Shown here: piece after piece, positions 1 to 64,000 of the stretch
How the letters are laid out: each line of letters begins with the position of its first letter
Numbering within the stretch: position 1 is the stretch's first letter
Source of the DNA: Eubacteriales bacterium
GTDB taxonomy: Bacteria > Bacillota > Clostridia > Oscillospirales > CAG-272
Assembly: GCA_045541375.1 (NCBI GenBank)
Contig: JAZQJB010000042.1
Coordinates: forward strand, 981 to 64,980
DNA length: 64,000 nucleotides
Reading direction: 5' to 3'
Notes under the pieces: model-generated
Told to the model about the DNA's origin: nothing
The model's input: the letters and a program-made list of their open reading frames with translations, nothing else
The model's database searches: none
Translations under genes and position numbers: made by a program

Positions 1-878
1 GCGGAATGGTCGCAACCGTTCCCACGGGTCACACGGGTATTCTGACCACCTTCGGTAAGGTCGAGGATAAGACCCTCGAGGCGGGAATGCATATCAAATC
101 TCCCTTCCAGGAGATCGTGTGCATGGATAACAGAACCCAGGTCGCACATCTTGAGCTTTCGGCTTTTTCGAGCGACATCCAGGAGGTCCTCGTTTCCTAT
201 TCGATGAACTATCAGATCGAAAAGTCGAACGCGCAGAAGATCTACAAGGAGATCGGCGTCGATTATTACAACACCGTCATGGCGCCCCGAATCCAGGAGG
301 TCGTCAAGAGCGTGATTGCCAAATATACGGCTGAGGATCTTATCGAAAGCCGCGAGGCTCTTTCGGTTCAGATCACGGATTCCCTCATCGAACAGCTCGG
401 CGCTTACAATATCGTGGTCGTTTCGACTGCCGTTGAGGATATAGACTTCTCCGACGCCTTCACCGCGAGCGTTGAGGATAAGGTAGTAGCCGAGCAGGCT
501 CTTCTTAAGGCGCAGACCGAGCAGGCGCAGAAGACGATGGAGGAAGAAAAGGCGGCAGAACGTGAAAAGATCAAGGCTGCGGCAGACGCCGAGGTCAAGG
601 AAATTCAGGCGGCAGCCGACGCAGAGGTAGCCAAGATCAAGGCAGCTGCAGAGGCAGAAGCCAAAAAGCTTGCGGCAGATGCTGAAAAGTACGCGGGCGA
701 AAAGGAAGCGGAGGCTAACAAGGCTCTCGCAGAGTCGCTGACAGAGGCGCTTATCAAGTATTACGAGGCTCTCGGTTGGGACGGTAAGCTCCCCGAAACC
801 GTTGTCAGCGGCACCGATACCATCCTGCCCGTTCTTGGCGGCGGTACCGTTAACACTCCCGCAGAAGGATCGAATTAA
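1..878 (+). CDS. SPFH/band-7 (prohibitin-like) domain protein, probably truncated at the window start
   Basis: ORF 6..878. TGHTGILTTFGKV...MAPRIQEVVKSVIAKYTAEDLIESRE is SPFH-like, followed by an Ala/Glu/Lys coiled-coil tail. No N-terminal membrane anchor is visible. Confidence 0.85.
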   Translation, partial: GMVATVPTGHTGILTTFGKVEDKTLEAGMHIKSPFQEIVCMDNRTQVAHLELSAFSSDIQEVLVSYSMNYQIEKSNAQKIYKEIGVDYYNTVMAPRIQEVVKSVIAKYTAEDLIESREALSVQITDSLIEQLGAYNIVVVSTAVEDIDFSDAFTASVEDKVVAEQALLKAQTEQAQKTMEEEKAAEREKIKAAADAEVKEIQAAADAEVAKIKAAAEAEAKKLAADAEKYAGEKEAEANKALAESLTEALIKYYEALGWDGKLPETVVSGTDTILPVLGGGTVNTPAEGSN

Positions 879-891
879 CGCATTTTTCCTG

Positions 892-921
892 TTGACTCCG
901 CAATAACAATTATGCTATAAT
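892..921 (+). promoter_or_regulatory. Sigma-A-type promoter, TTGACT-N18-TATAAT
   Basis: Hexamers at 892-897 and 916-921. Would transcribe the structured leader ahead of the lipoprotein gene at 1151. Confidence 0.55.
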
Positions 922-1150
922 ATTATTAGTTGATTGTAAAAAAACGCAATAATTAATAGAATCCGTTTTTTTGGCGGCTTTGCCGCCAAAAAAACACCTA
1001 CCCGACGAGCAAAGCGAGTCCGCGCGCCGAGGGGAGCTGCCAAAATCGCAGATTTTGGCAAGCGGCGATAAGCGCGCGTATCCCCGCCGCGCGGGTATCA
1101 ATTGTAAAACGCAGTTTTACAATTGGATTATAATACGGAAAGGAGAAATT

Positions 1151-2638
1151 ATGAAACACTTTTACAGATTTTTGGCACTATTTATGGCTCTATGCATGAT
1201 TTTCCCGCTTTCCGCGTGTCTTGGCGAGGAGGCGGAGGAAACGACAGCGACGCCTTCCACATCAGCCGAGGAAACAACGGCAGAGGTAACTCTCCCGCCG
1301 GAAGAGGAAACCACAACTCTCTACGATAAGCTGGCAGCGATGGAGCCTATTGCACTTTTGCGGCAAAGCGCAAAAAATACAAGAAATTATAAAAGCTTTA
1401 TCAAAACTACCGAAATTTCCTTTGATATCCCCGATGTCGGAAAACAAACGAAACAGATCGTCTATATAAAAAACCACGATAATTTTTCGGAAAAGCTTTT
1501 GGTAGACGATGAACTGCAAAGCTTCATAATGTATTCTGACAGCATATTTGCATTCTATGTTTCAATGATCGGAGATATGGGATATTCCGCAGTTGTTGAA
1601 AACGAAGAGCAATATAAGAAGCTCGAGGGCAACGGTCCTACCATATCAAATCCCATGTTGTTTGATTTTTCGGGCAACGAAAACTTTGGTGACGGCATCG
1701 TTTCCGCGGGCGACGAGGGTTTTATCGTAAATATAGACCTCACCGATAAGGGAAAGAACCGCCTTGTTGGCAACGTCCCCGGTGCGCCGGAATCTCCATA
1801 CACAGTCGGAAAAGCGGGAATCGTTGCCTGGATAGACCGCGAGGGAAATATCGTAAGCATTTCTCTTGAAGCCGAGCTTATGTTAAAGCAGCTTGGCAAG
1901 GAACAGCAAATCGATTTCAGGACGTACAGTACGCTCGAGAGGATCGGCGAAGACATACAAATTACTCCTCCCGATGAACTTTCGATCTATCAATTCGAAA
2001 AATTCAACACGTTCTACAATTTCATCTCCAAATTAACCTATAATTACTACCGCGTGGTCAACTACGGAAACAGCTTCAACTTTTCAAATAAAATTAAGAT
2101 CACAAAGATCGAAAACAACAAATGGGAAGAATTATATAATCATACTGTTTACGGAAGATACCGGAAGGATGAAAGCGTAGAGGTTACGCATGAAATATAC
2201 AAATTTGGTGATATAGCACCGAGAGAAACTATCGTATATAGCTTTGCGGACGGAAAGATCACTCACACCGATTTCGACGGTGCGAAAACCGAGCGGAACG
2301 ATATTTCGGCAGACGGACTGTATAATTACGTTTTTTACGGAATGTTCGGAAATTTCATCGGCTATTATAAGCCGGATAAGCTGCTTGCCGAAAAAAACAA
2401 ATACACCTTTACTCTCACAGACGAAGTAGCTTTAGAGTATCTGAAAGAATATCTTGCTCTTGCAGGTTTGGACGCCGACCGGTGCGAAGTCGAGTTTTTA
2501 AGACAGGTCGTAGCATACGCCTCTGACACCCAAAACAGCGAAATCGACTCCGTGCAAATTTTTCTTGAGGTTAAAATAAAATACGAGGGAAGGCAATTCA
2601 CACTCACAATAAATGACTTGCTAAATCAAGCCTTTTGA
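1151..2638 (+). CDS. Hypothetical lipoprotein with a Thr/Glu-rich linker; paralog-like to 49689..51116 and 51133..52524
   Basis: ATG at 1151 follows AGGAGA. Signal peptide plus lipobox MKHFYRFLALFMALCMIFPLSAC. The ORF-track start at 971 lies in a structured leader. Confidence 0.75.
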   Translation: MKHFYRFLALFMALCMIFPLSACLGEEAEETTATPSTSAEETTAEVTLPPEEETTTLYDKLAAMEPIALLRQSAKNTRNYKSFIKTTEISFDIPDVGKQTKQIVYIKNHDNFSEKLLVDDELQSFIMYSDSIFAFYVSMIGDMGYSAVVENEEQYKKLEGNGPTISNPMLFDFSGNENFGDGIVSAGDEGFIVNIDLTDKGKNRLVGNVPGAPESPYTVGKAGIVAWIDREGNIVSISLEAELMLKQLGKEQQIDFRTYSTLERIGEDIQITPPDELSIYQFEKFNTFYNFISKLTYNYYRVVNYGNSFNFSNKIKITKIENNKWEELYNHTVYGRYRKDESVEVTHEIYKFGDIAPRETIVYSFADGKITHTDFDGAKTERNDISADGLYNYVFYGMFGNFIGYYKPDKLLAEKNKYTFTLTDEVALEYLKEYLALAGLDADRCEVEFLRQVVAYASDTQNSEIDSVQIFLEVKIKYEGRQFTLTINDLLNQAF

Positions 2639-2789
2639 TATTATTCAGCTTACTCAGCGCTAAAATAGCATCCGAGAGGAAATATACCCGCAATATGTGC
2701 ACATTGTCGTATTTTACGCGTTTTCTTGGATTAGTTTTAGTGATAGTAAACAAACCTATCGTCAAATTGCCTAAACGATAAATTAGTTA

Positions 2790-2818
2790 TTGACATTTAG
2801 GTTTGAAAGTGGTATAAT
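2790..2818 (+). promoter_or_regulatory. Perfect consensus promoter, TTGACA-N17-TATAAT
   Basis: Hexamers at 2790-2795 and 2813-2818. About 235 nt upstream of the small ORF at 3055. Confidence 0.7.
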
Positions 2819-3054
2819 ATTTCTAATAAGAATTATAGGATGTAAAATTGTCTGCAAATTCCAAAATAATTCTGAAAATATTCGAAAAATTTTCCGCAAC
2901 CGTGCAACTTTTTCGAAAAAAAGTTGTCTATATAAGTAGAGGGGAAATTCCAAAGCTTCTCCAACAAATTTGAGGTCTTGACGGAACGCGTGTTTTCTTT
3001 CAACACTGCTGCGACACCGGGCGATGAGCGTCACACTCGCCCGGGAGGTCTGAC

Positions 3055-3171
3055 ATGTCGGTGATTGATAGCGTCAAGGAAGATGCGCGCAACAGTCTCC
3101 ACCGCGCCAAATCCGAAAAAAACAAAGGCAAGACGCAGTTGCCGGCGTTTAATCGGGTTTGGCACGGATAA
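3055..3171 (+). CDS. Unannotated small ORF, 38 aa (MSVIDSVKEDARNSLHRAKSEKNKGKTQLPAFNRVWHG)
   Basis: GGGAGG at 3043-3048 lies 6 nt before the ATG. The ORF ends 10 nt before a strong intrinsic terminator (3181..3217). It is below the ORF-track size cutoff. Confidence 0.4.
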   Translation: MSVIDSVKEDARNSLHRAKSEKNKGKTQLPAFNRVWHG

Positions 3172-3180
3172 ATTAAACAA

Positions 3181-3217
3181 ACACCCGACCGAATACGCGG
3201 TCGGGTGTTTGGCTTTT
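3181..3217 (+). terminator. Intrinsic terminator after the small ORF
   Basis: ACACCCGACC-loop-GGTCGGGTGT followed by a T-rich tail. Confidence 0.8.
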
Positions 3218-3463
3218 AGTGGACAGTGGTTAGTGGACAGTGGACAGAAAGATGCGTAATCTGCTTGTTTCGTTGATAACTTCGCAAGGTAATTAAATAT
3301 CATATAAAAATGTGAAAAGAGATCTCGGATATCAAGAAGTTTTTACTTCAAAGTATCCGAGATCATTCTTTTCATTAAATTATTTCCTAAACAATAGAAC
3401 GATAATTAAAATTAAATTATCACTCGCATTTTTCTGTCCACTGTCCACTGACCACTGTTCACT
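3218..3463. repeat. Heptad-repeat inverted-repeat element, copy 1 (MITE-like, carries a central bidirectional terminator hairpin)
   Basis: 39-nt arms AGTGGACAGTGGTTAGTGGACAGTGGACAGAAAGATGCG (3218-3256) and their imperfect complement (3425-3463). Central hairpin arms at 3321-3331 and 3354-3364. Confidence 0.8.
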
Positions 3464-4052
3464 TCTTCCCCAGCTTAACTATCTTGATTATTCTGACGAA
3501 AACGGGAGAGAGAAGCCCATTCATAAGTACTTCTATGATAAAATTGCCGAAGGCGAGGGCGATGAAAACGCCAAATCCTGCTTTATCAACGCCAACCATC
3601 TCGCCGATCGCTTGGGCGTGAGGCATAAAGAATACCGCGCTTCCGAGAAGAAAGATGCCGGTGTTGACGATAGGGCAGAGAAGCGAGGCGATGATCGCGG
3701 CAACGAATTTAAGCTTCGGTTCAAGCAGCTTGTAGACAAGTCCTGCAACGAATCCACAGCCCGCGCCCTTGAGAAGAACGGTGATGACGGTGCCGGGAAT
3801 GCTGAAGGCGAAGAAGAGAGCCGCGCCGCCGGTTGCAAGGACTACGATGCCAAAAACGAATCCGAGCCACGCGCCGACGAGGGGGCCGCAGAGGCAGGCA
3901 CCAATGGCGATCGGGATCAGTCCGATGGCGGTCGAGAAGGGTCCGAAGAAGGCGGTGTAGGTCGCGAGGAGCTGAAAGACAACGACGAGGGTCGTCATCA
4001 TCGCTGCCGTGACAAGTCTTCTTGTGCGTTCGCTGTTTCTTGTGTTTTTCAT
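3459..4052 (-). CDS. ECF transporter S (substrate-binding) component, possibly pantothenate-specific
   Basis: Small polytopic membrane protein. AGGAGG precedes the ATG at 4052. It lies directly downstream of coaX in the same orientation. Confidence 0.7.
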   Translation of the reverse strand: MKNTRNSERTRRLVTAAMMTTLVVVFQLLATYTAFFGPFSTAIGLIPIAIGACLCGPLVGAWLGFVFGIVVLATGGAALFFAFSIPGTVITVLLKGAGCGFVAGLVYKLLEPKLKFVAAIIASLLCPIVNTGIFLLGSAVFFMPHAQAIGEMVGVDKAGFGVFIALAFGNFIIEVLMNGLLSPVFVRIIKIVKLGKK

Positions 4053-4128
4053 AAATTCCTCCTTGCTGTCGTTTGCTTTCGCAATACAACGCTGAATAAA
4101 TTTATATTTAGCTCCGAAGAGCAAATAT

Positions 4129-4890
4129 TCAATTATTTTTGTTATAGATCAGATCAAGCCCGCGAAGAACGAGGTGCTCGTCGAAAGTATAGCTGTGGGT
4201 TATATAGGGTGTGATGAGGTGCGCTTGACTACCCGTGACGATGACCTGACGCTCGCCGTTTTCGGCAAATACGCGGTCGATCATACCGTCAATCATCGAG
4301 GCGTTACCGTAAATGATGCCCGAGCGCATACAATCGGCGGTGTTTTTGCCGATGACCTTATCGGGTGCGGAAAGCTCGACGGTCGGCAGAAGTGCCGCGC
4401 CGCTCGAAAGGGCTTCGAGTCCCATAAGCACGCCGGGGAGGATCGAGGTGCCCGCAAATGCACCGTCCGAATTGACGATCGTCATCTTCGTCGCCGTGTC
4501 GATATCGACGATGAGCGAGGGCGAGGTGTAAAGATTATGTGCGGCAACCGAGGCGCAGATAAGATCGCCGCCAACCGACGAGGGCATATCGCATCTGATG
4601 CCGATTCCCGTTTTGACGCCGGGGCCAACCGTCAGCGGTTCGATTCCGAAAAGGAAGAGAAGAGCGGATCTGATAACGGGATTGAGCTCGGGGAGAACCG
4701 AGGAGATTATGCTTCCCGTAAAGTCCGATCGGTCGCGCGAGTGGAGCGAGAGGACGGAAAGCAGAGAAACGGCGTATTCATCCGCGGTCTTTTTCCTGTC
4801 CGCGGCAATATGCGCGACAAAATCAAGCTCACCACCGTCAAAACCGCCGATATTTATCACCGAATTGCCAATATCAAGCGCTAAAATCAA
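4129..4890 (-). CDS. coaX: Type III pantothenate kinase
   Basis: MILALDIGNSVINIGGF..., ASKHA-fold CoaX pattern, 253 aa. Confidence 0.9.
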   Translation of the reverse strand: MILALDIGNSVINIGGFDGGELDFVAHIAADRKKTADEYAVSLLSVLSLHSRDRSDFTGSIISSVLPELNPVIRSALLFLFGIEPLTVGPGVKTGIGIRCDMPSSVGGDLICASVAAHNLYTSPSLIVDIDTATKMTIVNSDGAFAGTSILPGVLMGLEALSSGAALLPTVELSAPDKVIGKNTADCMRSGIIYGNASMIDGMIDRVFAENGERQVIVTGSQAHLITPYITHSYTFDEHLVLRGLDLIYNKNN

Positions 4891-4921
4891 GTCCTCGCCC
4901 CCTCTTATCTAAGTTTTCTAA

Positions 4922-4950
4922 ATTATACCACAATCAAAACGATTTGTCAA
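4922..4950 (-). promoter_or_regulatory. Perfect consensus promoter for the coaX operon
   Basis: Reverse complement reads TTGACA (4950-4945), N17, TATAAT (4927-4922). Confidence 0.75.
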
Positions 4951-5042
4951 GGGTGAGGAAACTGCATTAATTGCTTTTGGCAAAGGGTTGTTATTTGTTT
5001 GATTTGCAAAATGGAGTTTGGGATAAACATATAATTAATCAA

Positions 5043-5653
5043 CTTTTGGAAGATTTTCTCGCTGCGCTCGAAAAACGGTATCTTATTAAAACGCCTCATT
5101 CGTCACGCTCACGCGTGCCACCTTCCCCCACCGGGGAAGGCTGCTTAATTGGTCGATAACCTTTAACTTTTCAGCGAACATCATTTACTGCTATAATTCT
5201 ATTTAGGCAAATAGGAATAATTTATTTGATTAATTTTGTGCTCGTAATAGAGTCGTTGCAAACATTTTCAAATAATATTCCACTTTGATATGTAAAATTA
5301 TGTTGCTAAATCAGCTTTGATGAATATTCATCGATTATTGACACACTTCGTCGAGTTTGACTGTCTTTAGTCGAAAAGTGGAGACATTCAGCCGACAAGC
5401 AAGCCCTGCTGTGTTGAGTGCGAACATCGAATATAGAGATAGAGAAATCAAGTAAATAAGAACTGTGCAAGTTATTTAATGCTTTTTATACTTATGAACA
5501 AAAGTGCATTATTGCACTTAACGAAATTCAGAAAATTTGAGCGTTACTAACAGTCAGCCTTCCCCGGTGGGGGAAGGGGGACCACGAAGTGGGGAATGAG
5601 GCGTTTTGATAAGATACTGTTTTTCGAGCGTAGCGAGAAAATCTTCCAAAAGG
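5043..5653 (+). repeat. Large hairpin-forming intergenic element, copy 1 (with ~250-nt extra insert)
   Basis: ~100-nt imperfect inverted arms at 5043-5143 and 5555-5653. Conserved core at 5213-5281. Confidence 0.8.
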
Positions 5654-5780
5654 TAATTTCACTAAAGCTGCTATAAAAATTCATTTTGCCGAGCAATAGC
5701 TTGTTAGATATTTTGAAATTCAGCCAACTCTCCCCCCCTCTAAGTCAACCATTGTTGACATTCGCGTTTAGGGTTTTTTC

Positions 5781-5809
5781 TTGACATTTTGCATAAAATG
5801 GTATATAAT
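5781..5809 (+). promoter_or_regulatory. Perfect consensus promoter for the acyltransferase gene
   Basis: TTGACA 5781-5786, N17, TATAAT 5804-5809. Confidence 0.75.
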
Positions 5810-5848
5810 TATACGTGTATGCAAAAATTCCCCTTTATTGGAGGTCTT

Positions 5849-7066
5849 ATGAAAAAGAAGAAAAAGGATACGAAATGGCGAAAGTGGCGGCATTTGGTCG
5901 TTCGAAATATCGCTTACTGCATCCTCAGACCCTACGTTCATTTCAAGTATGGCATCAAGATAGAAAGATATAAGGAGCAGGAAAAACGTCCCTACCTCAT
6001 TCTGCTCAACCATCAGACGCCCTTTGATCAGTTCTTCGTCGGAATGACTCTGCGCGGCACCGTTTACTATATGGCGACCGAGGACATTTTCTCGAACGGC
6101 TGGATCTCGAAGGTCATCAAGTACCTCGTCGCGCCGATCCCGATCAAAAAACAGACCACCGACATCCGCGCGATACTGAATTGCCTGAAGGTGGCAAAGG
6201 AGGGCGGCTCGATCGCCATCGCGCCCGAGGGCAACCGCACATACAGCGGACGCACCGAATATATGAACCCCTCGATCGTCTCGCTCGCGCGCAAGCTCGG
6301 AATGCCCATCCTGCTTTACCGCATCGAGGGCGGCTACGGAAGCGAGCCGCGCTGGAGCGACGTTGTGCGCAAGGGTAAGATGCGCGTTTACTGCGCGCGT
6401 ACCGTTCAGCCCGAGGAATACGCGGGTATGACCGATGACGAGCTCTTTGCCGTCATCCGCGACACGCTCTACGTCGATGAGGCTTGCGAGGATTTTGAGT
6501 ATAAGCACAAAAAACTTGCCGAATACCTCGAGCGAGCGATCTACTATTGCCCCTTCTGCGGACTTTCCGAATTCGAAAGCAACGGCGATATAATTAAATG
6601 TAAGAAATGCGGCAGGGAGATACGTTATCTGCCCTCGAAAAAGCTCGAGGGCGTGGGATTTGACTTCCCGCACGAGTACGTTGCGGGCTGGTATGACGCG
6701 CAAAAGGACTTTATGAACTCGCTCGACGTCACCGCTTACGGCTCGGACGTCATCTACACCGACCGCGCGCGCATCTCGGAGGTCATCGTTTACGACCGCA
6801 AGGTCCCGCTTTGCAAGGATGCCGAGATCACCCTTTGCGGCGACAGGATCGCCGCCCGCGGAGAGGGTATCGATCTTGAATTCCCCTTCGACGAGGCGAC
6901 TGCCGTCACAGTTCTTGGCAAAAACAAGGCGAACATATACCACGGCGGCAAGATCTATCAGCTCAAGGGCGGCAAACGTTTCAACGCTCTGAAATACGTC
7001 CATATCTATCACAGATACAAAAACATAATTAAAGGAGACGAAAATGAGCAATTTTTGGGACTTTAG
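5849..7066 (+). CDS. Lysophospholipid (1-acyl-sn-glycerol-3-phosphate) acyltransferase family protein with a C-terminal Cys-rich extension
   Basis: NHQTPFDQ (HX4D-like) and IAPEGNR acyltransferase motifs. ATG at 5849 follows GGAGG. A perfect promoter lies at 5781..5809. Confidence 0.8.
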   Translation: MKKKKKDTKWRKWRHLVVRNIAYCILRPYVHFKYGIKIERYKEQEKRPYLILLNHQTPFDQFFVGMTLRGTVYYMATEDIFSNGWISKVIKYLVAPIPIKKQTTDIRAILNCLKVAKEGGSIAIAPEGNRTYSGRTEYMNPSIVSLARKLGMPILLYRIEGGYGSEPRWSDVVRKGKMRVYCARTVQPEEYAGMTDDELFAVIRDTLYVDEACEDFEYKHKKLAEYLERAIYYCPFCGLSEFESNGDIIKCKKCGREIRYLPSKKLEGVGFDFPHEYVAGWYDAQKDFMNSLDVTAYGSDVIYTDRARISEVIVYDRKVPLCKDAEITLCGDRIAARGEGIDLEFPFDEATAVTVLGKNKANIYHGGKIYQLKGGKRFNALKYVHIYHRYKNIIKGDENEQFLGL

Positions 7067-8429
7067 TGTATGGGCTTGGATCAACACCTTCGCGGTGCTA
7101 CTCGGAAGCCTTCTTGTGGGCAATATGCTCAAGCGCAGCATTCCTTTTCTCCGCGATTCGCTGACCCCCACGTCGGTCGTTGGCGGAATCATCCTTCTCA
7201 TCGTTGCCGCCATTTATAAGGCGATAACGGGCGAGGTTATGTTTGACACCGCCGCATTCGGCACCAACGGCACTGCTCACCTCGAGATCATTACATATCA
7301 CGCACTCGCGCTCGGATTTATTGCGTCGTCATTCAAAACGACGAATTCGAAGCTGACAAAAAAGCGATCGGCAGAGATATTCAACACAGGCGTGACCACA
7401 GTTGCTACCTATCTTCTCCAGGGTTCAGTAGGACTGATAATCACAATTCTTGCCACTTTTGTCATCAAGGACTTCTTTGCGGCGGCGGGCGTGCTTCTCC
7501 CCTTCGGCTACGGTCAGGGCACGGGTCAGGCGCTCAACTACGGCACGATCTATGAGGTCGAGCACGGATTTGTCGGCGGCAAGAGCTTCGGTCTGACTAT
7601 TGCGGCACTCGGCTTCCTTTCGGCTTCAATCGGCGGAGTTATCCACCTCAACATTATGAAGAAGCGCGGACGCATCGTTCTTTCGACCAGAAATGACGGA
7701 AGCACGCATTCCGAAGAGGTCGATCCCGAGGGCGAGATTCCGCTTCAGGAGAGCATCGACAAGTTCACCGTGCAGATCGCGCTGATCATCGTGGCATATA
7801 TCGCCGCGTATCTTTTGATGTTCGTGCTCGGAAACCTGCTTCCCGGTATGAAATCGGTCATTTACGGCTTCAACTTCCTGCTTGGCGTGCTGACTGCGAC
7901 GCTTATCAAGCTCCTTATGAATTTTCTGCACAAAAAGCAGATCATCCACCGCAAATACACCAACAACTTCCTTATGACCCGCGCTTCCAACTTCTTCTTC
8001 GACCTTATGGTCGTTGCAGGGGTTGCGGCTATCAGACTTGACATTCTTGAAAGCTCTTGGGGAATCCTGCTCATTCTCGCAGTTGTCGGTCTCGCCGTCA
8101 CATTCATTTACAACCGCATCGTGGCAAAGGTTCTTTTCCCCGACTATTATGAGGAGCAGTTCCTTATGATGTACGGTATGCTGACGGGCACCGCGAGCAC
8201 GGGCATCATCCTTCTCCGCGAGATCGACGGCGAGTTCAAGACCCCCGCGTCGGACAATATGGTATATCAGAACTTTCCCGCGATAGTTTTCGGCTTCCCG
8301 ATGATGTTCCTGGCGACACTCGCGCCCACAAAGCCCGTCCTTGTTCTCATCATCTTCATCCTCTTCTTTGCGGGAATGAATATTCTGCTTTTCAGAAGCA
8401 AGATCTTCAAGAAAAAGGCTAAGAAATGA
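7044..8429 (+). CDS. Sodium/glutamate symporter (GltS) family membrane protein
   Basis: Polytopic membrane protein. N-terminal LLGSLLVGNMLKRSIPFLRDSLTPTSVVGG and GYGQGTGQA resemble E. coli GltS segments. Confidence 0.62.
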   Translation: MSNFWDFSVWAWINTFAVLLGSLLVGNMLKRSIPFLRDSLTPTSVVGGIILLIVAAIYKAITGEVMFDTAAFGTNGTAHLEIITYHALALGFIASSFKTTNSKLTKKRSAEIFNTGVTTVATYLLQGSVGLIITILATFVIKDFFAAAGVLLPFGYGQGTGQALNYGTIYEVEHGFVGGKSFGLTIAALGFLSASIGGVIHLNIMKKRGRIVLSTRNDGSTHSEEVDPEGEIPLQESIDKFTVQIALIIVAYIAAYLLMFVLGNLLPGMKSVIYGFNFLLGVLTATLIKLLMNFLHKKQIIHRKYTNNFLMTRASNFFFDLMVVAGVAAIRLDILESSWGILLILAVVGLAVTFIYNRIVAKVLFPDYYEEQFLMMYGMLTGTASTGIILLREIDGEFKTPASDNMVYQNFPAIVFGFPMMFLATLAPTKPVLVLIIFILFFAGMNILLFRSKIFKKKAKK

Positions 8430-9025
8430 TAAAAAATCTGATTTTTGACTGCTCGGACACGCTTTTGCGCTTCGGCGGGCTCGATTGGCTGCGCGAAGAA
8501 GTCGGCGAGGAGCGCGCGCTCCACATCCACCGCACGATGTTTCTGCTCCCCGAGTGGGTGCTGTTTGACAGGGGCGAGGTTGACGCCGAGACGGTGAAAG
8601 AAAAACTCTGCGCCGCGCTTGGCGAGGATGACCGCGAGATTGGCCTGACGTATTTCGACACCTGGTACCGCAAGCACAGGGTGATCGAGGGCATTCCCGA
8701 GGTTCTCTCGGAGCTGAAGGCGAAGGGATATAAGCTGTATATTCTTTCGGATTATCCCGAGTGTTTTGAGCACGTTTGGGAGAGCTTTGAGCTTTTCGAT
8801 ATGTTTGACGGCAGGGCGGTATCCTACGAGCTTCACGCGCGCAAGCGTGAGAGCACGGCGTTTCCGCTTTTGATGGAAAGATACGGTCTTTGCGCGGAGG
8901 AGTGCTTCTTTGCCGACGATCTCTACCTCAACACCGACGCCGCCACCGAGTGCGGCCTTACGGCGCACCTGTTTACGACGGCGGAAAAGTTACGTGAAGA
9001 TCTCACCAGACTTGGAATTTTATAA
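8426..9025 (+). CDS. HAD-superfamily hydrolase
   Basis: N-terminal IFDCSDTLL (DxD-type motif I) and a C-terminal FFADD motif. ATGA start/stop overlap with the upstream gene. Confidence 0.75.
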   Translation: MIKNLIFDCSDTLLRFGGLDWLREEVGEERALHIHRTMFLLPEWVLFDRGEVDAETVKEKLCAALGEDDREIGLTYFDTWYRKHRVIEGIPEVLSELKAKGYKLYILSDYPECFEHVWESFELFDMFDGRAVSYELHARKRESTAFPLLMERYGLCAEECFFADDLYLNTDAATECGLTAHLFTTAEKLREDLTRLGIL

Positions 9026-9028
9026 GAT

Positions 9029-9062
9029 AAAAGCTGATCCACTCACGTGGATCAGCTTTTTA
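9029..9062. terminator. Bidirectional intrinsic terminator after the HAD gene
   Basis: AAGCTGATCCAC-TCAC-GTGGATCAGCTT flanked by A and T runs. Confidence 0.8.
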
Positions 9063-9077
9063 TTGCCAGCAACAGCG

Positions 9078-9470
9078 AGAAGTTTTGATCGAACTTTTTC
9101 AAAAGTTCGCGGAGTATGAGGCGGAGCCTCATTTCAATGCGAGAGCTTCAGCTCTCGCTTCCGTGCTTCAAACAGGTGAAGCTCTGCTTCTCCTGTTTGG
9201 ACAGAGTCAATACTTCCCGATTGTAGGGAAGTATTGACTCTGTCACCCTTTGTCGAATAGAATTCAGAAAAATAAAGCGAAGGAGCAAAAATCTCCCCTA
9301 AAGGGAAGATTTTACTCCTTCAAAACCGTCGGCAGGGGCGCCGCCGGTTTTAAGCGCAAGGGGAGAGTTTCGCCCTCTGTGGAGGGCGACTTAAGGCGCT
9401 GCCTTAAGAATTCGCCGTTTGCCGAAGGCAAACATACTTTTCTGAAAAAGGTTGACCAAAACTTTCCGCT
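9078..9470. repeat. Multi-hairpin structured element, copy A
   Basis: ~150-nt core at 9080-9232 is homologous to the reverse complement of 25756-25909. Contains a chain of hairpins including a perfect 19-bp stem at 9200-9244. Confidence 0.75.
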
Positions 9471-9550
9471 ATTTTCTGAATAATATTCAAGTCCTTCGTC
9501 AATAATAAATTCAAGCGGCGTTACATATCGCAAAAAGAAGGACAAATAAA

Positions 9551-10213
9551 ATGAAAACTCCTACACATCCCGCGCGTGGTTTCCGCGCCGCGGCTTTCAT
9601 CACCTGCGCCGCTATCCTCGTCTCTCTCATTCTTCTGCTCGCCGCTTCGCTGAAATTCGAGAGTTTCGACACAGACCCCGTCTATGCAAGCGTTTTCCGC
9701 CTCCATATCCGCGCAAATTCGAATAGCGAAGAAGATCAGGCAACCAAGCTCGCCGTCCGCGATGCACTTCTGCCTTTCACCTCGGAGCTTTTCGCCGACT
9801 GCAATGGTCTTCCCGACGCCGTAAAGATCGCAAAAAACGAAAGCGGAGCAATCGTTTCGCACATCAATTCCACTCTTTCCGCCCTCGGTGCCGATTACGG
9901 CGCGCGGATCTCTGTCGGCAAAGAGGAATTTCCCGAGCGTAATTACGGCGGGGAAGTCTATCCCGCGGGCGAATACACCGCGCTGATCGTCGAGCTCGGT
10001 GAAGGCGAGGGCGATAATTGGTGGTGCGTGCTCTTTCCCTCTCTCTGCCTTTCCGCTGTCCGCGGTGAGGAGGAATCGATCGAAGCAAGTCTGACCCCCG
10101 AGCAATACCGCACCATAACCGAATCGGGCGAAAGAGAAGCCCCCGCCCCCGCGCCCAAACACCCCCTCAAATTCCGCTTTTTGGAGCTCATCGAGGAGCT
10201 TTTGTCACGATAA
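9551..10213 (+). CDS. spoIIR: Stage II sporulation protein R
   Basis: FRLHIRANSNSEEDQ...VRDA...GEGEGDNWWCVLFPSLC is the SpoIIR signature. Confidence 0.85.
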   Translation: MKTPTHPARGFRAAAFITCAAILVSLILLLAASLKFESFDTDPVYASVFRLHIRANSNSEEDQATKLAVRDALLPFTSELFADCNGLPDAVKIAKNESGAIVSHINSTLSALGADYGARISVGKEEFPERNYGGEVYPAGEYTALIVELGEGEGDNWWCVLFPSLCLSAVRGEEESIEASLTPEQYRTITESGEREAPAPAPKHPLKFRFLELIEELLSR

Positions 10214-10216
10214 GTA

Positions 10217-10271
10217 TTGAAAAACTCTGTTTTCTATGATATAATTATTATATATTTTTTAGAAAACAGAG
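10217..10271 (+). promoter_or_regulatory. Promoter TTGAAA-N17-TATAAT bracketed by an 11-bp perfect inverted repeat (operator-like)
   Basis: Hexamers at 10217-10222 and 10240-10245. CTCTGTTTTCT at 10225-10235 pairs with AGAAAACAGAG at 10261-10271. Confidence 0.6.
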
Positions 10272-10280
10272 GAAACCAAA

Positions 10281-10958
10281 ATGGCACACAAAAAACAGAT
10301 CTCTCCCTCACTGATGTGCGCGGATCTGCTCAATCTCGGCGCGGAGCTGAAGCTCCTTGAGAAGGCGGGCATCGAGTATCTCCACATCGATATTATGGAC
10401 GGCGTTTACGTCCCCAACTACACCCTCGGCACCGATTTCGTTAAGCGTGTCAAGGCGGCAACCAGCATTCCGCTTGACATTCACATGATGGTCGAGAATC
10501 CCGGCTCGAAGCTCGATTGGTTCGAGTTTGGCGAGGGCGACTACGTCTGCTTACATATCGAAGCCGAGCCCCACATCCAACGCGCGCTCGCGGCAATCAA
10601 GGCTCGCGGTGCAAAGCCCATGGTTGCTCTCAACCCCGGCACACCCATTTGTGCGATCGAAGAACTCCTCGACGTCATCGACGGCGTGCTCGTTATGACC
10701 GTCAACCCCGGTTTTGCAGGTCAGAAGCTCGTTCCTTCCACTCTCGACAAGATCACTCGTATGCGTAAGTACCTTGACGACCACGGTCATCCCGAGATCG
10801 AGATCGAGGTCGACGGCAACGTAAGCTTCGAGAACGCGAAGCTTATGAGCGCGGCGGGCGCAGACATCTTCGTTGCAGGCACCTCCTCGATCTACGCCAA
10901 GGGCGGGGATATGTTCGCAAACGCAGAAAAGCTCCGCGACGTTATCAATAACGCGTAA
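10281..10958 (+). CDS. alsE: Ribulose-phosphate 3-epimerase family protein, D-allulose-6-phosphate 3-epimerase-like
   Basis: ISPSLMCADLLNLG...HIDIMDGVYVPN...MTVNPGFAGQ...EVDG...VAGTS closely tracks the AlsE/Rpe motifs. Confidence 0.8.
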   Translation: MAHKKQISPSLMCADLLNLGAELKLLEKAGIEYLHIDIMDGVYVPNYTLGTDFVKRVKAATSIPLDIHMMVENPGSKLDWFEFGEGDYVCLHIEAEPHIQRALAAIKARGAKPMVALNPGTPICAIEELLDVIDGVLVMTVNPGFAGQKLVPSTLDKITRMRKYLDDHGHPEIEIEVDGNVSFENAKLMSAAGADIFVAGTSSIYAKGGDMFANAEKLRDVINNA

Positions 10959-10990
10959 AAATGAAGCGGCTGAAATCAGCCGCTTTATTT

Positions 10991-11806
10991 TTATTCAAGA
11001 TTCAGCTTTTTGGTCATTATCGACTGTGTCACAAACCAGAAGGCGACCGCCATAGCGGCGTAGATCACTATCGAAACGCCCATGGTCAGGTGCATCGTCA
11101 GTATCATGTGGTCGTCAAGCCACATTACGATGCCGTCAAATACGCCACTCATTCCAAGCACCGTGAAGATCATCACGAGAACCGTGGCGATAACCTGGGT
11201 CGCAACGTAATAGATGAAGTATGCGCCCACCGCCATAAGGATGCGGTTTTTCTTTGCCGTCTGTCCGACAGTGATGCAGGCGTAGTACAAAAGCATATTT
11301 CCCGCAACCGACAGAAGGGCGATCACTATTATATCAAAGATAAAAGCGATGAAATTCACCATTCCGAGTTCTTCGTAAAACTCGGCAAAGCCAACGGAAA
11401 GAATCTGTGCAAGATCACTCAAGGGCTCGCCCGAAATCGCGATCATCACCGCAAGGATAACGGTCAAAAGGCAGATCGCCTGGCAACAGATCGCGGTCAA
11501 GAGCTTGACGAATATGTGCTGCGCGTTGTTCACGGGCAGGGTGAAGGTCAGATAACCCTCGGCGGAGTACATATTTTTGTAAAACCGCACCACCGCCACG
11601 ACAACCGAAAGCATCAGAAGTGCAAAGCAAGACACAACGAGCATAAAGGCGGACGAAATGATCGCGATATCTACAAGCGCGCTATCGAAGTTTTCGAAGA
11701 GCCTGAACACTCGCGCCATCACGCCAATGACCAGAACTATCGGCAAAAACAGCGCAAAGGTGCGGAAATAGTATATAAATTCGTGTTTGAACAGCTTCTT
11801 TACCAT
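10991..11806 (-). CDS. ABC-2-type transporter membrane protein
   Basis: Polytopic protein translationally coupled to the ATPase gene (7-nt overlap). AGGGAGG RBS. Confidence 0.7.
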   Translation of the reverse strand: MVKKLFKHEFIYYFRTFALFLPIVLVIGVMARVFRLFENFDSALVDIAIISSAFMLVVSCFALLMLSVVVAVVRFYKNMYSAEGYLTFTLPVNNAQHIFVKLLTAICCQAICLLTVILAVMIAISGEPLSDLAQILSVGFAEFYEELGMVNFIAFIFDIIVIALLSVAGNMLLYYACITVGQTAKKNRILMAVGAYFIYYVATQVIATVLVMIFTVLGMSGVFDGIVMWLDDHMILTMHLTMGVSIVIYAAMAVAFWFVTQSIMTKKLNLE

Positions 11807-12498
11807 TTGAATACCTCCCTGAAGAGTGCGTCAACGCTCATTCCCCGCTCCTCGCGGATCTCGTCGACCGTCTTGTGAAGCACGATCTCGCCGCGGTTGA
11901 TAAATATCGCCTCGTCAAGCACGGGCTCGATGTCGGCGATGATGTGAGTCGAGATGAGCACCGAGGCTTCGGGATTGTAGTTGTTGATGATGGTGGAAAT
12001 AACGTAATCTCTCGTTGCCGGGTCAACCGCGGCGATCGGCTCGTCGAGGACGTAAAGCTGCGCGTTTCGGCTCATAACGAGGATAAGGCAGACCTTCTCC
12101 TTGTTTCCCTTCGAGAGATTTTTCAGCCTTGTCGTTTTCGATACGCCGAGTCTGTCGAGCATTTCATAAGCAAGCTCGGGGCGGAAATCTTCGTAAAAAT
12201 CGCAAAAAAGCTCGATTATCTGCTCCGCGGTCATCCAAGAGGGCAAGAAGCTATTGTCGGGAAGGTAGGAAACGATCTTTTTCGTATCCACGCCCGGTGC
12301 CTCGCCGCCGACGAGAATGCTTCCCTCGGTCGGTGTGAGCAGACCGTTGATGAGCTTTATGAGTGTGGTCTTTCCCGATCCGTTGGGGCCGAGAATACCG
12401 ATGATCTTGCCGCGCTCGACGGTCAGATCGACTCTGTTAAGTGCCTGCACGCTTCCGTATCTTTTCGAAAGCCCCGTGCATTTCAGGATCTCGTTCAT
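11800..12498 (-). CDS. ABC transporter ATP-binding protein
   Basis: Walker A GPNGSGKTT, signature LSKGNKEK, Walker B LYVLDEP. ATG at 12498 follows AAGGAGG and forms an ATGA overlap with the gntR stop. Confidence 0.9.
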   Translation of the reverse strand: MNEILKCTGLSKRYGSVQALNRVDLTVERGKIIGILGPNGSGKTTLIKLINGLLTPTEGSILVGGEAPGVDTKKIVSYLPDNSFLPSWMTAEQIIELFCDFYEDFRPELAYEMLDRLGVSKTTRLKNLSKGNKEKVCLILVMSRNAQLYVLDEPIAAVDPATRDYVISTIINNYNPEASVLISTHIIADIEPVLDEAIFINRGEIVLHKTVDEIREERGMSVDALFREVFKW

Positions 12499-12863
12499 TG
12501 TGTTCCTCCTTGACATTTTTTGATATATTCGATGACCTCTTCGGGGCTGCAGCCGAGCTGTGCCATTTCGGCAAGATATTCCTCTGTCTTTTTGATGCGA
12601 AGAGATGCAAGCTCCTCCACAGCCGCGGATGTGTTTTCATTGACGTACCAACCCGAGCATCGAACCGAGTGGATAACCCCGCGGCGCTCAAGCTCCTCGA
12701 AGGATTTTTGAACCGTGTTCGGATTGACACCCGCCAAAAGCGCGACCTCTCTCACCGAAAGAAGCTTTTCCCCCGCCGAAAATTCTCCGCTCGCAACCGA
12801 GGCACAGATCATCTCGCAGATCTGCGGGCATATTGGGCGGGATTTATCAAGCGTCCAAGTCAT
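12495..12863 (-). CDS. GntR-family (YtrA-like) transcriptional regulator
   Basis: wHTH segment EKLLSVREVALLAGVNPNTVQKSFEELERRGVI. First gene of a GntR-ABC operon. Confidence 0.9.
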   Translation of the reverse strand: MTWTLDKSRPICPQICEMICASVASGEFSAGEKLLSVREVALLAGVNPNTVQKSFEELERRGVIHSVRCSGWYVNENTSAAVEELASLRIKKTEEYLAEMAQLGCSPEEVIEYIKKCQGGTQ

Positions 12864-12894
12864 TTCATCACTCCTTTTGTATTAGTGTACTATT

Positions 12895-12923
12895 ATTATA
12901 ATACAGTTTATTCGGTTTGTCAA
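12895..12923 (-). promoter_or_regulatory. Perfect consensus promoter for the GntR-ABC operon
   Basis: Reverse complement reads TTGACA (12923-12918), N17, TATAAT (12900-12895). Confidence 0.75.
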
Positions 12924-12988
12924 GGGGTTTAAGAAAAATTTAATAAACGGGGGCTTATTTGACATAGATGCTATTTGAGCTAACCGAT

Positions 12989-13312
12989 AGTTGCGCGGGC
13001 TCCTTCCACCACTTCCGTGGTCCCCCTCCCTCCCGGAGGGAGGCTAAAGGGTGCGAGCAACCTTCATTGTTTGTGCAGCGAATCTTGCTCAAATTAATAA
13101 TTTTGCATACAAAAAAGGAATATTTTATTTGAATCAATTTGCACTCGTAACAGAGTTCTTGCAAACTTTTTCAATAAAATATTCCTTGTTGCTGTTTAAG
13201 GTTTAAGTTAAAACAATATTCGCTGAATATCCGAAGGAGTATGCACTAATCAATCAGCCTTCCTCCGGGAGGAAGGGGGACCGCGGAAGCGGTGAAAGGA
13301 GAGCGCGCAACT
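12989..13312 (+). repeat. Large hairpin-forming intergenic element, copy 2
   Basis: 57-nt inverted arms at 12989-13045 and 13256-13312. Conserved core at 13116-13175. Confidence 0.8.
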
Positions 13313-13384
13313 TCATTTTATCACGAATTACATCAAGGGTGGTGCGTTTTCTGTCAGTATAAGATTCAAAATGAGTCATCCTCA

Positions 13385-13921
13385 TTAAGTTTTATTCGCA
13401 AAATCCTTCAGCTTGCCGCTGTAGACGTGGTTGGCGTTGGGAAGAGTGAGGAAGAGCATCGGTTCGACGATGTCGGCGAGCTCGCGGGCTTCGCGGATGC
13501 CGTTTCGGACGAGCATTTCCTTGACGAATTCGGAGCAATAATAGGAATTCGCCTGCCTGTAATGGATATTCGCGCCTGCAAGGAAGAGCCCGAGGTAATT
13601 ATAGTGGTATCGCTTTTTGTTCTTTGCCATACCCTCAAGCATCTGCCCGAGGTTGATATACTGCCCCTCTGAAACCGCGATCGAAAGCACCTCGACCTTC
13701 GTGCCCGAAAAGCGCTTGAAGGTGCCGTAATTCGGGGACTCGGTGACGAATCCGCCGTGGAAGGGGTTGTAGGGGTTGGTCCTGCCGAAGGAGTACATTG
13801 TTGAAAGGTCGGATTCAAGACTGATCGAGGCGTGATTATATTTCGCGCCCGTGATAAATTTGAGTATGCGCGACAAAGCCGTGCCCGTCTGGCTGATAAC
13901 GATATAAATTGTCTTGGACAT
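13385..13921 (-). CDS. Permuted papain-like (YiiX/NlpC-P60-related) protein
   Basis: His-before-Cys arrangement (KYNHASIS ... SYYCSEFV). AAAGGAG RBS. The family assignment is tentative. Confidence 0.5.
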   Translation of the reverse strand: MSKTIYIVISQTGTALSRILKFITGAKYNHASISLESDLSTMYSFGRTNPYNPFHGGFVTESPNYGTFKRFSGTKVEVLSIAVSEGQYINLGQMLEGMAKNKKRYHYNYLGLFLAGANIHYRQANSYYCSEFVKEMLVRNGIREARELADIVEPMLFLTLPNANHVYSGKLKDFANKT

Positions 13922-14234
13922 TTTCGCGACTCCTTTCGGTAATTTTACATTAATAGTATATCACATAATATCTAACGGACGGTTAAGTAAATTAAAATAT
14001 ATTTGAATTAATATTGGTTTTCACCATATTAAGCTCTGGCTCTCACTAAACAATTATTAATTGCACCGAACCGGACACCTTCACGTATATTATTATACTG
14101 CATTTATTTACCAATATCAATAGTTTTTCAAAAATGGTAAATAGATTTTTATCAGCTTGATTCAAAACATAAAATCACGAGAGGTATCTGCGAGTTTTCA
14201 TTACGAGCTGCAAATATTATTATAAATCAATATA

Positions 14235-14437
14235 ATATTACGCTGTCATCCTGAGCGGAGCGAAGCGGAGTCGAAGGACCTCGGCGTAGCCGGGCTAACT
14301 ATGAGGTCTGCTATGAATTATATCAATGTGAATTATTTGGGATCATATTGATACCATTCAAATCGGATTCCATAATTGACCCGCTGCGCGAGGTCCTTCG
14401 ACTCCGCTTCGCTCCGCTCAGGATGACAGCGTAATAT
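14235..14437. repeat. Perfect 49-bp inverted repeat separated by 105 bp
   Basis: ATATTACGCTGTCATCCTGAGCGGAGCGAAGCGGAGTCGAAGGACCTCG (14235-14283) and its exact complement (14389-14437). Confidence 0.85.
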
Positions 14438-14490
14438 AATTGTTGTTAAAAAAGTAATTCTTATCTCGTAATGTATTTTTTCGGATATTG

Positions 14491-14525
14491 AAAAAATAAT
14501 GGGGCTGCCTCAATGAAGCAACCCC
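14491..14525 (-). terminator. Terminator of the MBOAT/DHHW operon
   Basis: GGGGCTGC...GCAACCCC stem with a T-run on the minus strand. Confidence 0.65.
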
Positions 14526-14532
14526 TGAAATT

Positions 14533-15657
14533 TTATTTCAGCTCAGAGCTGTTATTGAGAATGAGGGTGCTATACAGGAAGAGCACGTCTGCGTTCTCGA
14601 AGTTGACGCCCATCAGAAGGATCTGGGGGATCTGGTAACGGATGTCGATGATGGTGATCTTGGCGTAGTCCTCGACCATAAGGGGAAGAAGGCTTCTGCC
14701 GTAGGAATCACGGAAGACGACGAGCTCGCGGTCGGTCTTTGCGTTCGGGTTCTCGATGGTAACCTTCGAAAGCTCGCCCGAGAGGAACATGTCGTATGCG
14801 TCCTTGCCGTGTGCCTTTTCCATATCGTAAAGGCTGATCTCCTTGCCGCCGTGCTCCCAGTCGGTGACCTTGACGTTCTCAAGGTTGCCGTTTGTGAGGT
14901 AGTAAATGGTCTCGGCATCGAGGGGCTTGGGTGCGCGGCCTGCGTAAACGCCGTAGAAGTCTACGTCGAGTTCTTTCTTCTCGAACTTCGAGTCATAATT
15001 GCCGCCCATTGCGTTTACAAGGATCTCCGCGATCTTGACAAGCTGCTCTTGGCGCCAGTGTGTGTCGCTTGCGTAGTAGTCGCCAACCTCAAGGCTGTCC
15101 TTGATGTTGATGTACTCCATAAACTCAACGCTTGCGAGCATCTCTGCAATGAAGGCGTCGTAGTCCATCGAAAGGTAGCCGTTAGCCTCGGAAAGGAAGT
15201 AGCCCTTGTCGGGGATGATCGCCATATAGGGCTTGATGCCCTTATCCTTGAGGAACTTCTCATAAACGAAGGTCAGCTTTTCAGCTGCGTGAGCGATCGA
15301 ATCCTTGTCGATCTGCTCCTGCATCTCTGCCGCAACGCCGTCAACGACGTAAACGCCGTCCTTGTCGGACTTATTGAATACGTTGGTGTTGACAAAGGAC
15401 TTGAGATTACGGAAGAAATCGCGGAAGGGGAAGTTATCGGGGGTGTATTTGTCGTCGAACTGCTTCATAAAGCTGTCGCCGTATTCAAGGCCATCCTTCA
15501 TAATGCTCTCAAGGTTGAGAGTGGGGAAGGCTGCGGCGGGGCGGCGCTCGCTGTCAAGGAACTCGGGCTTCGGAAGAACGAGGCAAAGCAGAGCAAAACC
15601 GAAGACGGCAACACAGAAAACAACGACGTTTACTATATTCTTGATCTTAGTATTCAT
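14533..15657 (-). CDS. DHHW/AlgJ-AlgX-like SGNH-type O-acetyltransferase partner protein
   Basis: N-terminal anchor and the ASDTHW motif. Located immediately downstream of the MBOAT gene. Confidence 0.75.
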   Translation of the reverse strand: MNTKIKNIVNVVVFCVAVFGFALLCLVLPKPEFLDSERRPAAAFPTLNLESIMKDGLEYGDSFMKQFDDKYTPDNFPFRDFFRNLKSFVNTNVFNKSDKDGVYVVDGVAAEMQEQIDKDSIAHAAEKLTFVYEKFLKDKGIKPYMAIIPDKGYFLSEANGYLSMDYDAFIAEMLASVEFMEYINIKDSLEVGDYYASDTHWRQEQLVKIAEILVNAMGGNYDSKFEKKELDVDFYGVYAGRAPKPLDAETIYYLTNGNLENVKVTDWEHGGKEISLYDMEKAHGKDAYDMFLSGELSKVTIENPNAKTDRELVVFRDSYGRSLLPLMVEDYAKITIIDIRYQIPQILLMGVNFENADVLFLYSTLILNNSSELK

Positions 15658-15671
15658 TTGTCTTTACCTCC

Positions 15672-17069
15672 TTAGAATCTGAAGTAGAGGAAGGGGTTCG
15701 AGGACGAGTCAACGAGGAAAGCGGTTACTACAAAGAAGAGAACCACGATCATAATGGGCTCGAGTACGTTTGCGATCTTGCCGAGCTTCTTCGACTCGGA
15801 GAACTTGGTTGCGAGGGTCTTTACCACGGGGGTAGCGCCGACGATTGCCATCACGAGAAGAACTGCATAGCTCTTGAGGTGATAGAGGGTCTCAGCAGAG
15901 GAGAATGCGATTCCGCCCGCGCCGAACATACCGCCGATGTAGGAGAATGCTTCGGTCAGAGTGGGGATCTGGAACACTACAAAGCTGAGGAGTGCCGCGA
16001 GAAGGATATAGAATCTCGAAAGCACAACGCTCTTATTGAGCGCCTTAAGCAGCCAGAACTTCTCGATAAGGAGGAGAACTCCGAAGAACACGCCCCAAAG
16101 GATGAAATTCCAGGATGCGCCGTGCCAGAAGCCGGTGAAGAGCCAGACGGCAAAAATGTTGATGATGTGGCGTCCCTTGGACACGCGGTTACCGCCAAGC
16201 GGGATGTAGAGGTAGTCGCGGAACCAGGAGCCGAGCGACATATGCCATCTTCTCCAGAACTCGGTTGCGCTCTTCGAAATGAAGGGATAATTGAAGTTCT
16301 CGAGGAAGCGGAAGCCGAAGACCTTGCCAAGTCCGATAGCCATATCCGAGTAGCCCGAGAAGTCGAAGTAGATATAAAGGGCAACGGAAATAGCATAGAT
16401 CCAGTACATAAGCACGGTCTTTTCCTCTGCCGCGTACATGATCTCGCTGAGGTCATACATCGAGTTTGCGATGAGGACCTTCTTTGCAAGACCGATAACG
16501 AAGCGGCGTGCGCCCGCGCTGAACATCTCAAAGCTGTGCTCTCTGTGCTCAAGCTGAAGTGCTACGTCGTGGTAACGAACGATGGGGCCCGCGATGAGCT
16601 GGGGGAACATTGCAACGTAAGCCGCAAGGTTGATGGGGTTCTTCTGCGCCTTTTCGCCTCTGTATACGTCAACGACGTAGGAGATGATCTGGAAGGTGTA
16701 GAAGGAGATTCCGATGGGAAGAACGATCTTCAGAAGCGGGATCTCGGTGCCGAGGACCTTGTTGAAGTTGTCAATGAAGAAGTCCATATACTTGAAGTAG
16801 AGCATAAAGGAAATTATGCAGGCTACAGCAAGTCCGACGAACAATTTCGCGATTTTCTTCTCGCGGAACTTCTCGATGAGAAGACCGAAGATATATCCGA
16901 GAATGATCGCGATGATCATAAGTCCCGCATACTTTACTCCGCCCCAAGCGTAGAAGAAGAGCGAGAACGCAAGAAGGACTGTGTTCTTGAACTTAAAGGG
17001 AACGATATAGTAAAGCAGAATTATCGCGGGAAGGAAGTAAAATAGAAATGATATACTCGAAAAAAGCAT
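15672..17069 (-). CDS. MBOAT-family membrane-bound O-acyltransferase (AlgI/DltB/PatA-like)
   Basis: Polytopic protein with WRRWHMSLGSWFRDYLYIPLGGNR and FTGFWHGASW motifs. Confidence 0.9.
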   Translation of the reverse strand: MLFSSISFLFYFLPAIILLYYIVPFKFKNTVLLAFSLFFYAWGGVKYAGLMIIAIILGYIFGLLIEKFREKKIAKLFVGLAVACIISFMLYFKYMDFFIDNFNKVLGTEIPLLKIVLPIGISFYTFQIISYVVDVYRGEKAQKNPINLAAYVAMFPQLIAGPIVRYHDVALQLEHREHSFEMFSAGARRFVIGLAKKVLIANSMYDLSEIMYAAEEKTVLMYWIYAISVALYIYFDFSGYSDMAIGLGKVFGFRFLENFNYPFISKSATEFWRRWHMSLGSWFRDYLYIPLGGNRVSKGRHIINIFAVWLFTGFWHGASWNFILWGVFFGVLLLIEKFWLLKALNKSVVLSRFYILLAALLSFVVFQIPTLTEAFSYIGGMFGAGGIAFSSAETLYHLKSYAVLLVMAIVGATPVVKTLATKFSESKKLGKIANVLEPIMIVVLFFVVTAFLVDSSSNPFLYFRF

Positions 17070-17154
17070 TTTTGTGCTCCTTTGGGCGAAAATTTGACTT
17101 TTTAAAGGAGATATTGCTCAAAAGAGCAAATATCCCCCGTGGTTTAAGTATAGA

Positions 17155-17817
17155 TTACTGAGCGAAGCTGTGCTCAACCGCTACGGTTGCACCCTCAACG
17201 AGAGTGGGAATGCTTGCAGCATAAGGATCAACGATACCGCCGAACTGAACTGCACCCCATACTGCAACGATGCAGTCACCGGGCATCTTAACGATAACGA
17301 GCTTCTCGGGAGCGCCGCAGATCCACTGACGAGCAAGGATGTTAGCCTTGATAGCCTCGATCGCTGCGTCAACGTCGGTGCCTGCCTTGAACTGAACTGC
17401 GAAAGAATTGAATACGTTGGTGTTCATCATATTGAACATGGAAGCAGCAGACTCGATAGAAGCAACCTGAGCGGTGGGGATACCAAGGTTCTGGTCGTAA
17501 TCCTCGTCAGCGAGTGCAACGAAAGCTGCGGGGCCTTCCATGCTGGTGGTTTCAAAGTTGTTGATGTTTCCGCCTGCAACGTAAAGCTTGGTCTCATCGG
17601 TAGCCTGTGCTGCGTTGTAGCCGTTGTAGATGATGGTGAGAAGCTCGATAGCGGACTTGTAGGGAAGCTCAACTACGGGCTCGGTTGCTTCAACAGTGGT
17701 CTCGGGAGCAACAGTGGTCTCGGGAGCCTCGGTGGTCTCTTCACCGTTGCCGGTGCATGCTACAAAGCTCATGGTGAGCATAACAAGTGCAAGTGCGAGT
17801 GCGATGATCTTTTTCAT
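17155..17817 (-). CDS. Lipoprotein, DUF4358-like
   Basis: Lipobox MSFVAC, TTEAPETT linker. C-terminal pattern AVQFKAGTDVDAAIEAIKANI..RQW is reminiscent of DUF4358. Confidence 0.65.
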   Translation of the reverse strand: MKKIIALALALVMLTMSFVACTGNGEETTEAPETTVAPETTVEATEPVVELPYKSAIELLTIIYNGYNAAQATDETKLYVAGGNINNFETTSMEGPAAFVALADEDYDQNLGIPTAQVASIESAASMFNMMNTNVFNSFAVQFKAGTDVDAAIEAIKANILARQWICGAPEKLVIVKMPGDCIVAVWGAVQFGGIVDPYAASIPTLVEGATVAVEHSFAQ

Positions 17818-17859
17818 TTTTGGTTTTCTCCTTTGTGTGTGAAAATTTTATCTTTTAAT

Positions 17860-18414
17860 TTATTTTTCTATATTAACGTACCAAACGTGGGACTCGCCGT
17901 CCTGTGTGAGTACGATATTGTAGCCTCTGTCGGTCTCGATGATGCACTCCTCGGCATCTCCGGGAAGGGTGACGATGAGAGAAACGCTGTCGGAAGCGGC
18001 ATATTCCGTGCCTTCGTAAAGCGTCTCGCCGTTCTCGTCGAGAACAAGCATAGTGCCCGAGGTAAGTGTCAGCTTCGTTTCCTTCTTGAATTCAAGCTCA
18101 AGGGGAAGGTTTACGTCCTCGAGTGCGTGGGTATCAACGTAGTATGCAACCGCGCGGGGCATATATTCCGCAACGGTTCTGGGCGAATCCGCAATGCTTT
18201 CGCCGTAGAGAAGAACGTCCTGCCCGCCGATATTGCCTGCGATCAGCACGCCGATCGCCAGGATGAGGCAAGCGGCAACCGCGCCGTAGCGGTAGACGTT
18301 ACGCATCAGCGTCCGCGCCGTGATCTTCGCACCGCGGGTTCGTCTTTCATCGGCTTCGGCTATCAGGGCGTCGTCGATGTGTGTCATGGCCTGCGCCAAA
18401 ATTTCATTTTTCAT
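17860..18414 (-). CDS. Putative membrane-anchored anti-sigma factor
   Basis: Short cytoplasmic N-terminal region, one TM segment (YGAVAACLILAIGVLIAG), extracytoplasmic domain. Located directly downstream of an ECF sigma gene. Confidence 0.55.
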   Translation of the reverse strand: MKNEILAQAMTHIDDALIAEADERRTRGAKITARTLMRNVYRYGAVAACLILAIGVLIAGNIGGQDVLLYGESIADSPRTVAEYMPRAVAYYVDTHALEDVNLPLELEFKKETKLTLTSGTMLVLDENGETLYEGTEYAASDSVSLIVTLPGDAEECIIETDRGYNIVLTQDGESHVWYVNIEK

Positions 18415-18432
18415 TGATAAGTGCCTTTTCTG

Positions 18433-18987
18433 TCAGATGTGTATTTCGTGTTCGATGAGGTGGTTTTTCAGCGAAAGTCGCATTCTGTGAAGGATCGATT
18501 TGACCTTCGACTCGGACATATCAAAAAAGTCTGCGATATCCGAGATCGACTCGCTGTGGAAGTAGCGGCGCACAAAGACCTTTCGCATTTCCTGCGGTTG
18601 GGTGTAAAGGAATTCGCTGATGATCTTGCCAAGCTCCTCGGCGTTGTCCGTAAGAGTCCGGGGATCCTCGATGCATTCGTCGAGCTCCTCAAGCGAGAGA
18701 GCGAATTCGCCTCCGCCGCGGCGCTCGGCGTGGTTTGCCTTGTGGCGGTTGATCGAAAAGTTTCTTGTCAGCTTTCCGAGAAATGCCGAAAGGTTTTCGG
18801 GTCGGTGAGGTGGTATCGAATTCCAAGCCGCAAGCAAGGTGTCGTTTACACATTCCTCGCTGTCCTCGCGGTTGTGCAAAATATTCATTGCAATATTCAT
18901 ACAGTAGGTATTGTATTTTGCCGAGGTCGCCGCAATGGCTTGCTCGTCACGCGCAAAATACAACTCCACAATTTTTTCGTCTTGCAT
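18433..18987 (-). CDS. ECF-type RNA polymerase sigma-70 family factor
   Basis: Region 2 (EDSEECVNDTLLAAWNSI) and region 4 (SISDIADFFDMSESKVKSILHRMR). ATG at 18987 follows GGAGG. Confidence 0.85.
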   Translation of the reverse strand: MQDEKIVELYFARDEQAIAATSAKYNTYCMNIAMNILHNREDSEECVNDTLLAAWNSIPPHRPENLSAFLGKLTRNFSINRHKANHAERRGGGEFALSLEELDECIEDPRTLTDNAEELGKIISEFLYTQPQEMRKVFVRRYFHSESISDIADFFDMSESKVKSILHRMRLSLKNHLIEHEIHI

Positions 18988-19267
18988 ATTTGCCTCCAAT
19001 GCCCTACACCTATATACACAACAAAATTTTCGTTTGGTTGCATGGTTTCGGAAATTTTTTTGATTTTTTCGAAAAAAATTATAAAAAACACATTTTCGTC
19101 GCATCAACTTCTATTATACCATATTTTTCCGACGGAAATCAATAATAAATTGCTTTTTATATGTTACAAAACAGTGTAGGGAGGTGTAGATTGATTGATA
19201 AAAATAAAATGTATCCCAAAAACGAGAGCTTAAAATATGATATTGCTATGAGTACGCTTGTCGTTTA

Positions 19268-19635
19268 TGCAGTACAGACTCCGCCACCCCTCATTCGTCG
19301 CTTCGCGCCACCTTCTCCCAAGATCCGGGAGAAGGCGAAAAGTTTGTGCTATCCGCTTGTTTGTACAGCGAATGATATTCATTACAATAATTCAGTTAGT
19401 CAAAGAGGAATATTTTTATATAAATAATTTCGCGCTCGTAATAGAATTTTTGCAAACTATTTCAATAAATTATTCCTATTTGACCAACAAACGTTTTTAT
19501 CCTAAACGGTGTTCGCTGAAACGCAAAGAAGAGCGAACCAAACTAACTGTTCGCCGGAGGCGAACTATGCCTTCTCCCGGATCTTGGGAGAAGGTGGCGC
19601 GAAGCGACGAATGAGGGGTGGCGGAGTCTGTACTG
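19268..19635 (+). repeat. Large hairpin-forming intergenic element, copy 3 (perfect 67-bp terminal inverted repeats)
   Basis: 19268-19334 is the exact reverse complement of 19569-19635. Conserved core at 19405-19475. Confidence 0.85.
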
Positions 19636-19725
19636 CACATCAGACAAACATTTGCATTAAATTATCACCTTATATCTGACGCACTCCCTTACGGTCGAGT
19701 AGAAATTGCCGGTTTACTTCAATCA

Positions 19726-19761
19726 TAAAAAACCGCCCGCACTCGGAAGTAAGTGCGGGCG
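19726..19761 (-). terminator. Terminator after the M23 peptidase gene
   Basis: CGCCCGCACT/AGTGCGGGCG stem with a T-run on the minus strand. Confidence 0.8.
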
Positions 19762-19768
19762 ATTGTGG

Positions 19769-20593
19769 TCAGTCCTCGTAAACGTTTTCGGGCTTTCTTG
19801 CAAGGATCTCGAGCGCGGATTTAGAAAAATACTCGAGCGGGTCGGCGTCCTCGCCGGCTACCTTCATTTCGAAATGCAGGTGGGGCTCCTCGGCAAGCTC
19901 GAGAACTCCGCCCTCGCCGACGGCGCCGAGAAGAGTGCCCTCGCTGACCTTCGCACCGATCTTGATACCCTCGGCAAGGGTATCGTCAAGTCCTCGGTAG
20001 ACGCTGACGGCATCGCCGTCGTGCTCGATCCAGATGCACTTGCCCCAAAGAGGATCGTCCGCGATCTGCTTGACCTTGCCCTTCGCGGCGGCATAGACGG
20101 GCGCGGCTGCCTCGGTCATGATGTCAATGCCAAGGTGAACGCGCCACTCGCCGAGGGTGTTCGAGAAGACCTGAACGGTGGGGTCGTGCTCCTTGCCGAG
20201 AGTTCCCTCCGCGGGGAGCGAAAGGGTGGGAATGCCCGCGGCAACGGGCACGTCGGTCTGCTCGCCCGATGCGGCGGTATCGGCGGGTGCCTGAGTTTCC
20301 GCGGGAGGCGCAGTCGTTTCGGGCGCGGGCGCGACGGTATCGGGCGTGCGGAGAGTGGTCTCGGGCGCGCTCGTCTCGGCGGGCTGACCGCGGCGAGCCT
20401 TGTTGGCGGCGGAAGTCATTGCCACCGCGGCGGCAAGAACGATGAGAAGAACGGCGACCGTCAGATAAACGGTACGATTGACGCGCTCGGCGCTCTCGTT
20501 CCTCTCGACAGGAGATTTTTCACCCGCCTGCTTGATCTTTGCGGGCTTTTGCGGGAATTTGATCTTTTTTGATCTGAATGGATTGAATTTCAT
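19769..20593 (-). CDS. M23-family metallopeptidase with an N-terminal membrane anchor
   Basis: HLGIDI...IEHDGD...HLHFEM LytM motifs. ATG at 20593 follows AAGGAG. Confidence 0.85.
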   Translation of the reverse strand: MKFNPFRSKKIKFPQKPAKIKQAGEKSPVERNESAERVNRTVYLTVAVLLIVLAAAVAMTSAANKARRGQPAETSAPETTLRTPDTVAPAPETTAPPAETQAPADTAASGEQTDVPVAAGIPTLSLPAEGTLGKEHDPTVQVFSNTLGEWRVHLGIDIMTEAAAPVYAAAKGKVKQIADDPLWGKCIWIEHDGDAVSVYRGLDDTLAEGIKIGAKVSEGTLLGAVGEGGVLELAEEPHLHFEMKVAGEDADPLEYFSKSALEILARKPENVYED

Positions 20594-20692
20594 TTTTGGC
20601 TCCTTTTGATTGGTTACAGTCATATTTTTAACCAAGGGAGGAGGTTTTATTCAGTTTGGCAGGATTTATCGTTTGGGTGTTCTTGATATTGA

Positions 20693-20959
20693 AGTGGACA
20701 GTGGTCAGTGGACAAATAAGAGTGGACAGTGGTCAGTGGACAGTGGACAGAAAGATGCGAATGATAATTTAATTTTGATTTTTGCCTTCCATTGTTCCGG
20801 CAGATAATTCAAAAAAGGAATCGGATATTAAGAAGATTACTTCAAAATATCCGATTTCTTTTGTTTATTTCAGTTTTGCAGTAAACAGCGTTTCAGACGT
20901 ACTGAACAAAATTATTTGCCCGCATCTTTCTGTCCACTGTCCACTAACCACTGTCCACT
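20693..20959. repeat. Heptad-repeat inverted-repeat element, copy 2
   Basis: Arms at 20721-20759 and 20921-20959, plus an extra partial arm at 20693-20714. The right arm is the exact complement of the copy 1 left arm. Central hairpin arms at 20819-20829 and 20846-20856. Confidence 0.8.
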
Positions 20960-21948
20960 CATTTCCTCTTCCACGCCTCATAAACCCGCATCGCGCCAAA
21001 GTTCGATGCAAGAGTCGCAACCTCATCGGGCACGGCTATAAGATTTTCGGTTCCGGCTTCGGCGAGGAGGATCATAAAGACGGTCTTAAGGGGGTCGCCG
21101 CCGCCTACTACGACGGGCTTGCCCTTCGACTCGGGCTTTGCGGCAATTCGTGCGACTGTCTGAATGTCATCGTGCAGAAGCGCGCCGACGAAGAAGTTTG
21201 CCGCCTCGTCCTGCGTGTAGCCGCCGAGGAGTTGGAGCATTCTCGCCTTGATGAGCATAGGCGAGAGACCGTATTTATCCGCCATTCGCCAGCCGAGAGT
21301 GAGCATTTCGGGCATCACCTCGCGGATGACGGGGTCGGGGAGTGCGCTTTTGAGCATCGTGTGCCCCGAGATCGAGGCAATAAACTCGCCGCAAAGTCCG
21401 CTGCGGATCGAGCAGATCTTGTTACCCACGACCTCCATGACCTTATTATGCGATCCGGGAAGGGTGATGATGAAGTCCTCGGGGAGTCCGAGCGCCTCGC
21501 TGATTCCGTAGATCTCGCTTTCCTCGCCGCTCATAGACTCGTAAGTCACGATCTTGGTTTCAAGATCGGCGTCATCCGCGGGGAGGGTCTTGACGCCGGG
21601 GATGAAGAGGATCGGGATCTTCGTCACGTCCTCCATAACGGTCATCCCCGCCGCTTTTACGCTTTCGGGAATCCACGCGGGGCAAACGGCGTGCGGAATT
21701 TTGAAGATTCCAACGTCGCTGGCAAGCGTTCCCGAGGAAAGAACGACCTCGATGTCGCCCTCGGTCAGCGAATTGCGCTCGAGAAGCGTCTTTATCAGCT
21801 TCGAGAGCGTTTCCTTGAGAATATCCGTCGAGCCGCGGAAAGCGCCGTCGCGGATTCCGCACTTCTCGCGCTCCTGGTCAATAAGCTTTTTTCCTTCAAA
21901 CAGGCGGCAACGCATATTTGTTGTGCCGCAATCAACTGTGATGATCAT
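20959..21948 (-). CDS. 2-dehydro-3-deoxygalactonokinase (DgoK) family sugar-acid kinase
   Basis: VDCGTTNMR, SGEESEIYG, LPGSHNKV and CGEF parallel the E. coli DgoK motifs DWGSTNLR, RGEETQLIG, MPGTHCKW and TGEL. Confidence 0.72.
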   Translation of the reverse strand: MIITVDCGTTNMRCRLFEGKKLIDQEREKCGIRDGAFRGSTDILKETLSKLIKTLLERNSLTEGDIEVVLSSGTLASDVGIFKIPHAVCPAWIPESVKAAGMTVMEDVTKIPILFIPGVKTLPADDADLETKIVTYESMSGEESEIYGISEALGLPEDFIITLPGSHNKVMEVVGNKICSIRSGLCGEFIASISGHTMLKSALPDPVIREVMPEMLTLGWRMADKYGLSPMLIKARMLQLLGGYTQDEAANFFVGALLHDDIQTVARIAAKPESKGKPVVVGGGDPLKTVFMILLAEAGTENLIAVPDEVATLASNFGAMRVYEAWKRK

Positions 21949-21957
21949 TTTTACCTC

Positions 21958-23640
21958 TTAATCAATCGAATATGTAAATGCATTTCTGCCCGATTTCAGG
22001 GCGAAATCAATCGTGTAGCAAGGCGCGGAGCCGGCAAAGGTGTGCATTTCAATAGCAACCGACTCAACAGCGTCGGCATCGTAGGTCAGAAGAGAATCAA
22101 GAATGGCGATCTTGCCGCTTTCGATCTCCTTCGGCTCGCGAATGCAAACGACTCGCTCAACGATCTCCCCGCCGCCGCTGTAATCAAAGCGGTCGGTGAC
22201 GGATGCGCTCGTTTCGGTGAAGGAGAATCGGCGCTCGATCGAGGAAAGTTCCTCGATCCCGTAGGCGGGAGCTATGTCGAGGACGAATTCATCGCCGTCA
22301 ACGCGAACATCGCGCGCACAATATTCCTTGCCTGGCTTCTGTCCCTCGCCGCCGATGATGGGCAGGCTGTGTCCGTCGGATCGGGTGTGGAAGAAGGTGT
22401 AACGCTTCGAGCCGAAATAATCCTTGCAGTATTTGCCCGTGCCCGGGTCGGCAAGGACCTGGACGCCGTTCTTGGCGAAGATGAAGGAGCCGACGTCGTT
22501 ATGATTGTGGGGCTCGTTGTTGTGTCCACCCTTCGCCGCAAAGCCGTAGGCGGGCGTTTTCTTGATGTACCACTGCGCGCCCTCGGCAAAGAAAGCGCAT
22601 CTGTCGTCGGGAAGCGCATCGGTGTCATATTCCTCGCGATACCAAAGTGCGGTGCGGAGATGCAAACAGAAGCGGGCGCAACCGTCGTAGGTATATGACA
22701 AACTGCGGTCATAAACTGCAACGTCATCGGGATAGACCGATTTCAGATAGTGCACAAGTCCGATCTGGTAGGCGAGCGAGGTACCCGAATCGGCAAAGCT
22801 GATCGAAGTGCGTCCCGAAAGGAACATTTTTTGAATGTATGTCGCAATCGCGCGCACCTTCGGGCGGGTGAAATAGTCGAGCTCACCGCCGGTGAATTTT
22901 TTGACCAGATCGGCGTAAACGGTGAAAAATCCGAAGCCGTAATGCCAATATCCGCTGCCCTCAACGCAAAATCCATCGTCGGCAAAGCCGCGAAGATAGC
23001 TCTCCATCGTGTCGGAAATGCGATCGCGGAGCTCGTCGAATCGCTCGGGATGCATCAGCATAACCGCACCGCAGACCGATCCCGCGCAAACAGCCGCCCA
23101 GTTGTTCGTGCATCTCTCCCACCAAAGCTTGTTGAGCTTGGTGGCATAGGGCTCAATGATGCGGCGGTCGATCTCCGCTTCAATGCGTGAGGCAACAAGC
23201 GGATCGAGACGATCCTTGAGCATTGTATAAATTTCCGCCAAAGCAAAGCCCGTTTCGGCGGCAAAAAGGTCGACCATAAGGCTCCCCACGTTATTTGCCT
23301 GACCGTAATGCGCCGGCAAGCACCAAGTATACTCGTTGCAAACGGCGAAAAGCACGTCCTGCAGATAATCCAAATACTTTTCCTCTTCGGGATAGATCAG
23401 CGAAAGGAAGGTGCAGGCGTTCATCCGCAAGCGGCGGTTGAAGTAAACGGATTCATATTCGCTGCGGCTTCCCGTGTCAAAATAGATCTTGAAAAGACCG
23501 TAAGTCAGCTCGGGAATCTCGCGACCCTCGCAGAGATTTTGATAAAGTCGAAGATTGTCCTCACGAAAGCGGGCATAGCAGTCCTTCTCGCGAACCTCCG
23601 CCCAAAATTCTTTGTCACAAGCGCGTCCAAGTAAGCTCAT
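21958..23640 (-). CDS. Heparinase II/III-like family protein, no signal peptide
   Basis: HNHNDVGSF motif. ATG at 23640 follows GGGAGG. The ORF-track extension to 23841 runs antisense through the tRNA-Arg gene and is spurious. Confidence 0.75.
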   Translation of the reverse strand: MSLLGRACDKEFWAEVREKDCYARFREDNLRLYQNLCEGREIPELTYGLFKIYFDTGSRSEYESVYFNRRLRMNACTFLSLIYPEEEKYLDYLQDVLFAVCNEYTWCLPAHYGQANNVGSLMVDLFAAETGFALAEIYTMLKDRLDPLVASRIEAEIDRRIIEPYATKLNKLWWERCTNNWAAVCAGSVCGAVMLMHPERFDELRDRISDTMESYLRGFADDGFCVEGSGYWHYGFGFFTVYADLVKKFTGGELDYFTRPKVRAIATYIQKMFLSGRTSISFADSGTSLAYQIGLVHYLKSVYPDDVAVYDRSLSYTYDGCARFCLHLRTALWYREEYDTDALPDDRCAFFAEGAQWYIKKTPAYGFAAKGGHNNEPHNHNDVGSFIFAKNGVQVLADPGTGKYCKDYFGSKRYTFFHTRSDGHSLPIIGGEGQKPGKEYCARDVRVDGDEFVLDIAPAYGIEELSSIERRFSFTETSASVTDRFDYSGGGEIVERVVCIREPKEIESGKIAILDSLLTYDADAVESVAIEMHTFAGSAPCYTIDFALKSGRNAFTYSID

Positions 23641-23716
23641 AATGCGCCTCCCAAATATATTTTCTTCATTATATAATAATATGGGCAAAAAGTCAAGCAC
23701 CGCGACAAAAAAAGAC

Positions 23717-23745
23717 TTGACTTTTCCTCCCCCGCGATGTATAAT
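23717..23745 (+). promoter_or_regulatory. Promoter TTGACT-N17-TATAAT dedicated to tRNA-Arg
   Basis: The -10 hexamer ends 10 nt before the first tRNA nucleotide. Confidence 0.75.
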
Positions 23746-23755
23746 AATAACACAT

Positions 23756-23832
23756 CTGCCCGTGGCACAGCTGGATAGCGCGTCAGACCCCGACTCTGAA
23801 GGACGCAGGTTCGAATCCTGTTGGGCAGGCCA
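23756..23832 (+). tRNA. tRNA-Arg (anticodon CCG) with an atypical C at position 33
   Basis: Cloverleaf folded by eye: acceptor CTGCCCG/TGGGCAG, D-loop AGCTGGATA, anticodon stem TCAGA/TCTGA with loop CCCCGAC, T-arm GCAGG-TTCGAAT-CCTGT, encoded CCA. It has its own promoter and terminator. Confidence 0.8.
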
Positions 23833-23875
23833 AAAAGACACGAAGGGGACAAAGTCCCCTTCGTGTCTTTTTGTT
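23833..23875 (+). terminator. Strong terminator directly after tRNA-Arg
   Basis: 17-bp stem AAAAGACACGAAGGGGA/TCCCCTTCGTGTCTTTT followed by a T-run. Confidence 0.85.
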
Positions 23876-24000
23876 TTGTTCTATTGATGAAGAACCTCTT
23901 GCTGTTGCTCCGCAACAGCAATCATTTGCGCGCTACCGCCGCATATCAGTTTAGCACAAATTATGCGCGCAAATATAGGTTCAGAATCCTTTCACCTCAA

Positions 24001-24100
24001 AATACGCAATCAAAATACGCAATTTTTGCGTATTTTATTTTTTATAAATACGCAAAAATTGCATATTTCTATTGCATATTTATAATAATTATGATATAAT
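24001..24100 (+). promoter_or_regulatory. Operator array (six TTGCRTATT 9-mers) overlapping tandem promoters of the XRE-MntA/HepT operon
   Basis: Sites at 24001, 24014, 24026 (inverted), 24047, 24059 and 24072. TTGCAT-N16-TATAAT ends at 24086 and TTGCAT-N17-TATAAT ends at 24100. Confidence 0.65.
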
Positions 24101-24117
24101 ATACACGAGGTGATAAT

Positions 24118-24588
24118 ATGACGCTACGCGAATTAAGAAAAAATAAAGGCATTACTCAGCAAAAAGCAGCAGAGTTCGTGGGTGTACCTCTGCGGACTTA
24201 CACCAATTATGAAAATGACCCCCAAAAGCAATCGAGTGTAAAATATAAGTATATAATCGATACACTCCGCACATACGGATATATTAATGAAGAAAACGGT
24301 GTGCTCACTTTGGATGAGATCAAGAGTGCTTGCATTTCTGTTTTATCCAAGTATCCCGTAGAATACTGCTATTTGTTCGGATCATACGCAAAAGGGAAAG
24401 CCACTCCCTCAAGCGATGTAGATCTATTTGTCAACACCTCTGTAACGGGATTGCACTTTTTCGGCTTGATTGAAGAACTGCGCGAGCAACTGAAAAAGAA
24501 GGTAGATCTGCTTGATCAAAGACAGATAGAAGGCAATTTTGAGCTGATGAACGAAATATTAAAGGACGGAATAAAAATTTATGGATAA
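24118..24588 (+). CDS. XRE-type HTH domain fused to a MntA-like minimal nucleotidyltransferase (type VII antitoxin)
   Basis: N-terminal LRELRKNKGITQQKAAEFVGVPLRTYTNYE (HTH_XRE) and C-terminal LFGSYAKGKATPSSDVDLFV (GSx10DxD NTase). 8-nt overlap with the HepT gene. Confidence 0.85.
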   Translation: MTLRELRKNKGITQQKAAEFVGVPLRTYTNYENDPQKQSSVKYKYIIDTLRTYGYINEENGVLTLDEIKSACISVLSKYPVEYCYLFGSYAKGKATPSSDVDLFVNTSVTGLHFFGLIEELREQLKKKVDLLDQRQIEGNFELMNEILKDGIKIYG

Positions 24589-24916
24589 TGTCAAAGGCGA
24601 CGCATATTATGTTGCAAAAATAATCAAAGACGTTAAGTTTATTATTTCCCATACACAAGACTTGACTCTTGAAATACTCGAAAGTAATGAAATACTATGT
24701 GATTCGATCCTTTTCCGTCTGATTCAGATCTCCGAAAACTCGGCAAAACTCACACCCGAGTTCAAATCGAGTCACCAAGATATTTATTGGGCAGCAATCA
24801 AAGGTATGAGAAACAAAATTGTGCATGAATATGGCGACGTAAAACTTGACATTGTTTATCAAACCGTCACGCAGGACATACCCGCACTTTGCAAGCTCCT
24901 CGAAAGGATTCAATAA
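24581..24916 (+). CDS. HepT-like HEPN (DUF86) toxin
   Basis: RNKIVHEY (Rx4HxY) HEPN motif, 111 aa. Confidence 0.85.
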   Translation: MDNVKGDAYYVAKIIKDVKFIISHTQDLTLEILESNEILCDSILFRLIQISENSAKLTPEFKSSHQDIYWAAIKGMRNKIVHEYGDVKLDIVYQTVTQDIPALCKLLERIQ

Positions 24917-24917
24917 T

Positions 24918-25442
24918 ATGCCAAAGGGAATCGCCATAGTCGGGCTGAACGGCAGTGGGAAGACGACGCTCGGGCGGGCGCTTGCCGAAAGGCTCGGGTA
25001 TTATCGGATGGATGTCGAGGATTATTATTTCCCGAAATCGGATGTTCCTTACGCCGTCGCGCGGACACGCGAGGAAGTCGAGCGGTTGATGCTTGCCGAC
25101 ATCAAGGAGCACGGGGATTTCGTCCTCTCGGCGGTCTGCGCGGATTTTGCCGCGATCGAGCCGTTTTATAAGTTAATAGTCTACCTTGAAGCGCCGCAAA
25201 ATGAGCGAATGGAGCGCATACGGCAGAGAAGCGTTGACAAATTCGGCTCACGTGTGCTGCCCGGCGGCGATATGTATGAGCAAGAGGAGAATTTTTTCGC
25301 CTTCGCCGCGAAAAGAACGCCCGATAAGATTGAAAAGTGGATCAAGACTGTCGCTTGCCCCGTGCTGCGGATAGAGTCGACACGTACAATCGATGAAATC
25401 GCAGCGGAGATCATGTGCAAACTTGTGGAGGACAACAAATGA
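24918..25442 (+). CDS. P-loop NTPase/kinase-like protein (AAA_18 / nucleoside-monophosphate kinase-like)
   Basis: Walker A GLNGSGKTT at the N-terminus. ATG lies 1 nt after the HepT stop. Visibly higher GC than the TA pair. Confidence 0.7.
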   Translation: MPKGIAIVGLNGSGKTTLGRALAERLGYYRMDVEDYYFPKSDVPYAVARTREEVERLMLADIKEHGDFVLSAVCADFAAIEPFYKLIVYLEAPQNERMERIRQRSVDKFGSRVLPGGDMYEQEENFFAFAAKRTPDKIEKWIKTVACPVLRIESTRTIDEIAAEIMCKLVEDNK

Positions 25443-25565
25443 ATGGAAGAATTACTTGCTTCTCATCGCCGCAATCGCGGAGTTGATTTTTGCGATTATT
25501 TTTTCATATAATACTTGGATGGGACGGATGAGCGTATAAGAAAGAAACCGTGCACATTTATGACC

Positions 25566-25918
25566 TTGACATCCCCGCGTTTCTTGCGAATATTGAGGAA
25601 GAGTGCCTTTATCGGATAGATTTGTTTGAGAGGTATTGATATGTTTGCGCCCTTCGGGCGGGGGGTGACAGGAGCGCGTACTTGCCTTCGGCAAGTTGCA
25701 ACTCTTGCTTGTCGGCTCCCGCCTCCATTTTCCTTCGGAAAACCGCAAGAGCTGCACTTCCCTACATTCGGGAAGGACTGACTCTGTCCAAAATCGAGAA
25801 GCAGAGCTTCACGATTTTGAAGCACGGAGGCGAGAGCTGAAGCTCTCGCATTAGTCCGAGGCTCTGCCTCGTGCTCCGCGAACTTTTGAAAAAGTTCGAT
25901 CAAAACTTTCCGCTTTTT
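25566..25918. repeat. Multi-hairpin structured element, copy B (opposite orientation to copy A)
   Basis: Core at 25756-25909. Possible promoter TTGACA-N17-AATATT at 25566-25594. Confidence 0.75.
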
Positions 25919-25930
25919 TAATTGAGATGT

Positions 25931-25958
25931 AAAAATCCGCCCGTGTGGGCGGATTTTT
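25931..25958. terminator. Bidirectional terminator
   Basis: AAAAATCCGCCC-GTGT-GGGCGGATTTTT. Confidence 0.8.
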
Positions 25959-25974
25959 ATCTTTGGTTGGCAAC

Positions 25975-26715
25975 TTACTCAAGCGTAATGCTATCGCAAT
26001 TAAGAAAATCGTGAGCGGAGATGAGGGAGTTGGTAGGGATGATCTTCTGTGCGCCGCATTTTTTGCAGTAGACGCGCATTCCTTCTGCGGTCAGCTCGGC
26101 GGCGTAGTCGCCGTCGTAGGGGGAGGTGAGGTCGAAGGAGTCGGTGGGGGCGGTATCCTCGCTTCCCTCGGGGTGGCATTTGCAGTAGATCTTGCCCTCG
26201 GCGTCGAGGTCGTGGATGACGAAGGTGACGATCTCCATTATCTGCGGGTCGGGAAGGGCGGCTTCGTCGGCGTCGAGGTCGCGGAAGCTTTCGATGCCGT
26301 TTTCCTCAAGCATATCAAGCAGCTCGAGCTCGTTGCGCGCAAGCTCTGCTTTTACGTGGTTCTGCTCGCCCATAAAGCAGATGTTGATGCCCGAATAGGG
26401 GCAGGGAAGCATGAAGATGTCCTTGCCGTAAAAGAGGCTCGGATTGACGTTGAACTGGTGGGGCTTGCCGCAGAAGATGCAGGGAACGCTGATGCGTACC
26501 GAGCCGTCCGAGGCGAGAGTTATGTCAAGCGCGGCATTGTCGCGCGCGGATCTTTCGTTGTCCTCGCTTTTTTTGACCGAAGCGCAATCGGGGTTGGTGC
26601 ATTTGAGCCTTACCCTGTCCGCCGACAGCTTGAAAACGTCGACAGCGCTCATAATTCCGCTTCCGCAAGAGGGACAGCGGTAAGCGATCGAGGTCGATTT
26701 GGGTTCTAAAATCAT
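25975..26715 (-). CDS. Cys-rich hypothetical protein with multiple zinc-ribbon-like CxxC pairs
   Basis: CPSCG, CTNPDC, CIFCG, CKCH and CKKCG. GGAGG RBS. No family recognised. Confidence 0.6.
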   Translation of the reverse strand: MILEPKSTSIAYRCPSCGSGIMSAVDVFKLSADRVRLKCTNPDCASVKKSEDNERSARDNAALDITLASDGSVRISVPCIFCGKPHQFNVNPSLFYGKDIFMLPCPYSGINICFMGEQNHVKAELARNELELLDMLEENGIESFRDLDADEAALPDPQIMEIVTFVIHDLDAEGKIYCKCHPEGSEDTAPTDSFDLTSPYDGDYAAELTAEGMRVYCKKCGAQKIIPTNSLISAHDFLNCDSITLE

Positions 26716-26780
26716 TTATATGTGTTCCTCCAATATATTTCTTTATAGTATATGTTTTACTTTTTAGTGCTGACATATAC

Positions 26781-26819
26781 AAAAAAGATATCCGCACTGC
26801 ACCGCGTGCAGTGCGGATA
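26781..26819 (-). terminator. Terminator after the PPIase gene
   Basis: ATCCGCACTGCA/TGCAGTGCGGAT stem with a T-run on the minus strand. Confidence 0.8.
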
Positions 26820-26831
26820 TGATAAGTAATA

Positions 26832-28544
26832 TTACTTAATGGAGTTAACTACGGATTCCTTAGCGGTGTAGTTGTAGGTAGTAGCGTTGGTCTCAACCCA
26901 CTCGGTGAAGAGGTCATTGAGAACGCCGCTGTGTGCGGTGTTTTCCCAAGCAAGCTTGCCGTCGCCGATGAAGTACATTACGTGGTAACCGTAAGTGGTC
27001 TCAACGATGCCGGTCTCACCAACGGTGCGAGCCTCGTCGAAGATCCAGTTTTCGAATTCCTCGACCATATCGCCCTTGGAAACGCCCTCGTAAACAACGT
27101 TGGAGTCAGCGGTCTTTTCCTCGCCGAGCTTCTCGAAAGCTTCCTGGGTCTTCTCGCCTGCAAGGTAATCTGCAAGGATCTTGTCAGCCTCAGCCTTTGC
27201 CTTAGCCTTCTCCTCGTCGGTGATGGTGGTGCCGGTCTTGTAGTCGTCGAAGCTTACAAGAATGTGAGCAACGTCCTTGGTTGTGGACTCGTCAAGGTGA
27301 GAGGTATTTTCCATGAAGTATACGGAGTAGGTAGACTTCTTGTCGCCCTCGGAGGTGATGGTCTTGGTGTCGCCAACCTTGGTGGTCTCGTCGAAGAGCC
27401 ATGTGTCAAGCTCGGTGATCTTGTCAGCCTCAGCCTCGGGATCGTAGTGGAGGCTGTCTTCCTTAACGATCGCGTCGTAAGCGGTCTCTGCCTCGTCGCA
27501 AAGCTCGTCAAAGATCTCGGAGAGAGCGTTGTTATATGCATTGTCAGCGGACTTCTCGAACTTTACGTCATCCTCGGTGAGGGACTTGCGGACGAGAGCA
27601 AGGAGAGCGTCCTTGTCAGCTGCGAGAACGTCAGCAGCGGGAGCATCGGTGAGAGCTTCCTTCTCGTAAAGCTCGTCGAACTTCTCGGCGCATACGGTGA
27701 GCACGATGTGGTCAGCAGCGGTGGACTTGAACTCGTCAGCGGACTTAACTGCTGCGAGCTTCTCTGCGAGAGCTGCCATAGTTGCCTTTTCTGCCTCGTA
27801 AGCCTGGGTCTCCTCAACGGTAGCCTCTGCGCCTGCCTCGATGAGCTCTGCGGTGTAGGTGTAGGTGAGGTAGTCAGCCATGTAGAAGAGGTCAACGTTC
27901 TCCTCAACGTACTTGTTGATAGCATCTTCGGTGATCTCTGCCTCAAGCTTAGCCTCAAGAGCCTCGTAAGCTGCGTTCGAGAGGTAGTTGAGCTCGAGAG
28001 ACTTGCGGATGTCGCTTGCGTTTACGCCGTTGCCGTACATAAGCTTGATGTAGCTTGCGGTGCTGTAGAGGTTGGACGATGCAGCCTCGTCGATGGAAGC
28101 CATGTAAGCGTCGATAGCCTCATTGTCCTCAGCCGAAAGCTCGATTCCGTTAGCCTTTGCATATTCGCAAAGAACGAGCATCTGCTTTACCTGATCGAGG
28201 GTGCTTTCTGCCATCGAGTCAAAAGACTGACTGAGAACGTCAGCAAGGGTGTAATTAAGTCCGTACTGCTGATAGAGAGCAACCATCTGCTGTGCCTGAG
28301 AGTAGATGAGGTAGGACATTACGGTACCGCTTACGCTGAAGTTGTCGGTCTTTGCAGCGGTTCTTGTACGAAGTACGATGCCGGTGTTTACAATTACCGA
28401 AAGAAGGATGCATCCTACAAGGAGGAGCGATACCGCGATAGTTGTGATAGTTGTGATGAGTTTTGTGTTCTTAGGAGTAGCTTCAACTGTGGTGTTTACA
28501 GTTTCAAAAGCTCTGTCCTGTCTGCTTCTGTTTCCTTTTCCCAT
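26832..28544 (-). CDS. Membrane-anchored peptidylprolyl isomerase (PrsA/SurA-like, parvulin domain)
   Basis: N-terminal TM segment. C-terminal rotamase-like segment HILVSF...GDMVEEFENWIFDE...GIVETTYGYHVMY. Confidence 0.8.
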   Translation of the reverse strand: MGKGNRSRQDRAFETVNTTVEATPKNTKLITTITTIAVSLLLVGCILLSVIVNTGIVLRTRTAAKTDNFSVSGTVMSYLIYSQAQQMVALYQQYGLNYTLADVLSQSFDSMAESTLDQVKQMLVLCEYAKANGIELSAEDNEAIDAYMASIDEAASSNLYSTASYIKLMYGNGVNASDIRKSLELNYLSNAAYEALEAKLEAEITEDAINKYVEENVDLFYMADYLTYTYTAELIEAGAEATVEETQAYEAEKATMAALAEKLAAVKSADEFKSTAADHIVLTVCAEKFDELYEKEALTDAPAADVLAADKDALLALVRKSLTEDDVKFEKSADNAYNNALSEIFDELCDEAETAYDAIVKEDSLHYDPEAEADKITELDTWLFDETTKVGDTKTITSEGDKKSTYSVYFMENTSHLDESTTKDVAHILVSFDDYKTGTTITDEEKAKAKAEADKILADYLAGEKTQEAFEKLGEEKTADSNVVYEGVSKGDMVEEFENWIFDEARTVGETGIVETTYGYHVMYFIGDGKLAWENTAHSGVLNDLFTEWVETNATTYNYTAKESVVNSIK

Positions 28545-28723
28545 GTTATTAACCTTTCCGGCGCGTCTGACCTGACATAGGGCTGCCTGACGCGCAAATT
28601 GTTTTTCCGCCTTGGCGGATTTGTTTTTTAGTTCTCTTTTGTCGAGAAATAGACCAAGTTATATTATACTATTTTTTACAACGCTATATATTAATAAACC
28701 GTAAATTTGCGTAAAATTTTTGC

Positions 28724-30574
28724 TTAAAGGTCGGTAATGAAGGGCACGATCATCGGATTTCTGCCGGTTTCGCTTGCAAGCATCCTTGAAAGCTCGCGGC
28801 GGACGCGCTCCTTCATAGCCTCGAGGTTTGGCTTCTTCGAGCGGTCGAGCATATCCGCGATGATCTCTGCCGCGCGCATTTTCGCCTCGTAGAGAAGATC
28901 CTCGGAGTCGGGAACGTAGACAAAGCCCTTAGTGATGATCTCGGGCGGGTTGATGACGTATCTTGTTGTCAGATCGACAGAGGCAAAGACGATGAGGATT
29001 CCGTCCTCTGCAAGGTGGAGTCTGTCGCGAAGCACGGCACCGCCTACGTCGCCGACGCCAAAGCCGTCAACGAGCGTTCTGCCCGCGCTGACGGTATCGG
29101 TGAATGCCGCGCGGTGGCGGCTGACCGAAAGTACCTGACCGAGATCTCCGACGAAGACGTTTTCGGGCGGTGTGCCAAGGAAGGTTGCGATATTTCTGTT
29201 TGCCGCAAGGTGGCGGAACTCGCCGTGGATGGGCATATAGAATTTCGGCTTGACAAGCTGATAAAGGAGCTTGATCTCCTCCGAGGATGCGTGTCCCGAG
29301 GCGTGCAGACCGAGCTGGACTGAGCCCTCAATGACCTTGATGCCGTTGTGGCAGAGCTCGTTGATGATGCGTCCGATCAGCTTTTCGTTGCCGGGGATCG
29401 CGCTGGAAGAGAAGATGACGACGTCATTTGCGCCGAGGGTGATGTCGCGGTGGTCGCCGAAAGCCATGCGGTAGAGCGCGGACATGGGCTCGCCCTGGCT
29501 GCCCGTCGAGATAACGGTGATGTCGCCGGGGGCATAGCCCTTGGCTTCCGAAATATCAATGATCGCGCCCGCGGGCGGGTTCATATAGCCAAGCTCGATG
29601 GCGGCGGACACGACGTTCTGCATACTTCTGCCCGAAAGGGCGATGCGTCTGCCGTGGCGGAGCGAAACGTCGATTATCTGCTGAACGCGGTGAACGTTCG
29701 AGGAGAAAGTGGAAATTATGATCCTTTTGCCCTCGTTGGCGGTGAAAATATCCTCAAGCGTGCCGCCGACACTCTTTTCGGAGGGCGTAAAGCCGCCTCT
29801 CTCGGAGTTCGTCGACTCGCAGAGCATAAGGGTGACGCCCTTTTTGCCGAGCTCACCGAAGCGCGCAAGGTCGATCATCTCGCCCTCGATGGGGGAAACG
29901 TCGATCTTGAAGTCGCCCGTGTGGATGATGTATCCGCAGGGGGTGTTGATCGCAAGAGCGCAGGCATCCGCGATCGAGTGGTTTACGTGGATGAATTCAG
30001 CCGAGAAAACGCCGAGCTTGACCGTGTCGCCCGCAGAAACCACGTTGAGCTGGGGCGCGAAGGGCATACGGTGCTCTTTGAGCTTGCCCTTGATGATGCC
30101 GATCGTCAGCGCTGTGCCGTATATCGGGATATTGAAATGGCGGAGAAGGTAGGGGATTCCTCCGATGTGGTCCTCGTGACCGTGGGTGAGAAGCACGCCG
30201 CGGATCTTTGTGCGGTGTTCTTCAAGATATGCAAAATTGGGGATGACGAGGTCAACGCCGGGCATATCTTCTTCGGGAAAGCCGATTCCGCAGTCGATGA
30301 TGATGATGTCGTCCTCGAATTCGAGCAGAGTCATATTCTTGCCGATCTCGCCAAGACCGCCGAGGGGAATGACCTTTACGCTCTTTTCGTTCTTGCGGGG
30401 AGCGGCATTTTTCTGGCTTTTGGGCTTTCTGACGTGAGTTTTTCTCTCACTCTGAGGCTTTTGTGCCTGCTTTGTATCATTTTTTGCAGCAGGCTTCTTT
30501 GCCTGCTTCTTCTTTGTTTCGGGCGCGGTATTTTCGGGTGCGCCGGGGGTCTGATTGTTCTTCTTTTTAGGCAT
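28724..30574 (-). CDS. rnj: Ribonuclease J with a Lys-rich N-terminal extension
   Basis: IPLGGLGEIGKNM...LLTHGHEDHIGG beta-CASP/MBL motifs. ATG at 30574 follows AAGGAG. Confidence 0.92.
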   Translation of the reverse strand: MPKKKNNQTPGAPENTAPETKKKQAKKPAAKNDTKQAQKPQSERKTHVRKPKSQKNAAPRKNEKSVKVIPLGGLGEIGKNMTLLEFEDDIIIIDCGIGFPEEDMPGVDLVIPNFAYLEEHRTKIRGVLLTHGHEDHIGGIPYLLRHFNIPIYGTALTIGIIKGKLKEHRMPFAPQLNVVSAGDTVKLGVFSAEFIHVNHSIADACALAINTPCGYIIHTGDFKIDVSPIEGEMIDLARFGELGKKGVTLMLCESTNSERGGFTPSEKSVGGTLEDIFTANEGKRIIISTFSSNVHRVQQIIDVSLRHGRRIALSGRSMQNVVSAAIELGYMNPPAGAIIDISEAKGYAPGDITVISTGSQGEPMSALYRMAFGDHRDITLGANDVVIFSSSAIPGNEKLIGRIINELCHNGIKVIEGSVQLGLHASGHASSEEIKLLYQLVKPKFYMPIHGEFRHLAANRNIATFLGTPPENVFVGDLGQVLSVSRHRAAFTDTVSAGRTLVDGFGVGDVGGAVLRDRLHLAEDGILIVFASVDLTTRYVINPPEIITKGFVYVPDSEDLLYEAKMRAAEIIADMLDRSKKPNLEAMKERVRRELSRMLASETGRNPMIVPFITDL

Positions 30575-30819
30575 ATATTCTCCTTTTTGCAAAACGAACC
30601 AAAACCTCACCGAAAATCGTGCGAGGCGGAACGTTTTATTCATTATTATTTATATATACCGCCTTATTTCCTTGGGGCGGTCAACAGCCAAAGTATATTA
30701 TACTATATTTTGTGTTGTTTGTCAACAATATTATTTCCGCAATAAGTTTTTCAATATGCATTTAAAAGGCAAAATGTAAAAAAATTACTGTAAATTTTTA
30801 GAAATATCATCAAAAAATG

Positions 30820-30848
30820 TTGACAAGGGTCGAAAGATGTGGTATAAT
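30820..30848 (+). promoter_or_regulatory. Perfect consensus promoter for abrB
   Basis: TTGACA 30820-30825, N17, TATAAT 30843-30848. Confidence 0.75.
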
Positions 30849-30884
30849 TATGGCATAAACCACAATATATAGGAGGATTTTAAA

Positions 30885-31130
30885 ATGAAATCTACCGGAG
30901 TAGTACGCCGTATTGACGAGCTTGGCAGAATCGTGCTTCCCATCGAGATCCGCCGCTCGCTTGACATCAACGTAAAAGATCCCGTTGAAATTTTTATCGA
31001 CAACGAGAAGATCGTTCTTCAGAAATATTCGCCCGCCTGCATTTTCTGCGGAGATGCGGACAATATCGTATTCTTCAACGGCAAGAGAATCTGCCAGAAC
31101 TGCCTTGACGAAATCAAGAATAAGCTTTAA
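30885..31130 (+). CDS. abrB: AbrB/SpoVT-family transition-state regulator with a C-terminal CxxC...CxxC extension
   Basis: MKSTGVVRRIDELGRIVLPIEIRRSL swapped-hairpin domain. Tail ACIFCG...CQNC. Confidence 0.88.
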   Translation: MKSTGVVRRIDELGRIVLPIEIRRSLDINVKDPVEIFIDNEKIVLQKYSPACIFCGDADNIVFFNGKRICQNCLDEIKNKL

Positions 31131-31198
31131 TATACATATAGAAAGGCAAGCGTGGGGTACGTTTGCCTTTTTGACATTTATATTCAAGGAGAAATGAC

Positions 31199-33622
31199 AT
31201 GAAAAGAATAGTTTGTTTGCTGATCTCGGCAATTATGATACTCTCGCTCTTTGCTATGCCCGCGGGTGCGGCAGAGAAGAGTGGCGCGGTTTTTGAAGTC
31301 GATGAGCTTTACCGCACAGCGGAAAGACTTGACGCACAGCCTCACTCCTACGAGGCTTGGGTGAAGGTTGAAAAGGGCGCGCCCGCCTCCGAGCTGGGAG
31401 TCATCGCGGGCAACTATAAAAACGGCTCGACCCACAGCTACGGAATGGAAGTCCGCGCAAACGGCAACCCCTTCCTTTGGCTTGGCTATGGCGGTGAAGG
31501 CACCAATCAGCGCATCTCGTTCGATAAGGTCGACCTCCGCACCGGCGAATGGACACACGTTGCGATAACGCACGATAGCCAGACCGCATATTGCTACATC
31601 AACGGTGAGCTCGTGCAGACCGTTTCTGCACCTCTTCCCGACGTAAATATGTCAAAGACAGGCGCGCTTTGCATCGGAGGTGACCTCCGTTCCGGCAACA
31701 AGCGTTATCTCAAGAATTCGGAGCTTTCCTCCGTCGCTCTCTTCTCGGATATGAGAACCGAGGCAGAGATCAAGGCTGACATGGCCAATGTAGCTCTTTC
31801 CGATGCCGATATTCTTGCGGCTTATGATTTTTCCGCGCGAGATACAAGCTGCCTTAAAGATCTTTCGTCGAAGGGCAGAGATCTGACCTACAGCGGCAAG
31901 CTTCTTGACGTTCCGAAGGTCGAGGACACAGAAAAGGGCGGAATGGCGTTTACTGCAGAGATCTATAAGCTTGAAAAGAAGATCGCAGACCCGATCAACA
32001 CCTTTGAAGCAACCGTATATTTCCCCAAGAATTACACTCCCAGCGAGCGCGGTGGCGTTATCATCGGTAACTTCGGAAATAATTCCGCTTGCGTCAACTT
32101 TGAAATTTATTCGGACGGTTCACCCAGAGTGTACATCACGGATAAAGCGGGAACGGTATATAATTTCGTTTTCAACAATGCTAACGTTTACACAGGCGAA
32201 TGGACACATATTGCTGTAGTTCGTGAATCTGCAGGCAAGATGAGCTGTTACGTCAACGGTGAGCTTGTTCAGACTCTCAGCAAGGCGTCCCCGAATCCCG
32301 TTACCGAAGATTTTCACGTTCTCGGCGGTGACCTGAGAAGTGGAAACGTGCAGTATTTCAAGGGAAGGATCAAGAACGTCGCGCTCTATTCCGATGCGCG
32401 CACCGCAGACGAGATCAAGACGGATATGAAAGCTCCCGCGAAGGACGGACTTATCTGTCACTACGAGCTTGACGGTCTGAATGCTCCCGATATCATTGCC
32501 GATAATAGCGCAAACGGATTTGCGGCAAAGCTTAAAAAGATGTATTTCACCGAAAAAGCACCTCTTGAGGACTATGCATACTCCTTCGCCGTTGTTGGCG
32601 ACACGCAGATACTTGCGCTGAACTATCAGGATAAATTCACCGCTCTTTACGATTGGATACTCGGCAACGTTGAGTCCAAAAAGATCAAATTCGTCCTCGG
32701 ACTCGGTGACATCACCGATGACGACACCAACGCCGAATGGGCGCTTGCAAAGAAGAATATTATCCGAATGAACGGAGTTGTGCCCTATTCGCTCGTCAGA
32801 GGAAACCACGACTCGATCAATCAGATGAAGAAATATTTCCCCATCAGCGAGTTTGGCTCCACCGTTACGGGCACCTATGAGTCGAACAGCATCATCAACA
32901 GCTACCACAAGTTCGCTGTTGGCGATATTAAGTATCTTGTATTCACACTTGACTACGGCGCTTTCGATGAGGTTCTCGACTGGGCTGCCGGAATCATCGA
33001 GGCTCATCCCGATCACAACGTCATCATCACCACTCACGCATATATGTTCCGCGACGGTACCACCCTTGACGCCGGCGACGTTGTTCCTCCCTCGAACAAG
33101 GGTCCCAAGTACAATAATGGCGACCATATCTGGGATAAGCTCGTCAAGAAGTATGAAAATATCGTCCTCGTCCTCTCGGGTCACGACCCCTGCGACTACG
33201 TTGTTGCGGCTCAGGAAAAGGGCGTCAACGGCAATACAGTCACCCAGATGCTCGTCGACCCGCAGGGCGTTGATAAGGCACAGGGCGGCGTCGGACTCGT
33301 CACGATGCTTTATTTCTCTGCTGACGGTAAGACGATGCAGGTCGAAACCTATTCGACCGACAGAAAGGCTTTCTACCTCGAGGAAAATCAGTTCACCCTG
33401 ACCCTCGACCTCGTTGAACCCAAGACCGAGGAAACCACCGCCGAGGCAACCGAGCCCGAAACCACCGCACCCCCCACAACCGAGCCTGTAACCACAGAAG
33501 CTCCCACAGCAACCGAACCTATTCCTGAAAAGAGCGGCTGCGGCGCAAGCCTTTCACTTGCGACCCTTCCGATGATTTTCCTTGCAATTTCTTTCGTTTT
33601 CAAGAAGGAGAGGGAAGAGTAA
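31199..33622 (+). CDS. Secreted two-LamG (concanavalin-like lectin) plus calcineurin-like metallophosphoesterase protein with a C-terminal anchor/sorting-like segment
   Basis: Signal peptide. Two repeats with GEWTHVAIT/GEWTHIAVV ... CYINGELVQT/CYVNGELVQT. Phosphoesterase motifs VVGDTQ, GLGDITDD, RGNHD, TTHAY, SGHD. Tail SGCGAS-TM-KKEREE. Confidence 0.8.
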   Translation: MKRIVCLLISAIMILSLFAMPAGAAEKSGAVFEVDELYRTAERLDAQPHSYEAWVKVEKGAPASELGVIAGNYKNGSTHSYGMEVRANGNPFLWLGYGGEGTNQRISFDKVDLRTGEWTHVAITHDSQTAYCYINGELVQTVSAPLPDVNMSKTGALCIGGDLRSGNKRYLKNSELSSVALFSDMRTEAEIKADMANVALSDADILAAYDFSARDTSCLKDLSSKGRDLTYSGKLLDVPKVEDTEKGGMAFTAEIYKLEKKIADPINTFEATVYFPKNYTPSERGGVIIGNFGNNSACVNFEIYSDGSPRVYITDKAGTVYNFVFNNANVYTGEWTHIAVVRESAGKMSCYVNGELVQTLSKASPNPVTEDFHVLGGDLRSGNVQYFKGRIKNVALYSDARTADEIKTDMKAPAKDGLICHYELDGLNAPDIIADNSANGFAAKLKKMYFTEKAPLEDYAYSFAVVGDTQILALNYQDKFTALYDWILGNVESKKIKFVLGLGDITDDDTNAEWALAKKNIIRMNGVVPYSLVRGNHDSINQMKKYFPISEFGSTVTGTYESNSIINSYHKFAVGDIKYLVFTLDYGAFDEVLDWAAGIIEAHPDHNVIITTHAYMFRDGTTLDAGDVVPPSNKGPKYNNGDHIWDKLVKKYENIVLVLSGHDPCDYVVAAQEKGVNGNTVTQMLVDPQGVDKAQGGVGLVTMLYFSADGKTMQVETYSTDRKAFYLEENQFTLTLDLVEPKTEETTAEATEPETTAPPTTEPVTTEAPTATEPIPEKSGCGASLSLATLPMIFLAISFVFKKEREE

Positions 33623-33638
33623 AGATCATTAATTAAGT

Positions 33639-33671
33639 AAAAGCCACGAACAGGTCTGTTCGTGGCTTTTT
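33639..33671. terminator. Bidirectional terminator between convergent genes
   Basis: AAAAGCCACGAACAG-GT-CTGTTCGTGGCTTTTT. Confidence 0.85.
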
Positions 33672-33683
33672 GAAATGTAAAGG

Positions 33684-34133
33684 TTATTTGCTTTGCTTGC
33701 TCTCATACATCATCCGAGTCAGTTCTTTTGAAACATCCTCGCAGTCAGCGACGTAATCGAATTTGAAGCTTTCGAGGTGGGTGATGATTGTGATTTCGCC
33801 CCAATGATAAGTTATGCCCTTGCCTCGCGCGCAGCGGTAGGAAACGTCGATAATATCCTTCGGGTCGAGTGTCACATCCTTGGGGAGATGAAGCATTCCC
33901 TTGTTGTCCACGGTTATGATCTCATACGGAACGCGCAAGTATTTCACAATGTTGTAAGAAAATGCCGCTATGATGACGATTGCAAACAAGATCGCAATCA
34001 AATAGTGCGTCTCAAACTCTTTTGTGAAGGCAGCAACAATGATCACCAATCCAAAGAGCAATATGATCCCGTAGAGCAGCAGGAGACCGCTCTTTTTCTT
34101 TGCTACTACCATCATATAAATCTGTTGAACCAC
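33684..34133 (-). CDS. Small membrane protein with a PH-like C-terminal domain; start uncertain
   Basis: Two TM helices followed by a soluble domain. AT-rich relative to its neighbours. Confidence 0.5.
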   Translation of the reverse strand: MVQQIYMMVVAKKKSGLLLLYGIILLFGLVIIVAAFTKEFETHYLIAILFAIVIIAAFSYNIVKYLRVPYEIITVDNKGMLHLPKDVTLDPKDIIDVSYRCARGKGITYHWGEITIITHLESFKFDYVADCEDVSKELTRMMYESKQSK

Positions 34134-35038
34134 ATAGCGATCTCGGTTCGCATAACGTCGTTGATCTTGTGTCCGACGCCCTCCATCAGGTGGAACTCGA
34201 TGTAGCTGCCCGATCGGCGTACCGATTCGACGAATTCGGTGACCATAACGGGGTCAACCGTTGTGTCTGCCGTTCCTTGCCAAACCTTGATCGGGCAGGG
34301 CGGGATGACGACTCTCTTGCCGTCTGCACCTATGTATGAGCGGGTGAGGTAGGGGTTGAAGCCTACCGTGTTCGGCGCGAACCATTCGTCCTCGGGAAAG
34401 CGGTAGATCTGAACGATGCGGTCGTGGGTGCTGTAGCCCGTTTTTTCACTCTTCTTGGTCTTGTCCCAGGTTCCGATGCAGTAATGACCGTCGATCTCAA
34501 CGCCGTCCATATTGAGGCGGGGATAGATCAGTCCGAGCGCGGTGACGATGCCGGGGAAGGTGTGCGCGAAGTTCATTGCCGTGTGACCGCCCATCGACGC
34601 GCCCGCAACGAGAACTCGCTTCGAGAGGTTATAATGCTTGATGGCGTAAAGATACGCCTTGTGAAGCGCAAAAATGTGCTCGGGACAGCCCATTGTAAGT
34701 CCATGTGGCTGTGAACCGCAAACGTCGAGGACTGCATAGCCCTGCTTGATGCACTCGCGGCAGTATGCGATGCCGCCCGTCTTGTTATCCGCCTCGCAAA
34801 CGCGGCTTCCCGCGCCGTGAACGGAGAGAATGAAGGGCGTTTCGTCGCCGTCATCGGTGTAGGATTCGGGCAGGCAGAGCACGCATTCGCACTCGTCCCA
34901 CTCCTCGCGGTCGAGCACTTCGTTTGCAGTCGAATAGCTGACGTCGCGGAAATTGTTGAATTTTACCTTAAAAAATATGCAATCGTATTCAAGGCCGTCT
35001 TCAAGGCTGCTTGCTATCTTCTTTCTGATCTCCATCAT
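34112..35038 (-). CDS. Alpha/beta hydrolase (serine esterase/peptidase-like)
   Basis: GASMGG nucleophile elbow. ATG at 35038 follows GAGGAG. The longer ORF-track start overlaps the upstream gene. Confidence 0.75.
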   Translation of the reverse strand: MMEIRKKIASSLEDGLEYDCIFFKVKFNNFRDVSYSTANEVLDREEWDECECVLCLPESYTDDGDETPFILSVHGAGSRVCEADNKTGGIAYCRECIKQGYAVLDVCGSQPHGLTMGCPEHIFALHKAYLYAIKHYNLSKRVLVAGASMGGHTAMNFAHTFPGIVTALGLIYPRLNMDGVEIDGHYCIGTWDKTKKSEKTGYSTHDRIVQIYRFPEDEWFAPNTVGFNPYLTRSYIGADGKRVVIPPCPIKVWQGTADTTVDPVMVTEFVESVRRSGSYIEFHLMEGVGHKINDVMRTEIAMWFNRFI

Positions 35039-36215
35039 TGTTCTCCTCAATTTCAAGATATTCGTCCCTCTCCTCGGGGCTGATCTCTTCGGGTTCGGGC
35101 TCGTATTTGGGCTTTTCGTAGAAATAATCAAGCTTATCGCATTCCCAATCGGGAAGATCTTCGTTTTCCGCGCCGTCCTCGGCGTCGCTTGCGGGGATCT
35201 CATCGGGCGCGGGATCGTCTTCGTCCTCGGTTTCGAGCTCGTCACCGTTGCCGTCAACAAGCGCGGGCTGACCCTCGCGCTGATATGCCGCAAATGCGCC
35301 GATAGCACCAAAGATGGTGAGTGTCAGAAGGATCAGAGTCGCCGTTGAGATATTGTCATACATCATATTGCCGAAAACGTAGATCGGCGGGATGGCTGAC
35401 AGGATCGCGCCGACAAATGCGCGGCGGCGGAAGACAAGCGAAAGTATCACGATCCCGAAAAGCATTATCGCCAGTCGGAGATAAACGGGAAATTCCTCGG
35501 CAAGGTATGTTCCCGCGAAGGCGGCTTCAACGCCGTTGCTCTCGGACTGTCTGATGATCGAGGTGAGAGCCTCGCGCGCTTTTTCCGCGCCGTGCATCTC
35601 AAAGGTGCGCCATACCATATCGACAACGTCGGGGATAGCGGCGATCCTGGTGCTCACAATGAGGTTGTTTTCCTTCAATATCGCGATCTTTTCCTCCATC
35701 TCTGCAAACCTTTGAAGGATGGGGCAGATGTAAGCGCAAAGACCGATGGCGGCGATATTGCAGATCATTCCTCCAGATGCGGCGCTGTTCAGCCCAAGGA
35801 AAGACTTCGTTCCTCTTTCCGAGGTCGCCGCGAAGAAGAGCGCGCCCGACGCGTGAACAAGGCATAGCGTGATGACCGACATCGGGAATTTCGGCAGGGC
35901 GTCGAAGCGGAGCATCGTCAGCGCATAAGAAAGCGCGAGTGCCGAGGTGACCATACCGAATGCGGGCAACTTTTCAAGCAAGAATCCCGCGGCGGCTGAA
36001 AATGCGAGCAGAAACATGAGGGTCAGATGCTCTTTTATGTTGACGTCGGAATCAAGAAATTGCTTGATCTTGCCGTCAATCTCCTCGTAAGTCCCGTCCT
36101 CGAGCAGCTTCGGCTCATCGGGGGTGAACTTCAGATAGAGCGTCAAAATATAAATACAAATGAAAATGCAGAGAAGTATCGCCACGCCGGCGGTTATGTT
36201 TTTAACGTTTCTCAT
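35001..36215 (-). CDS. Polytopic membrane protein with a long acidic C-terminal tail
   Basis: Multiple TM segments and an Asp/Glu-rich tail. ATG at 36215 lies 1 nt after the U32 stop. Confidence 0.6.
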   Translation of the reverse strand: MRNVKNITAGVAILLCIFICIYILTLYLKFTPDEPKLLEDGTYEEIDGKIKQFLDSDVNIKEHLTLMFLLAFSAAAGFLLEKLPAFGMVTSALALSYALTMLRFDALPKFPMSVITLCLVHASGALFFAATSERGTKSFLGLNSAASGGMICNIAAIGLCAYICPILQRFAEMEEKIAILKENNLIVSTRIAAIPDVVDMVWRTFEMHGAEKAREALTSIIRQSESNGVEAAFAGTYLAEEFPVYLRLAIMLFGIVILSLVFRRRAFVGAILSAIPPIYVFGNMMYDNISTATLILLTLTIFGAIGAFAAYQREGQPALVDGNGDELETEDEDDPAPDEIPASDAEDGAENEDLPDWECDKLDYFYEKPKYEPEPEEISPEERDEYLEIEENNDGDQKEDSKQP

Positions 36216-36216
36216 A

Positions 36217-38013
36217 TTATTTTCCTTTCTTCGGCGGCTGATTTTGCGGCAGACGGCGGCATTTTCCACCGGGGATGGGCGAGCCCGTTTGCGCGCAGTT
36301 CAGTATCGCATCGACCTCGCGAGGGGATTCAACGGTGAAGATATAATGCCTTCTCGTGATAAAGCCGTCGGTGAGATCGCGCGGGCGGTCGAGAATATAG
36401 GTCGGGAGCGAATTTACGATCAATGAGCGGTGATCCGATACGCGAAGAACGGGGAACTTGATTCCCATTCTGTCAACAAGCCTTGCCTGTCCGCGCTCAC
36501 AGACCGCGCAACCGCCGATCTCCTTGCCCACGCATTTTTCGGTCACCATCAGGGGGAGTCTGCCGTAAACGACGGTGGATGTACATCCCGAAATGTCGCG
36601 TATCCTCGGCAAAGTCAGCTCGGGGGAGAGAATGACGTCCTCAAATCCAAGCGATTCGAGCACCGCTGCCGTTTCGTTGTTGGTGATATTGAGGCGAAGA
36701 TCGCCGTGGAGCTTCAAGCCAAACTCACGTGCGAGAGAAATGTGACCGAGATTGCCGACGAGGCAATCCGTCGCGCCGAGCTTTTTTGCTTCCTCAAGCT
36801 GACGGCGCACTTTGGGCATTTCCGAATCGAAGATGACGGGCGGGAGGATAACTCCGCGCGCACCGCGTGCTTTGGGGAATTCCTCGAGAGGAAGGTAAGC
36901 GATCTCAAAGAATTTTGCCGCTTTCGCCGTATATTGCGCGGCGTTTTGGAAGACCGCTGTATTGACGATTTGTTTTCCGCGTTTGAGAGTTGCCCTTTTC
37001 GGCTTGTAATCGGCTGCCCTTGCGATTCTTTCGTAGGCGGGGATGGGTTCGCGGTCGATTTTGTGATCAATGCGCGTCTTCTGCGATGCCGAGCGCGCCT
37101 TGTCGCCCTCGGTGCGGATGCCGAGCATATTTTTTCCTATATTATTAACGTAGTAGCCGTCGGTGAAGCCCTGGCGCGAGAAGATCTCGGCAAGGCGGCG
37201 CATTTCCTCGGCGTTTGCCCCTCTGCCCTCGTCAAGCAGACGGCGCCAGATCGAGATCACGCCCGCGACATATTCGGGCGGCTTCATTCTGCCCTCGACC
37301 TTGAGCGAGGAAACGCCCATTTCGATAAGCTCGGGCAGATGCGGCGCGAGGGAAAGGTCTTTGAGGCTCAAAGGATAGCTCTTGCCGCCCTTCGCGTCGG
37401 AGTAGGGCAGACGGCAGGGCTGAGCGCAAAGTCCGCGGTTGCCCGAGCGTCCGCCGACGATGGAGGAAAAGAGGCACTGCCCCGAATGGCAAACGCAAAG
37501 CGCGCCGTGAACGAAGGCTTCGATCTCGATTGGCGACTCTCGGCAAACGAGCCCAAGGTTTTCCCTCGAGGTCTCGCGCGCGATGACCATTCTCTCGAAC
37601 CCGAGCCCCGCAAGCAGTTTTGCTTGCTCGAGGTTGTGTCCTGACATCTGCGTTGATGCGTGGAGCGGGAGATCGGGGAAGGTGCGGCGGAGGATCGAAG
37701 CGACGCCAAGGTCGGCAACGATCAGCGCATCCGCGCCCGCAAGGTATGCAGCCTCCGCGGTCTTCAGCATATCGCCGATCTCGCGGTCATAGACGAGTGT
37801 GTTGAGCGTCAGATATATCCGCACGCCCGCCTCGTGAGCGCGTGCAATTTCATATTTAAGACTTTCGGGCGTGAAATTCGCCGCGCCGATCCGCGCGTTG
37901 AAGCCCGAAGCTCCCATATAAACCGCGTCTGCGCCCGCACGGATTGCGGCAGTCAGCGCCTCGGGTGATCCCGCGGGAGCAAGAAGCTCGGGCAGTTTTA
38001 TTTTATTTTCCAT
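36217..38013 (-). CDS. Peptidase U32 family protein
   Basis: PELLAPAGSPEALTAAIRAGADAVYMG...E.FVHGALC motifs. GGAGG RBS. Confidence 0.9.
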   Translation of the reverse strand: MENKIKLPELLAPAGSPEALTAAIRAGADAVYMGASGFNARIGAANFTPESLKYEIARAHEAGVRIYLTLNTLVYDREIGDMLKTAEAAYLAGADALIVADLGVASILRRTFPDLPLHASTQMSGHNLEQAKLLAGLGFERMVIARETSRENLGLVCRESPIEIEAFVHGALCVCHSGQCLFSSIVGGRSGNRGLCAQPCRLPYSDAKGGKSYPLSLKDLSLAPHLPELIEMGVSSLKVEGRMKPPEYVAGVISIWRRLLDEGRGANAEEMRRLAEIFSRQGFTDGYYVNNIGKNMLGIRTEGDKARSASQKTRIDHKIDREPIPAYERIARAADYKPKRATLKRGKQIVNTAVFQNAAQYTAKAAKFFEIAYLPLEEFPKARGARGVILPPVIFDSEMPKVRRQLEEAKKLGATDCLVGNLGHISLAREFGLKLHGDLRLNITNNETAAVLESLGFEDVILSPELTLPRIRDISGCTSTVVYGRLPLMVTEKCVGKEIGGCAVCERGQARLVDRMGIKFPVLRVSDHRSLIVNSLPTYILDRPRDLTDGFITRRHYIFTVESPREVDAILNCAQTGSPIPGGKCRRLPQNQPPKKGK

Positions 38014-38052
38014 TATTCCGAACCTCCGCGGATCAAAAATTTCTCAAATCTC

Positions 38053-38081
38053 TTGACGATAAACCTTTATTGATGTATAAT
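38053..38081 (+). promoter_or_regulatory. Promoter TTGACG-N17-TATAAT for the RNHCP/MBL genes
   Basis: Hexamers at 38053-38058 and 38076-38081. Confidence 0.7.
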
Positions 38082-38155
38082 TAATATAATTATACTACAA
38101 AAACCAAAAGAAATAAAGAGCTTTTTTCAAAAAAGAGAGAAAAGAGGCAAAAATT

Positions 38156-38497
38156 ATGGGACTTGAGAATAAAAGATTCGCCAAAAACGATTCGGGATTC
38201 ATCTGCGGTCATTGCGGACGCGAGGTAAAGCCCCTCGGCTCGTCCTCGCGCAACCATTGCCCGTTTTGTTTGTGGTCGATACATATCGATGAAAACCCCG
38301 GCGACCGCGCTTGCGAGTGCCTGGGGCTAATGGAGCCCATCCTCGTCGAGCCCGACCCGAAGAAGGGATACATCATCACGCACAAGTGCACCAAATGCGG
38401 TGCTGAAAAGCGTTGCCGCGCGGCGCACGAGGCTCGCGTTCAGCCCGATGACATGGATCTTCTCATAAAACTGACGGCAGGAAAGGACAGATACTGA
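38156..38497 (+). CDS. RNHCP domain protein (zinc-ribbon)
   Basis: Literal SSRNHCPFCLWSIH motif plus CGHCG and CTKCG. Confidence 0.85.
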   Translation: MGLENKRFAKNDSGFICGHCGREVKPLGSSSRNHCPFCLWSIHIDENPGDRACECLGLMEPILVEPDPKKGYIITHKCTKCGAEKRCRAAHEARVQPDDMDLLIKLTAGKDRY

Positions 38498-39816
38498 TGA
38501 CTATCAAATTCACCCCCGGCGATTGGAGCGGAGCTCTTGAATGGAGCGCCGTACCGAACGCCGAAAACTACGATATTTACCTCAAATATTCCGATTCTAT
38601 CCGCGATTTCAAATGCGTTGCCGAGAATATTGCCGAAACGACAGCTACCGTCGGTCTCGATTACGCGCGCAAGGCAGAAATCTACGTTGTTGCGAAGAAG
38701 AATGGCAAGACGATTGCCGAAAGCGAACACATAATCGGCAAATCAAACGGTGTCCGTGCGAATGACTGTATGGTGCGCGACGGTAAGCTGCGCTATTTTA
38801 TGCCCCGGATGACCCACATGCTTGCAAGCCTTTTCACCGCAAACGGCGAGATCTGGGTCTGCGACTCGGGACTTTCGAAGGGCGGTCAGGCACTTGACGA
38901 CTACCTTATGGACATTCGCCGCAAAGCCGCCGCAGAGCTTGGAATCGACGAGTCAGACGAATCACTGAAGATCGCAATTAACGCCAGTCTCTCTCACTAT
39001 CACAGCGACCATATTGCGGGAATGTTCAAGATAATGATGAAGAACCCCTTCATTGCGATCGAGAAGATCTACATCTCAACCCCCGAGACCGACCCCGAAA
39101 TGCGCCATTTTACGGGCAACAACGTCACTTGGCTCAAAGCCATCGACGAATACTTGCCCGGCAAGAGCACGTTTTATTACGAAGTTCCGTGGGGCAAGCA
39201 CGTCCGCCTCGATCTTGAAAACATCGACGCGGTGCTCGATCTTTACCCCGCATTCGAGGATCATACCACGATCTATCTCAAGGAAGACGGAACGCCCGAC
39301 TATTCGCGCGGCTTCTGGAACATCGTTGCTCTCCGCGACGAGGCTCACGCAAAGGTTCTCGCGCAAAATTACAACTCGACCTGGATGGTTATCCGTTACG
39401 GTGAAAACTCGATCTTCATCCCCGCCGATTATTCGGGCTTCGACGATACCTGCCTCACTCCCACCCTCGACTATTACGGCCGCGAGAATTTTGAAAACAT
39501 CGACATCCTCACCTATCCGCATCACGGCGTCGCGCGTTTCTCGCCCATGCTGACTGACGTTACGAAGGCGAAATATACTGTCTTTATGGGCGGGCTCGAG
39601 GAAATGCTCGGTCAGCCGCGCTCGGTGTTAGCTCTCCGATATTGCGAGGCTGCGGGCTCAAAACTCCTCTGGACCGACAGAGCAGCCTTCACCGCCATTC
39701 TCGACGGCAAGAATGTCACCATCGACCGCGATCCCGACGAATGGCCGGATACATCAAAGGTAGAGGTCTCAAAGCAACCCGTGAATTTCAGCGAGCTGAA
39801 GCAATATCAAAATTAA
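38497..39816 (+). CDS. Metallo-beta-lactamase-fold hydrolase
   Basis: HYHSDH (HxHxDH) motif. TGATG coupling to the RNHCP gene. Confidence 0.7.
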   Translation: MTIKFTPGDWSGALEWSAVPNAENYDIYLKYSDSIRDFKCVAENIAETTATVGLDYARKAEIYVVAKKNGKTIAESEHIIGKSNGVRANDCMVRDGKLRYFMPRMTHMLASLFTANGEIWVCDSGLSKGGQALDDYLMDIRRKAAAELGIDESDESLKIAINASLSHYHSDHIAGMFKIMMKNPFIAIEKIYISTPETDPEMRHFTGNNVTWLKAIDEYLPGKSTFYYEVPWGKHVRLDLENIDAVLDLYPAFEDHTTIYLKEDGTPDYSRGFWNIVALRDEAHAKVLAQNYNSTWMVIRYGENSIFIPADYSGFDDTCLTPTLDYYGRENFENIDILTYPHHGVARFSPMLTDVTKAKYTVFMGGLEEMLGQPRSVLALRYCEAAGSKLLWTDRAAFTAILDGKNVTIDRDPDEWPDTSKVEVSKQPVNFSELKQYQN

Positions 39817-39827
39817 GAAAAAAGAGT

Positions 39828-39856
39828 TGACAAATCAACTCTTATATGCTATAATA
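39828..39856 (+). promoter_or_regulatory. Perfect consensus promoter with no protein gene before the terminator at 39908
   Basis: TTGACA 39828-39833, N17, TATAAT 39851-39856. Confidence 0.7.
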
Positions 39857-39862
39857 ATAACG

Positions 39863-39946
39863 GAGAGCACCGATGACGGTTGCTTCCAATGATTAAGTTA
39901 AAGATTTAACCGCCTCAAGTTGCAAGCAGAAGGCGGTTATTTTTTT
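39863..39946 (+). ncRNA. Candidate small RNA (~85 nt) bounded by a consensus promoter and an intrinsic terminator
   Basis: Predicted start ~39863. Terminator stem AACCGCCT/AGGCGGTT followed by a T7 run. Only a 7-codon mini-ORF lies inside. Confidence 0.35.
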
Positions 39947-40034
39947 ATGTTGTTAATGTTTCTTCTTCAAATCTATAATTTAGATCCATCACCCTAAAAT
40001 TCAAACAATATCCCCAAAAATATGCTATAATATT

Positions 40035-40062
40035 TGTAACGAAACCGCTTTTTCTCCGTCTA
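40035..40062 (+). promoter_or_regulatory. ECF-type promoter-like motif TGTAAC-N16-CGTCTA upstream of the sigma/anti-sigma pair
   Basis: Matches the AAC / CGT core of group-ECF promoters. An extended -10 sigma-A element TGCTATAAT sits at 40023-40031. Confidence 0.5.
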
Positions 40063-40093
40063 ACCTACGAAAGCAAAGGAGGTGATGATAGGT

Positions 40094-40579
40094 ATGGATT
40101 ACGAAAAGCTTTATACCGCCTATTATATGCAGGTGTATTCGTATATTCTCTCGATCGCGCGCAACCGCGAGTTGGCAGAGGAGATCACGCATAACACATT
40201 CTATAAAGCAGTTACCGCAAAATCAGGCTTCAAAGCCAAATCCGACGAATTGACGTGGCTTTGTTCGATCGCAAAAAATCTTTACTATGATGAAATGCGG
40301 AAGGAAAGGCGCATAGTGGATATCAGCGAAGCCGCAGAACTGCCGTCCGACGAGAACATGGCACAGTCGGTAGCCGATTCGGATATGGCATTCCGCATTC
40401 ACCTCGTACTGCACCGCCTCGACGAGCCCTACAAAGAAGTGTTCCAGCTTCGAGTTTTCGGCGAGCTTTCATACGCGCAGATCGCCGAGATCTTCGGCAA
40501 ATCCGAAACCTGGGCGCGCGTTACCTATCATCGTGCCAAGCTTAAAATTCAAGAAAGGATGAAAGAGAAAAATGAGTAA
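40094..40579 (+). CDS. ECF-type RNA polymerase sigma factor
   Basis: Regions 2 and 4 (ELSYAQIAEIFGKSETWARVTYHRAK). AAAGGAGGTGAT SD. Alternative starts at 40082 and 40085. Confidence 0.85.
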   Translation: MDYEKLYTAYYMQVYSYILSIARNRELAEEITHNTFYKAVTAKSGFKAKSDELTWLCSIAKNLYYDEMRKERRIVDISEAAELPSDENMAQSVADSDMAFRIHLVLHRLDEPYKEVFQLRVFGELSYAQIAEIFGKSETWARVTYHRAKLKIQERMKEKNE

Positions 40580-41270
40580 AGAATGCGACGTTGTACGCGA
40601 CCTGCTCCCCCTTTACGTTGACGGAGCCTGCAGTGAGGCAAGTGCGAATATGATACGGAATCATATAGCCAACTGCACCGAATGTTACGCGATTTTTCAA
40701 GAATTGTGTTCGGAAACAAACGAAGCACTACTCAAAAAGGAAAAAGAGGGTATACTTCAAAGGCACGAAAAAAAGGAAAAAAGCAAAAGAATCAAAAAGA
40801 ACGTCTTGATCGTTGCGGCGGCTTTGAGTATATTTTGCATCGCAATTTATCTTGTCGGTTTTATAAACATAGTCAAGATCTGGTACAGAGAGTCGGATGT
40901 ATATTCAATAGAGGAACGCAAAGAGGCTACCGAGGCAATCAAAGAACAATTCAATCTCGGTGATCCCACGCGTAACGCCCCCTATGCAATTTCGTCGGAA
41001 ATTCACTCCATAACCTATACAACCGACGAAATATGCCGTGAAAGCCTCGAATTTTGCAATTCATTTGGAAAGGTTTACGAAGAATGTATGGTTTTCCAAG
41101 TCAGAATCGCCTTGGAAAAATGGGGTTGGAATTACACATGCCACGACGAGACCTGGTATCTTATAAAGACAGAAGATGGTGAGTGGAATGTTCTAACCGC
41201 AAGGATGGAGCTATTCTTGGACGTTTGGGACATCCCGTTGAATAAATTCAAAAAGCTTCCGGAAAAATAA
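40572..41270 (+). CDS. Anti-sigma factor with a zf-HC2 (ZAS-like) domain and one TM segment
   Basis: HIANCTECYAIF (Hx3Cx2C), TM segment VLIVAAALSIFCIAIYLVGF. Overlaps the sigma gene stop. Confidence 0.8.
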   Translation: MSKECDVVRDLLPLYVDGACSEASANMIRNHIANCTECYAIFQELCSETNEALLKKEKEGILQRHEKKEKSKRIKKNVLIVAAALSIFCIAIYLVGFINIVKIWYRESDVYSIEERKEATEAIKEQFNLGDPTRNAPYAISSEIHSITYTTDEICRESLEFCNSFGKVYEECMVFQVRIALEKWGWNYTCHDETWYLIKTEDGEWNVLTARMELFLDVWDIPLNKFKKLPEK

Positions 41271-41523
41271 ACCGATTCTGCATACATCACTTAGCGCTAA
41301 CGAATTATTTCGCGCTAATTCTTAGCACCACGCCCGCTAAGTGCAATGCTGTTGACTTAAAAGTTAACGGCATTGAAGCGATTTTTGGCTTAAGGTAAAA
41401 ACTCACTGAGATAATTACATTTTTACCAAACTTTTTCATGCTGATATACACTATATAAGCGAGCGTGCAATTTCTCTTTTCTCAACTCAACAATAAGTTG
41501 AGTCGCAAATTTGCCCCAAAGTA

Positions 41524-41552
41524 TTGACAAAAGCCGCGCGGAGTGGTAAAAT
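41524..41552 (+). promoter_or_regulatory. Promoter TTGACA-N17-TAAAAT for the leader peptide and ABC exporter operon
   Basis: Hexamers at 41524-41529 and 41547-41552. Confidence 0.7.
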
Positions 41553-41581
41553 TAGTGCAATAAAAAGAAAGAAAGGAGGAA

Positions 41582-41653
41582 ATGAATATGAAAACACAGA
41601 CACGAAGTGCTCTTGCCGGAATAGTCTTTTCCTCCGGATATATATGCGCATAG
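41582..41653 (+). CDS. Candidate leader peptide, 23 aa (MNMKTQTRSALAGIVFSSGYICA)
   Basis: AAAGGAGGA RBS. Lies between promoter 41524..41552 and terminator 41674..41707, upstream of ABC exporter genes. Confidence 0.45.
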   Translation: MNMKTQTRSALAGIVFSSGYICA

Positions 41654-41673
41654 GATAATTGCGCGTACAAAGA

Positions 41674-41707
41674 GAGCACACGTATTCAAAATGTGTGCTC
41701 ATTTTTT
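41674..41707 (+). terminator. Intrinsic terminator/attenuator between the leader ORF and the ABC exporter genes
   Basis: Stem GAGCACAC (41674-41681) pairs with GTGTGCTC (41693-41700), then ATTTTTT. Located 23 nt before the RBS of the gene at 41731. Confidence 0.7.
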
Positions 41708-41730
41708 ATGGTCACACGAAAGGAGGCAAT

Positions 41731-43668
41731 ATGAGTACAATCGAAAAAGATAAAGAAAACCTCTCCGACGGCGCGGCGGAGGAGGTCAAGACAAAGAAAG
41801 AGATCCGCGCCGAAAAGCGCGCGAAGCTGAAAAAGGAAAAGGAAGAAAAGAAGAAAAAACGACTCCCGCTGAGGCGGAATATAGATAATAACATCTTCGC
41901 CCTCGCGCAGGTGTGGGGAACTTCGAAGTCGTATTTTATCATCTACTACCTTATGACCTTCCTCAACGCGCCGCTTGAGTTTTTGCTCTACACCTACCTC
42001 ATCCGACTGATCGTTGACAGCGTCGAGGGTGTGGGATGGTCGATCGACGCGATCTTCGCCTACATCTTCATCGTCGGCGGCGCGGCTATACTGATCTGGA
42101 TCGTTTCAAATTATTATTGGAACGCCATCTCGGGCATCTACTCCGAGAAGATCAACCACGCTCTGCGGCGCAAGCTCTACAAAAAGGCGACAGAGGTCGA
42201 TCTTGCTTGCTACGAAACGCCCGAGTTTTACGACAAATACGTCAAGGCGATGGACGAAACGCAGGAGCGCGTCCGCAAGGTCATGCAGACTCTTGATAAC
42301 CTCATCTGGAACATCATCACTCTTGCGATGACATCGTTCCTCATCTTCACGATCGATCCCTTCCTCATCGTCTTTGCGCTTATCCCGCTCCTTCTCGGAT
42401 TCGTCCGCAGAAAGGCAAACGTTCTGAATCACGATCAGAATTCCGAGCGCAAGCCGATTAACCGCAAATTCTCCTACGTCCGCCGCACCTTCTACCTCGG
42501 CGAATACTCGAAGGAGATGCGAATGGGCTCATTCTTCCCGCGCCAGCTTCAAATGCTCTCGGAGGTTCGCAAGAATTACAACGACCTGACGAAAAAGTAC
42601 GGGCCGAAACTCGCGATCTGCGATTTTATCAAGAATTTCGGACTTGAAGCTGTCACAGTCCTCGGCGCGACGCTTTATGCCGTATGGCGCACGATCGGCG
42701 ACGGTCAGGGCGGAATGACGATGGGCGACTGCCTTATCGTCCTCAACTCGATATCGAGCATATCCTACGCCCTTTCGACGATGGTGCAGTACCTCGCCGA
42801 GTTCAACGAGCACGCGCTTTACATCGAGGACGTGCGCTACTTCCTCGCTTATGAGCCGACGATCAAAGAGGATCCGGACGCTCCCGAGGCAAAGAAGGGC
42901 AACATCGAGTTCAAAAACGTACATTTCAAATATGAGGGCGCGGAAAAGGAATCATTGAAGGGCATCAATTTCCGAATTGCCGACGGCGAGCGCATTGCAC
43001 TTGTCGGACGCAACGGCAGCGGAAAGACCACCCTTGTCAAGCTCCTTCTCCGACTCTACGACCCCACCGAGGGCGAAGTCACTCTGAACGGCAAGAGCGC
43101 GAAGGATTATCGCCTTTCCTCCTGGCGAGCACTCTTCGGAAGTGTCTTTCAGGACTTCAAGCTCTTCTCGCTTTCGGTCAAGGAAAACGTCCTTCACCGT
43201 CTCCCCCGCGAGGGTGACGACGAAGCCGTGACCGAGGCACTCAAGGAGAGCGGCGCGTGGAGCAAGATCGAAACGCTCGAGCACGGCATTGAATCGACGA
43301 TGACCCGCGAATTCGACGATGAGGGCGTCAACCTCTCGATCGGAGAGCAGCAAAAGGTCTCGCTCGCGCGGATCTTTGCCGAAAAAACGCCCGTTGTCGT
43401 TCTCGACGAGCCCTCAAGCGCACTCGACCCGATCGCGGAGCACAAGATGTTTGAAAACATGATAAAGGCGACCGAGGGAAGAAGCGTCATCTTCATCTCG
43501 CACCGCCTTTCCTCCGCCGTGCTTGCCGACCGCGTCTATATGATGGAGGACGGCGAGATCATCGAGGAGGGCACGCACCACGAGCTGATGGAGAAGAACG
43601 GCAAATACGCCGAAATGTTCCACCTTCAGGCTAAAAACTATACGTCGGGAGGTGAGGACAATGGCTAA
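41731..43668 (+). CDS. ABC exporter, fused permease/ATPase half-transporter, subunit 1
   Basis: Six-TM domain plus NBD. Walker A GRNGSGKTT, signature variant LSIGEQQ, Walker B VVVLDEPSSALD. AGGAGG RBS. Confidence 0.9.
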   Translation: MSTIEKDKENLSDGAAEEVKTKKEIRAEKRAKLKKEKEEKKKKRLPLRRNIDNNIFALAQVWGTSKSYFIIYYLMTFLNAPLEFLLYTYLIRLIVDSVEGVGWSIDAIFAYIFIVGGAAILIWIVSNYYWNAISGIYSEKINHALRRKLYKKATEVDLACYETPEFYDKYVKAMDETQERVRKVMQTLDNLIWNIITLAMTSFLIFTIDPFLIVFALIPLLLGFVRRKANVLNHDQNSERKPINRKFSYVRRTFYLGEYSKEMRMGSFFPRQLQMLSEVRKNYNDLTKKYGPKLAICDFIKNFGLEAVTVLGATLYAVWRTIGDGQGGMTMGDCLIVLNSISSISYALSTMVQYLAEFNEHALYIEDVRYFLAYEPTIKEDPDAPEAKKGNIEFKNVHFKYEGAEKESLKGINFRIADGERIALVGRNGSGKTTLVKLLLRLYDPTEGEVTLNGKSAKDYRLSSWRALFGSVFQDFKLFSLSVKENVLHRLPREGDDEAVTEALKESGAWSKIETLEHGIESTMTREFDDEGVNLSIGEQQKVSLARIFAEKTPVVVLDEPSSALDPIAEHKMFENMIKATEGRSVIFISHRLSSAVLADRVYMMEDGEIIEEGTHHELMEKNGKYAEMFHLQAKNYTSGGEDNG

Positions 43669-45538
43669 AAAGCAAAAGGAAAAGCGCCAGTCGCTCGGAA
43701 GGATCCTGCGAAACAACGTCGTCCTCTTCGGCAAGGTCTGCAGATACACCCCCGAGCTCGTGCTTCTCAGCTTCCTCATCGAGGGCGTATTCCTCGGAGT
43801 AAACAACGCCGTTTACGGTGTTTTTACCCTCAATCTCTTCAACGCACTCGACCGCGGCGACCCGCTTGAGGACATCGTCAAGATCATCGGCTTAATGGCT
43901 CTGTGGTATGGAGTTTACTTCATCATCGAGCGCACCTATCACCGCGTGGTCAAGCCGAATCTCCACCACAAGCTCGATTACCATATCCACACCGAGCTGT
44001 TTATGAAGACAAAGGAGATCGACGTTGCCTGCTATGATGACCCCGAATTCTACAACGACTTCGTCTGGGCGATGGACGAGGCATCCTCGCGCTCGCTGAA
44101 GATCCTTGCCGATCTCAACACACTCGCGGCGCGTGTCATCGCTCTTGTCACCATTCTCGGAACGCTGATCGCGGCGGATATCGATATGGTCGTCATCTAC
44201 GTTGTCTGCGGAATGGGCGTTGTTGGTTGCGTTGTCAACTATTTCGGCAACAAGATCGGCTATAAGCACGAAAAAGAGAAAAAACCGCTCAACCGCAAGC
44301 GCGATTATCTCAACCGCGTCTATCACCTTCCCGACTACGCCAAGGAGATACGCACGGGCAGCGTCAGCGATCTGCTCCTCCGCGAAGCTGATTCGAACAA
44401 CGAGGACAGAGTAAAGCTTGCAAAGAAATACGGAATCAAGTATTTCCTGATCTACGGCATCTTCTATAACGTCTTTATGGAGGCAGTTCGCCTCGGGATC
44501 ATCTTCTACCTGCTGCTTCGAATGCTCGACGGCGCGATCCTTGTCGGAGTTTTCGCCGCGAGTGTCGGACTTATCTGGCGAGTCGAGTGGAACATCACCG
44601 ATTTCGTCGAGCGCGTTGCCAAATTCCCCGAGCACTCGCTCTTCCTCGAGAAGTATTATGGATTCCTCGAATACGAGCCGAAGGTAGTGAGCGGCGAGGT
44701 CAAAGTGCCCGCATTTGAGTCGCTTGAACTCAAAAACGTTTCTTTCACCTATGATTTTTCGGACAAACCGAAGTATCAGTGGCACAAATCCGACCACAAG
44801 AAGCCGAAAAACGAGAACAGCGGCAGTGCCGATGCCTTGAAGGGAATTGATCTGAAGATCGAAAAGGGCGAAAAGATCGCCATCGTCGGCTACAACGGCG
44901 CGGGCAAGACCACGCTCATCAAGCTGCTTATGCGCCTTTACGATCCCACATCGGGCGAGGTGCTCTATAATGGCAAAAGTGCGAAGGAATATGATCTTTC
45001 GGCATACCGCAACAAGATCGGATGTGTCTTCCAGGACTACAAGATATTCGCCACCACGGTTGCGGAAAACGTAATGTCGGGCGCGTATGACGAGGAAAAA
45101 GATTCAAAAACAGTCGCCGATTCCCTCGAAGCCGCTGGCTTTACCGAGAAGCTGAACACCTTAAAACTCGGCACGAATACGATGCTCACGCGCGAGTTTG
45201 ACAAAAAGGGCACCAATCTTTCGGGCGGCGAAAGCCAAAAAGTCGCCATCGCCCGCGTATTCGCCCGTCCCTACGAGCTCTGGATAATGGACGAGCCCTC
45301 AAGCGCACTCGACCCCGTCGCCGAGTACGAGCTGAATCAGTCTATCCTCAAATACGCCGAGGGCAAGACGGTAATCTTCATCTCCCACCGCCTTTCGACC
45401 ACCCGTATGGCAGACAGGATCTATATGTTCGATTCCGGCAAGCTCTGCGAGGTCGGCTCCCACGACGAGCTGATGGCGAAAAACGGAAAATACGCCGAGA
45501 TGTTCAATCTGCAGGCGGAGAAATATGTTTCGCAATAA
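43661..45538 (+). CDS. ABC exporter, fused permease/ATPase half-transporter, subunit 2
   Basis: Walker A GYNGAGKTT, canonical signature LSGGESQ, Walker B LWIMDEPSSALD. Overlaps the subunit 1 stop. Confidence 0.9.
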   Translation: MAKKQKEKRQSLGRILRNNVVLFGKVCRYTPELVLLSFLIEGVFLGVNNAVYGVFTLNLFNALDRGDPLEDIVKIIGLMALWYGVYFIIERTYHRVVKPNLHHKLDYHIHTELFMKTKEIDVACYDDPEFYNDFVWAMDEASSRSLKILADLNTLAARVIALVTILGTLIAADIDMVVIYVVCGMGVVGCVVNYFGNKIGYKHEKEKKPLNRKRDYLNRVYHLPDYAKEIRTGSVSDLLLREADSNNEDRVKLAKKYGIKYFLIYGIFYNVFMEAVRLGIIFYLLLRMLDGAILVGVFAASVGLIWRVEWNITDFVERVAKFPEHSLFLEKYYGFLEYEPKVVSGEVKVPAFESLELKNVSFTYDFSDKPKYQWHKSDHKKPKNENSGSADALKGIDLKIEKGEKIAIVGYNGAGKTTLIKLLMRLYDPTSGEVLYNGKSAKEYDLSAYRNKIGCVFQDYKIFATTVAENVMSGAYDEEKDSKTVADSLEAAGFTEKLNTLKLGTNTMLTREFDKKGTNLSGGESQKVAIARVFARPYELWIMDEPSSALDPVAEYELNQSILKYAEGKTVIFISHRLSTTRMADRIYMFDSGKLCEVGSHDELMAKNGKYAEMFNLQAEKYVSQ

Positions 45539-45540
45539 TC

Positions 45541-45579
45541 AAAAAACGGCTGTGTCCCATTGGGACACAGCCGTTTTTC
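45541..45579. terminator. Bidirectional terminator after the ABC exporter operon
   Basis: AAAAAACGGCTGTGTCCCA-TT-GGGACACAGCCGTTTTT. Confidence 0.85.
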
Positions 45580-45587
45580 TGATTCAA

Positions 45588-46484
45588 TTAAATATTCGCC
45601 TCGATCAGATCTGCGAGCTTTTTCAGTCTTTCGTGGAGTCTTACCATGTAGTCCGCGTATGAAAGCGAAGCGTAGGAGCGCATAATGCCGTCCTCGATTA
45701 TGAAGAGCTCGGGGTTCTTTGCAATGGGGAGTGCATCGACCATTGCGGCGATCTCCTCGTCGCTCATATCCTTGATCTTCTTTTCCGAGCCGTATGAGGT
45801 CTCGGCACAAATGCGGGTGCGTGCAAACTCGGTCTTTGCAAGTGCACGGGCGTCGCGTTCCCAGTCGATGTTGCCGTCGAAGGGCATCAGGTGCAGGTCG
45901 TGCGCGGCGTCGTTATCGTCGATGTGAAGAGCAGCAAGTCTGTCGCCGAATGCGCCGAGAAGATCGAGCTCGTGCGCAAAGGCGTTGCGGTGGCCGCTGT
46001 CGTAGGTGAAGCGGACTGCGGGGTGATCCTTGAGCTTTTCCATGGTTGCATAGAGATGCTCGATGAATACCGAGTTTTCAAGGCAGAGAAGAAAGCCGTT
46101 TTCAAGCGCGCAGTCAGCCATCTTGGTCAGGCGCGAAATGCCGTATTCGTTGACCTCGCCGGGATCCTTGTGTCCCCAGGTGATGTGTGCAACGCCCTTT
46201 TTGATTCCCGCTGCGGCGGCACGCTTGATCTCGCGGCAGTAGCGCGCGCAGACCTTGTCGCCAAGCTCGCCCTCAAACCAGATCTCGGTCGTCTTGCCGC
46301 CGGTGAGGTGGATGTTGTCGATGGGGAGGCCGTACTTTTGGCAAAGCTCGACCTGATATTCAAGATTATCATCCGAAAACGCGCTCATTCCGAGTGCGAC
46401 AAAATCAAATCCTGCATTTTTGACGGCAATGATCTTTTCCTCAATATTTCCGCCGCCGTGAACGTATGTACCTATCTGAATCAT
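45588..46484 (-). CDS. Sugar phosphate isomerase/epimerase (xylose isomerase-like TIM barrel)
   Basis: ATG at 46484 follows GGAGG, with an ATGA overlap to the upstream gene. AP_endonuc_2-like pattern. Confidence 0.78.
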   Translation of the reverse strand: MIQIGTYVHGGGNIEEKIIAVKNAGFDFVALGMSAFSDDNLEYQVELCQKYGLPIDNIHLTGGKTTEIWFEGELGDKVCARYCREIKRAAAAGIKKGVAHITWGHKDPGEVNEYGISRLTKMADCALENGFLLCLENSVFIEHLYATMEKLKDHPAVRFTYDSGHRNAFAHELDLLGAFGDRLAALHIDDNDAAHDLHLMPFDGNIDWERDARALAKTEFARTRICAETSYGSEKKIKDMSDEEIAAMVDALPIAKNPELFIIEDGIMRSYASLSYADYMVRLHERLKKLADLIEANI

Positions 46485-47800
46485 TTGATCTTTCCTCCGA
46501 TTTTTATAAGTGTGTTGGGTTTCATAGTAATTTCGATCGCTGTGCCCGAGAATGCCCCGATCTTGTCGCCGTCGTGATCCTCGTCGATCGCGTAGATCTC
46601 GTAATCTCCCGCACGGTCGAGGGTTACGGTGAAGGTCTTGTCGGTCGCTTCGGGGTCGTTGGTGTAATAGGAAATTACAGCCGCGCCCGTCTCCCCGTCG
46701 GTTGCCGCGAGGGCGTAGATGTCGTCCTGATCGCATTCAAGCTTCGTCTGTGTGCCGAGCCGATAGAGGGCAGAGAAGAAGTCGAAGGCGTAGTAGCCCT
46801 TGAGAGGGAGAATAAAATGACTGTCCCAAAGACCGTTGTATTCCTTGTCGGGGCGCGCGTCATAGTACATCATCATATCGATGTAGGGCGAATTCTGTCC
46901 GACTGCCATAAATGCGAAATCGTATGCCGCGCCCTTGAGTCCCTTGATGACGCGAATGCTGTCGATGAACTGCGTGGTCCAGTTTTCTATGTAGTTCCAC
47001 TCGTTGAGGTGCTTTTCGATGTGACCGTAGCCGAATTCGTCGAGCAGGTCGGCGACCTTCTTTGCGCGGTCAAGCATCTTTTCGGCGTGGATCGTGTAGA
47101 TGTGCCAGGAGAAGAAGTCGAGCTCGGCTCTCTCGCCCTCGGTCATTTTTTCAAGGAATTGGCGTGCCCAGGGCAGATTGTTTGCAAGCGCGGGGCCGCC
47201 GAGCTTGATGTTCGGGAATCTCTTGCGGAGATAGAGGAAGGCGATCTTGAAGAATTCAAAGAATTCCTCCGCCGTGCCGCTCCAGCAACGCTTGTTTTCG
47301 GTTTCGTTGACGTCAAGGTCAGCCTCGTTCCAGATCTCCCAATACTTGATGGGGTAGTGGTAGCCGTTTGCCCAGCCCTCGGTGTAGTGCATGATGATGT
47401 GCTCGCAGATCTTTGCCCACTTGAGCGGGTCCGCGGGCTTGATCGAGCCGTATTTGCCCGGCAGATGCTCGATCGAGGTTCCAAGGCGATAGTAGATCTC
47501 GCAATCTGCATCAAAGCAGGTGGTGATGTATTGGTCGGTGTTGCGGAAATCGTAAGCCGTGGGATCGTCGGGGTCGCGCGAGAAATCGGCGAAGATGCAA
47601 TGGACGTCCATTACGTGCTGTGCGCCGTAGATCTCGGAAAGGGATGCATCGTGGGTGCGCGCATAGGGAATTTTTAGTGCCTTGAAGGTGTCAAAATTGC
47701 TTCGCCACTGCGATTTCATCGGGCGCACGGGGGCGTTGTTGACGGCGTGCATCGGCTTCATTGTGCCGATCTTTTCGGAAAATTTGATGTTGAGGTTCAT
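46481..47800 (-). CDS. Clan GH-A glycoside hydrolase (GH39-like), no signal peptide
   Basis: YWEIWNEAD catalytic-acid motif context. The family call is tentative. Confidence 0.6.
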   Translation of the reverse strand: MNLNIKFSEKIGTMKPMHAVNNAPVRPMKSQWRSNFDTFKALKIPYARTHDASLSEIYGAQHVMDVHCIFADFSRDPDDPTAYDFRNTDQYITTCFDADCEIYYRLGTSIEHLPGKYGSIKPADPLKWAKICEHIIMHYTEGWANGYHYPIKYWEIWNEADLDVNETENKRCWSGTAEEFFEFFKIAFLYLRKRFPNIKLGGPALANNLPWARQFLEKMTEGERAELDFFSWHIYTIHAEKMLDRAKKVADLLDEFGYGHIEKHLNEWNYIENWTTQFIDSIRVIKGLKGAAYDFAFMAVGQNSPYIDMMMYYDARPDKEYNGLWDSHFILPLKGYYAFDFFSALYRLGTQTKLECDQDDIYALAATDGETGAAVISYYTNDPEATDKTFTVTLDRAGDYEIYAIDEDHDGDKIGAFSGTAIEITMKPNTLIKIGGKIK

Positions 47801-47804
47801 TTTT

Positions 47805-48242
47805 TCACCTGTCCAATCTATAATTTACATATTCAAAATGTTCAAATCCGTGGCGGCGGTAAAGCTCGGCGGCGCGAGTGTTTTCGGGTTCGGTCTCAAG
47901 GCGGTAGCGGCGTGCGGGAATGCTTTCCTTGACGAATTCGAGAAACTTGGAGCCGAGTCCCCTTCCGCGGTATTCTTTTTTGATGTATATTTCCTCGATC
48001 CAAACGACCTTGCCGCCCGCCTCCTGGGAGTGAGTGTAGGCAAGAACGCCGTAGCCGGCGACCTGCCCGTCTTTCTCAAATATGAAAGCATCGCCGTAGG
48101 GCGTGCCCGCGAGGAAAAGATCGAAGGAAGAGGTTATATTTTCTTCGGGAATATTCTCAAGCACCGCGGGAGAGGAATAAAAATCCTTCGCCATTGCGGT
48201 GTAGATCTGTTTGTCGTTTTTTGTGATTTTTCTGATTGTCAT
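47805..48242 (-). CDS. GNAT-family N-acetyltransferase
   Basis: RGRGLGSKFLEFV acetyl-CoA binding motif. Confidence 0.85.
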   Translation of the reverse strand: MTIRKITKNDKQIYTAMAKDFYSSPAVLENIPEENITSSFDLFLAGTPYGDAFIFEKDGQVAGYGVLAYTHSQEAGGKVVWIEEIYIKKEYRGRGLGSKFLEFVKESIPARRYRLETEPENTRAAELYRRHGFEHFEYVNYRLDR

Positions 48243-48335
48243 TTTTGATAATTATATGAGTTGTTTCTGAATAACAAGAGTAGAATAATGTCCTCCTCAT
48301 TCACCAAAGAATGATATCAAGAGGTTCACATATAT

Positions 48336-49688
48336 TCAATTTAGTGTTGTTCTCTTAATCTTAGGTTCACCGTCACATATAATGTTGACCAAATAATTTC
48401 CGGTGATTATAATATATTGGAGCGGATTTTGCAAGGTATCCCAGAGACCGAATGATTCTTTTTTGACAATTTCGCAGAATTTGCCGTTTTTTATTTTGTA
48501 AACACGGTCACGGCAATGATTCTCTTGAAATCGTTTGAGTTCGTCAAAACTATAATCTCCGCCGTCCAGGTTTTCTTCGTACATATGAAACGCAGTAATG
48601 ATTCCAAAATATAGACGAATCGTTTCTCTTTCACCCAAAAGCGTTATGATCAAACCGTTTTTATCACCGTTTGTAAGTTCAATATCATAATAATTTTCCG
48701 AAAAAATATCGGGAAAAGCAGGAGTCCATATTTCCATAGCGTCGCAAATTCTGTTATGCGTGTTACCCGCAAAAAATTCGGTTATGTTTTCCGCCATACG
48801 TCTTACGCATCTGTTGCGCGCTTCATAAGAGCCCCAAGCCATGTGGGGCGTCAGGCAGACGTTCGGGCGGTCGAGGAGGGCGGAGAAGGGATGGTCTTCG
48901 CCAAAGGGCTCTTTTGAGTAAACGTCGCAGCCGAGGGCGCCGATCTTGCCCGAAAGGACTCCGTCGGCAACTGCCGTCTCGTCGCAAACTGCACCGCGGG
49001 CGGTGTTGACGAGGACTACGCCATCTTTCATTGATTCAATGCGCTCGCGCGAGATCATGCCGCGAGTTCCGTCGTTCAGCGGTACGTGGAGCGAGATGAT
49101 GTCACATTCGCGGCAGATGCGGTCGATGTCGGCGGCTTCGTATCGCGTTTCGGGCTGACGGCGGCAGAGAAGCACGCGGCAGCCGAGTGCCTGTGCGATC
49201 TCGGCAACCTTCGAGCCGATCCCGCCGCCTCCCACGACGCCCCAGGTCATCCCCGCGATCTCGTGATAGATGGGTTCGAGGCGGTTTGCGCTCCCCGATC
49301 TTGAATATTCGCCCGAGTGGACGAAGTTTCTGAATTCATCAAGGTGAGTGACGAGCGAGAGTGCCATTGCGACGGAAAGCTGCGCGACGTTGTCAGTCGA
49401 ATAGCCCGGCACGTTGCATACCGCAATGCCATTTGCGCGGCAAAATTCGATATCAATATTGTCGTATCCCGTCGCGGCAACGCAGATGAGCTTCAGATTT
49501 TTCGCGTTTGCAAGGTTTTCTGCATTCAGCCTTACCTTGTTGAGCACGGCAACCTCGGCGTCCGCGAGCCTTTCTGCAACGAGTTCGGGAGGCGTTGCTT
49601 TATGCTCCGTGACCTCGCCGAGAGCTTTTATGGGTTCAAGATCAATGTCGGCGCCAAGTGTGCCGGAGTCGAGTATAACTATCTTCAT
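48336..49688 (-). CDS. D-isomer-specific 2-hydroxyacid dehydrogenase fused to an AT-rich ~130-aa C-terminal domain of unknown function
   Basis: GVVGGGGIGSKVA Rossmann motif and TPHMAWGS. The dehydrogenase fold ends near FFAGNTHNRI (~aa 318). The sequence continues in frame through MEIWTP... . Confidence 0.85.
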   Translation of the reverse strand: MKIVILDSGTLGADIDLEPIKALGEVTEHKATPPELVAERLADAEVAVLNKVRLNAENLANAKNLKLICVAATGYDNIDIEFCRANGIAVCNVPGYSTDNVAQLSVAMALSLVTHLDEFRNFVHSGEYSRSGSANRLEPIYHEIAGMTWGVVGGGGIGSKVAEIAQALGCRVLLCRRQPETRYEAADIDRICRECDIISLHVPLNDGTRGMISRERIESMKDGVVLVNTARGAVCDETAVADGVLSGKIGALGCDVYSKEPFGEDHPFSALLDRPNVCLTPHMAWGSYEARNRCVRRMAENITEFFAGNTHNRICDAMEIWTPAFPDIFSENYYDIELTNGDKNGLIITLLGERETIRLYFGIITAFHMYEENLDGGDYSFDELKRFQENHCRDRVYKIKNGKFCEIVKKESFGLWDTLQNPLQYIIITGNYLVNIICDGEPKIKRTTLN

Positions 49689-51116
49689 TTATGCCTCCTG
49701 GTTCATTCCGCCGAAGGTTACGGTGTTTTTCACCTCAACGGTGAGCGCCTGGCCGCTGACTTTTGCTGTCAGGGTCAAGGTGTATCGGTATTTTTGGATC
49801 GCGCCGTTTTCGTAATCAATGCCTACCCGCGCCTCACACTTGAAACCGCTCGCACCAAGTGCCGAAAGCGATGCCTCGAGAGCCGAGTAATCGGGGTTGG
49901 CGATCTTTAGCGTTAAATAGTGAGTAAAGTCCTTTTTTAGCAGCTCGATATTCGAGATCTGCGCGTTCGAAAGCCCCGCGGGGTCGTAAAGGCGGGAGAT
50001 ATACGCGCGCGCCTCCGAGTCGGTCATTTCCTGCGTGATTGTGCTGATGTCCTTGCCCTCCATCTTGAAGGTGCCGTTCGAGTAGTTTATCACAGCGTCA
50101 TAAGAGCCCGAAATGCTGTTCGGGTTGACCTGAGCATCGATCTTGAAGGAATATTTTCCGTTTTCATTTGCCCAATTGACTGTGTCGATCTCGCGGTTGT
50201 ACTGCGTTGTGCCCGCAACTTCAACCCTTTGTTCGCTGTCGGTCGTGAAGGAGCCCGAATCTGCGGTGAACATCTCGCCGAGAAGCATTCTGATCTTCTG
50301 AAGCTCTGCAAGTCCCTCGACCTCGGTGTAGGTGGAAAGATCGACCGCGGGAGCTTTTGCGGTGCCGATGTTGTCAAATTCGATCTCTGTCTTCGCCTCG
50401 GGCTCGGGGTAGCTGCCCGAAGTTTTCTCAAAAACTATCTCATATTCCCATTCTGTGGGAAGAAATTCCGCATCGGCATCGACCGTGAAGATGATATCTT
50501 TGACCTTCCAGCCGTCGAGAATGAGAACTGTCGGGTCGAAGGCGTAGTCGACCAGCGCAAGGACGTTTTCTTCGGAGTAGCCCGAGTAGGAAGCCGACCA
50601 GGTGCCGTCCTCATTTTTGACGCAATCCTTGACCGTCGCGCTCTTATGGAGAGCCTCAAGCTCTTCGTCGCTGTAACCGACGAGAAACTCCTTGTGAGCC
50701 TTGAAATCCGCGGCGGAAATTGAGGACACGAGAGCGCTCTTTGAGCCGTCGCGATCGGTTTTTTCGTAAAGCTTTCCGTCTTGGTAGCCGGTCACGGAGC
50801 TTGTTTTCTGCTTGACCTCGCCCGCGGTGATCTCGGATTTCAGCTCCGCGTGATAGGCGGGGGAGTCGGATTTATAATTGACGTAGATCGTTTCGCTTTC
50901 GATCTCCGCATCGAGCGCGAGCCCATAAAGCGAGCCCTCGATCTTCATATCCATTCCGACGCTGTAAGCATCGGCGGGGTCTGCGTTTACTAAATCAAAG
51001 AAGGCATCGGCACGCTCCGCGCCCTCGAGCTTCATAAGGTCAAATTTGTCCGAGCAGGATGCAAGCGGGCAGAGAAGGGCAATGCAAATGATGATGGCAA
51101 ATATTCTTTTTTTCAT
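49689..51116 (-). CDS. Hypothetical lipoprotein (paralog family)
   Basis: MKKRIFAIIICIALLCPLASC lipobox. ATG at 51116; the ORF-track TTG start at 51140 is less likely. Confidence 0.7.
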   Translation of the reverse strand: MKKRIFAIIICIALLCPLASCSDKFDLMKLEGAERADAFFDLVNADPADAYSVGMDMKIEGSLYGLALDAEIESETIYVNYKSDSPAYHAELKSEITAGEVKQKTSSVTGYQDGKLYEKTDRDGSKSALVSSISAADFKAHKEFLVGYSDEELEALHKSATVKDCVKNEDGTWSASYSGYSEENVLALVDYAFDPTVLILDGWKVKDIIFTVDADAEFLPTEWEYEIVFEKTSGSYPEPEAKTEIEFDNIGTAKAPAVDLSTYTEVEGLAELQKIRMLLGEMFTADSGSFTTDSEQRVEVAGTTQYNREIDTVNWANENGKYSFKIDAQVNPNSISGSYDAVINYSNGTFKMEGKDISTITQEMTDSEARAYISRLYDPAGLSNAQISNIELLKKDFTHYLTLKIANPDYSALEASLSALGASGFKCEARVGIDYENGAIQKYRYTLTLTAKVSGQALTVEVKNTVTFGGMNQEA

Positions 51117-51132
51117 TTTGTTCTGTCCTTTC

Positions 51133-52524
51133 TTATTCAAAAATTCTTGTGTTGGTTTGTACTATCCTTACCTTATAATTATAGTATTCCGCATTTATCG
51201 TGAGATAATAGCGGTATTCGGATAATTCTCCGTCTTTCAGGATCAGCTCGATCCTCGCCGATGTATTGATCGAATCAAGCGGATATCCGCCGATCAGATA
51301 GTAATATTTGTCTATTGAGGGACTTTCAATGTAAAGGGTATATTTGTTCGGGTCTTTATCGTCGGTGATAAAGCTTGAGATCGGTGCGCCCGCAAGATTA
51401 CCCGTGTCGATAATCGAGAGCAAAAAAATGTGTGCCTCATACTCGTTCATTTCTGTCTTATCGAGAAATGTTTTGCTCTCATCAATTTCTGAGCAAAGTA
51501 AGCCGTCGAGGTACCAATAATGATAGGTGACTTCGGGTGAGTTGGAATTTACGACGGTATAATCAAAAGAGGTTCCGTTTTCAGTTTCCGAAAAAACAAG
51601 TCGGTAGTCGGCTTTGAATACGGATGCGCCCATTCCGCTTTGAGTTACTGTGAGAACGTCGTTCATCGACAGTGAATATGAGTCGGATGCGAGCTTTTCG
51701 TTTATCTTATTCTGTAATTCACCAAGGAAGCGAAGGTCGGAAACTTCTTTGGATTTATAGAAATTGATCTTCGGCAGATCGTTTTTGTCGGCTTCGAGCA
51801 GCTTGACGGTGGTGACAGCAGATGCGTTTTTATCAAAAAGGAGGGTGAACTGCATTTCTTTCAGCTCGAGCTTTTTGGTAGCTTCGATTACAACTATCAG
51901 CCCATTGATTGATGTGTTCTGAAATCTGAAAACAGCGGGATCAAAATACGCCGAGGCGAGAAGGCTCAGCTCCTCGTCGGGAAAATCGGAGAATCCGACA
52001 AGCCACGAGCCATCCCTGTTTGCGTTGCAGGTTTGAGTCGCGGCACTTTTGAGCGCAGCGGTTATTTTTTCGTCAATAGCGGAGTTTTTGGTCAGATACG
52101 CGAAGTAATCCTCAGCCGTGATGTTTGAATACATCGAGGAAGTTGCCGAGTTTTGAACGTACATCTTGCCGTCGCGGAATCCCGAGCGGACGCGGACAGT
52201 CGTTGTGTAGGGCTCGGAATCAATGTAAGCGGTAGTTTCGGCGATGGTTTCAAGATGCACCGTCGGCGTTTCGGTGTTGAGATCGAAATAGTAGGAATCG
52301 TAAGTGATATTCACCTCTGCCTGCAAGCTTTCAATGGTGCCCGAAAGCTTTGTTTCGCGGCGCAAGAGGTAGGAGGAGCGGCTTACCTTGTTGACAGCGT
52401 CAAAGACCGCCGCCGCGCGGTCGCCCTCGTCAAGCTTCATTATCGCGCCGCGGTAAAAGCACGAGGTAAGAGAGGAGAGGATCAGAAATAAAACAAGGCA
52501 AAGAACAGTCAAGCGTTTTTTCAC
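51133..52524 (-). CDS. Hypothetical lipoprotein (paralog family)
   Basis: MKKRLTVLCLVLFLILSSLTSC lipobox. Similar layout to 49689..51116. Confidence 0.7.
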   Translation of the reverse strand: MKKRLTVLCLVLFLILSSLTSCFYRGAIMKLDEGDRAAAVFDAVNKVSRSSYLLRRETKLSGTIESLQAEVNITYDSYYFDLNTETPTVHLETIAETTAYIDSEPYTTTVRVRSGFRDGKMYVQNSATSSMYSNITAEDYFAYLTKNSAIDEKITAALKSAATQTCNANRDGSWLVGFSDFPDEELSLLASAYFDPAVFRFQNTSINGLIVVIEATKKLELKEMQFTLLFDKNASAVTTVKLLEADKNDLPKINFYKSKEVSDLRFLGELQNKINEKLASDSYSLSMNDVLTVTQSGMGASVFKADYRLVFSETENGTSFDYTVVNSNSPEVTYHYWYLDGLLCSEIDESKTFLDKTEMNEYEAHIFLLSIIDTGNLAGAPISSFITDDKDPNKYTLYIESPSIDKYYYLIGGYPLDSINTSARIELILKDGELSEYRYYLTINAEYYNYKVRIVQTNTRIFE

Positions 52525-52594
52525 GGTCGCACTCCTTTCACTTATTCAATATAATTATACCATACTTATATTGTCAAGTCAATCAAAACAAAAG

Positions 52595-52623
52595 AAAAAC
52601 CCGCGCTTTTGCGCGGGTTTTTC
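52595..52623 (-). terminator. Terminator after secG
   Basis: AAAAACCCGCGC-TTTT-GCGCGGGTTTTT. Confidence 0.8.
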
Positions 52624-52637
52624 TGTGCTCAGTTTGA

Positions 52638-52877
52638 TTATTCAACGATGAGGTACATTACAAGAACGATGATAGCGAAAGCTCCTGCAATGATGGGTGT
52701 AATCTTGTTGAGAAGCTTATCAAGGCGCGAGCTTCTGTCCTTGCCGAGGAAGGACTCGCCTGCTCCGGCAATAACGCCCATTCCCTTTTCGGTGGTGGAC
52801 TGAAGAAGAACAGCCACTACAAGGAAAACAGCGAACACGATGAGAATGATACCAAAGGTGATCTCAAGACCTGTCAT
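52638..52877 (-). CDS. secG: Preprotein translocase subunit SecG
   Basis: 79 aa, two TM segments, LLQSTTEKGMGVIAGAGESFLG pattern. AAGGAGG RBS. The ORF-track extension runs through tRNA-Ser. Confidence 0.85.
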   Translation of the reverse strand: MTGLEITFGIILIVFAVFLVVAVLLQSTTEKGMGVIAGAGESFLGKDRSSRLDKLLNKITPIIAGAFAIIVLVMYLIVE

Positions 52878-52930
52878 TGATGCAAACCTCCTTACAGAAT
52901 TATATTTGCGTCTCGGTAAAAACCAAAAAA

Positions 52931-53019
52931 TGGCGGAGAGAAAGGGATTCGAACCCTTGTGGGCGTGAGCCCAAACGGTTTTCAAGACCGCCTCGTTATG
53001 ACCACTTCGATATCTCTCC
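52931..53019 (-). tRNA. tRNA-Ser (anticodon UGA), long variable arm, CCA encoded
   Basis: Reverse complement reads GGAGAGATATCGAAGTGGTCATAACGAGGCGGTCTTGAAAACCGT...GGTTCGAATCCCTTTCTCTCCGCCA. Confidence 0.9.
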
Positions 53020-53136
53020 GTGCGGGAGGATCCGATACGCAAAAATGCATATTATATAATATCATACATTTTGGTATTTGTCAAGACTTATTTGTTAATT
53101 TATTTCGTTATAGTGGAAAAATGGGGTATTTTTTGG

Positions 53137-53165
53137 TTGACAAAGAATGAAGACTATGTTATAAT
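53137..53165 (+). promoter_or_regulatory. Perfect consensus promoter for rnpB
   Basis: TTGACA 53137-53142, N17, TATAAT 53160-53165. Confidence 0.8.
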
Positions 53166-53170
53166 ATGTA

Positions 53171-53525
53171 GGCAACTCTGCCGGACGGCCGCGCGGTATT
53201 GTGCCGAAAGGTATTACCGTGAGGAAAGTCCGGGCTTCGCAGGGCAGGATAGCTGATAACGTCAGCCGCAGGTGACTGCCGGGAAAGTGCAACAGAAATA
53301 AACCGCCCGCGCAAGCGGGTAAGGATGGAAAGGCGAGGTAAGAGCTCACCAGTTCCTATGGTAACATAGGTCCGCTGTAAACCCTATCCGAAGCAACACC
53401 GTATGGGAGTCGTTTGCCCGACACATACTCCCGGGTGGCACGGGGAAACCCCGGAGCTGTATGGCGACATACAGCAAAGACAGATGGTCGTCCACGACAG
53501 AACCCGGCTTACAGGCAGAGTTGCA
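53171..53525 (+). ncRNA. rnpB: RNase P RNA, bacterial type A-like
   Basis: GAGGAAAGTCCGGGC, ACAGAAATAAACCGCC, GGTAAGAGCTCACC and ACAGAACCCGGCTTA conserved blocks. P1 stem GGCAACTCTGCC/GGCAGAGTTGC. Perfect promoter at 53137..53165. Confidence 0.92.
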
Positions 53526-53552
53526 TATATTGAATAATAAGGAGAAAGATTT

Positions 53553-55202
53553 ATGAAAAGATTTTTCAGCCTGTTTTTGTGTTTCGCCCTTCTTTGTTCG
53601 ACAGGGGCGTTTGTTGTTTCCTGCGAAAAGGGCGGGGAAGAAACAACGGAATTAATTACCGAAGCCGAAATTACCGAGGCAGAGGCGCAACCATCGGCGC
53701 AGATCGCCCTCTCTGAGCTTGGAAACTTTGTGATTATCAGAAATGATGATGACTATTTGTTCCAATCTTCCGCAAAAAGACTTAAAACGGTGCTCAAATC
53801 GGATCTTTCGCTTGATCTTGACGTTAAGTCTGATTTCGTCACCGATGCCATTCCGGGATATGCGGAATCCGAGTTTGAGATACTCGTCGGAGCTTGCGAC
53901 CGCGAGGAGAGCCAAGAATTTGTTTCAGAACTTATGTATAACGATTACGGCTACGGTATGGTTGGCGGTAAGCTTGTTATCGCCGGCGCGACTGCGGCGG
54001 GAACCCTCAGGGCGATGGAGCATTTTATTGAAAACGTAACCCAAAAGCATGAAGGAGAAGTCTTTTTCGACAACGCTGCTCAAAGCTTTATATTCCGTGA
54101 CGAATATACCGAAGTCAGCATTGGCGGTACTCCGATATCCGAATATTCAATAGTCTGTCCTCGCGCAAAAAAGAACTCGGAGGATAATATTGCCAAGCTT
54201 CTGCGCACCGTTATCGCCGAAATGAGCGGGTACACCCTTGAAATCAAGAGCGATGCATCTGATCCCACGGGAAAAGAGATCAGAATCGGTATTACCTCGC
54301 GCGATACTGCGCCCGCAATCTCTGCGGATCAATTCTTCGTCGGTAACAGCACGAACGGTATTCTGCTCGCCGCAAACGATTCCGCAGGACTTCTTCACGC
54401 ATTTAACCTTTTTGTTTCCTTGTTGAAAGATACTCCCAATCTGACTCTTAAGGATACTGTCGCTTCTCCCGAAACGGGTGAAGAAACGGTTATCCTTGAT
54501 TACAACGTGTGGATGCATACGGCGGGTCAGGAGAGCAGGGTGAGGGCTGTATTGCAGACGATAGAGGAGATATCTCCCGATATAATGGGCTTGCAGGAAT
54601 GCACACACGAGTGGATGGCGTTCCTTACCGATAAGTTTTCCGCTGAATACGGTATTATCGGAGAGGGCAGAGACGGCACTCACACTTCGGAAGATCAGTT
54701 CAATCCGATCCTTTACCGCAAAGATAAATATACTTTGATAGACAGCGGCACTCGCTGGCTTTCGGAGACTCCCGAGATCAAATACACAAAGGTTCCCGAT
54801 TCGAGCTACGAGCGCATATTTACATTTGCCGTACTTGAGGAAAAAGCAACGGGCGTTCGGTTTGTCTTCATCAGTACCCACTTTGACCATATGGGAGGTC
54901 AAACCGATCAGGCAGCCTGTATGGCGGCGTATATAGAGCAGTTCCGCGATCTTCCTATGTTTATGTGCGGTGACTATAACGGCTCAGGCGTGGAAAAGAT
55001 AATGGACGGGCACGGCTATGTCAGCACCGAGAGGGTAGCGGCGGAAAGGGTCAATGCCGGCAATACTTATTCCGGCGGAAGCAAGATCGATTTCATCTTT
55101 ACCAACGGCAAGGGCGTTACCGTGACGCACTATGAAGTCAAGAACGACAACGAGTCCTCCGACCACTATCCCATAGTTGTGAAATATAAATTTGCAAAAT
55201 AA
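53553..55202 (+). CDS. Lipoprotein with a C-terminal endonuclease/exonuclease/phosphatase (EEP) domain
   Basis: Lipobox AFVVSC. EEP motifs DYNVW...GLQEC...SDHYPIV. Confidence 0.8.
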   Translation: MKRFFSLFLCFALLCSTGAFVVSCEKGGEETTELITEAEITEAEAQPSAQIALSELGNFVIIRNDDDYLFQSSAKRLKTVLKSDLSLDLDVKSDFVTDAIPGYAESEFEILVGACDREESQEFVSELMYNDYGYGMVGGKLVIAGATAAGTLRAMEHFIENVTQKHEGEVFFDNAAQSFIFRDEYTEVSIGGTPISEYSIVCPRAKKNSEDNIAKLLRTVIAEMSGYTLEIKSDASDPTGKEIRIGITSRDTAPAISADQFFVGNSTNGILLAANDSAGLLHAFNLFVSLLKDTPNLTLKDTVASPETGEETVILDYNVWMHTAGQESRVRAVLQTIEEISPDIMGLQECTHEWMAFLTDKFSAEYGIIGEGRDGTHTSEDQFNPILYRKDKYTLIDSGTRWLSETPEIKYTKVPDSSYERIFTFAVLEEKATGVRFVFISTHFDHMGGQTDQAACMAAYIEQFRDLPMFMCGDYNGSGVEKIMDGHGYVSTERVAAERVNAGNTYSGGSKIDFIFTNGKGVTVTHYEVKNDNESSDHYPIVVKYKFAK

Positions 55203-55217
55203 TGTAATTGCTTAACC

Positions 55218-55256
55218 AAAAACGACCGACTGACTTAAAACAGTCGGTCGTTTTTT
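55218..55256 (+). terminator. Terminator after the EEP lipoprotein gene
   Basis: AAAAACGACCGACTG-loop-CAGTCGGTCGTTTTTT. Confidence 0.85.
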
Positions 55257-55296
55257 GTAAATAATACGATATTTGAAATAAAAATGTAAAACAGGG

Positions 55297-55325
55297 TTGA
55301 CATTTGAACCGCTTTGTAGTATAAT
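55297..55325 (+). promoter_or_regulatory. Perfect consensus promoter preceding a short two-hairpin transcript
   Basis: TTGACA 55297-55302, N17, TATAAT 55320-55325. Confidence 0.7.
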
Positions 55326-55330
55326 ATCAA

Positions 55331-55397
55331 CGCTTCCTATTTATGGTATATATAAATAGGAAGAAAACATACTCATTTTGACGGGATGAGTATTTTT
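55331..55397 (+). ncRNA. Candidate small RNA (~65 nt, two hairpins, second is a terminator)
   Basis: Hairpin 1: CTTCCTATTTA (55333-55343) pairs with TAAATAGGAAG (55353-55363). Hairpin 2: ATACTCAT (55369-55376) pairs with ATGAGTAT (55386-55393), followed by TTTT. Confidence 0.35.
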
Positions 55398-55411
55398 ACT
55401 CAGTATTTAGG

Positions 55412-55440
55412 TTGACAAACCCGTCGAAATATAGTATAAT
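55412..55440 (+). promoter_or_regulatory. Perfect consensus promoter for the CaCA antiporter gene
   Basis: TTGACA 55412-55417, N17, TATAAT 55435-55440. Confidence 0.75.
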
Positions 55441-55486
55441 ATATAGGTTAGAAAAAACAAGCGATAATCGCGGAAAGCAGGTAAAA

Positions 55487-56479
55487 ATGAACATCTTTCT
55501 CGCCATCCTGGCACTCGTCGGCGGTTTCGTGCTCCTTATCAAGGGCGCAGATTGGTTCGTTGAGGGATCATCGAGCGTAGCAAAGCTTCTCAAGGTTCCC
55601 ACCATCATCATCGGTCTGACAGTTGTAGCTCTCGGCACCAGCCTCCCCGAGGCGTCGGTCTCGATCAGCTCGGCTCTTAAGGGCGCAAACTCGCTCGCGG
55701 TCAGCAACGTTGTCGGATCGAATATCTTCAACACTCTCGTCGTTCTCGGCGCGAGCGCACTTATGGTTCCCGTAAACGTACAACCGAACTCGGTAAAGAA
55801 GGAGATACCCTTCTCGATCCTTTGCACCTTCGCACTTCTCGGCTCGCTCATTCTCGGCGCAGATACTGCGGTTGCAGCAGAAGGCGGAGCAGAGATCACT
55901 ACATACACTCTCACCCGCATCGGCGGTCTTGTTCTCGTCGCGTTCTTTGCTTTCTATATGTATTGGCAGATCAGCTCCGCTCTCAAGGCTCGCAAGGCAG
56001 GCGAGCTTGAGGAGGAAGAGGAAGTCAAGACTATGAAGCCTCTGATCTCCCTCATCGCCATCGTCGGCGGTGTTGCCTGCATCATCCTTGGCGGTAACTT
56101 TGTCGTTGACGGTGCGTCGGCTATCGCGGCAAAGTTCGGTATGAGCGAAACTCTGATCGGTATGACCATAGTTGCCATCGGAACGTCCCTCCCCGAGCTT
56201 GTAACCTCGATGGTTGCGGCAAAGAAGGGCGAGAGCGATCTCGCACTCGGTAACGCTATCGGCTCTAACATCTTCAACATCGTATTCATCCTCGGCTTCA
56301 GCGCAGTCATCTCCCCGATGACCGTCAATATTCTTGCAGTTATTGACACCGTTGCAGTCATCGCTATCAGCGCGCTCGTTCTCGCATTCTCCGCAACCGG
56401 CAAGAAGATCTCGCGCACCGAGGGCGGAATTATGGTCGTTGCATATATCGCATACTTTGTTTATATGTTCTTGAGGTAA
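55487..56479 (+). CDS. Ca2+/Na+ antiporter (CaCA family, YrbG-like)
   Basis: Two alpha-repeats, GTSLPEASVS and GTSLPELVTS. Confidence 0.9.
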   Translation: MNIFLAILALVGGFVLLIKGADWFVEGSSSVAKLLKVPTIIIGLTVVALGTSLPEASVSISSALKGANSLAVSNVVGSNIFNTLVVLGASALMVPVNVQPNSVKKEIPFSILCTFALLGSLILGADTAVAAEGGAEITTYTLTRIGGLVLVAFFAFYMYWQISSALKARKAGELEEEEEVKTMKPLISLIAIVGGVACIILGGNFVVDGASAIAAKFGMSETLIGMTIVAIGTSLPELVTSMVAAKKGESDLALGNAIGSNIFNIVFILGFSAVISPMTVNILAVIDTVAVIAISALVLAFSATGKKISRTEGGIMVVAYIAYFVYMFLR

Positions 56480-56482
56480 AAA

Positions 56483-57394
56483 ATGGCATTTCAGCAGGTA
56501 AATTTAACCGATTGCAATATGACCGCAGTAGATGCGGTCGAGGATCGCGCTCCGAGCATTCTTCCGGCTGATAAAAAGTGGAAGCTCGTCTGGAACGATG
56601 AATTTGACGGCACCGCGCTTGACGAGAGTAAGTGGAATTACCGCCTCAATTTTTGGGGCTACCGCTCCCCCGCCTTCACGACAGAGGGCGTTGAGGTCAG
56701 TGACGGAACGCTCAAGATCAATCTTATCCGCAAGGGCGACGATTTCTGCTCCGCGCATCTGCAGACGGGCGGACTCACCTTTGACAATCCCCGCGACGAG
56801 ACCTCGCACAATTTCTGGTCCTTTGGTAAAAAAGATCCCGCGAAGTTTATGCATAAGTACGGCTATTACGAGATCAGATGCCGCCTTCCCAAGTGCGACG
56901 GTTGGCATTCTGCCTTTTGGCTTCAGGCTCCCGGTATCGGCTCACATCCCGACCCCGAGGTTGCGGGCGTTGAGTGCGATATTATGGAGAACTACCGTCA
57001 GTACAAGTACGGCACCATGATCTGCGGCAACGGCTGGGGCGGCTACGGCGCGGAAAGCGAATGGGCGGGTCATTTCGAATTTCCTCTCGAGGAGACCGAG
57101 GACGGCTGGCACCGCTACGCGGTCGATTGGACGCCCGAGGGTTATACCTTCTATGCCGACGGCAAGCTCGTTGGCAGACAGATGGCTCCCGAGTGCCCCG
57201 TTTCGCGCGTTGAGCAGTTCATCCTCGTTTCGACCGAATGCCACGGCTACAACCGCGTGTTCAAAAAGAGCGGTGAAGCCGGCGAGGCGACCGACAAGGG
57301 CTGCTGCGCAGGCGATCCCGTCCCCGAGCTCTTCGACGCGATCCTCCCCGACTTCTTCGAGGTCGATTACGTAAGAGTTTTTGATGCAATATAA
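56483..57394 (+). CDS. Glycoside hydrolase family 16 (beta-glucanase-like), no signal peptide
   Basis: WNDEFDG and ECDIME (ExDxxE) motifs. Confidence 0.85.
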   Translation: MAFQQVNLTDCNMTAVDAVEDRAPSILPADKKWKLVWNDEFDGTALDESKWNYRLNFWGYRSPAFTTEGVEVSDGTLKINLIRKGDDFCSAHLQTGGLTFDNPRDETSHNFWSFGKKDPAKFMHKYGYYEIRCRLPKCDGWHSAFWLQAPGIGSHPDPEVAGVECDIMENYRQYKYGTMICGNGWGGYGAESEWAGHFEFPLEETEDGWHRYAVDWTPEGYTFYADGKLVGRQMAPECPVSRVEQFILVSTECHGYNRVFKKSGEAGEATDKGCCAGDPVPELFDAILPDFFEVDYVRVFDAI

Positions 57395-57398
57395 AAAT

Positions 57399-57440
57399 GT
57401 CTCGGATATCCGATCAAAATCGGATATCCGAGATACTTTT
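57399..57440. terminator. Bidirectional terminator between the GH16 and GDPD genes
   Basis: GTCTCGGATATCCGAT-CAAA-ATCGGATATCCGAGAT followed by a T-run. Confidence 0.8.
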
Positions 57441-58204
57441 TATTTGTAAACCCTTCTTCCGATCTCGTCGAGATAGGCGATAAGATCGTGCGGGTCGTTG
57501 GCGGTGATGTTGGTGAACTCGAACTTCATGCAGCGCTCGGCAGCCTCGCGGGTGTCGGCGTGATAGCCCCAGGCTTCGATGCCCTTTTCGTCAAGCATCT
57601 TGACAAGAGCCTCGATGTCCTCGTCGGACATACTCATTGGCACGCCCATACCGTACATACGGTCGAGCACGCGGGGGTCGTATCTCTTCATCTTGACGGG
57701 AGGCTGACCCTGCGTTTTAACGTGCGGATAGTGATCCTGAACGTAGAGAAGTGTCTGCGCGTCGAAGCTTGCAATTACCGAGCGTTCAAGCAGACCGTAT
57801 TTTTCGAGCAGCTCGATGGCAACGTCAGCCACGCGGGGACGCTGCTCCTTGATCTCAACGTTGAGAACCATGTGCGCGGGAGCTTCGTCCCGAATGCATT
57901 CAAGCGCTTCCTCAAAGGTGGGCACGCGCTTGCCGGGGAATCCGAATTTAACGCCCGCGTCGAGAGCCTTTATTTCCTCAAGAGTCTTGAACCATACCGC
58001 GCCCCTGCCGTCGGTGGTGCGATCGACCATTTCGTCGTGCATAACGATCATAACGTCGTCGCGCGTGAGCTGAATATCAAATTCAAGCACGTCAACGCCG
58101 AGCTTGAACGCCTCGCGGAAGGATATAAGAGTGTTCTCGGGCATATAAGCCTTGCAGCCTCTGTGACCCGTTACACCGAGTTTTTCTTTGTTCTGATCCC
58201 ACAT
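57440..58204 (-). CDS. Glycerophosphodiester phosphodiesterase
   Basis: GHRG...ENT...LEFDIQLTRD...MHD GDPD motifs. Confidence 0.9.
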   Translation of the reverse strand: MWDQNKEKLGVTGHRGCKAYMPENTLISFREAFKLGVDVLEFDIQLTRDDVMIVMHDEMVDRTTDGRGAVWFKTLEEIKALDAGVKFGFPGKRVPTFEEALECIRDEAPAHMVLNVEIKEQRPRVADVAIELLEKYGLLERSVIASFDAQTLLYVQDHYPHVKTQGQPPVKMKRYDPRVLDRMYGMGVPMSMSDEDIEALVKMLDEKGIEAWGYHADTREAAERCMKFEFTNITANDPHDLIAYLDEIGRRVYK

Positions 58205-58242
58205 AGTGAAGTCCTCCTATAGCATAAGTACTGTTGAATTTT

Positions 58243-58485
58243 TTATTTTATTTCCTGCTCAAGAGCATTAAATTCCGGTGTATCAAAAAACTCTGCAAGC
58301 GTGATACCGAAACCGTCACAGATCATCTTAATCGTTACGATTCCGGGATTCAGACTTTTGCCGTAAAGAATATTTTTGAGCGAAGAAGGCGGAATTGCCG
58401 AAAGCGTAGCAAGGTTGTTGATCGTCATTCTTTTTTCATTACACAAATACAAAATTCGGTTTTTAACCGTTGTGTAAGTGTTCAT
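58243..58485 (-). CDS. XRE-family HTH transcriptional regulator, 80 aa
   Basis: HTH_XRE-like segment MTINNLATLSAIPPSSLKNILYG. GGAGG RBS. Confidence 0.85.
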   Translation of the reverse strand: MNTYTTVKNRILYLCNEKRMTINNLATLSAIPPSSLKNILYGKSLNPGIVTIKMICDGFGITLAEFFDTPEFNALEQEIK

Positions 58486-58530
58486 TGGCAGCCTCCAAGA
58501 ATTATTTGTATTAATTATAGCCTATTTCTC

Positions 58531-58559
58531 TTGACAAAGTAGGCTATATATGATACAAT
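58531..58559 (+). promoter_or_regulatory. Promoter TTGACA-N17-TACAAT pointing into a gene-less gap, antisense to the SGNH operon end
   Basis: Hexamers at 58531-58536 and 58554-58559. Its -35 overlaps a possible divergent -35 for the XRE gene. Confidence 0.5.
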
Positions 58560-58591
58560 ATAGTCTGTAAATAGCTCCTTTGCTGCGACAC

Positions 58592-58622
58592 AAAAACTGC
58601 CGACTCGATTTTGAGTCGGCAG
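58592..58622 (-). terminator. Terminator after the SGNH operon
   Basis: CTGCCGACTC/GAGTCGGCAG stem with a T-run on the minus strand. Confidence 0.8.
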
Positions 58623-58628
58623 TTAACT

Positions 58629-59426
58629 TTATGATATTAGATCGTGCTTGATCCCCGAATTGATGAATCCCACTTGCTTGAAGTCACGCGGATTATGGCG
58701 GACTATGTAGTCGATGTAGGAATCTATCAGTTCGGCGGTGAGGATGTAGCCTTCGGGGGTGAGGTGGCCGTGGAGGTAGAAGCGCTCGCGGAATTCGGCG
58801 CCGTAGTAGGGACCGTATTTGTAAAGGTCGATGACGTAGGAATTGTCGAAGACTTCGGTCAGCTTATAAAGCAGATCGATCATCTGCGCGGTGACTTCCT
58901 CGCGTTCGGGTTTGTTGGAGCGCGGGAAGGTGACGAAGAAGAATTTCGCCTCGGGGCTGATCTCCTTGTAACGGCTGATGATAGCGCCGTAGTAGCCCGC
59001 GAAGGTTTCGGTGTTGTTGTTATGCCAATCCGAAACGTCGATATCCTCGATCGTGCCGACGGGCATATGCTTGTTGTAGATGTCGTTGACACCGAGGGCA
59101 ATTACATACGCCTGAGCTGCCAGCTCGGGGTTCCAGAAGCCGCGGGACTCGGCAAAGGACTCGATATACTGCTTGCCCGTCATGCCGCCCTTGGAGAAAT
59201 TATAAGCCTTGAGGCCATTCTTGCGCGCGATATACTGACCCCACGAGTATTCGTAGAGGTCGTGGTAATGTGCCTTGCCCGCCTCGTCGCGGGTCTCGAA
59301 CTCGCCCGAGGAAAGGCTGTCGCCGATGAAGGCGATCGTTCTGAAAACGCTTGTGCGGCTGTAGCCGCAGACGAGTCTGTCAAGCGGCTGTTCGTTTTCG
59401 GGGTAGAGGTATTTGTTCCAATCCAT
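58629..59426 (-). CDS. SGNH/GDSL-family hydrolase (esterase)
   Basis: FIGDSLSSGE block I. AAGGAG RBS. Confidence 0.8.
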   Translation of the reverse strand: MDWNKYLYPENEQPLDRLVCGYSRTSVFRTIAFIGDSLSSGEFETRDEAGKAHYHDLYEYSWGQYIARKNGLKAYNFSKGGMTGKQYIESFAESRGFWNPELAAQAYVIALGVNDIYNKHMPVGTIEDIDVSDWHNNNTETFAGYYGAIISRYKEISPEAKFFFVTFPRSNKPEREEVTAQMIDLLYKLTEVFDNSYVIDLYKYGPYYGAEFRERFYLHGHLTPEGYILTAELIDSYIDYIVRHNPRDFKQVGFINSGIKHDLIS

Positions 59427-59437
59427 TTTATTTCTCC

Positions 59438-60001
59438 TTACTGCGGATTGATCAGACCGCTCAGCATCCATTTTTCGTTTTTGAGTTCAAGGATGACGAT
59501 ACAGCAGTTTGAGCATACGAAATTGGTTGTATTAATATTTGTGGAAAAAACTATCGAGAGCGCCATACGAAGCAATCCCGCGTGAGTGAATGCGGCAACG
59601 GTGTCGCAGTCGAGTGTTTTGACTTTCTCGAGAAATTCTGCGGCGCGGGCTCGGAATTCATCGTTGCTCTCGCCGCCGAATGCGGTGTAGCCGTTGACGA
59701 TCAGCTTTCTTTCCTCGGAATCGGCGGGCAGAAAAGGCTTGTGAGCGAGAGATCCGAGGTGTATCTCGCGCAAGAGCGGCGTGGTTTCGTAAACGCAACC
59801 CGGGATGGCAGTTTCTGCGGTCTTCATCGCACGGATGAGGTCACTTGAATAGATCTTGTCGAATTTGATCCCTTCAAGTGTCGGGCGGATGCCTTCGGCA
59901 TCTTCAATGCCCTTCGGAGTGAGATCAACCTGCGCCCAGCCGGTGTAATGACCCGAAAGGTTGGTCTCGCTTTGACCGTGTCTTATGAGATAAAGCTTCA
60001 T
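59438..60001 (-). CDS. Histidine phosphatase (phosphoglycerate mutase-like) family protein
   Basis: LIRHGQSETN catalytic RHG motif. Confidence 0.88.
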   Translation of the reverse strand: MKLYLIRHGQSETNLSGHYTGWAQVDLTPKGIEDAEGIRPTLEGIKFDKIYSSDLIRAMKTAETAIPGCVYETTPLLREIHLGSLAHKPFLPADSEERKLIVNGYTAFGGESNDEFRARAAEFLEKVKTLDCDTVAAFTHAGLLRMALSIVFSTNINTTNFVCSNCCIVILELKNEKWMLSGLINPQ

Positions 60002-60804
60002 TTTTTCTTGTATCCTTTGTAAAGATGAACGATGTTGAGGTCCTCTTCCATATCAAGACCGTGCGAGCCGTTGTCGCCGTCGATCTCGTGGCAGCCGTGG
60101 TCCATAGCAAAGCCGACAAGGACGTTGCGGTGGCTCAGGTGACGCTCGACAAGCTCGCAGAATTCGCCGAAAGCGTGGTCATTGGAGCGAAGCTCACAAA
60201 GCGCCTCGAGTCCCTCGGGACCCTTTTTGTGCATCACGGAGTCGTAATTGCCGTTGTAGATGACGATAAGATCGTATTCATCCTTCATGATCAGCTCGGC
60301 AGCCTTCGCGTTGACGGCGTCAACACCGCCCTGCGGGAAGAGGTAGTAATCCATCTCGCGCTCAAGGAAAATGTTGCTCAGGCTCGCCTTGCCGTAAGAA
60401 ACTATCGCGCATTTCTTGCCCGCGCGAATGGCGGCGTCGAAGATTGAATCGATCTTGATGACGGGCTTTTCGTATTTGCGAATACCGTGAACGGCGGGCT
60501 GTGCGCCGGTATACATCGTGCCGAAGCAAACGGGAGTGACCGAGGGCATAACAGAGCAGAGCGGGATCTCGATCTCCGCGCGAGCCTGCGCGCCCTTGGT
60601 GAGCTGCGGATACTTGCGATAGATCCATTCCGCGATCGCATCGGGGTTATACATTATGACGCGGTCGGCTTTCTCGCCGCCGAAAACTGTGTCTATGTAA
60701 GCTGTAAGGTCAGCATTGGCGGGAGCCGCTTCGCTCGGAGCCTCGATGCCAAGCGCATAAGCAAGCGCACCGCAGATTGTGTCAAGAGAGTTGGGATTAT
60801 ACAT
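59998..60804 (-). CDS. Alkaline-phosphatase-superfamily phosphodiesterase/pyrophosphatase-like protein
   Basis: MPSVTPVCFGTMYTG nucleophile region and MDHGCH metal-site motif. Confidence 0.7.
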   Translation of the reverse strand: MYNPNSLDTICGALAYALGIEAPSEAAPANADLTAYIDTVFGGEKADRVIMYNPDAIAEWIYRKYPQLTKGAQARAEIEIPLCSVMPSVTPVCFGTMYTGAQPAVHGIRKYEKPVIKIDSIFDAAIRAGKKCAIVSYGKASLSNIFLEREMDYYLFPQGGVDAVNAKAAELIMKDEYDLIVIYNGNYDSVMHKKGPEGLEALCELRSNDHAFGEFCELVERHLSHRNVLVGFAMDHGCHEIDGDNGSHGLDMEEDLNIVHLYKGYKKK

Positions 60805-60806
60805 AA

Positions 60807-61676
60807 TTAAACCTCCACGTCAATATATGCAGGCGAATGATCGGAAATCGGATAGTAATAGTCGGGTGAATAACGCTCGAAGCGCTTGACGGCGCCTTCT
60901 TTCTCGCCAATGACGAGGATGTGGTCGATGGCGGTCTTGAAGGGACGGTCGGAGTAGACGGTCCTGAATCCGTCGGGGAAGCAGTAGTGATATCCGACAG
61001 CTTCCTCGGCAAAGTCGGTGGCTATGTCGTGCGCGTGGCGGAAGCCCTTGGCAAACGCCGACTGCACCGCCTTCGATTCATAGCCCGTGTTGAGGTCGCC
61101 GACGAGGAATGCGGGGCAGTCATATTTCTCACGGAAACGCTCGAGAGCGCGGGTCAGAAGATCGATCTGATACTCGCGAGCCTCGTCCGAGTGGGGCAGA
61201 CAGTTGGAAGGATAGGGCTCTGCCATTCCTTCGCTCGGAGAACGCTTCCACCAAAGGTGAGTGGTGGCAAAAATGAAGAGCTTACCGCTCTCCTTGACGC
61301 GGAAAACACCGATATTGTAAGCCTTCGAGCGCGCGTCGTTGAACTTGCCTTCGAAGCCTTCTATGTAGTCGGGATATGTGAAAAATTCCGAATCGACGAG
61401 CTCAAGCTTGTCGGCGCGGTAGAGAATGGGCGTGAAACGACCCCAGATGAGGGTGTAATCAACGGGTTCTTCTGCCATTCCTTCCTTGAGAAGATCAGCC
61501 ATAAGCGCGCTTGATTCCTGACAGCCGATGACGTCGGGCTGGGTCTCGCGCCAGACGCGAAGAAGCGAGGGCGCACGCACCGCCGCAGAGCAGTCGAATC
61601 CCTTTTCCTCCCAAGCGGGAGAGTTTTTATCTCGGTTCCAGATGTTGTGTGTCATAAGTCGGATAGTAGAAGACAT
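60807..61676 (-). CDS. Endonuclease/exonuclease/phosphatase (EEP) family protein
   Basis: THNIW...GCQE...SDHSPAYIDV. ATG at 61676 follows GGGGAGG. Confidence 0.85.
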   Translation of the reverse strand: MSSTIRLMTHNIWNRDKNSPAWEEKGFDCSAAVRAPSLLRVWRETQPDVIGCQESSALMADLLKEGMAEEPVDYTLIWGRFTPILYRADKLELVDSEFFTYPDYIEGFEGKFNDARSKAYNIGVFRVKESGKLFIFATTHLWWKRSPSEGMAEPYPSNCLPHSDEAREYQIDLLTRALERFREKYDCPAFLVGDLNTGYESKAVQSAFAKGFRHAHDIATDFAEEAVGYHYCFPDGFRTVYSDRPFKTAIDHILVIGEKEGAVKRFERYSPDYYYPISDHSPAYIDVEV

Positions 61677-61706
61677 AAGAGTACCTCCCCTGATGTTGTT
61701 GAGATA

Positions 61707-61735
61707 ATTATAGCACAAAATGGCATAGATTGCAA
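61707..61735 (-). promoter_or_regulatory. Promoter TTGCAA-N17-TATAAT for the EEP/AP/His-phosphatase/SGNH operon
   Basis: Reverse complement hexamers at 61735-61730 and 61712-61707. Preceded by a weak terminator after the beta-helix gene. Confidence 0.65.
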
Positions 61736-61777
61736 GGAAATATAAAAATAAAGACCGCCTTGCGACAGTCTTTGTTT

Positions 61778-62803
61778 TTATAAAACGGTATTCCCCTCCG
61801 ACCCCTCTTCAATGATAAGCCTCGCATTCGGATTTGTAAAGACGTTGCCCGAGATGATATTGTTATTGCCTTTAATTACGATATCGCCGTCGGTGATGTT
61901 GTTCATTATTACGTTGCCGTCGCCGATGACGGTGATCGCGGAGGCGGTGCAATGCGTGAAGGTGTTGCCTGTTATGCGATTCTTGTCGCCCTCGACCCAA
62001 AGCGCGGGTGTTTTTTGCTTGAATACCTCTTTTTGTCTGTTATTAGCGGCATCGGGCTCGTAATACCAGAAAACGCCGGGGAGGTCGAAGATGTTGTTCT
62101 CGACTGCCGCGCGTGAGACTTGGAAGAGTGTGACCGCCGCGCGGGGGAATCGGTCCGCTTCCGTAAATGCGCCGCCGTTGCGGACGAAATAACACTCGCT
62201 GATGCGGAGATTGTGCATCAAGGCGTTCTCACCATTTGCAAAAAAGCCGTAGCGCGGATTGTCTGCGCATATACATGACTTGAAAAGTGCGTAATAGGAT
62301 GCTCTCGGGGCAAAATATATGCCGATGCAACAGCCGTCGGTGTTGAGCTTTTCAAACCTAACGGCGTCGATCTCGGAGTCTCCCGTGACGCACACAGCGG
62401 AGCCGAGCCCGCAGAAGGAGACCTTTGATACCTCGCCCTGATCGACTCGCACCGCATCGAAGCAGATGCCGGATGATGCGGAAGGATTTTGATAATCAAA
62501 GCTTTCGCGCGTGTCCATACCGACAAAGTCGCCCGCGATGCCGATATCCTTGATGATATTTCCGCCGAGGGTGCGGCTCTCACCCACGCGGATGGCGGGG
62601 AAGCCGCCGCCCGTAAGCTTCAGCTTTGTGCCGAAGTCGGATTCAAAAACGCCGTTCGGATCGGAGCTGTAATTCCAGACTTCGCCCTCAAGCTTTATGC
62701 AAGGCGTGTCGATGCCGATAGGCTCCGAAATGTCGTAGCGTCCGACGGGAAGATATATTTTTCCGCCCGATCTGAGTTTGGATATTTCTTTTTGAATGTT
62801 CAT
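61778..62803 (-). CDS. Right-handed parallel beta-helix repeat protein (pectate-lyase fold)
   Basis: Repeating NN-I/GN-F turns (GNTFTHC, NNITDG, GNNNIISGNVF). ATG at 62803 lies 2 nt after the upstream stop. Confidence 0.72.
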   Translation of the reverse strand: MNIQKEISKLRSGGKIYLPVGRYDISEPIGIDTPCIKLEGEVWNYSSDPNGVFESDFGTKLKLTGGGFPAIRVGESRTLGGNIIKDIGIAGDFVGMDTRESFDYQNPSASSGICFDAVRVDQGEVSKVSFCGLGSAVCVTGDSEIDAVRFEKLNTDGCCIGIYFAPRASYYALFKSCICADNPRYGFFANGENALMHNLRISECYFVRNGGAFTEADRFPRAAVTLFQVSRAAVENNIFDLPGVFWYYEPDAANNRQKEVFKQKTPALWVEGDKNRITGNTFTHCTASAITVIGDGNVIMNNITDGDIVIKGNNNIISGNVFTNPNARLIIEEGSEGNTVL

Positions 62804-62805
62804 TT

Positions 62806-64000
62806 TTACCTGCTTTTTATGATCGCGTAGCCGTATCCCGCGAGGGATACCGCGTTTTCGTTGATAACACAATTATTAGAAAGCAAAATCACTTTTGATT
62901 CAAGATCAAGCTTCAAATCTTCAGCCTTACTCGAAAAATTGCCGATGAAGAGGATCTCGCCATTCTCGGAAACACGTTTGAATGCGAGGACTCTTTCGCT
63001 TTCGGTAATAAGCCATTCGGTCGTGCCGTCGGAGAGTGTGTCACACTCGCGGCGCAGGGCGTTGAGGGTGGTTACGATCTCTTTTCTGCGTTCAACTTCG
63101 GGTGAGTTTGCGTGTCTGTCGGTGAATTCGAATTTGCCGGGGTGGAAACGGTTGGCGAACATCGAAAGGCGTGCGGTGTCGGCAAGCTCGTTGCCGCAGT
63201 AGACCATCGGCACGCCGTCGATGGTGTAATTTGCCGCAAGGATGAGCTCCATCGCGTCGTGGCCGTAATGAGCCTCGATACGCCACGGCCAATCGGTGAC
63301 GGTGTCGTGGTTGTCCATATCACGCAGGATCAAGCCGCGCCCCGCGATGGCTTCCTCGTGTGATTTATGCTCGGCAATGACAGCTTCGGCGTTCACGCTT
63401 CCCGCGAGGAGATCATAGATCGCGCGGTGCCAGTAAAAGCCGTAATTTGCATCGAAAACGTTGAGGTAATCGGCTTTTTTGCCTTCATTTATCATAATCG
63501 CGTCGGGTTTGATCTTGCGTATGCGGCGGGTGCCTTCCTCCCAAAAATCGAGCGGCACTTCGTCGCCGACGTCGCAGCGGAATCCATCCGCGCCGATCAC
63601 GCCGATGTAGTATGCCATATTGCAGTACAAGTATTCACGCAAGCCGTCGCTGTCAAAATTGAGGTAGGCAAAATTCCAGCGCGTCAGCTTTATGCTTCCG
63701 TCTGCCTCTCTGACGGCAAAATCGGGGTGTTCCTTGAACATTTCTGCATTGACGCCGATGTGAAGGTAAACGAGGTCGAGGATGACGCGCATTCCGAGTG
63801 AGTGGGCGTGTGCGACGAACTCTTTGAGATCGTCCATACTTCCGTATTCCTCGTCGATCTCGAAATAATCGGTCATACGGTAGGGATTTTTCGGGTTATC
63901 GGTTTCGGATTTGAGCTGCCGCGCGCTCCAGAAAGTTTTGTCGGTGCTTTCGTCGGTCTTGAATATCGGGCAGAGATACATTATCCCGAAACCCATCTGC
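62806..64000 (-). CDS. GH13 alpha-amylase-family glycoside hydrolase; N-terminus lies beyond the window end
   Basis: DGFRCDVGDEV (nucleophile region), MINEG and NHDT motifs. The ORF is open at 64000. Confidence 0.85.
   Translation of the reverse strand, partial: QMGFGIMYLCPIFKTDESTDKTFWSARQLKSETDNPKNPYRMTDYFEIDEEYGSMDDLKEFVAHAHSLGMRVILDLVYLHIGVNAEMFKEHPDFAVREADGSIKLTRWNFAYLNFDSDGLREYLYCNMAYYIGVIGADGFRCDVGDEVPLDFWEEGTRRIRKIKPDAIMINEGKKADYLNVFDANYGFYWHRAIYDLLAGSVNAEAVIAEHKSHEEAIAGRGLILRDMDNHDTVTDWPWRIEAHYGHDAMELILAANYTIDGVPMVYCGNELADTARLSMFANRFHPGKFEFTDRHANSPEVERRKEIVTTLNALRRECDTLSDGTTEWLITESERVLAFKRVSENGEILFIGNFSSKAEDLKLDLESKVILLSNNCVINENAVSLAGYGYAIIKSR

Follow-up and report, generated by a model that had tools for sequence, protein, structure and literature searches.

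A high-copy, modular hairpin repeat with a nearly invariant head in intergenic regions of uncultured Clostridia

In a 64,000-nt stretch of DNA from a Eubacteriales bacterium (contig JAZQJB010000042.1; this whole stretch is called the window here), a block of about 400 nt rich in potential hairpins separates a HAD hydrolase gene from spoIIR, and part of it recurs in inverted orientation elsewhere in the window. A sequence-only reading had proposed that the block is a structured, non-coding RNA-like element present in two copies, one of which fills this gene gap. We asked what kind of element this is, how widely it occurs, and whether it is read as RNA, as DNA, or as protein. The genes on either side of the block were assigned by Pfam to the HAD hydrolase and SpoIIR families, as had been proposed, while a database look-up of the HAD protein returned no record with the exact sequence.

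A repeat finder applied to the 64-kb window recovered the inverted repeat, previously described as a core of about 150 nt, as two arms of 162 nt (9071-9232 and 25756-25917) that are 87% complementary. Pairwise alignment of the two copies, here called A1 and B, also reproduced the paired differences reported between their stems: three consecutive base pairs are exchanged in one stem (AAACAGG/CCTGTTT in A1, AAAATCG/CGATTTT in B), and a T:A pair is replaced by C:G in another (TGAGGC..GCCTCA, CGAGGC..GCCTCG). The individually named hairpins, including CGCCCTC-TGTG-GAGGGCG and CTTAAGG-CGCTG-CCTTAAG, were found where they had been placed. The 15-nt loop that had been called conserved is the same in the alignment of A1 and B; however, it is really the distal part of the H4 helix, a 5-bp hairpin (GAAGC-TCT-GCTTC) behind a T.T mismatch, and it varies across the family.

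Each unit opens with an almost invariant head of about 28 to 35 nt, consisting of AAGTTTTGATC and the palindrome CRAACTTTTTCAAAAGTTYG, which is followed by a variable chain of self-contained hairpins (Table 1). H5 of A1 is a perfect 19-bp stem, and H5 of B carries a branched module insert of about 80 nt (about 25679-25757). A covariance model of the family (R1, described below) scored 194.6 bits on A1, at 9080-9247, and 167.4 bits on B. Unit B sits between the convergent ends of a 246-aa gene, which Pfam left unassigned to a family, and a kinase-like gene; in sister strains, an array with a 7-nt period lies 5' of the terminator-like hairpin near B.

Table 1. Repeat units and associated hairpins in the window
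Feature	Position	Strand	Description
Terminator-like hairpin, bidirectional (A-run and T-run)	9029-9063	+	3' of the HAD hydrolase gene, about 17 nt before A1 (hairpin/T-run scan, Pfam)
Unit A1	9071-9247	+	Leader AGCGAG, 30-nt head (AAGTTTTGATC and H1), then H2-H5
Hairpins of A1	H1 9090-9109; H2 9117-9131; H3 9139-9158; H4 9169-9199; H5 9200-9244	+	H4 with T.T mismatch
Tail separating A1 and A2	9248-9275	.	Consensus scan
Unit A2	9276-9470	-	Diverged, same architecture; head 9436-9470; H5' 9276-9323
Modules of A2 after the head		-	TTGCCGAAGGCAA mini-hairpin insert (TTGCC-GAA-GGCAA) 9417-9433; H2' (CTTAAGG..); H3' (TCGCCCTC..); H4'; H5'
Unit B	25647-25914	-	Head, H1-H4 as in A1, H5 with insert, ACCCCC, GC-rich H6 (25648-25660)
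Terminator-like hairpin	25929-25960	-	3' of the 246-aa gene (25975-26715, minus strand), about 20 nt before B

The remainder of the first block, 9250-9470, had been taken for a continuation of the A1 hairpin chain. Both searches contradicted this and identified a separate unit on the minus strand, A2: nhmmer aligned 9469..9280 to profile positions 2-171 (E = 1.4e-8), and R1 scored 59.1 bits (E = 3.7e-17). A2 is nearest to a second sub-family (family 2, or A2 type), which has the head in common and different variants of H2-H5. As 9250-9470 is a third, inverted unit, the block of about 400 nt is therefore an inverted doublet, 9071-9470, in which two units lie tail to tail and the outer heads form an inverted repeat of about 30 bp. 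Doublets with inverted heads 330 to 400 nt apart were found at non-orthologous loci (the window, L021, L024, L047, L076, L059, and L050). The tail and the 3' arm of H5 together contain TTGACT-18-TAGAAT (9234-9263, + strand; 10 of 12 consensus matches), a predicted promoter-like site that points at spoIIR, and the same tail module occurs in the non-orthologous doublets L024, L059, L050, and L035.

Searches beyond the window showed that the units belong to a dispersed family with tens to about 100 members per genome, contrary to the picture of a two-copy structured RNA in a single gene gap. A 21-nt seed from the conserved start matched 84 loci in about 21 species-level Clostridia metagenome-assembled genomes (MAGs) of a one-genome-per-species collection, with at least 17 seed loci in one MAG and 6 or 7 in several. 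All carriers were uncultured gut or rumen Clostridia, labelled Eubacteriales, Oscillospiraceae, 'Ruminococcus', or Clostridiales Firm_04. A profile HMM located 115 distinct units in 657 kb, with two or more units at 24 loci, and R1 gave 143 matches at E <= 1e-4, up to five per 8 kb. Together with the 3 units in the 64 kb of the window, these densities suggest about one unit per 20 kb and about 100 per genome, figures extrapolated from fragmented MAGs and metagenome contigs, which the carriers are throughout, rather than counted on a complete genome.

The head extends further than the units of the window. Retrieval with an exact seed inflates the apparent invariance of the part of the head that the seed covers; AAGTTTTGATC, which is adjacent to and outside the first seed, is still nearly invariant. 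The head also contains a perfect 9-bp palindrome whose sequence is conserved across many lineages, and in some lineages a TAAAGT-like hexamer was seen by inspection to straddle the head start. The 28-nt head alone matched at least 120 metagenome contigs; among the matches listed, only about 10% were of the types found in the window, and most combined the same head with a different body. These bodies included a single GC hairpin with a T-run (for example, ...GCGGGGTTTGGGGCGGAGCCCCAAGGTTTTG), GGCCCCCGGCAGGGCCGCCGGAGGC, chains resembling family 2, and tandem arrays with periods of 84 or 94 nt. The superfamily is thus recognised by its invariant head, and its bodies differ in length and content; units span 60 to 290 nt and doublets about 400 nt. 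Plasmid and phage collections yielded no true match to the element, and IMG/VR yielded a single contig with the head. A match in Bacillus mycoides was discarded as an unrelated terminator whose loop resembles the head by chance. An Rfam search, which the sequence-only reading had recommended, matched no family at the units: hits in the window were limited to RNase P RNA and two tRNAs, all elsewhere, and E-value scans of both loci gave sub-threshold noise (at most 33 bits, against gathering scores of at least 40). Literature searches by topic and by sequence string found no description of the present element. Confidence that it is correctly classed as a dispersed repeat family is high.

The units fold strongly. 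A1 reached -88.3 kcal/mol, against -44.4 +/- 3.9 kcal/mol in dinucleotide shuffles (z = -11.2), and B and A2 gave z scores of -6.0 and -5.3. In an alignment of 34 units (A3; five hairpins, 57 pairs), from which R1 was built, 98.9% of cells were paired, compared with 89.9% in column shuffles. Changes on both sides were found in 24 of the 57 pairs, where 13.2 were expected and none of 500 shuffles reached the observed number, although the copies are mutually related and the cell counts are thus non-independent events. The covariation score was 0.265, against 0.10 in shuffles and at most 0.083 in slid controls. The sequence-only reading had been ready to give up its structured element should homologs be absent or fail to covary; homologs exist, and they covary strongly.

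Inspection of the alignment revealed a modular construction. The 13-bp helix of H4 contains exactly one non-canonical pair in nearly every one of the 34 units: T.T in 17 of them and, in 14 others, A.G or G.A at the neighbouring pair instead. The hairpin tips take up inserted modules, such as the TTGCCGAAGGCAA mini-hairpin, which is found in H1/H2, H4, or H5 depending on the unit, and most family-1 units close with ACCC and a GC-rich hairpin, H6, of variable sequence. The overall architecture is that of beads on a string, and no long-range helix gained support. Two candidate helices, P0 (GUUUUG/CGGAGY, with three invariant U.G pairs) and a junction helix (GCGGAG/YWCCGY, which pairs in just 78% of cells), were not adopted, as double covariation was absent from both. 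Sequence comparison thus establishes that the constraint on the body lies in the ability of each module to fold, including the fixed single mismatch of H4, and not in the sequence itself. Because the fold is conserved and the sequence is not, the element would be read as single-stranded hairpins, either as DNA during mobilisation or as RNA.

Comparisons between orthologous loci revealed how the units change. In 13 orthologous groups recognised by their flanks, double compensatory changes predominated among the stem differences, which comprised 65 of these, 35 single changes that kept pairing, and 41 changes that broke it, the last class being inflated by misalignment of H5. Units persist at orthologous sites across species with almost perfect pairing, a pattern for which selection at the level of the host or of an RNA is no worse an explanation than selfish spread. 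The three-pair swap seen in H4 between A1 and B also separates A1 from its ortholog L021, and the flanks of these two orthologs are 82% identical. Thus, the copies draw on a shared set of hairpin 'alleles', which have been recombined in many combinations. The compensatory differences between A1 and B are pre-existing variants that recur in many other copies and species, and they do not look like two fresh mutations. The insertion in H5 of unit B and its H6 end were likewise found at unrelated loci (L009, L014, L032, L001, L045, L078, and L072). Such patterns suggest that whole hairpin modules may be exchanged between copies.

Entire units come and go as well. At locus L076, a 128-nt unit (head and H2-H4) lies between a stop codon and a terminator, within the 3' UTR and co-oriented with the gene, and is missing in the ortholog L020. 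This is the only clean filled/empty pair, and it may instead reflect a deletion; the indel is accompanied by no clear target duplication and by a possible TA flank. The 246-aa protein that flanks unit B in the window is encoded, 100% identical, on three metagenome contigs, where an A2-type unit replaces B at an identical junction (...AGCGGAAAGTTTT / ...AAAAAGCGGAAAGTTTT). Each of the four contigs retrieved with this protein breaks off inside the repeat or shortly before it. Collectively, these comparisons establish turnover by discrete cassettes, through gain, loss, or replacement of whole units.

The units are intergenic and typically lie just past the 3' end of a gene or a terminator-like hairpin. 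In many family-1 units, including both copies in the window, a terminator-like hairpin with a T-run ends 17 to 30 nt before the head. The suggestion that copies always flank terminators held for many units and not for all, since such a hairpin was found upstream of 33 of 56 units in a lenient test and of 19 to 21% of 171 superfamily units in a strict one. In several sub-families, the upstream hairpin is itself a conserved, covarying module, which often follows arrays with a 7-nt period. The hairpins of the units themselves do not have the form of intrinsic terminators, H1-H5 of A1 and B being without a T-run. Orientation relative to flanking ORFs was near random in a crude and noisy ORF-based test, and neither orientation showed a conserved candidate for a sigma-70 promoter upstream of the head.

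A search for a mobilising enzyme was negative within the regions covered. No recurrent neighbouring protein was detected near units, and no transposase, RAYT, recombinase, or reverse transcriptase was found adjoining or between them. Between pairs of heads 1.6 to 2.7 kb apart, only ordinary genes were present (a sigma factor with an anti-sigma-like partner; an HTH-TPR protein), and neither these stretches nor the unit neighbourhoods contained a related autonomous IS with the same ends. Y1-transposase motifs were absent from about 2,500 ORFs screened across about 710 kb, and no RAYT-like ORF was found there. The idea of an sgRNA- or omegaRNA-like scaffold was dropped because no nuclease gene was associated with the units and because the upstream 'guide' region was common within sub-families.

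Several readings of these data were weighed. The units could encode a small protein (ELFQKFAE..EAEP..NARASALASVLQ..) that was duplicated or travelled with a mobile element. A single reading frame out of six runs open through the core in the two window copies, it stays open in 22 of 34 units, and the peptide is present in 16 database ORFs. However, those ORFs disagree in predicted N-terminus and length, many relatives shift frame after LQN.EA, and 12 of the 34 units contain in-frame stops or frameshifts. Neither frame, start, nor length is conserved, and variability by codon position is almost flat (0.37, 0.44, and 0.50) rather than concentrated in third positions. The substitutions at the amino-acid level are radical, and they occur two at a time in step with the pairing of the stems, such as R/L against K/F, with NARASALA against NAKASAFA corresponding to GCGAGAGC/GCTCTCGC against GCGAAAGC/GCTTTCGC. 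Pfam recognised no family in the peptide. The earlier judgement that the element is non-coding is thus borne out by the lack of ORF conservation. Its statement that there is no start codon or ribosome-binding site held in part: no ribosome-binding site was convincing, but a 50-codon ORF starting with TTG does exist at 9085-9237, though it is unconserved. We regard the coding reading as effectively refuted. The main rival is instead that the forward strand is transcribed into a family of structured RNAs, which act as small RNAs or as cis elements in UTRs, with the many copies as paralogous genes; the head would serve as a conserved, functional 5' domain for binding a protein or an RNA, and the hairpins that follow would confer stability. 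Strong covariation, the conserved non-canonical pair of H4, and the pairing kept at orthologous loci all agree with this, as do the G-C/G.U alternation in the possible junction helix, the forward hairpin and T-run in which family 2 and the short metagenomic types finish, and the position of the L076 unit in a 3' UTR. On the question of an RNA as the active form, the strand tests conflict. Forward-strand folds in family 1 are better by 4.4 kcal/mol, with 49 of 57 units more stable in this direction than in reverse. A hand count of minority pairs gave about 17 G.U against about 6 A.C, and forward terminator-like hairpins lie 3' of 84 of 171 units, against 54 in reverse. The forward terminators and the forward-strand stability are a hint of transcription. 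In contrast, H2 and the upstream hairpin showed no excess of G.U over A.C in 193 units. A conserved promoter is absent upstream, where a terminator-like hairpin often stands directly before the head instead, and most family-1 units lack a T-run after H6. The near-random orientation to flanking ORFs, the beads-on-a-string layout, the lack of an Rfam match, and some 100 paralogs per genome with free swapping of modules, which is unlike known small RNA families, also argue against it, and we consider it rather unlikely, if still the strongest of the alternatives; the three others weighed here are weaker.

A classical MITE would place mobility in the inverted doublet of about 400 bp, with the heads as terminal inverted repeats (TIRs) of about 30 bp recognised in trans by a DDE transposase, and would make the single units decayed halves. 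The small, ORF-less, dispersed, intergenic doublets at non-orthologous loci fit this picture, and so does the possible TA flanking the L076 unit. However, single units outnumber doublets about 8 to 1 and have clean 3' ends conserved at H6. Since these ends are conserved and sub-variants recur at unrelated loci, the singles themselves propagate, and the sole filled/empty pair concerns a single unit. The two ends of a doublet have nothing but the head in common and show no target-site duplication (TSD) at their flanks, the stretches between more distant heads encode ordinary genes and not transposases, and the constraint on the internal hairpins is unneeded for TIR-driven transposition. We therefore think the MITE reading improbable. 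A further possibility is that the units are chromosomal architectural sites, palindromes or cruciforms in double-stranded DNA bound by a host protein (nucleoid-associated, a topoisomerase, or linked to replication), for which the REP-gyrase or REP-IHF sites in BIMEs provide an analogue. In its favour, nearly all stem pairs are Watson-Crick, neither H2 nor the upstream hairpin is biased towards one strand, the head palindrome is conserved at the sequence level in many lineages, and the units are high in copy number, intergenic, and randomly oriented. Against this, the body palindromes covary freely, so a sequence-specific binder of double-stranded DNA could read the head only; a conserved mismatch and bulges in the stems make little sense for B-form DNA; and rapid replacement of units between strains is unlike fixed sites. 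We judge this reading very improbable.

The analysis establishes a hairpin repeat that is modular, non-coding, and present in high copy number. With moderate confidence, we interpret A1, A2, and B as members of a non-autonomous superfamily of modular repeats resembling REP, BOX, and MITE elements, maintained by selection on their hairpins and probably mobile. For the mode of movement we can offer only a tentative model. In it, an enzyme acting in trans would recognise the head and begin copying or recombination there, and body length would be set by the point at which the terminal GC hairpin halts the process. Such a one-ended, hairpin-dependent mode, carried out by an HUH/rolling-circle-like enzyme or a recombinase, would be unlike classic cut-and-paste transposition between two TIRs; it fits the single conserved end, the variable 3' extent closed by a GC hairpin, the singles without TIRs, and the failure to find a TSD. 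Inverted doublets such as 9071-9470 would simply be two units that lie tail to tail. Effects on neighbouring genes may be secondary, in the form of extra terminators or insulators or of the promoter-like tail that faces spoIIR. Confidence in this head-anchored mechanism is low because no enzyme was found.

A broader proposal, which we put forward as speculative and think rather unlikely, is that the head marks an undescribed system widespread in anaerobic Firmicutes. This could be hairpin-dependent, one-ended mobilisation, possibly by an HUH-like enzyme or recombinase that acts on cassettes made of head and hairpins, as a dispersed counterpart of attC cassettes; or it could be a very large class of small structured RNAs with about 100 genes per genome, possibly paralogs that share a 5' domain for binding protein or RNA. 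If true, either alternative would go beyond another MITE and represent a genome component of a new kind. If the narrower interpretation as a repeat superfamily is correct, an abundant, uncultured clade of Clostridia from gut and rumen has about 100 copies per genome of an element with unusually faithful preservation of its hairpins. The repeat fragments short-read assemblies at its sites, generates spurious small ORFs in protein databases, and can imitate a covarying regulatory RNA in motif screens; it could also serve for strain-level markers. REPINs have been described mainly in Proteobacteria, and we know of no RAYT-type partner in Firmicutes. The family offers a tractable case of REP- or BOX-like persistence and movement in Firmicutes, and one for studying the effects of repeats on termination and promoter activity beside genes such as spoIIR.

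Comparison with known repeats places the units among several systems. The nearest analogue is the BOX element of pneumococci (boxA-boxB(n)-boxC), which Croucher et al. (2011, PMC3049150) described alongside RUP and SPRITE. It is modular and self-folding, has about 125 copies, and has an unknown mobiliser; the likeness of our units to it is architectural only, and homology in sequence would not be expected. Both occur in Firmicutes at about 100 or more copies per genome, are intergenic and non-coding, and consist of self-folding modules that can be absent or repeated without upsetting the rest; in both, extensive stem-loops are predicted if transcribed, ORFs arise by chance, and some members are terminator-like (PMC3049150). 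BOX, however, has inverted boxA and boxC ends and TSDs (PMC3049150), whereas the units described here have one conserved end and no TSD that we could find, are chains of 2 to 6 independent hairpins, and share an invariant head across many lineages and habitats. With REP, BIME, and REPIN-RAYT systems (compare PMC3116915 and PMC3337134), the units share high-copy, foldable extragenic palindromes that persist vertically, singlets and inverted doublets, mosaics with short motifs, and a proposed reading as single-stranded hairpins by an enzyme acting in trans. A REP, by contrast, is a single hairpin of 20 to 40 nt with a GTAG/CGTC head and a flanking RAYT gene. Our units do not have this form: they are 60 to 290 nt long, with several hairpins and a 28-nt head beginning AAGTTTTGATC, and doublets are in the minority.

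MITEs such as Correia and ERIC, reviewed in PMC10969869, are likewise small, without a transposase, dispersed in intergenic regions or 3' UTRs, and present in tens to hundreds of copies, and they can give rise to stable stem-loop transcripts and carry promoter-like or terminator-like signals. In size and distribution (below about 600 bp, no transposase ORF, multi-copy, dispersed), the units resemble them. MITEs are, however, defined by TIRs, TSDs, and a related IS (PMC10969869), none of which is established here. Single units have a head at one end and H6 at the other, and inverted heads occur in doublets only. IS91/ISCR and Helitron-like elements are one-ended HUH/rolling-circle elements. They provide a functional analogy in having one sharply conserved end with a TTGAT-type motif beside a hairpin, a variable 3' extent up to a GC-rich hairpin, and neither TIR nor TSD; unlike them, the units were found with no gene for a Rep/Y2 transposase and no autonomous copy, and the match to TTGAT, a short one, may be fortuitous. 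Since single units depart from MITEs in lacking TIRs and a visible TSD, from REPs in their form, and from the families in Rfam, they are therefore best classed with the dispersed extragenic palindromic and modular repeats.

The mini-hairpin (A)CTTGCCGAAGGCAAG(T) is found inside two of the hairpin-chain units of the window and also at several other loci (L033, L072, L036, L077, and L006). Its insertion point varies among units, falling at the junction of hairpins H1 and H2, in the H4 loop, or at the H5 tip, and it looks like a micro-module that moves independently. The mini-hairpin contains TGCCGAA, a match to the Spo0A-box pattern TGNCGAA. A heptamer resembling a Spo0A box, TGTCGAA, lies in the tail between A1 and A2, the two units of the inverted doublet; this tail and the 3' arm of A1 hairpin H5 together compose a promoter-like site that faces spoIIR, 290 nt downstream.

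Tandem arrays were observed at other loci. Those built of mini-hairpins of ~22 nt are placed between hairpin H6 of a unit and the next terminator-like hairpin. In others the repeated block is the unit's conserved head with a short body, which recurs three times with a period of 84 nt or twice with a period of 94 nt, in a cassette-like layout.

Features in the window and tandem arrays at other loci
Feature	Location	Strand
Mini-hairpin (A)CTTGCCGAAGGCAAG(T), 13-17 nt	9417-9433	
Same mini-hairpin	25681-25697	
Promoter-like TTGACT-18-TAGAAT	9234-9263	+
56-nt AT-rich direct repeat (TTTATTTGATTAATTTTGTGCTCGTAATAGAG...TTGCAAAC...)	5221-5276, 13124-13179, 19415-19470	
Inverted arms	5037-5106/5589-5658	
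Inverted arms	14199-14283/14389-14473	
Inverted arms	19231-19336/19569-19674	
7-nt-period array	3218-3247	+
7-nt-period array	3434-3463	-
7-nt-period array	20693-20750	+
7-nt-period array	20930-20959	-
Overlapping HTH + nucleotidyltransferase and HepT-like RNase genes	24118-24916	+
Direct repeat, copies 1885 nt apart	43405-43641 and 45290-45526	
Class A RNase P RNA (score 252 bits)	53173-53527	+
tRNA gene	23756-23829	+
tRNA gene	52934-53019	-
Tandem ~22-nt mini-hairpins (..ATGATG TTGCAC TTCG GTGCAA..)	L078 about 1560-1760	
Tandem ~22-nt mini-hairpins	L003 4690-4800	
Tandem ~22-nt mini-hairpins	L018; L015 and L029, 5' of units	
Tandem head + short body	L181 206-460; L101 4062-4183	

The 56-nt direct repeat and its inverted arms make up a second repeat family in the window, whose sequence bears no relation to that of the hairpin-chain element; each copy of the direct repeat is flanked by paired arms of 70-106 nt. 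Unit B lies ~0.8 kb from a type VII HEPN-MNT toxin-antitoxin pair, encoding an MNT-like protein of 156 aa (HTH and nucleotidyltransferase) and a HepT-like RNase of 111 aa. The longer direct repeat (74% identity over 170 nt, 87% over 45 nt) likely stems from adjacent paralogous genes.

The 7-nt-period arrays in the window repeat AGTGGAC, and arrays with the repeats AGTGAAA, GGGCAGA, and AGTTGCT (= UAGNNNN) occur outside it; they also lie 5' of units at L005, L007, L013, L014, L024, L036, L056, L086, and L088. Stop codons immediately precede the arrays, which are followed by AAGGTrAA and a terminator hairpin, and array lengths are unequal among strains with an identical flanking protein. This 7-nt-spaced AG ahead of a terminator is reminiscent of HutP-type (UAG-N4)n binding sites.

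Follow-up and report, generated by a model that had tools for sequence, protein, structure and literature searches.

The large palindrome at positions 19268-19637 of the analyzed window (the whole 64-kb stretch of DNA, to which all coordinates refer unless a contig is named) is probably one copy of a non-autonomous, mosaic family of palindromic repeats, which resemble REPIN, BIME and Correia elements and occupy terminator slots. The hairpin of this copy, referred to here as copy 3, is most likely selfish repeat DNA and not a structured RNA gene. The family was detected at approximately 19 insertion sites in at least eight species-level MAGs of Clostridia/Eubacteriales, and its spread corresponds to a clade of uncultured gut Clostridia.

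Copies of the repeat in the window

The window represents a housekeeping chromosomal region of a spore-forming member of the Clostridia (SpoIIR, RNase J, RNase P RNA and CoaX are encoded there). The RNase P RNA is of class A (252 bits; 53173-53527), and two tRNA genes are located at 52934-53019 (minus strand) and 23756-23829 (plus strand). The latter is overlapped by an ORF on the minus strand (21958-23841), whose true start is therefore probably located further downstream.

The core pattern of the family (CTCGTAAYAGANNNNTTGCAAAC) has exactly three matches in the window, against 0.06 expected by chance even when up to three mismatches are allowed, and a profile search revealed no fourth copy. 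The shared core of about 65 nt described in the first-pass annotation is thereby confirmed as a nearly invariant segment of approximately 70 nt, as is the inner stem CAGCGAA/TTCGCTG, a pair kept across 18 copies. The two further copies which that annotation had placed at 5043-5653 and 12989-13312 exist and have the same orientation, but their true extents are larger (~5037-5658 and ~12948-13384). All three copies lie 5′ of operons, namely those encoding sigma/MBOAT/DHHW and GntR-ABC proteins and the coaX/acyltransferase pair.

Copy 1 (5037-5658; plus strand), a member of the third subfamily, is located between the divergent coaX and acyltransferase genes. Its arms (5037-5143 and 5555-5658) are complementary at 93 of 104 positions, and it contains, besides the core (5213-5281), an additional module of ~270 nt in its interior (5290-5550). 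The orthologue of this copy, L006, is found in MAG RGIG1801. Copy 2 (12948-13384; plus strand) belongs to the main subfamily and abuts the stop codon of a 178-aa gene at position 13385. It carries GC-rich arms (~12993-13044 and 13257-13307) and a core at ~13116-13186, and its arms match at 77 of 98 positions.

The perfect inverted repeat of copy 3 is 69 nt long (19268-19336 versus 19569-19637). The inverted repeat reported previously is therefore real, but its 67-bp arms (19268-19334 and 19569-19635) had been drawn 2 nt out of register. Outside the perfect repeat, weaker complementarity continues to 19231/19674 (85% over 106 nt), with matches at 21 of the next 40 outer positions. When folded as single-stranded DNA, the 444-nt element reaches -140.7 kcal/mol, compared with -47.6 +/- 4.1 for shuffled sequences (z = -23). 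The left and right arms each hold a local hairpin of the form CCTTCTCCC-N7-GGGAGAAGG (19311-19335 and 19570-19594, respectively), and equivalent arm hairpins are present in copy 1 (5121-5140 and 5558-5577) and copy 2 (13025-13043 and 13258-13276). The idea that these hairpins are free-standing REP units was rejected, since within the window they were found solely inside the three copies.

The central segment between the arms of copy 3 (19337-19568; plus strand) includes the conserved AT-rich core (AGGAATA...CTCGTAATAGA...TTGCAAAC...TATTCC; 19405-19475; plus strand) and a small nested REP-like hairpin, GTTCGCC-TCC-GGCGAAC (19549-19565). A comparison of gapped and ungapped matches revealed that this nested hairpin is missing at the corresponding position in L020 and L044. 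The whole inserted block spans 19181-19724 (~544 nt; the block, its arms and the nested hairpin are unstranded), and the insertion immediately follows the T-run of an ordinary intrinsic terminator, that of the M23 peptidase gene (19731-19764; minus strand).

The absence of a nearby transposase or reverse transcriptase gene, claimed in the first-pass annotation, was also supported: no Pfam match to a transposase, recombinase or reverse transcriptase was obtained for the 40 predicted window genes scanned (about a dozen smaller or weaker genes were excluded from this set).

Distribution and structure of the family

A scan of a collection of species-representative genomes with the core pattern identified 13 loci, of which 12 are true copies (the match in L011 is a chance one); one of the copy-bearing MAGs originates from goat cecum. 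The same scan of metagenome contigs added a single true copy (L015), while two other matches (L014 and L016) were dismissed as chance. Profile searches and strain look-ups revealed second copies in L009 and L010, as well as new copies in L020/L026 and L030. The core pattern had no match in viral contigs, and BLAST searches with copy 2 against plasmid records and with copy 3 against phage records returned nothing. The contigs of the same species that are compared below were obtained by exact-protein look-ups, which yielded no records for coaX, the ABC ATPase, the 461-aa protein and the sigma ORF of 224 aa. No published description of this repeat family was found in the literature searched. Many contigs (L027-L029, L034-L039, L001, L004, L010 and L015) terminate within a family copy or at its border. 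Since such repeats break short-read assemblies, copy numbers in MAGs are underestimated.

The elements are palindromic and 430-620 bp long, with a conserved centre of ~160-400 nt. Alignment assigned the three copies of the window to three different subfamilies. In the main subfamily, elements from different species are ~88-92% identical over their full length, arms included; part of the apparent contrast between core conservation and arm variability thus reflects sampling, since the window copies are drawn from three subfamilies.

The layout of the elements is nested and consists of (i) an outermost G-rich stem, flanked by an A-tract and, on the opposite side, a T-tract, (ii) AT-rich outer modules, of which at least four interchangeable types exist, (iii) GC-rich arms inside these modules, each with two or three short local hairpins, and (iv) an AT-rich centre, bounded by CAGCGAA and TTCGCTG, which contains the almost invariant core hairpin of ~70 nt. 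Two pairs of subfamily end motifs were distinguished, TGCAGTACAGACTCC...GGAGTCTGTACTGCA and GGGGCTGRCTCATT...AATGAGYCAGCCCC. Across copies, conservation is strongest in the centre and weaker at the ends, a pattern not usual among transposons and one that would allow for a function encoded by the core.

Genomic location and terminator-like ends

The elements are intergenic, and in most cases they immediately follow a stop codon, at the position normally taken by a terminator. The ends of the main subfamily (A-run-GGGGCTGRCTCATT...AATGAGYCAGCCCC-T-run) start 0-17 nt past stop codons in 11 cases. In L008, where the element is located between convergent genes, this spacing holds on both of its sides. 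In L002 (~3082-3095) an alpha-L-rhamnosidase gene reads into the element end (GGGCTCATTTAAC), which contains its stop codon, so that the last codons and the stop are supplied by the element.

Hairpins with a GGCTG-type stem occur three times in the whole 64 kb. Their scarcity indicates that the ends are borne by the element and do not represent a general terminator of the genome. In allelic comparisons the outer A/T-tract stems replace ordinary terminators, yet the "loop" that they enclose is about 400 nt long and some of the stems are degenerate. The ends, judged by their sequence, resemble a bidirectional intrinsic terminator and may function as such.

Copies were found in convergent, divergent and co-directional contexts, with the core facing either way, as established from flanking genes confirmed by Pfam. 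With orientation this arbitrary, a strand-specific role in cis-regulation or as a leader is less likely.

Gain and loss of copies between strains

Of 18 other contigs of the same species, 11 lack copy 3 and 7 carry it. The M23-to-sigma intergenic region is 240 nt long in the 11 empty contigs and ~761-783 nt long in the window and in five fully spanning contigs; two further filled contigs begin inside the element. The edges of the inserted block were defined by aligning the filled alleles of the window and L020 with the empty alleles of L017-L025: the common flank stops at ...GTGTAGG (19180) and restarts near ATAAAAAACCGCC (19725). No target-site duplication (TSD) was detected in this comparison. 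The outer ~40 nt of the block contain no inverted repeat and are not clearly common to other copies, for which reason copy 3 might have arrived by allelic replacement and not by transposition. The first-pass annotation had favored selection on structure "rather than recent copying"; this is not supported in the case of copy 3, which is a DNA segment gained or lost between strains.

A second filled/empty pair was identified downstream of rpe. In the window, a 22-nt terminator hairpin (AAGCGGCTGA-AA-TCAGCCGCTT; 10964-10985; plus strand), accompanied by a T-run, directly follows the rpe stop codon, and in L030 exactly this slot holds a 445-nt copy of the family. Again, no TSD was visible when L030 and the window were compared. 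We also considered insertion into the loop of an existing terminator, which was rejected: several bases distinguish the stem of the filled allele from that of the empty one, with flanks that are 98% identical. In some strains the slot of copy 2 is occupied by a small hairpin almost identical to that of rpe, together with another palindromic repeat. At both of these slots the alternative allele is the near-identical small hairpin AAGCGGCTGA...GCCGCTT, and there is no clean empty site. The small terminator hairpins AAGCGGCTGAAATCAGCCGCTT and AAGCGGCTGATTGAGCCGCTT are located at 10964-10985 of the window and at ~1028-1050 of L033. Such a hairpin may represent a target of the large elements, a footprint left by them or an unrelated repeat.

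Four alleles of the intergenic region at 13921-14533 were distinguished between strains: (i) a plain terminator, (ii) four tandem REP-like hairpins, (iii) a different palindrome, which is the allele of the window, and (iv) a family copy. The palindrome of the window (14199-14473) has 85-nt arms that are 82% complementary (GTCATCCTGAGCGGAGCGAAGCGGAGTCGAAGGACCTCG...). Its relatives are found in the copy 2 slot of L033 and at the start of L005, and its end motif, TGCAGTACAGAC, is common to subfamily 2. In L027 and L019 the corresponding site is an intergenic region of ~100 nt with a plain terminator. The four tandem short hairpins, forming a REP-like array, are present in L017 (7883-8082) and L021; each of them is preceded by AATGATAATC (e.g. 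GTTCGCCCTTCGGGCGAA). Hairpins of the array type (GTTCGCC-N-GGCGAAC) are also nested in copy 3 (19549-19565) and in the copy of L026.

Another intergenic region of the window (9025-9551; 525 nt) contains several short GC hairpins, including those at 9139-9158 (GCGAGAGC-TTCA-GCTCTCGC) and 9370-9389; the hairpin at 9274-9323 gave weak, generic Rfam matches. A near-identical hairpin is located at 25830-25849, and a segment of L003 (7257-7344) matches 9272-9359. These hairpins probably constitute another small repeat family.

Contig L003 (SGB_645), which represents a different species, carries at 6100-6480 a family copy of another subfamily, also located upstream of a sigma-factor operon. This contig and the window are 83% identical over 4.5 kb of synteny, which breaks beyond the family copy. 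The L003 copy may mark either an insertion hot spot or an old element that has been replaced. In one strain contig (L019) an rve-type integrase gene (134-1303; HTH_32/rve/rve_3) adjoins the M23 peptidase gene, at a place where other strains carry a DGOK kinase gene.

Inversion of the central segment

The segment 19268-19637 of the window matches L048 in the reversed orientation (98.9% identity over 370 nt, ungapped), with collinear flanks on both sides. Compared with the window, all seven other filled contigs carry the centre of copy 3 the other way round, with the core pointing toward the sigma operon, giving an orientation ratio of 7:1 among assemblies. The minority orientation, seen in the window only, could be an assembly artefact if a k-mer shorter than 69 was used, and assemblies cannot always be trusted to show which way the centre faces. 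A comparison of different copies also points to inversion. The outer modules occur in both orders relative to the core (A-C/C-A, A-B/B-A and D-B/B-D), and arm haplotypes travel with the centre in some copies and with the outer module in others. These variable partners of the arm haplotypes indicate that the inversion breakpoints vary and that flipping is repeated, which is expected of homologous recombination between the arms and not of a site-specific invertase.

The arms are perfect or nearly perfect within L007, L009a, L010a and copy 3, yet different between these copies. In L004 (~6440-6560) a mirrored 5-nt insertion is present in both halves of the core stem (GGAATATTTTATTTTATTTGAA ... 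TTCAATAAAATAAAATATTCC), which suggests copying between palindrome halves. For the perfect arms of copy 3, recombination or gene conversion between arms is the better explanation. Homologous recombination combined with gene conversion would flip the centre and at the same time keep the two arms alike, and would account for the perfect 69-nt repeat.

The occurrence of the copy 3 centre in both orientations at one locus could also be attributed to an inverton family, in which the arms are sites for a master invertase encoded elsewhere, comparable to Mpi of Bacteroides fragilis, and a promoter located in the centre switches the adjacent operon. The location of all three window copies 5′ of operons and the core facing the sigma operon in all seven other filled contigs are consistent with such a switch. 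So is a -10-like box (NATAAT) which lies upstream of the core at a constant spacing in 16 of 18 copies, with c1 scoring 10/12 with a TG extension. We nevertheless regard this explanation as unlikely. Many copies are located between convergent genes, which would leave a promoter without a target, and sigma-70 promoter scans over the three copies yielded no more sites than expected from shuffled sequences and none within the invariant core. The breakpoints differ between pairs of copies, as in homologous recombination, the 7:1 orientation among assemblies is not a mixed one, and no invertase was found in the window. Moreover, the sigma operon retains a promoter (TTGATT-N18-TATAAT) downstream of the insertion site, and most strains do without the element.

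The conserved core and the arm hairpins

RNAalifold, applied to 18 centres, predicted the core hairpin alone (21 pairs). A double change was found in 1 of these 21 pairs and the covariation term was +0.33. With covariation nearly nil, the conservation of the core lies in its sequence and adds no support for structure. The first-pass annotation had implied an RNA-like structure under selection, to be tested by covariation in a larger alignment; in such an alignment (18 centres) the core essentially lacks it. Together with the arbitrary orientation of the elements, the flipping centre and the variability of copies between strains, this result leaves that reading unsupported.

The observation that the arm hairpins stay paired while their sequence changes was, on the other hand, confirmed and extended, with at least five stem haplotypes for each of two hairpins. 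Sixteen arm variants were folded, and each of them retains two to three local hairpins. The first arm hairpin occurs as ACCGC/GCGGT, ACCAC/GTGGT, ACCGTCG/CGACGGT and CACGC/GCGTG, and the second as CCTTCCTC, CCTCCCTC, CCTTCCCC, CCTTCTCCC, as well as in shorter forms. In palindromic DNA such pairing holds on both strands. It is equally expected of hairpins used in single-stranded DNA mobilization, or of template-switch correction of quasi-palindromes.

These hairpin haplotypes, the very stable folding of the whole element and of the core (z = -23 and z = -4.3, respectively) and the near-invariance of the core across subfamilies would also be in accordance with a family of structured non-coding RNA genes, in which a protein partner would recognize the conserved apical loop of a long hairpin, with selection acting on the RNA structure. 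A T-rich stretch follows the core hairpin and could, along with the -10-like box, bound a transcript of ~95 nt. Such an origin of the elements seems to us quite improbable, given the covariation result and the fact that most strains lack a copy at a given site. Copies are oriented arbitrarily relative to genes, a DNA palindrome folds equally on both strands, and the flipping of the centre relative to the arms leaves no single strand with a fixed structure of the whole element. In addition, an Rfam search of the copies produced no match at the gathering threshold, as the earlier claim of no resemblance to a named RNA had anticipated. The sole match at an E-value threshold was to MIR7533, a generic long hairpin, with 79 bits versus the 230-bit threshold.

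There is a similarly small chance that the invariant core is itself a unit borne by the element, i.e. a small RNA of ~95 nt (with the -10-like box, the hairpin and a U-rich tail) or a site in cis at which a protein or recombinase docks, which would make the family a mobile, flippable cassette. If this were true, the cassette would plant a terminator-like module and an orientation-dependent promoter or sRNA beside genes, and would constitute a transposable inverton, or an RNA-dependent mobile repeat without a described counterpart in Firmicutes. A new kind of molecular machine is not indicated on present evidence. A small ORF in the core was considered and rejected: the candidates with a TTG start (13-39 aa) differ between subfamilies, and there is an in-frame stop in copy 3.

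Comparison with known repeat families

The interpretation that we consider probable, a family of non-autonomous palindromic repeats, may be compared with several known systems. REPINs are inverted pairs of short GC-rich hairpins which together form one long hairpin, present in dozens of intergenic copies, often after genes. REPINs and REP sequences are mobilized by RAYTs, Y1 HUH transposases similar to those of IS200/IS605, without a transposase in cis and without TSDs; the RAYT gene is present once per genome, with the repeats on its flanks. The elements described here are likewise inverted hairpins within a larger hairpin, whose structure is kept while the stem sequence drifts, and they are located in intergenic regions after genes, with neither a cis-encoded transposase nor a TSD. 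They differ from REPINs in their length (430-620 bp versus roughly 70-150 bp) and in having, in place of a short spacer, a long AT-rich centre with an invariant core, which is the best conserved part, and no 5′ motif of the GTAG type was noted. No RAYT (Y1 transposase) gene was present among the genes scanned in the 64-kb window.

BIMEs, including those of the IHF-binding RIP/RIB type, are enterobacterial mosaics composed of inverted GC-rich palindromic units and interchangeable motifs. They have a conserved central motif between the inverted units, are located at the 3′ ends of genes, and have been proposed to act as terminators or mRNA stabilizers. The mosaic outer modules and the conserved centre of the elements analyzed in this study are similar to this arrangement; the differences are that these elements come from another phylum, are much larger and have no known core-binding protein.

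Correia elements of Neisseria and ERIC/IRU sequences of enterobacteria (both ~100-155 bp) are imperfect palindromes of transcribed intergenic regions, variable between strains, which can serve as terminators or promoters; the Correia elements have a conserved central site and 26-bp terminal repeats, and generate a TA duplication. The elements described here differ in their length of 430-620 bp and in the absence of a duplication at the filled/empty pairs.

Invertons are invertible promoters flanked by inverted repeats, e.g. the Mpi-dependent family of Bacteroides and the cwpV and flgB switches of C. difficile. They share with our elements a segment that occurs in both orientations between inverted repeats, and both are dispersed families in which the repeats are similar and the interior is conserved. 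The arms of our elements are, in contrast, 50-100 nt long and imperfect in many copies, with variable breakpoints; many copies lie between convergent genes, the promoter signal is not above chance, and no invertase was found in the window. Of the features that define invertons, the two orientations are present, while a recombinase (within the window) and a fixed crossover site are absent.

The family is multi-copy, non-coding and polymorphic in its insertions, as a MITE is, but the classical test for a MITE fails because there is no TSD. An ordinary cut-and-paste MITE, derived from a known IS family and mobilized by a cognate transposase encoded elsewhere in the genome, is the least probable of the explanations considered and very doubtful, since its short, protein-less, strain-polymorphic copies, the recognizable subfamily ends and the rve-type integrase gene of L019 are set against the absence of a TSD at two filled/empty pairs, an inserted copy 3 block that reaches beyond the inverted repeat and has non-repeated ends, ends that are less conserved than the centre, mosaic outer modules, and the lack, among the loci examined, of any full-length element or IS with these ends (the solo ends belong to other palindromic repeats).

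The family of palindromic repeats would instead spread in trans, through an enzyme encoded elsewhere that requires the hairpin-forming ends and the core. By analogy, the REPIN-RAYT (REP) and IS200/IS605 systems, which handle hairpins of single-stranded DNA and leave no duplication, may serve as a model of this mobilization. The terminator-like ends would make insertion after genes nearly neutral.

Implications for gut Clostridia

The described family explains the large intergenic hairpins in MAGs of uncultured gut Clostridia, which may otherwise be mistaken for RNA genes, as well as the frequent contig breaks at such sites in these MAGs. It is an analogue, in Firmicutes, of the REPIN, BIME and Correia repeats, with an unusual layout that combines a conserved centre, variable hairpin arms and terminator-like ends. 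Within 10 kb, several intergenic slots swap between plain terminators, small REP-like hairpins and large palindromes among the strains of one species, which makes this region a good natural system for the study of repeat movement and palindrome maintenance.

Follow-up and report, generated by a model that had tools for sequence, protein, structure and literature searches.

A leader RNA with mutually exclusive folds precedes a heterodimeric ABC exporter pair in uncultured gut Clostridia and probably acts as a ribosome-dependent transcription attenuator

The locus described here lies on contig JAZQJB010000042.1 of a bacterium of the Eubacteriales, and all positions refer to the window, i.e. the whole stretch of 64 000 nucleotides that was analysed; unless stated otherwise, features are on the forward strand. 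Two genes encoding ABC half-transporters, both of which comprise a membrane and a nucleotide-binding domain, directly follow a short leader, as had been claimed in a preliminary description of the region. Subunit 1 (645 aa, 41731–43668) begins at ATG 41731 and carries a Lys/Glu-rich N-terminal tail; its Shine–Dalgarno (SD) sequence reads GGAGG (41722–41726), with GAAAGGA invariant in the alignment. The gene for subunit 2 (43652–45538; 628 aa if read from GTG 43652, with ATG 43661 as the alternative start) overlaps it at 43652–43668. Pfam assigns ABC_tran and ABC_membrane domains to subunit 1, and the PDB matches of the pump are generic ABCB-type exporters, TM288 being the best bacterial match of subunit 1. 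None of the NCBIfam models, bacteriocin-exporter families included, reaches its cutoff for the pump, and a Pfam search for a C39 peptidase domain found none in either transporter. Subunit 1 carries the signature motif LSIGEQQ and subunit 2 the motif LSGGESQ, precisely as first reported, and LS[IV]GE is kept in most subunit 1 orthologs, some of them at ∼43–48 % identity. In heterodimers with a degenerate ATP site, of the TM287/288, BmrCD and LmrCD type, the partner subunit lacks the H-loop His or the catalytic Glu that follows Walker B. Here, Walker A, the Walker B Asp-Glu (D-E-P-S) and the H-loop His (S-H-R) are intact in both subunits, and as such the asymmetric heterodimer proposed earlier holds for the signature motif but not for these other catalytic elements.

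Upstream of the leader, a promoter scan identified a sigma-70-type promoter (TTGACA-17-TAAAAT with an extended −10 TG, 41524–41552) matching the consensus at 11 of 12 positions, which agrees with the near-consensus promoter originally placed there; no second strong promoter-like site was found on the forward strand within 40500–42500. From the promoter spacing, transcription is predicted to start near 41559. Of the 11 leader variants that were aligned together with their upstream flank, 10 retain both TTGACA and the −10 box, the exception being L017. A perfect palindrome, ACTCAAC-AATAA-GTTGAGT (41485–41503, not assigned to a strand), is centred ∼65 nt upstream of the predicted start and is a candidate operator for some transcription factor. 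It, too, is kept in 10 of 11 flanked variants and absent from L017, and it is the sole copy in its genome, where the looser pattern CTCAAC-N5-GTTGAG matches one further, unrelated site. Of 40 regions upstream of orthologs, 23 contain a TCAAC-N5/6-GTT motif, versus none of 40 reversed controls, and where the motif is followed downstream by a TTGAC the gap between them is either 1 nt or 22–23 nt. The ECF sigma/anti-sigma pair encoded upstream (40082–41270) was considered as the regulator and rejected, as this insertion is private to the genome; in relatives where these genes were found, the leader is preceded by an RNHCP gene, with or without orf439. Modification or immunity genes were sought near the leader and pump, and none was present.

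The leader contains a strong SD, GGAGG (41575–41579), and an open frame that from its first ATG (41582–41653) translates to MNMKTQTRSALAGIVFSSGYICA. This 23-codon reading was the one proposed at the outset; whilst the ribosome-binding site and the frame stand, the start codon and length do not. A mere 2 nt separate GGAGG from the first ATG (41582), which is replaced by TTG, CTG or GTA in relatives, whereas the second (41588) has a spacing of 8 nt to the SD and is found without change in all 13 variants, with variation beginning directly after it. The likely ORF is thus the one of 21 codons plus TAG at 41588–41653 (MKTQTRSALAGIVFSSGYICA), to which a start at 41582 would add MN. Its stop codon is aligned in every variant, and a 3 nt deletion in L017 preserves the reading frame. 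The peptide as such is unconserved, with non-synonymous changes at most positions, whilst the bases engaged in RNA pairing are conserved. Codon periodicity was not detectable outside the helices (entropy 0.94, 0.78 and 0.84 at codon positions 1, 2 and 3), and the +2 frame is likewise open in 12 of 13 variants; as these two measures are uninformative, the coding case consists of the SD, the ATG, the stop codon and the one frame-keeping deletion, which together suggest that the ORF is translated. A search across the 13 variants for a conserved arrest-peptide motif found none, and the peptide has no double-glycine leader. Furthermore, it lacks a codon run for any one amino acid and is therefore not an amino-acid sensor.

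Between this ORF and the pump lies an intrinsic terminator (41672–41707), comprising a 10 bp stem (41674–41700), one spacer A and a T-run (41702–41707; ATTTTTT). The hairpin alone has a predicted energy of −15.3 kcal/mol, and 90.8 % of its cells are paired across the 13 variants. As no promoter fits the 23 nt gap before ATG 41731, the pump can be reached by terminator read-through only. The 5′ arm of the terminator (41672–41679, hereafter E) is common to a second structure, the antiterminator, in which it pairs with segment B (GUGCUCUU, 41607–41614, leader codons 7–9). The preliminary description had placed a terminator at 41674–41707 and had noted that GTGCTCT (41607–41613) is complementary to AGAGCAC (41673–41679), proposing an alternative antiterminator pairing; all of this is borne out. 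Together with one G–U pair the duplex comprises 8 bp (−13.0 kcal/mol), its 6 bp core is invariant in 12 variants, and in two diverged lineages compensatory changes lengthen it to 10 bp using different letters (GTGCTCTCAC:GTGAGAGCAC in L016 and GCUUUCAAUG:CAUUGAGAGC in L017). Across the 13 variants 78.5 % of cells are paired, versus 25–66 % in slid registers, and three pairs are altered on both sides. The covariation score of 0.099 (0.061 in shuffles) was matched by 0 of 500 shuffles, its weight resting mainly on two lineages because the variants all come from one subclade of one genus.

What the initial pairing scheme overlooked is a third helix, P1, which folding models point to as decisive. 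Its 5′ strand is the leader SD region itself (GGAGGAAA, 41575–41582) and its 3′ strand an anti-SD in leader codons 14–16 (UUUCCUCC, 41628–41635), which we propose to be an anti-antiterminator strand. The minimum-energy fold pairs the two (−12.9 kcal/mol), and TTCCTCC of the anti-SD is invariant despite changing flanking codons. Seven P1 pairs show no change in any of the 13 variants, such that by covariation a helix and a fixed GGAGG SD look alike; the 45 nt loop of P1 is highly variable and has no conserved pocket-like junction. Two further hairpins belong to the antiterminator junction. Hairpin X (CCGGA...UCCGG, 41616–41637; −6.5 kcal/mol), a branch of the junction, shares UCC with the anti-SD and is seen in folds with the start region masked; a hairpin is retained at this place in relatives with a shifted register (CCCG:CGGG in L012, GGAAU:AUUCC in L016). 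Hairpin P2 (41643–41667; −10.3 kcal/mol), which holds the leader stop codon in its loop, forms the apex of the junction, with 83.7 % of cells paired and two pairs changed on both sides; by analogy with SL-2 of the vmlR leader (see below), it may serve as a pause hairpin. The 21-codon ORF thus spans B, X, the anti-SD and half of P2. P1, the antiterminator and the terminator are mutually exclusive RNA states.

The module was found in 12 of the 38 genomes of the genus, with one copy per genome, always directly before the orthologous ABC pair. A pattern scan of metagenomes returned nine contigs, of which one alone (L132) was a true member, giving 13 distinct variants. Wherever a pump ortholog with 79 % identity or more comes with sequence upstream, the leader ORF is present there, contrary to the lack of conservation that had been named beforehand as a refuting outcome. 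A search of 150 genomes of the order for the RNA family beyond the genus gave only matches with E-values of ∼0.005, none near an ABC ortholog, and Rfam yielded no match within 41200–42000 (lowest E-value 0.18, top score 22.6 bits, all far under the gathering score). The type of control is well known, but the family of sequences, which comes from uncultured Clostridia of the ruminant gut, is uncatalogued.

Taken together, we think it probable that the leader is a ribosome-dependent transcription attenuator controlling a heterodimeric ABC exporter. Transcripts begun near 41559 would have to get past the terminator at 41674–41707 to reach the pump genes, and would do so by way of three states: P1, with the leader SD paired to the anti-SD at codons 14–16; the antiterminator, a three-way junction of the B:E duplex and hairpins X and P2; and the terminator hairpin. 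P1 would act as an anti-antiterminator because it occupies the strand needed by X, so that termination would follow once it has formed. On a leader without a ribosome, P1 would form and transcription would terminate. Where all 21 codons are translated, the ribosome would sweep B, X and P2 and stop 18 nt short of the terminator arm, after which P1 would re-form and again lead to termination. A ribosome held at the start codon or at codon 2, however, would cover the SD, and as B begins at +20 from the ATG, just outside the footprint of an initiating ribosome, this segment would stay free; the junction would then form, sequester the terminator arm and permit read-through into the pump. A stall at codons 14–20, over the anti-SD, may work too. 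The elements themselves are present, conserved and mutually exclusive; as to the position of the stall and its inducer, we infer a hold at the start region and a signal that is probably impaired translation, for example by drugs that trap initiating ribosomes as for vmlR.

This reading draws on masking folds, in which the transcript was ended in the terminator loop and the ribosome was represented by masked bases in a thermodynamic rather than a kinetic model. Without a mask, the B:E probability was ≤0.21 in nine of 13 variants, P1 being the minimum-energy fold among those listed, and in the other four the antiterminator was already favoured. Masking the start region (−15 to +15) brought the antiterminator to p = 1.00 in 12 of 13 variants and to 0.67 in L017, whilst a mask over codon 8 gave p = 0 and one over the last codon p ∼0 in 12 of 13 variants (0.43 in L128). 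Mean sequestration of the terminator arm was 0.97 and 0.96 for masks at codons 1 and 2, ∼0.3 at codons 3–13, 0.55–0.76 at codons 14–20 and 0.27 at codon 21. Compared with shuffled versions of itself, the complete leader has the more favourable fold (z = −3.7), and when only the ORF interior was shuffled just 5 % of shuffles matched the real sequence in sequestering the terminator arm, which is of moderate significance. In the full-length RNA the terminator is preferred even with the start masked, meaning that the switch must be kinetic, as is usual for attenuators.

Several other explanations deserve consideration. The leader could be a riboswitch or a protein-bound RNA whose ligand stabilizes or opens P1, with the ORF incidental and GGAGGAA/UUCCUCC merely a helix. 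Such a switch would fit the invariance of P1, the coincidence of nucleotide-level conservation with the helices, the missing codon periodicity and the open +2 frame, yet we regard it as unlikely: it does not call for an invariant ATG, spaced by 8 nt from a consensus SD and followed at once by variable sequence, for an in-frame stop aligned in 13 of 13 variants together with a frame-keeping deletion, or for a segment B that starts exactly at the edge of the initiating-ribosome footprint. The lack of an Rfam family match and a highly variable 45 nt P1 loop without a conserved pocket-like junction speak against it as well, and confinement to a subclade of one genus suits fast-evolving leader-peptide attenuators better than ligand-binding RNAs. 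Even less can be said for a stand-alone small gene with its own promoter and terminator, encoding either a peptide of 21–23 aa or a small RNA of ∼150 nt, which we consider very improbable. In lantibiotic operons, a leaky terminator sets the ratio of peptide to pump, and in a variant of this explanation a signal or bacteriocin-like peptide would be exported by the pump under the same arrangement. One would expect such a gene to have a strong promoter and SD, a terminator directly behind the ORF and then an ABC exporter, as is the case here, and most variants share the C-terminus SSGYIC. The peptide, however, is changed non-synonymously at most positions, and the bases encoding the shared residues take part in P1, X and P2, with the two Ser codons fixed as TCC TCC without any synonymous change; moreover, the double-glycine leader, the C39 peptidase domain, a bacteriocin-exporter family assignment and nearby modification or immunity genes are all missing, and the conserved, covarying pairing of the ORF with the terminator arm would be left without a role.

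A ribosome-dependent attenuator could also differ from the favoured one in where the productive stall falls, namely late, at codons 14–20 or at termination, as the preliminary description had implied; its trigger could then be an inhibitor of elongation or termination, or else a specific arrest at the conserved C-terminus, ...SSGYIC. Masks at codons 14–20 do free B and block P1, with sequestration above 0.9 in several variants, and a pure start-codon sensor would not strictly need the conservation that is seen in ORF length and stop position. Nevertheless, the prediction is uneven across variants, falling to 0.01–0.5 in L012, L039, L132 and L040, whereas that for the start-codon window is uniform (p = 1.0 in 12 of 13 variants). 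The B:E pairing would furthermore have to span a bound ribosome, and RNA pairing already explains the conservation of the C-terminal residues; a late stall on its own is thus distinctly unlikely in our view. That both windows operate, making the leader a ribosome sensor with its own SD as the switch, in which a stall at the start codon or at codons 14–20 opens P1 and turns the pump on whilst normal translation erases the antiterminator, is a tentative idea that we would likewise not expect to hold. Were it true, the exporter would answer translation inhibitors of two mechanistic classes and, via a phase-conserved operator upstream of the promoter, a separate transcription-factor signal.

The start-hold attenuator proposed here can be set beside systems in which the control is already understood. 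In classical leader attenuators (E. coli trp and the drug-induced leaders of the ermK/cat type), the position of the ribosome selects the antiterminator or the terminator. Full translation and no translation would both lead to termination here, as they do there; unlike them, the productive stall is predicted at the start codon and not within the ORF, and there is no codon run for a single amino acid. In the vmlR leader of B. subtilis, a stalled initiating ribosome obstructs the anti-antiterminator at its base and thereby permits the antiterminator; a 3-codon upstream ORF (Met-Ile-Asn) lies inside SL-1, SL-4 sequesters the SD of the regulated gene and this ABC-F gene is located downstream (Takada et al., 2022; PMC9226507). 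Both leaders share the order of an anti-antiterminator over the upstream ORF region, a hairpin at the antiterminator apex and an intrinsic terminator, with P1, P2 and the terminator corresponding to SL-1, SL-2 and SL-3. They differ in the length of the upstream ORF (21 codons versus 3), in the SD, which here is a strand of the anti-antiterminator and in vmlR is single-stranded ahead of SL-1, and in the target, membrane ABC half-transporters rather than a soluble ABC-F factor. A hairpin hiding the pump SD, comparable to SL-4, is not claimed, as the duplex of the anti-SD with that SD reaches just −8.9 kcal/mol. The vmlR leader is nevertheless the nearest working analogue, in logic only: the likeness falls short of homology and implies no sequence similarity.

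The arrangement had originally been likened to bmrB–bmrCD of B. subtilis, where one transcript carries both a translated leader ORF and the genes of a heterodimeric ABC exporter, and the ribosome is the sensor (Reilman et al., 2014; PMC4191407). The logic and the class of genes support this comparison, as do the leader ORF before an ABC exporter pair and the set of terminator, antiterminator and anti-antiterminator structures; the architecture does not. The bmrB ORF encodes 53 aa and contains all three structures within its coding region, at nt 60–162 (Reilman et al., 2014; PMC4191407), whereas the 21-codon ORF described here ends 18 nt ahead of the terminator arm, leaving the terminator beyond the stop codon, and its anti-antiterminator includes the SD. 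The pump, moreover, is a generic ABCB-type pair, with TM288 as its best bacterial structure, and is not specifically BmrCD-like. A second layer of control at the bmrBCD promoter, exerted by AbrB (Reilman et al., 2014; PMC4191407), is paralleled here by the candidate operator palindrome.

This class of mechanism is already established by bmrBCD and vmlR, and no new principle is involved. If our interpretation is correct, an uncatalogued attenuator family would join the switches by which ABC exporters are coupled to ribosome state, with a compact, testable design that uses the SD of the leader itself as a strand of the anti-antiterminator. The leader family also provides a covariance model with which relatives can be annotated. 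For these uncultured Clostridia of the livestock gut, which are plausibly under selection by feed and veterinary antibiotics that target the ribosome, the findings flag the pump as probably inducible and possibly drug-responsive.

Reading of positions 41300-41900, together with scans, recovered every leader element listed in the preliminary description (promoter, SD, ORF, terminator and pump genes), all on the + strand. The promoter (TTGACA-17-TAAAAT with a TG extension, 41524-41552) matches 11 of 12 positions, and a 2-kb scan showed no other strong site on the + strand. Downstream of it we read the leader SD GGAGG (41575-41579), the leader ORF as first translated (41582-41653, encoding MNMKTQTRSALAGIVFSSGYICA) and, by scan, an intrinsic terminator with a 10-bp stem (41674-41700) followed by an A and six Ts. 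A second SD and the ATG at 41731 open ABC subunit 1 (645 aa by translation), which ABC subunit 2 overlaps from 43652. The complementarity claimed between GTGCTCT (41607-41613) and AGAGCAC (41673-41679) is present as described and, with one G-U pair, gives an 8-bp duplex of -13.0 kcal/mol. As a whole, the leader is more stably folded than shuffled versions of it (z = -3.7), and an Rfam search of the region found no family near threshold.

The source genome is metagenome-assembled (2.86 Mb, 82% complete) and is most closely related, among named organisms, to uncultured Clostridia/Eubacteriales from the guts of ruminants. ABC_tran was detected in both pump proteins and ABC_membrane in subunit 1 only, below the gathering score; neither protein reached an NCBIfam cutoff, and the PDB matches of both were ABCB-type exporters, with TM288 as the best bacterial match. 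The proposal of an asymmetric heterodimer held for the signature motif, which reads LSIGEQQ in subunit 1 and LS[IV]GE in most orthologs, some of them only ~43-48% identical. It did not hold elsewhere: as Walker A, the Walker B Asp-Glu and the H-loop His are intact in both subunits, the asymmetry is limited to the signature motif. Subunit 1 also begins with a Lys/Glu-rich tail of ~45 residues (window 41731-41880, …KTKKEIRAEKRAKLKKEKEEKKKKRLPLRR…) that differs in length and sequence between orthologs, similar lysine-rich tails being found at 50-60% identity.

Orthologous loci in relatives were gathered by protein searches, and the promoter-SD-ORF-terminator module was found upstream of all orthologs with ≥79% identity and available upstream sequence, so that the mini-ORF is conserved over this range. 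Eleven variants were used to build a covariance model, which detected the leader in 12 of the 38 genomes of the genus, in exactly one copy per genome and always directly upstream of the pump, and returned nothing convincing from 150 genomes of the order; a metagenome pattern scan supplied one more member. The resulting alignment, A2, holds 13 distinct variants. Same-genus orthologs at 66% identity have a different 5' region without the ORF. Six loci of other genera (L043, L045, L047, L048, L051 and L057; 43-59% identity) have a strong intrinsic terminator before the ABC pair, and in most of them there is also an SD-preceded short ORF (21-30 codons); the sole short ORF of L057 lies within the terminator.

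The leader ORF itself stands, but its start does not. The first ATG (41582) lies 2 nt after GGAGG, and relatives have TTG, CTG or GTA in its place, whereas the second (41588), 8 nt from the SD, is invariant among the 13 variants, with variation starting right after it, giving a likely ORF of 21 codons. The in-frame stop occupies a single alignment column in 13/13 variants, and the sole length change is a 3-nt deletion in variant L017. Two observations speak against coding constraint: outside the helices, entropy at codon positions 1, 2 and 3 is 0.94, 0.78 and 0.84, and the +2 frame is open too in 12/13 variants. Judged from the alignment, the frame is probably translated and the peptide sequence is probably not itself a target of selection.

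The minimum-energy and alignment folds both contain three hairpins: P1, in which the SD GGAGGAAA pairs with the anti-SD UUUCCUCC at codons 14-16 (-12.9 kcal/mol); P2, across the stop codon (-10.3 kcal/mol); and the terminator (-15.3 kcal/mol). These helices have 89% of their cells paired over all 13 variants; P1 shows no variation, and P2 has two pairs altered on both sides. The proposed antiterminator pairing, between a strand within the ORF (B) and the terminator 5' arm (E), is likewise kept in relatives: 78.5% of B:E cells are paired (25-66% when the register is slid), three pairs are altered on both sides, and the covariation score exceeds all 500 shuffles. Twelve variants share the same 6-bp core, GUGCUC:GAGCAC, which is lengthened to GUGCUCUCAC:GUGAGAGCAC in L016 and swapped in L017 for GCUUUCAAUG:CAUUGAGAGC at the same columns.

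Each variant was then folded as a transcript cut in the terminator loop, representing the RNA present at the decision. Without a mask, B:E probability was ≤0.21 in 9/13 variants, and P1 was the minimum-energy structure where folds were printed. Masking the start (-15 to +15 around the ATG) gave, in the model, the antiterminator at p = 1.00 in 12/13 variants and 0.67 in L017, as a three-way junction of B:E, P2 and a hairpin X (CCGGA:UCCGG) that has bases in common with the anti-SD. A footprint at codon 8 abolished the antiterminator, and one at the last codon reduced B:E to ~0 in 12/13 variants, with P1 restored in the printed folds. Scanned codon by codon, mean terminator-arm sequestration was 0.97 at codon 1 and 0.96 at codon 2, fell to ~0.3 over codons 3-13, rose to 0.55-0.76 over codons 14-20 and ended at 0.27 (codon 21). 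The models have two limits. Among shuffles of the ORF interior, 5% matched the sequestration seen with the native sequence. In full-length RNA the terminator is still favoured, so that the switch has to act kinetically, as attenuators normally do. Strand B begins at +20 from the ATG, just beyond the reported +16 toeprint of initiating 30S subunits (PMC9226507).

With the above refinements, the interpretation of the leader as a ribosome-dependent attenuator is supported as the probable one. P1 would serve as an anti-antiterminator holding the leader's own SD, and termination would follow both when no ribosome is on the leader and when a ribosome finishes the 21 codons. If the ribosome were instead held on codon 1 (the start codon) or codon 2, the antiterminator could form and RNA polymerase enter the pump genes; by analogy, the inducing signal may be impaired translation. 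Stalling late in the ORF (codons 14-20), where sequestration rises again, would be a weaker alternative trigger, and a ribosome model built on it is improbable. A peptide sequence that is apparently not selected counts against a specific arrest peptide. As translation of the leader ORF is only putative, a switch working through RNA alone is also conceivable, if unlikely. The least probable reading, a stand-alone gene for an exported peptide, is opposed by the same apparent lack of selection, and by conserved residues (S/R-A-L, S-S-G-Y-I-C) that are encoded by helix-forming bases, with the two Ser codons always TCC TCC.

A perfect palindrome, ACTCAAC-AATAA-GTTGAGT (41485-41503), lies upstream of the -35 box, ~65 nt before the predicted start of transcription. 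It is single-copy in the genome, where the looser CTCAAC-N5-GTTGAG matches one other, unrelated site. Of 40 ortholog upstream regions, taken across genera, 23 contain TCAAC-N5/6-GTT, against 0/40 reversed controls (loci with the motif include L019-L026, L029, L041, L044, L046 and L053). A downstream TTGAC, where present, follows after either 1 nt or 22-23 nt, positions that differ by two helical turns and both occur in L041. The palindrome is probably a transcription factor binding site, which points to such a factor as a second layer of control. Further upstream, an RNHCP-domain protein (113 aa) and a 439-aa protein (orf439) without Pfam or NCBIfam match are encoded with overlapping stop and start codons (38156-39816); both are found upstream of the leader in relatives at 83-99% identity. 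An ECF sigma factor and zf-HC2 anti-sigma pair (40082-41270) separates orf439 from the leader in this genome only, relatives whose neighbours were found having the RNHCP gene, with or without orf439, and no sigma pair; its insertion, private to this genome, looks recent.

The suggested analogy with bmrB-bmrCD applies to gene class and logic but not to architecture, as the 53-aa bmrB ORF encloses all three structures, including the terminator (PMC4191407), in place of the 21-codon ORF here. With vmlR the leader shares the hairpin order (anti-antiterminator with upstream ORF, apex/pause hairpin, terminator) and the initiation-stall trigger, here predicted by folding, and differs from it in that the vmlR ORF has 3 codons, its SD is free and the gene that follows is of the ABC-F type (PMC9226507). 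Given this shared logic and differing architecture, the leader is a new sequence family, homologous to neither of these systems, that would work as they do. Several orthologs in other genera (43-58% identity) have leaders with a short ORF and terminator that are unrelated to it; attenuator-type leaders thus appear repeatedly in front of this pump family, with quick turnover and without homology among them.
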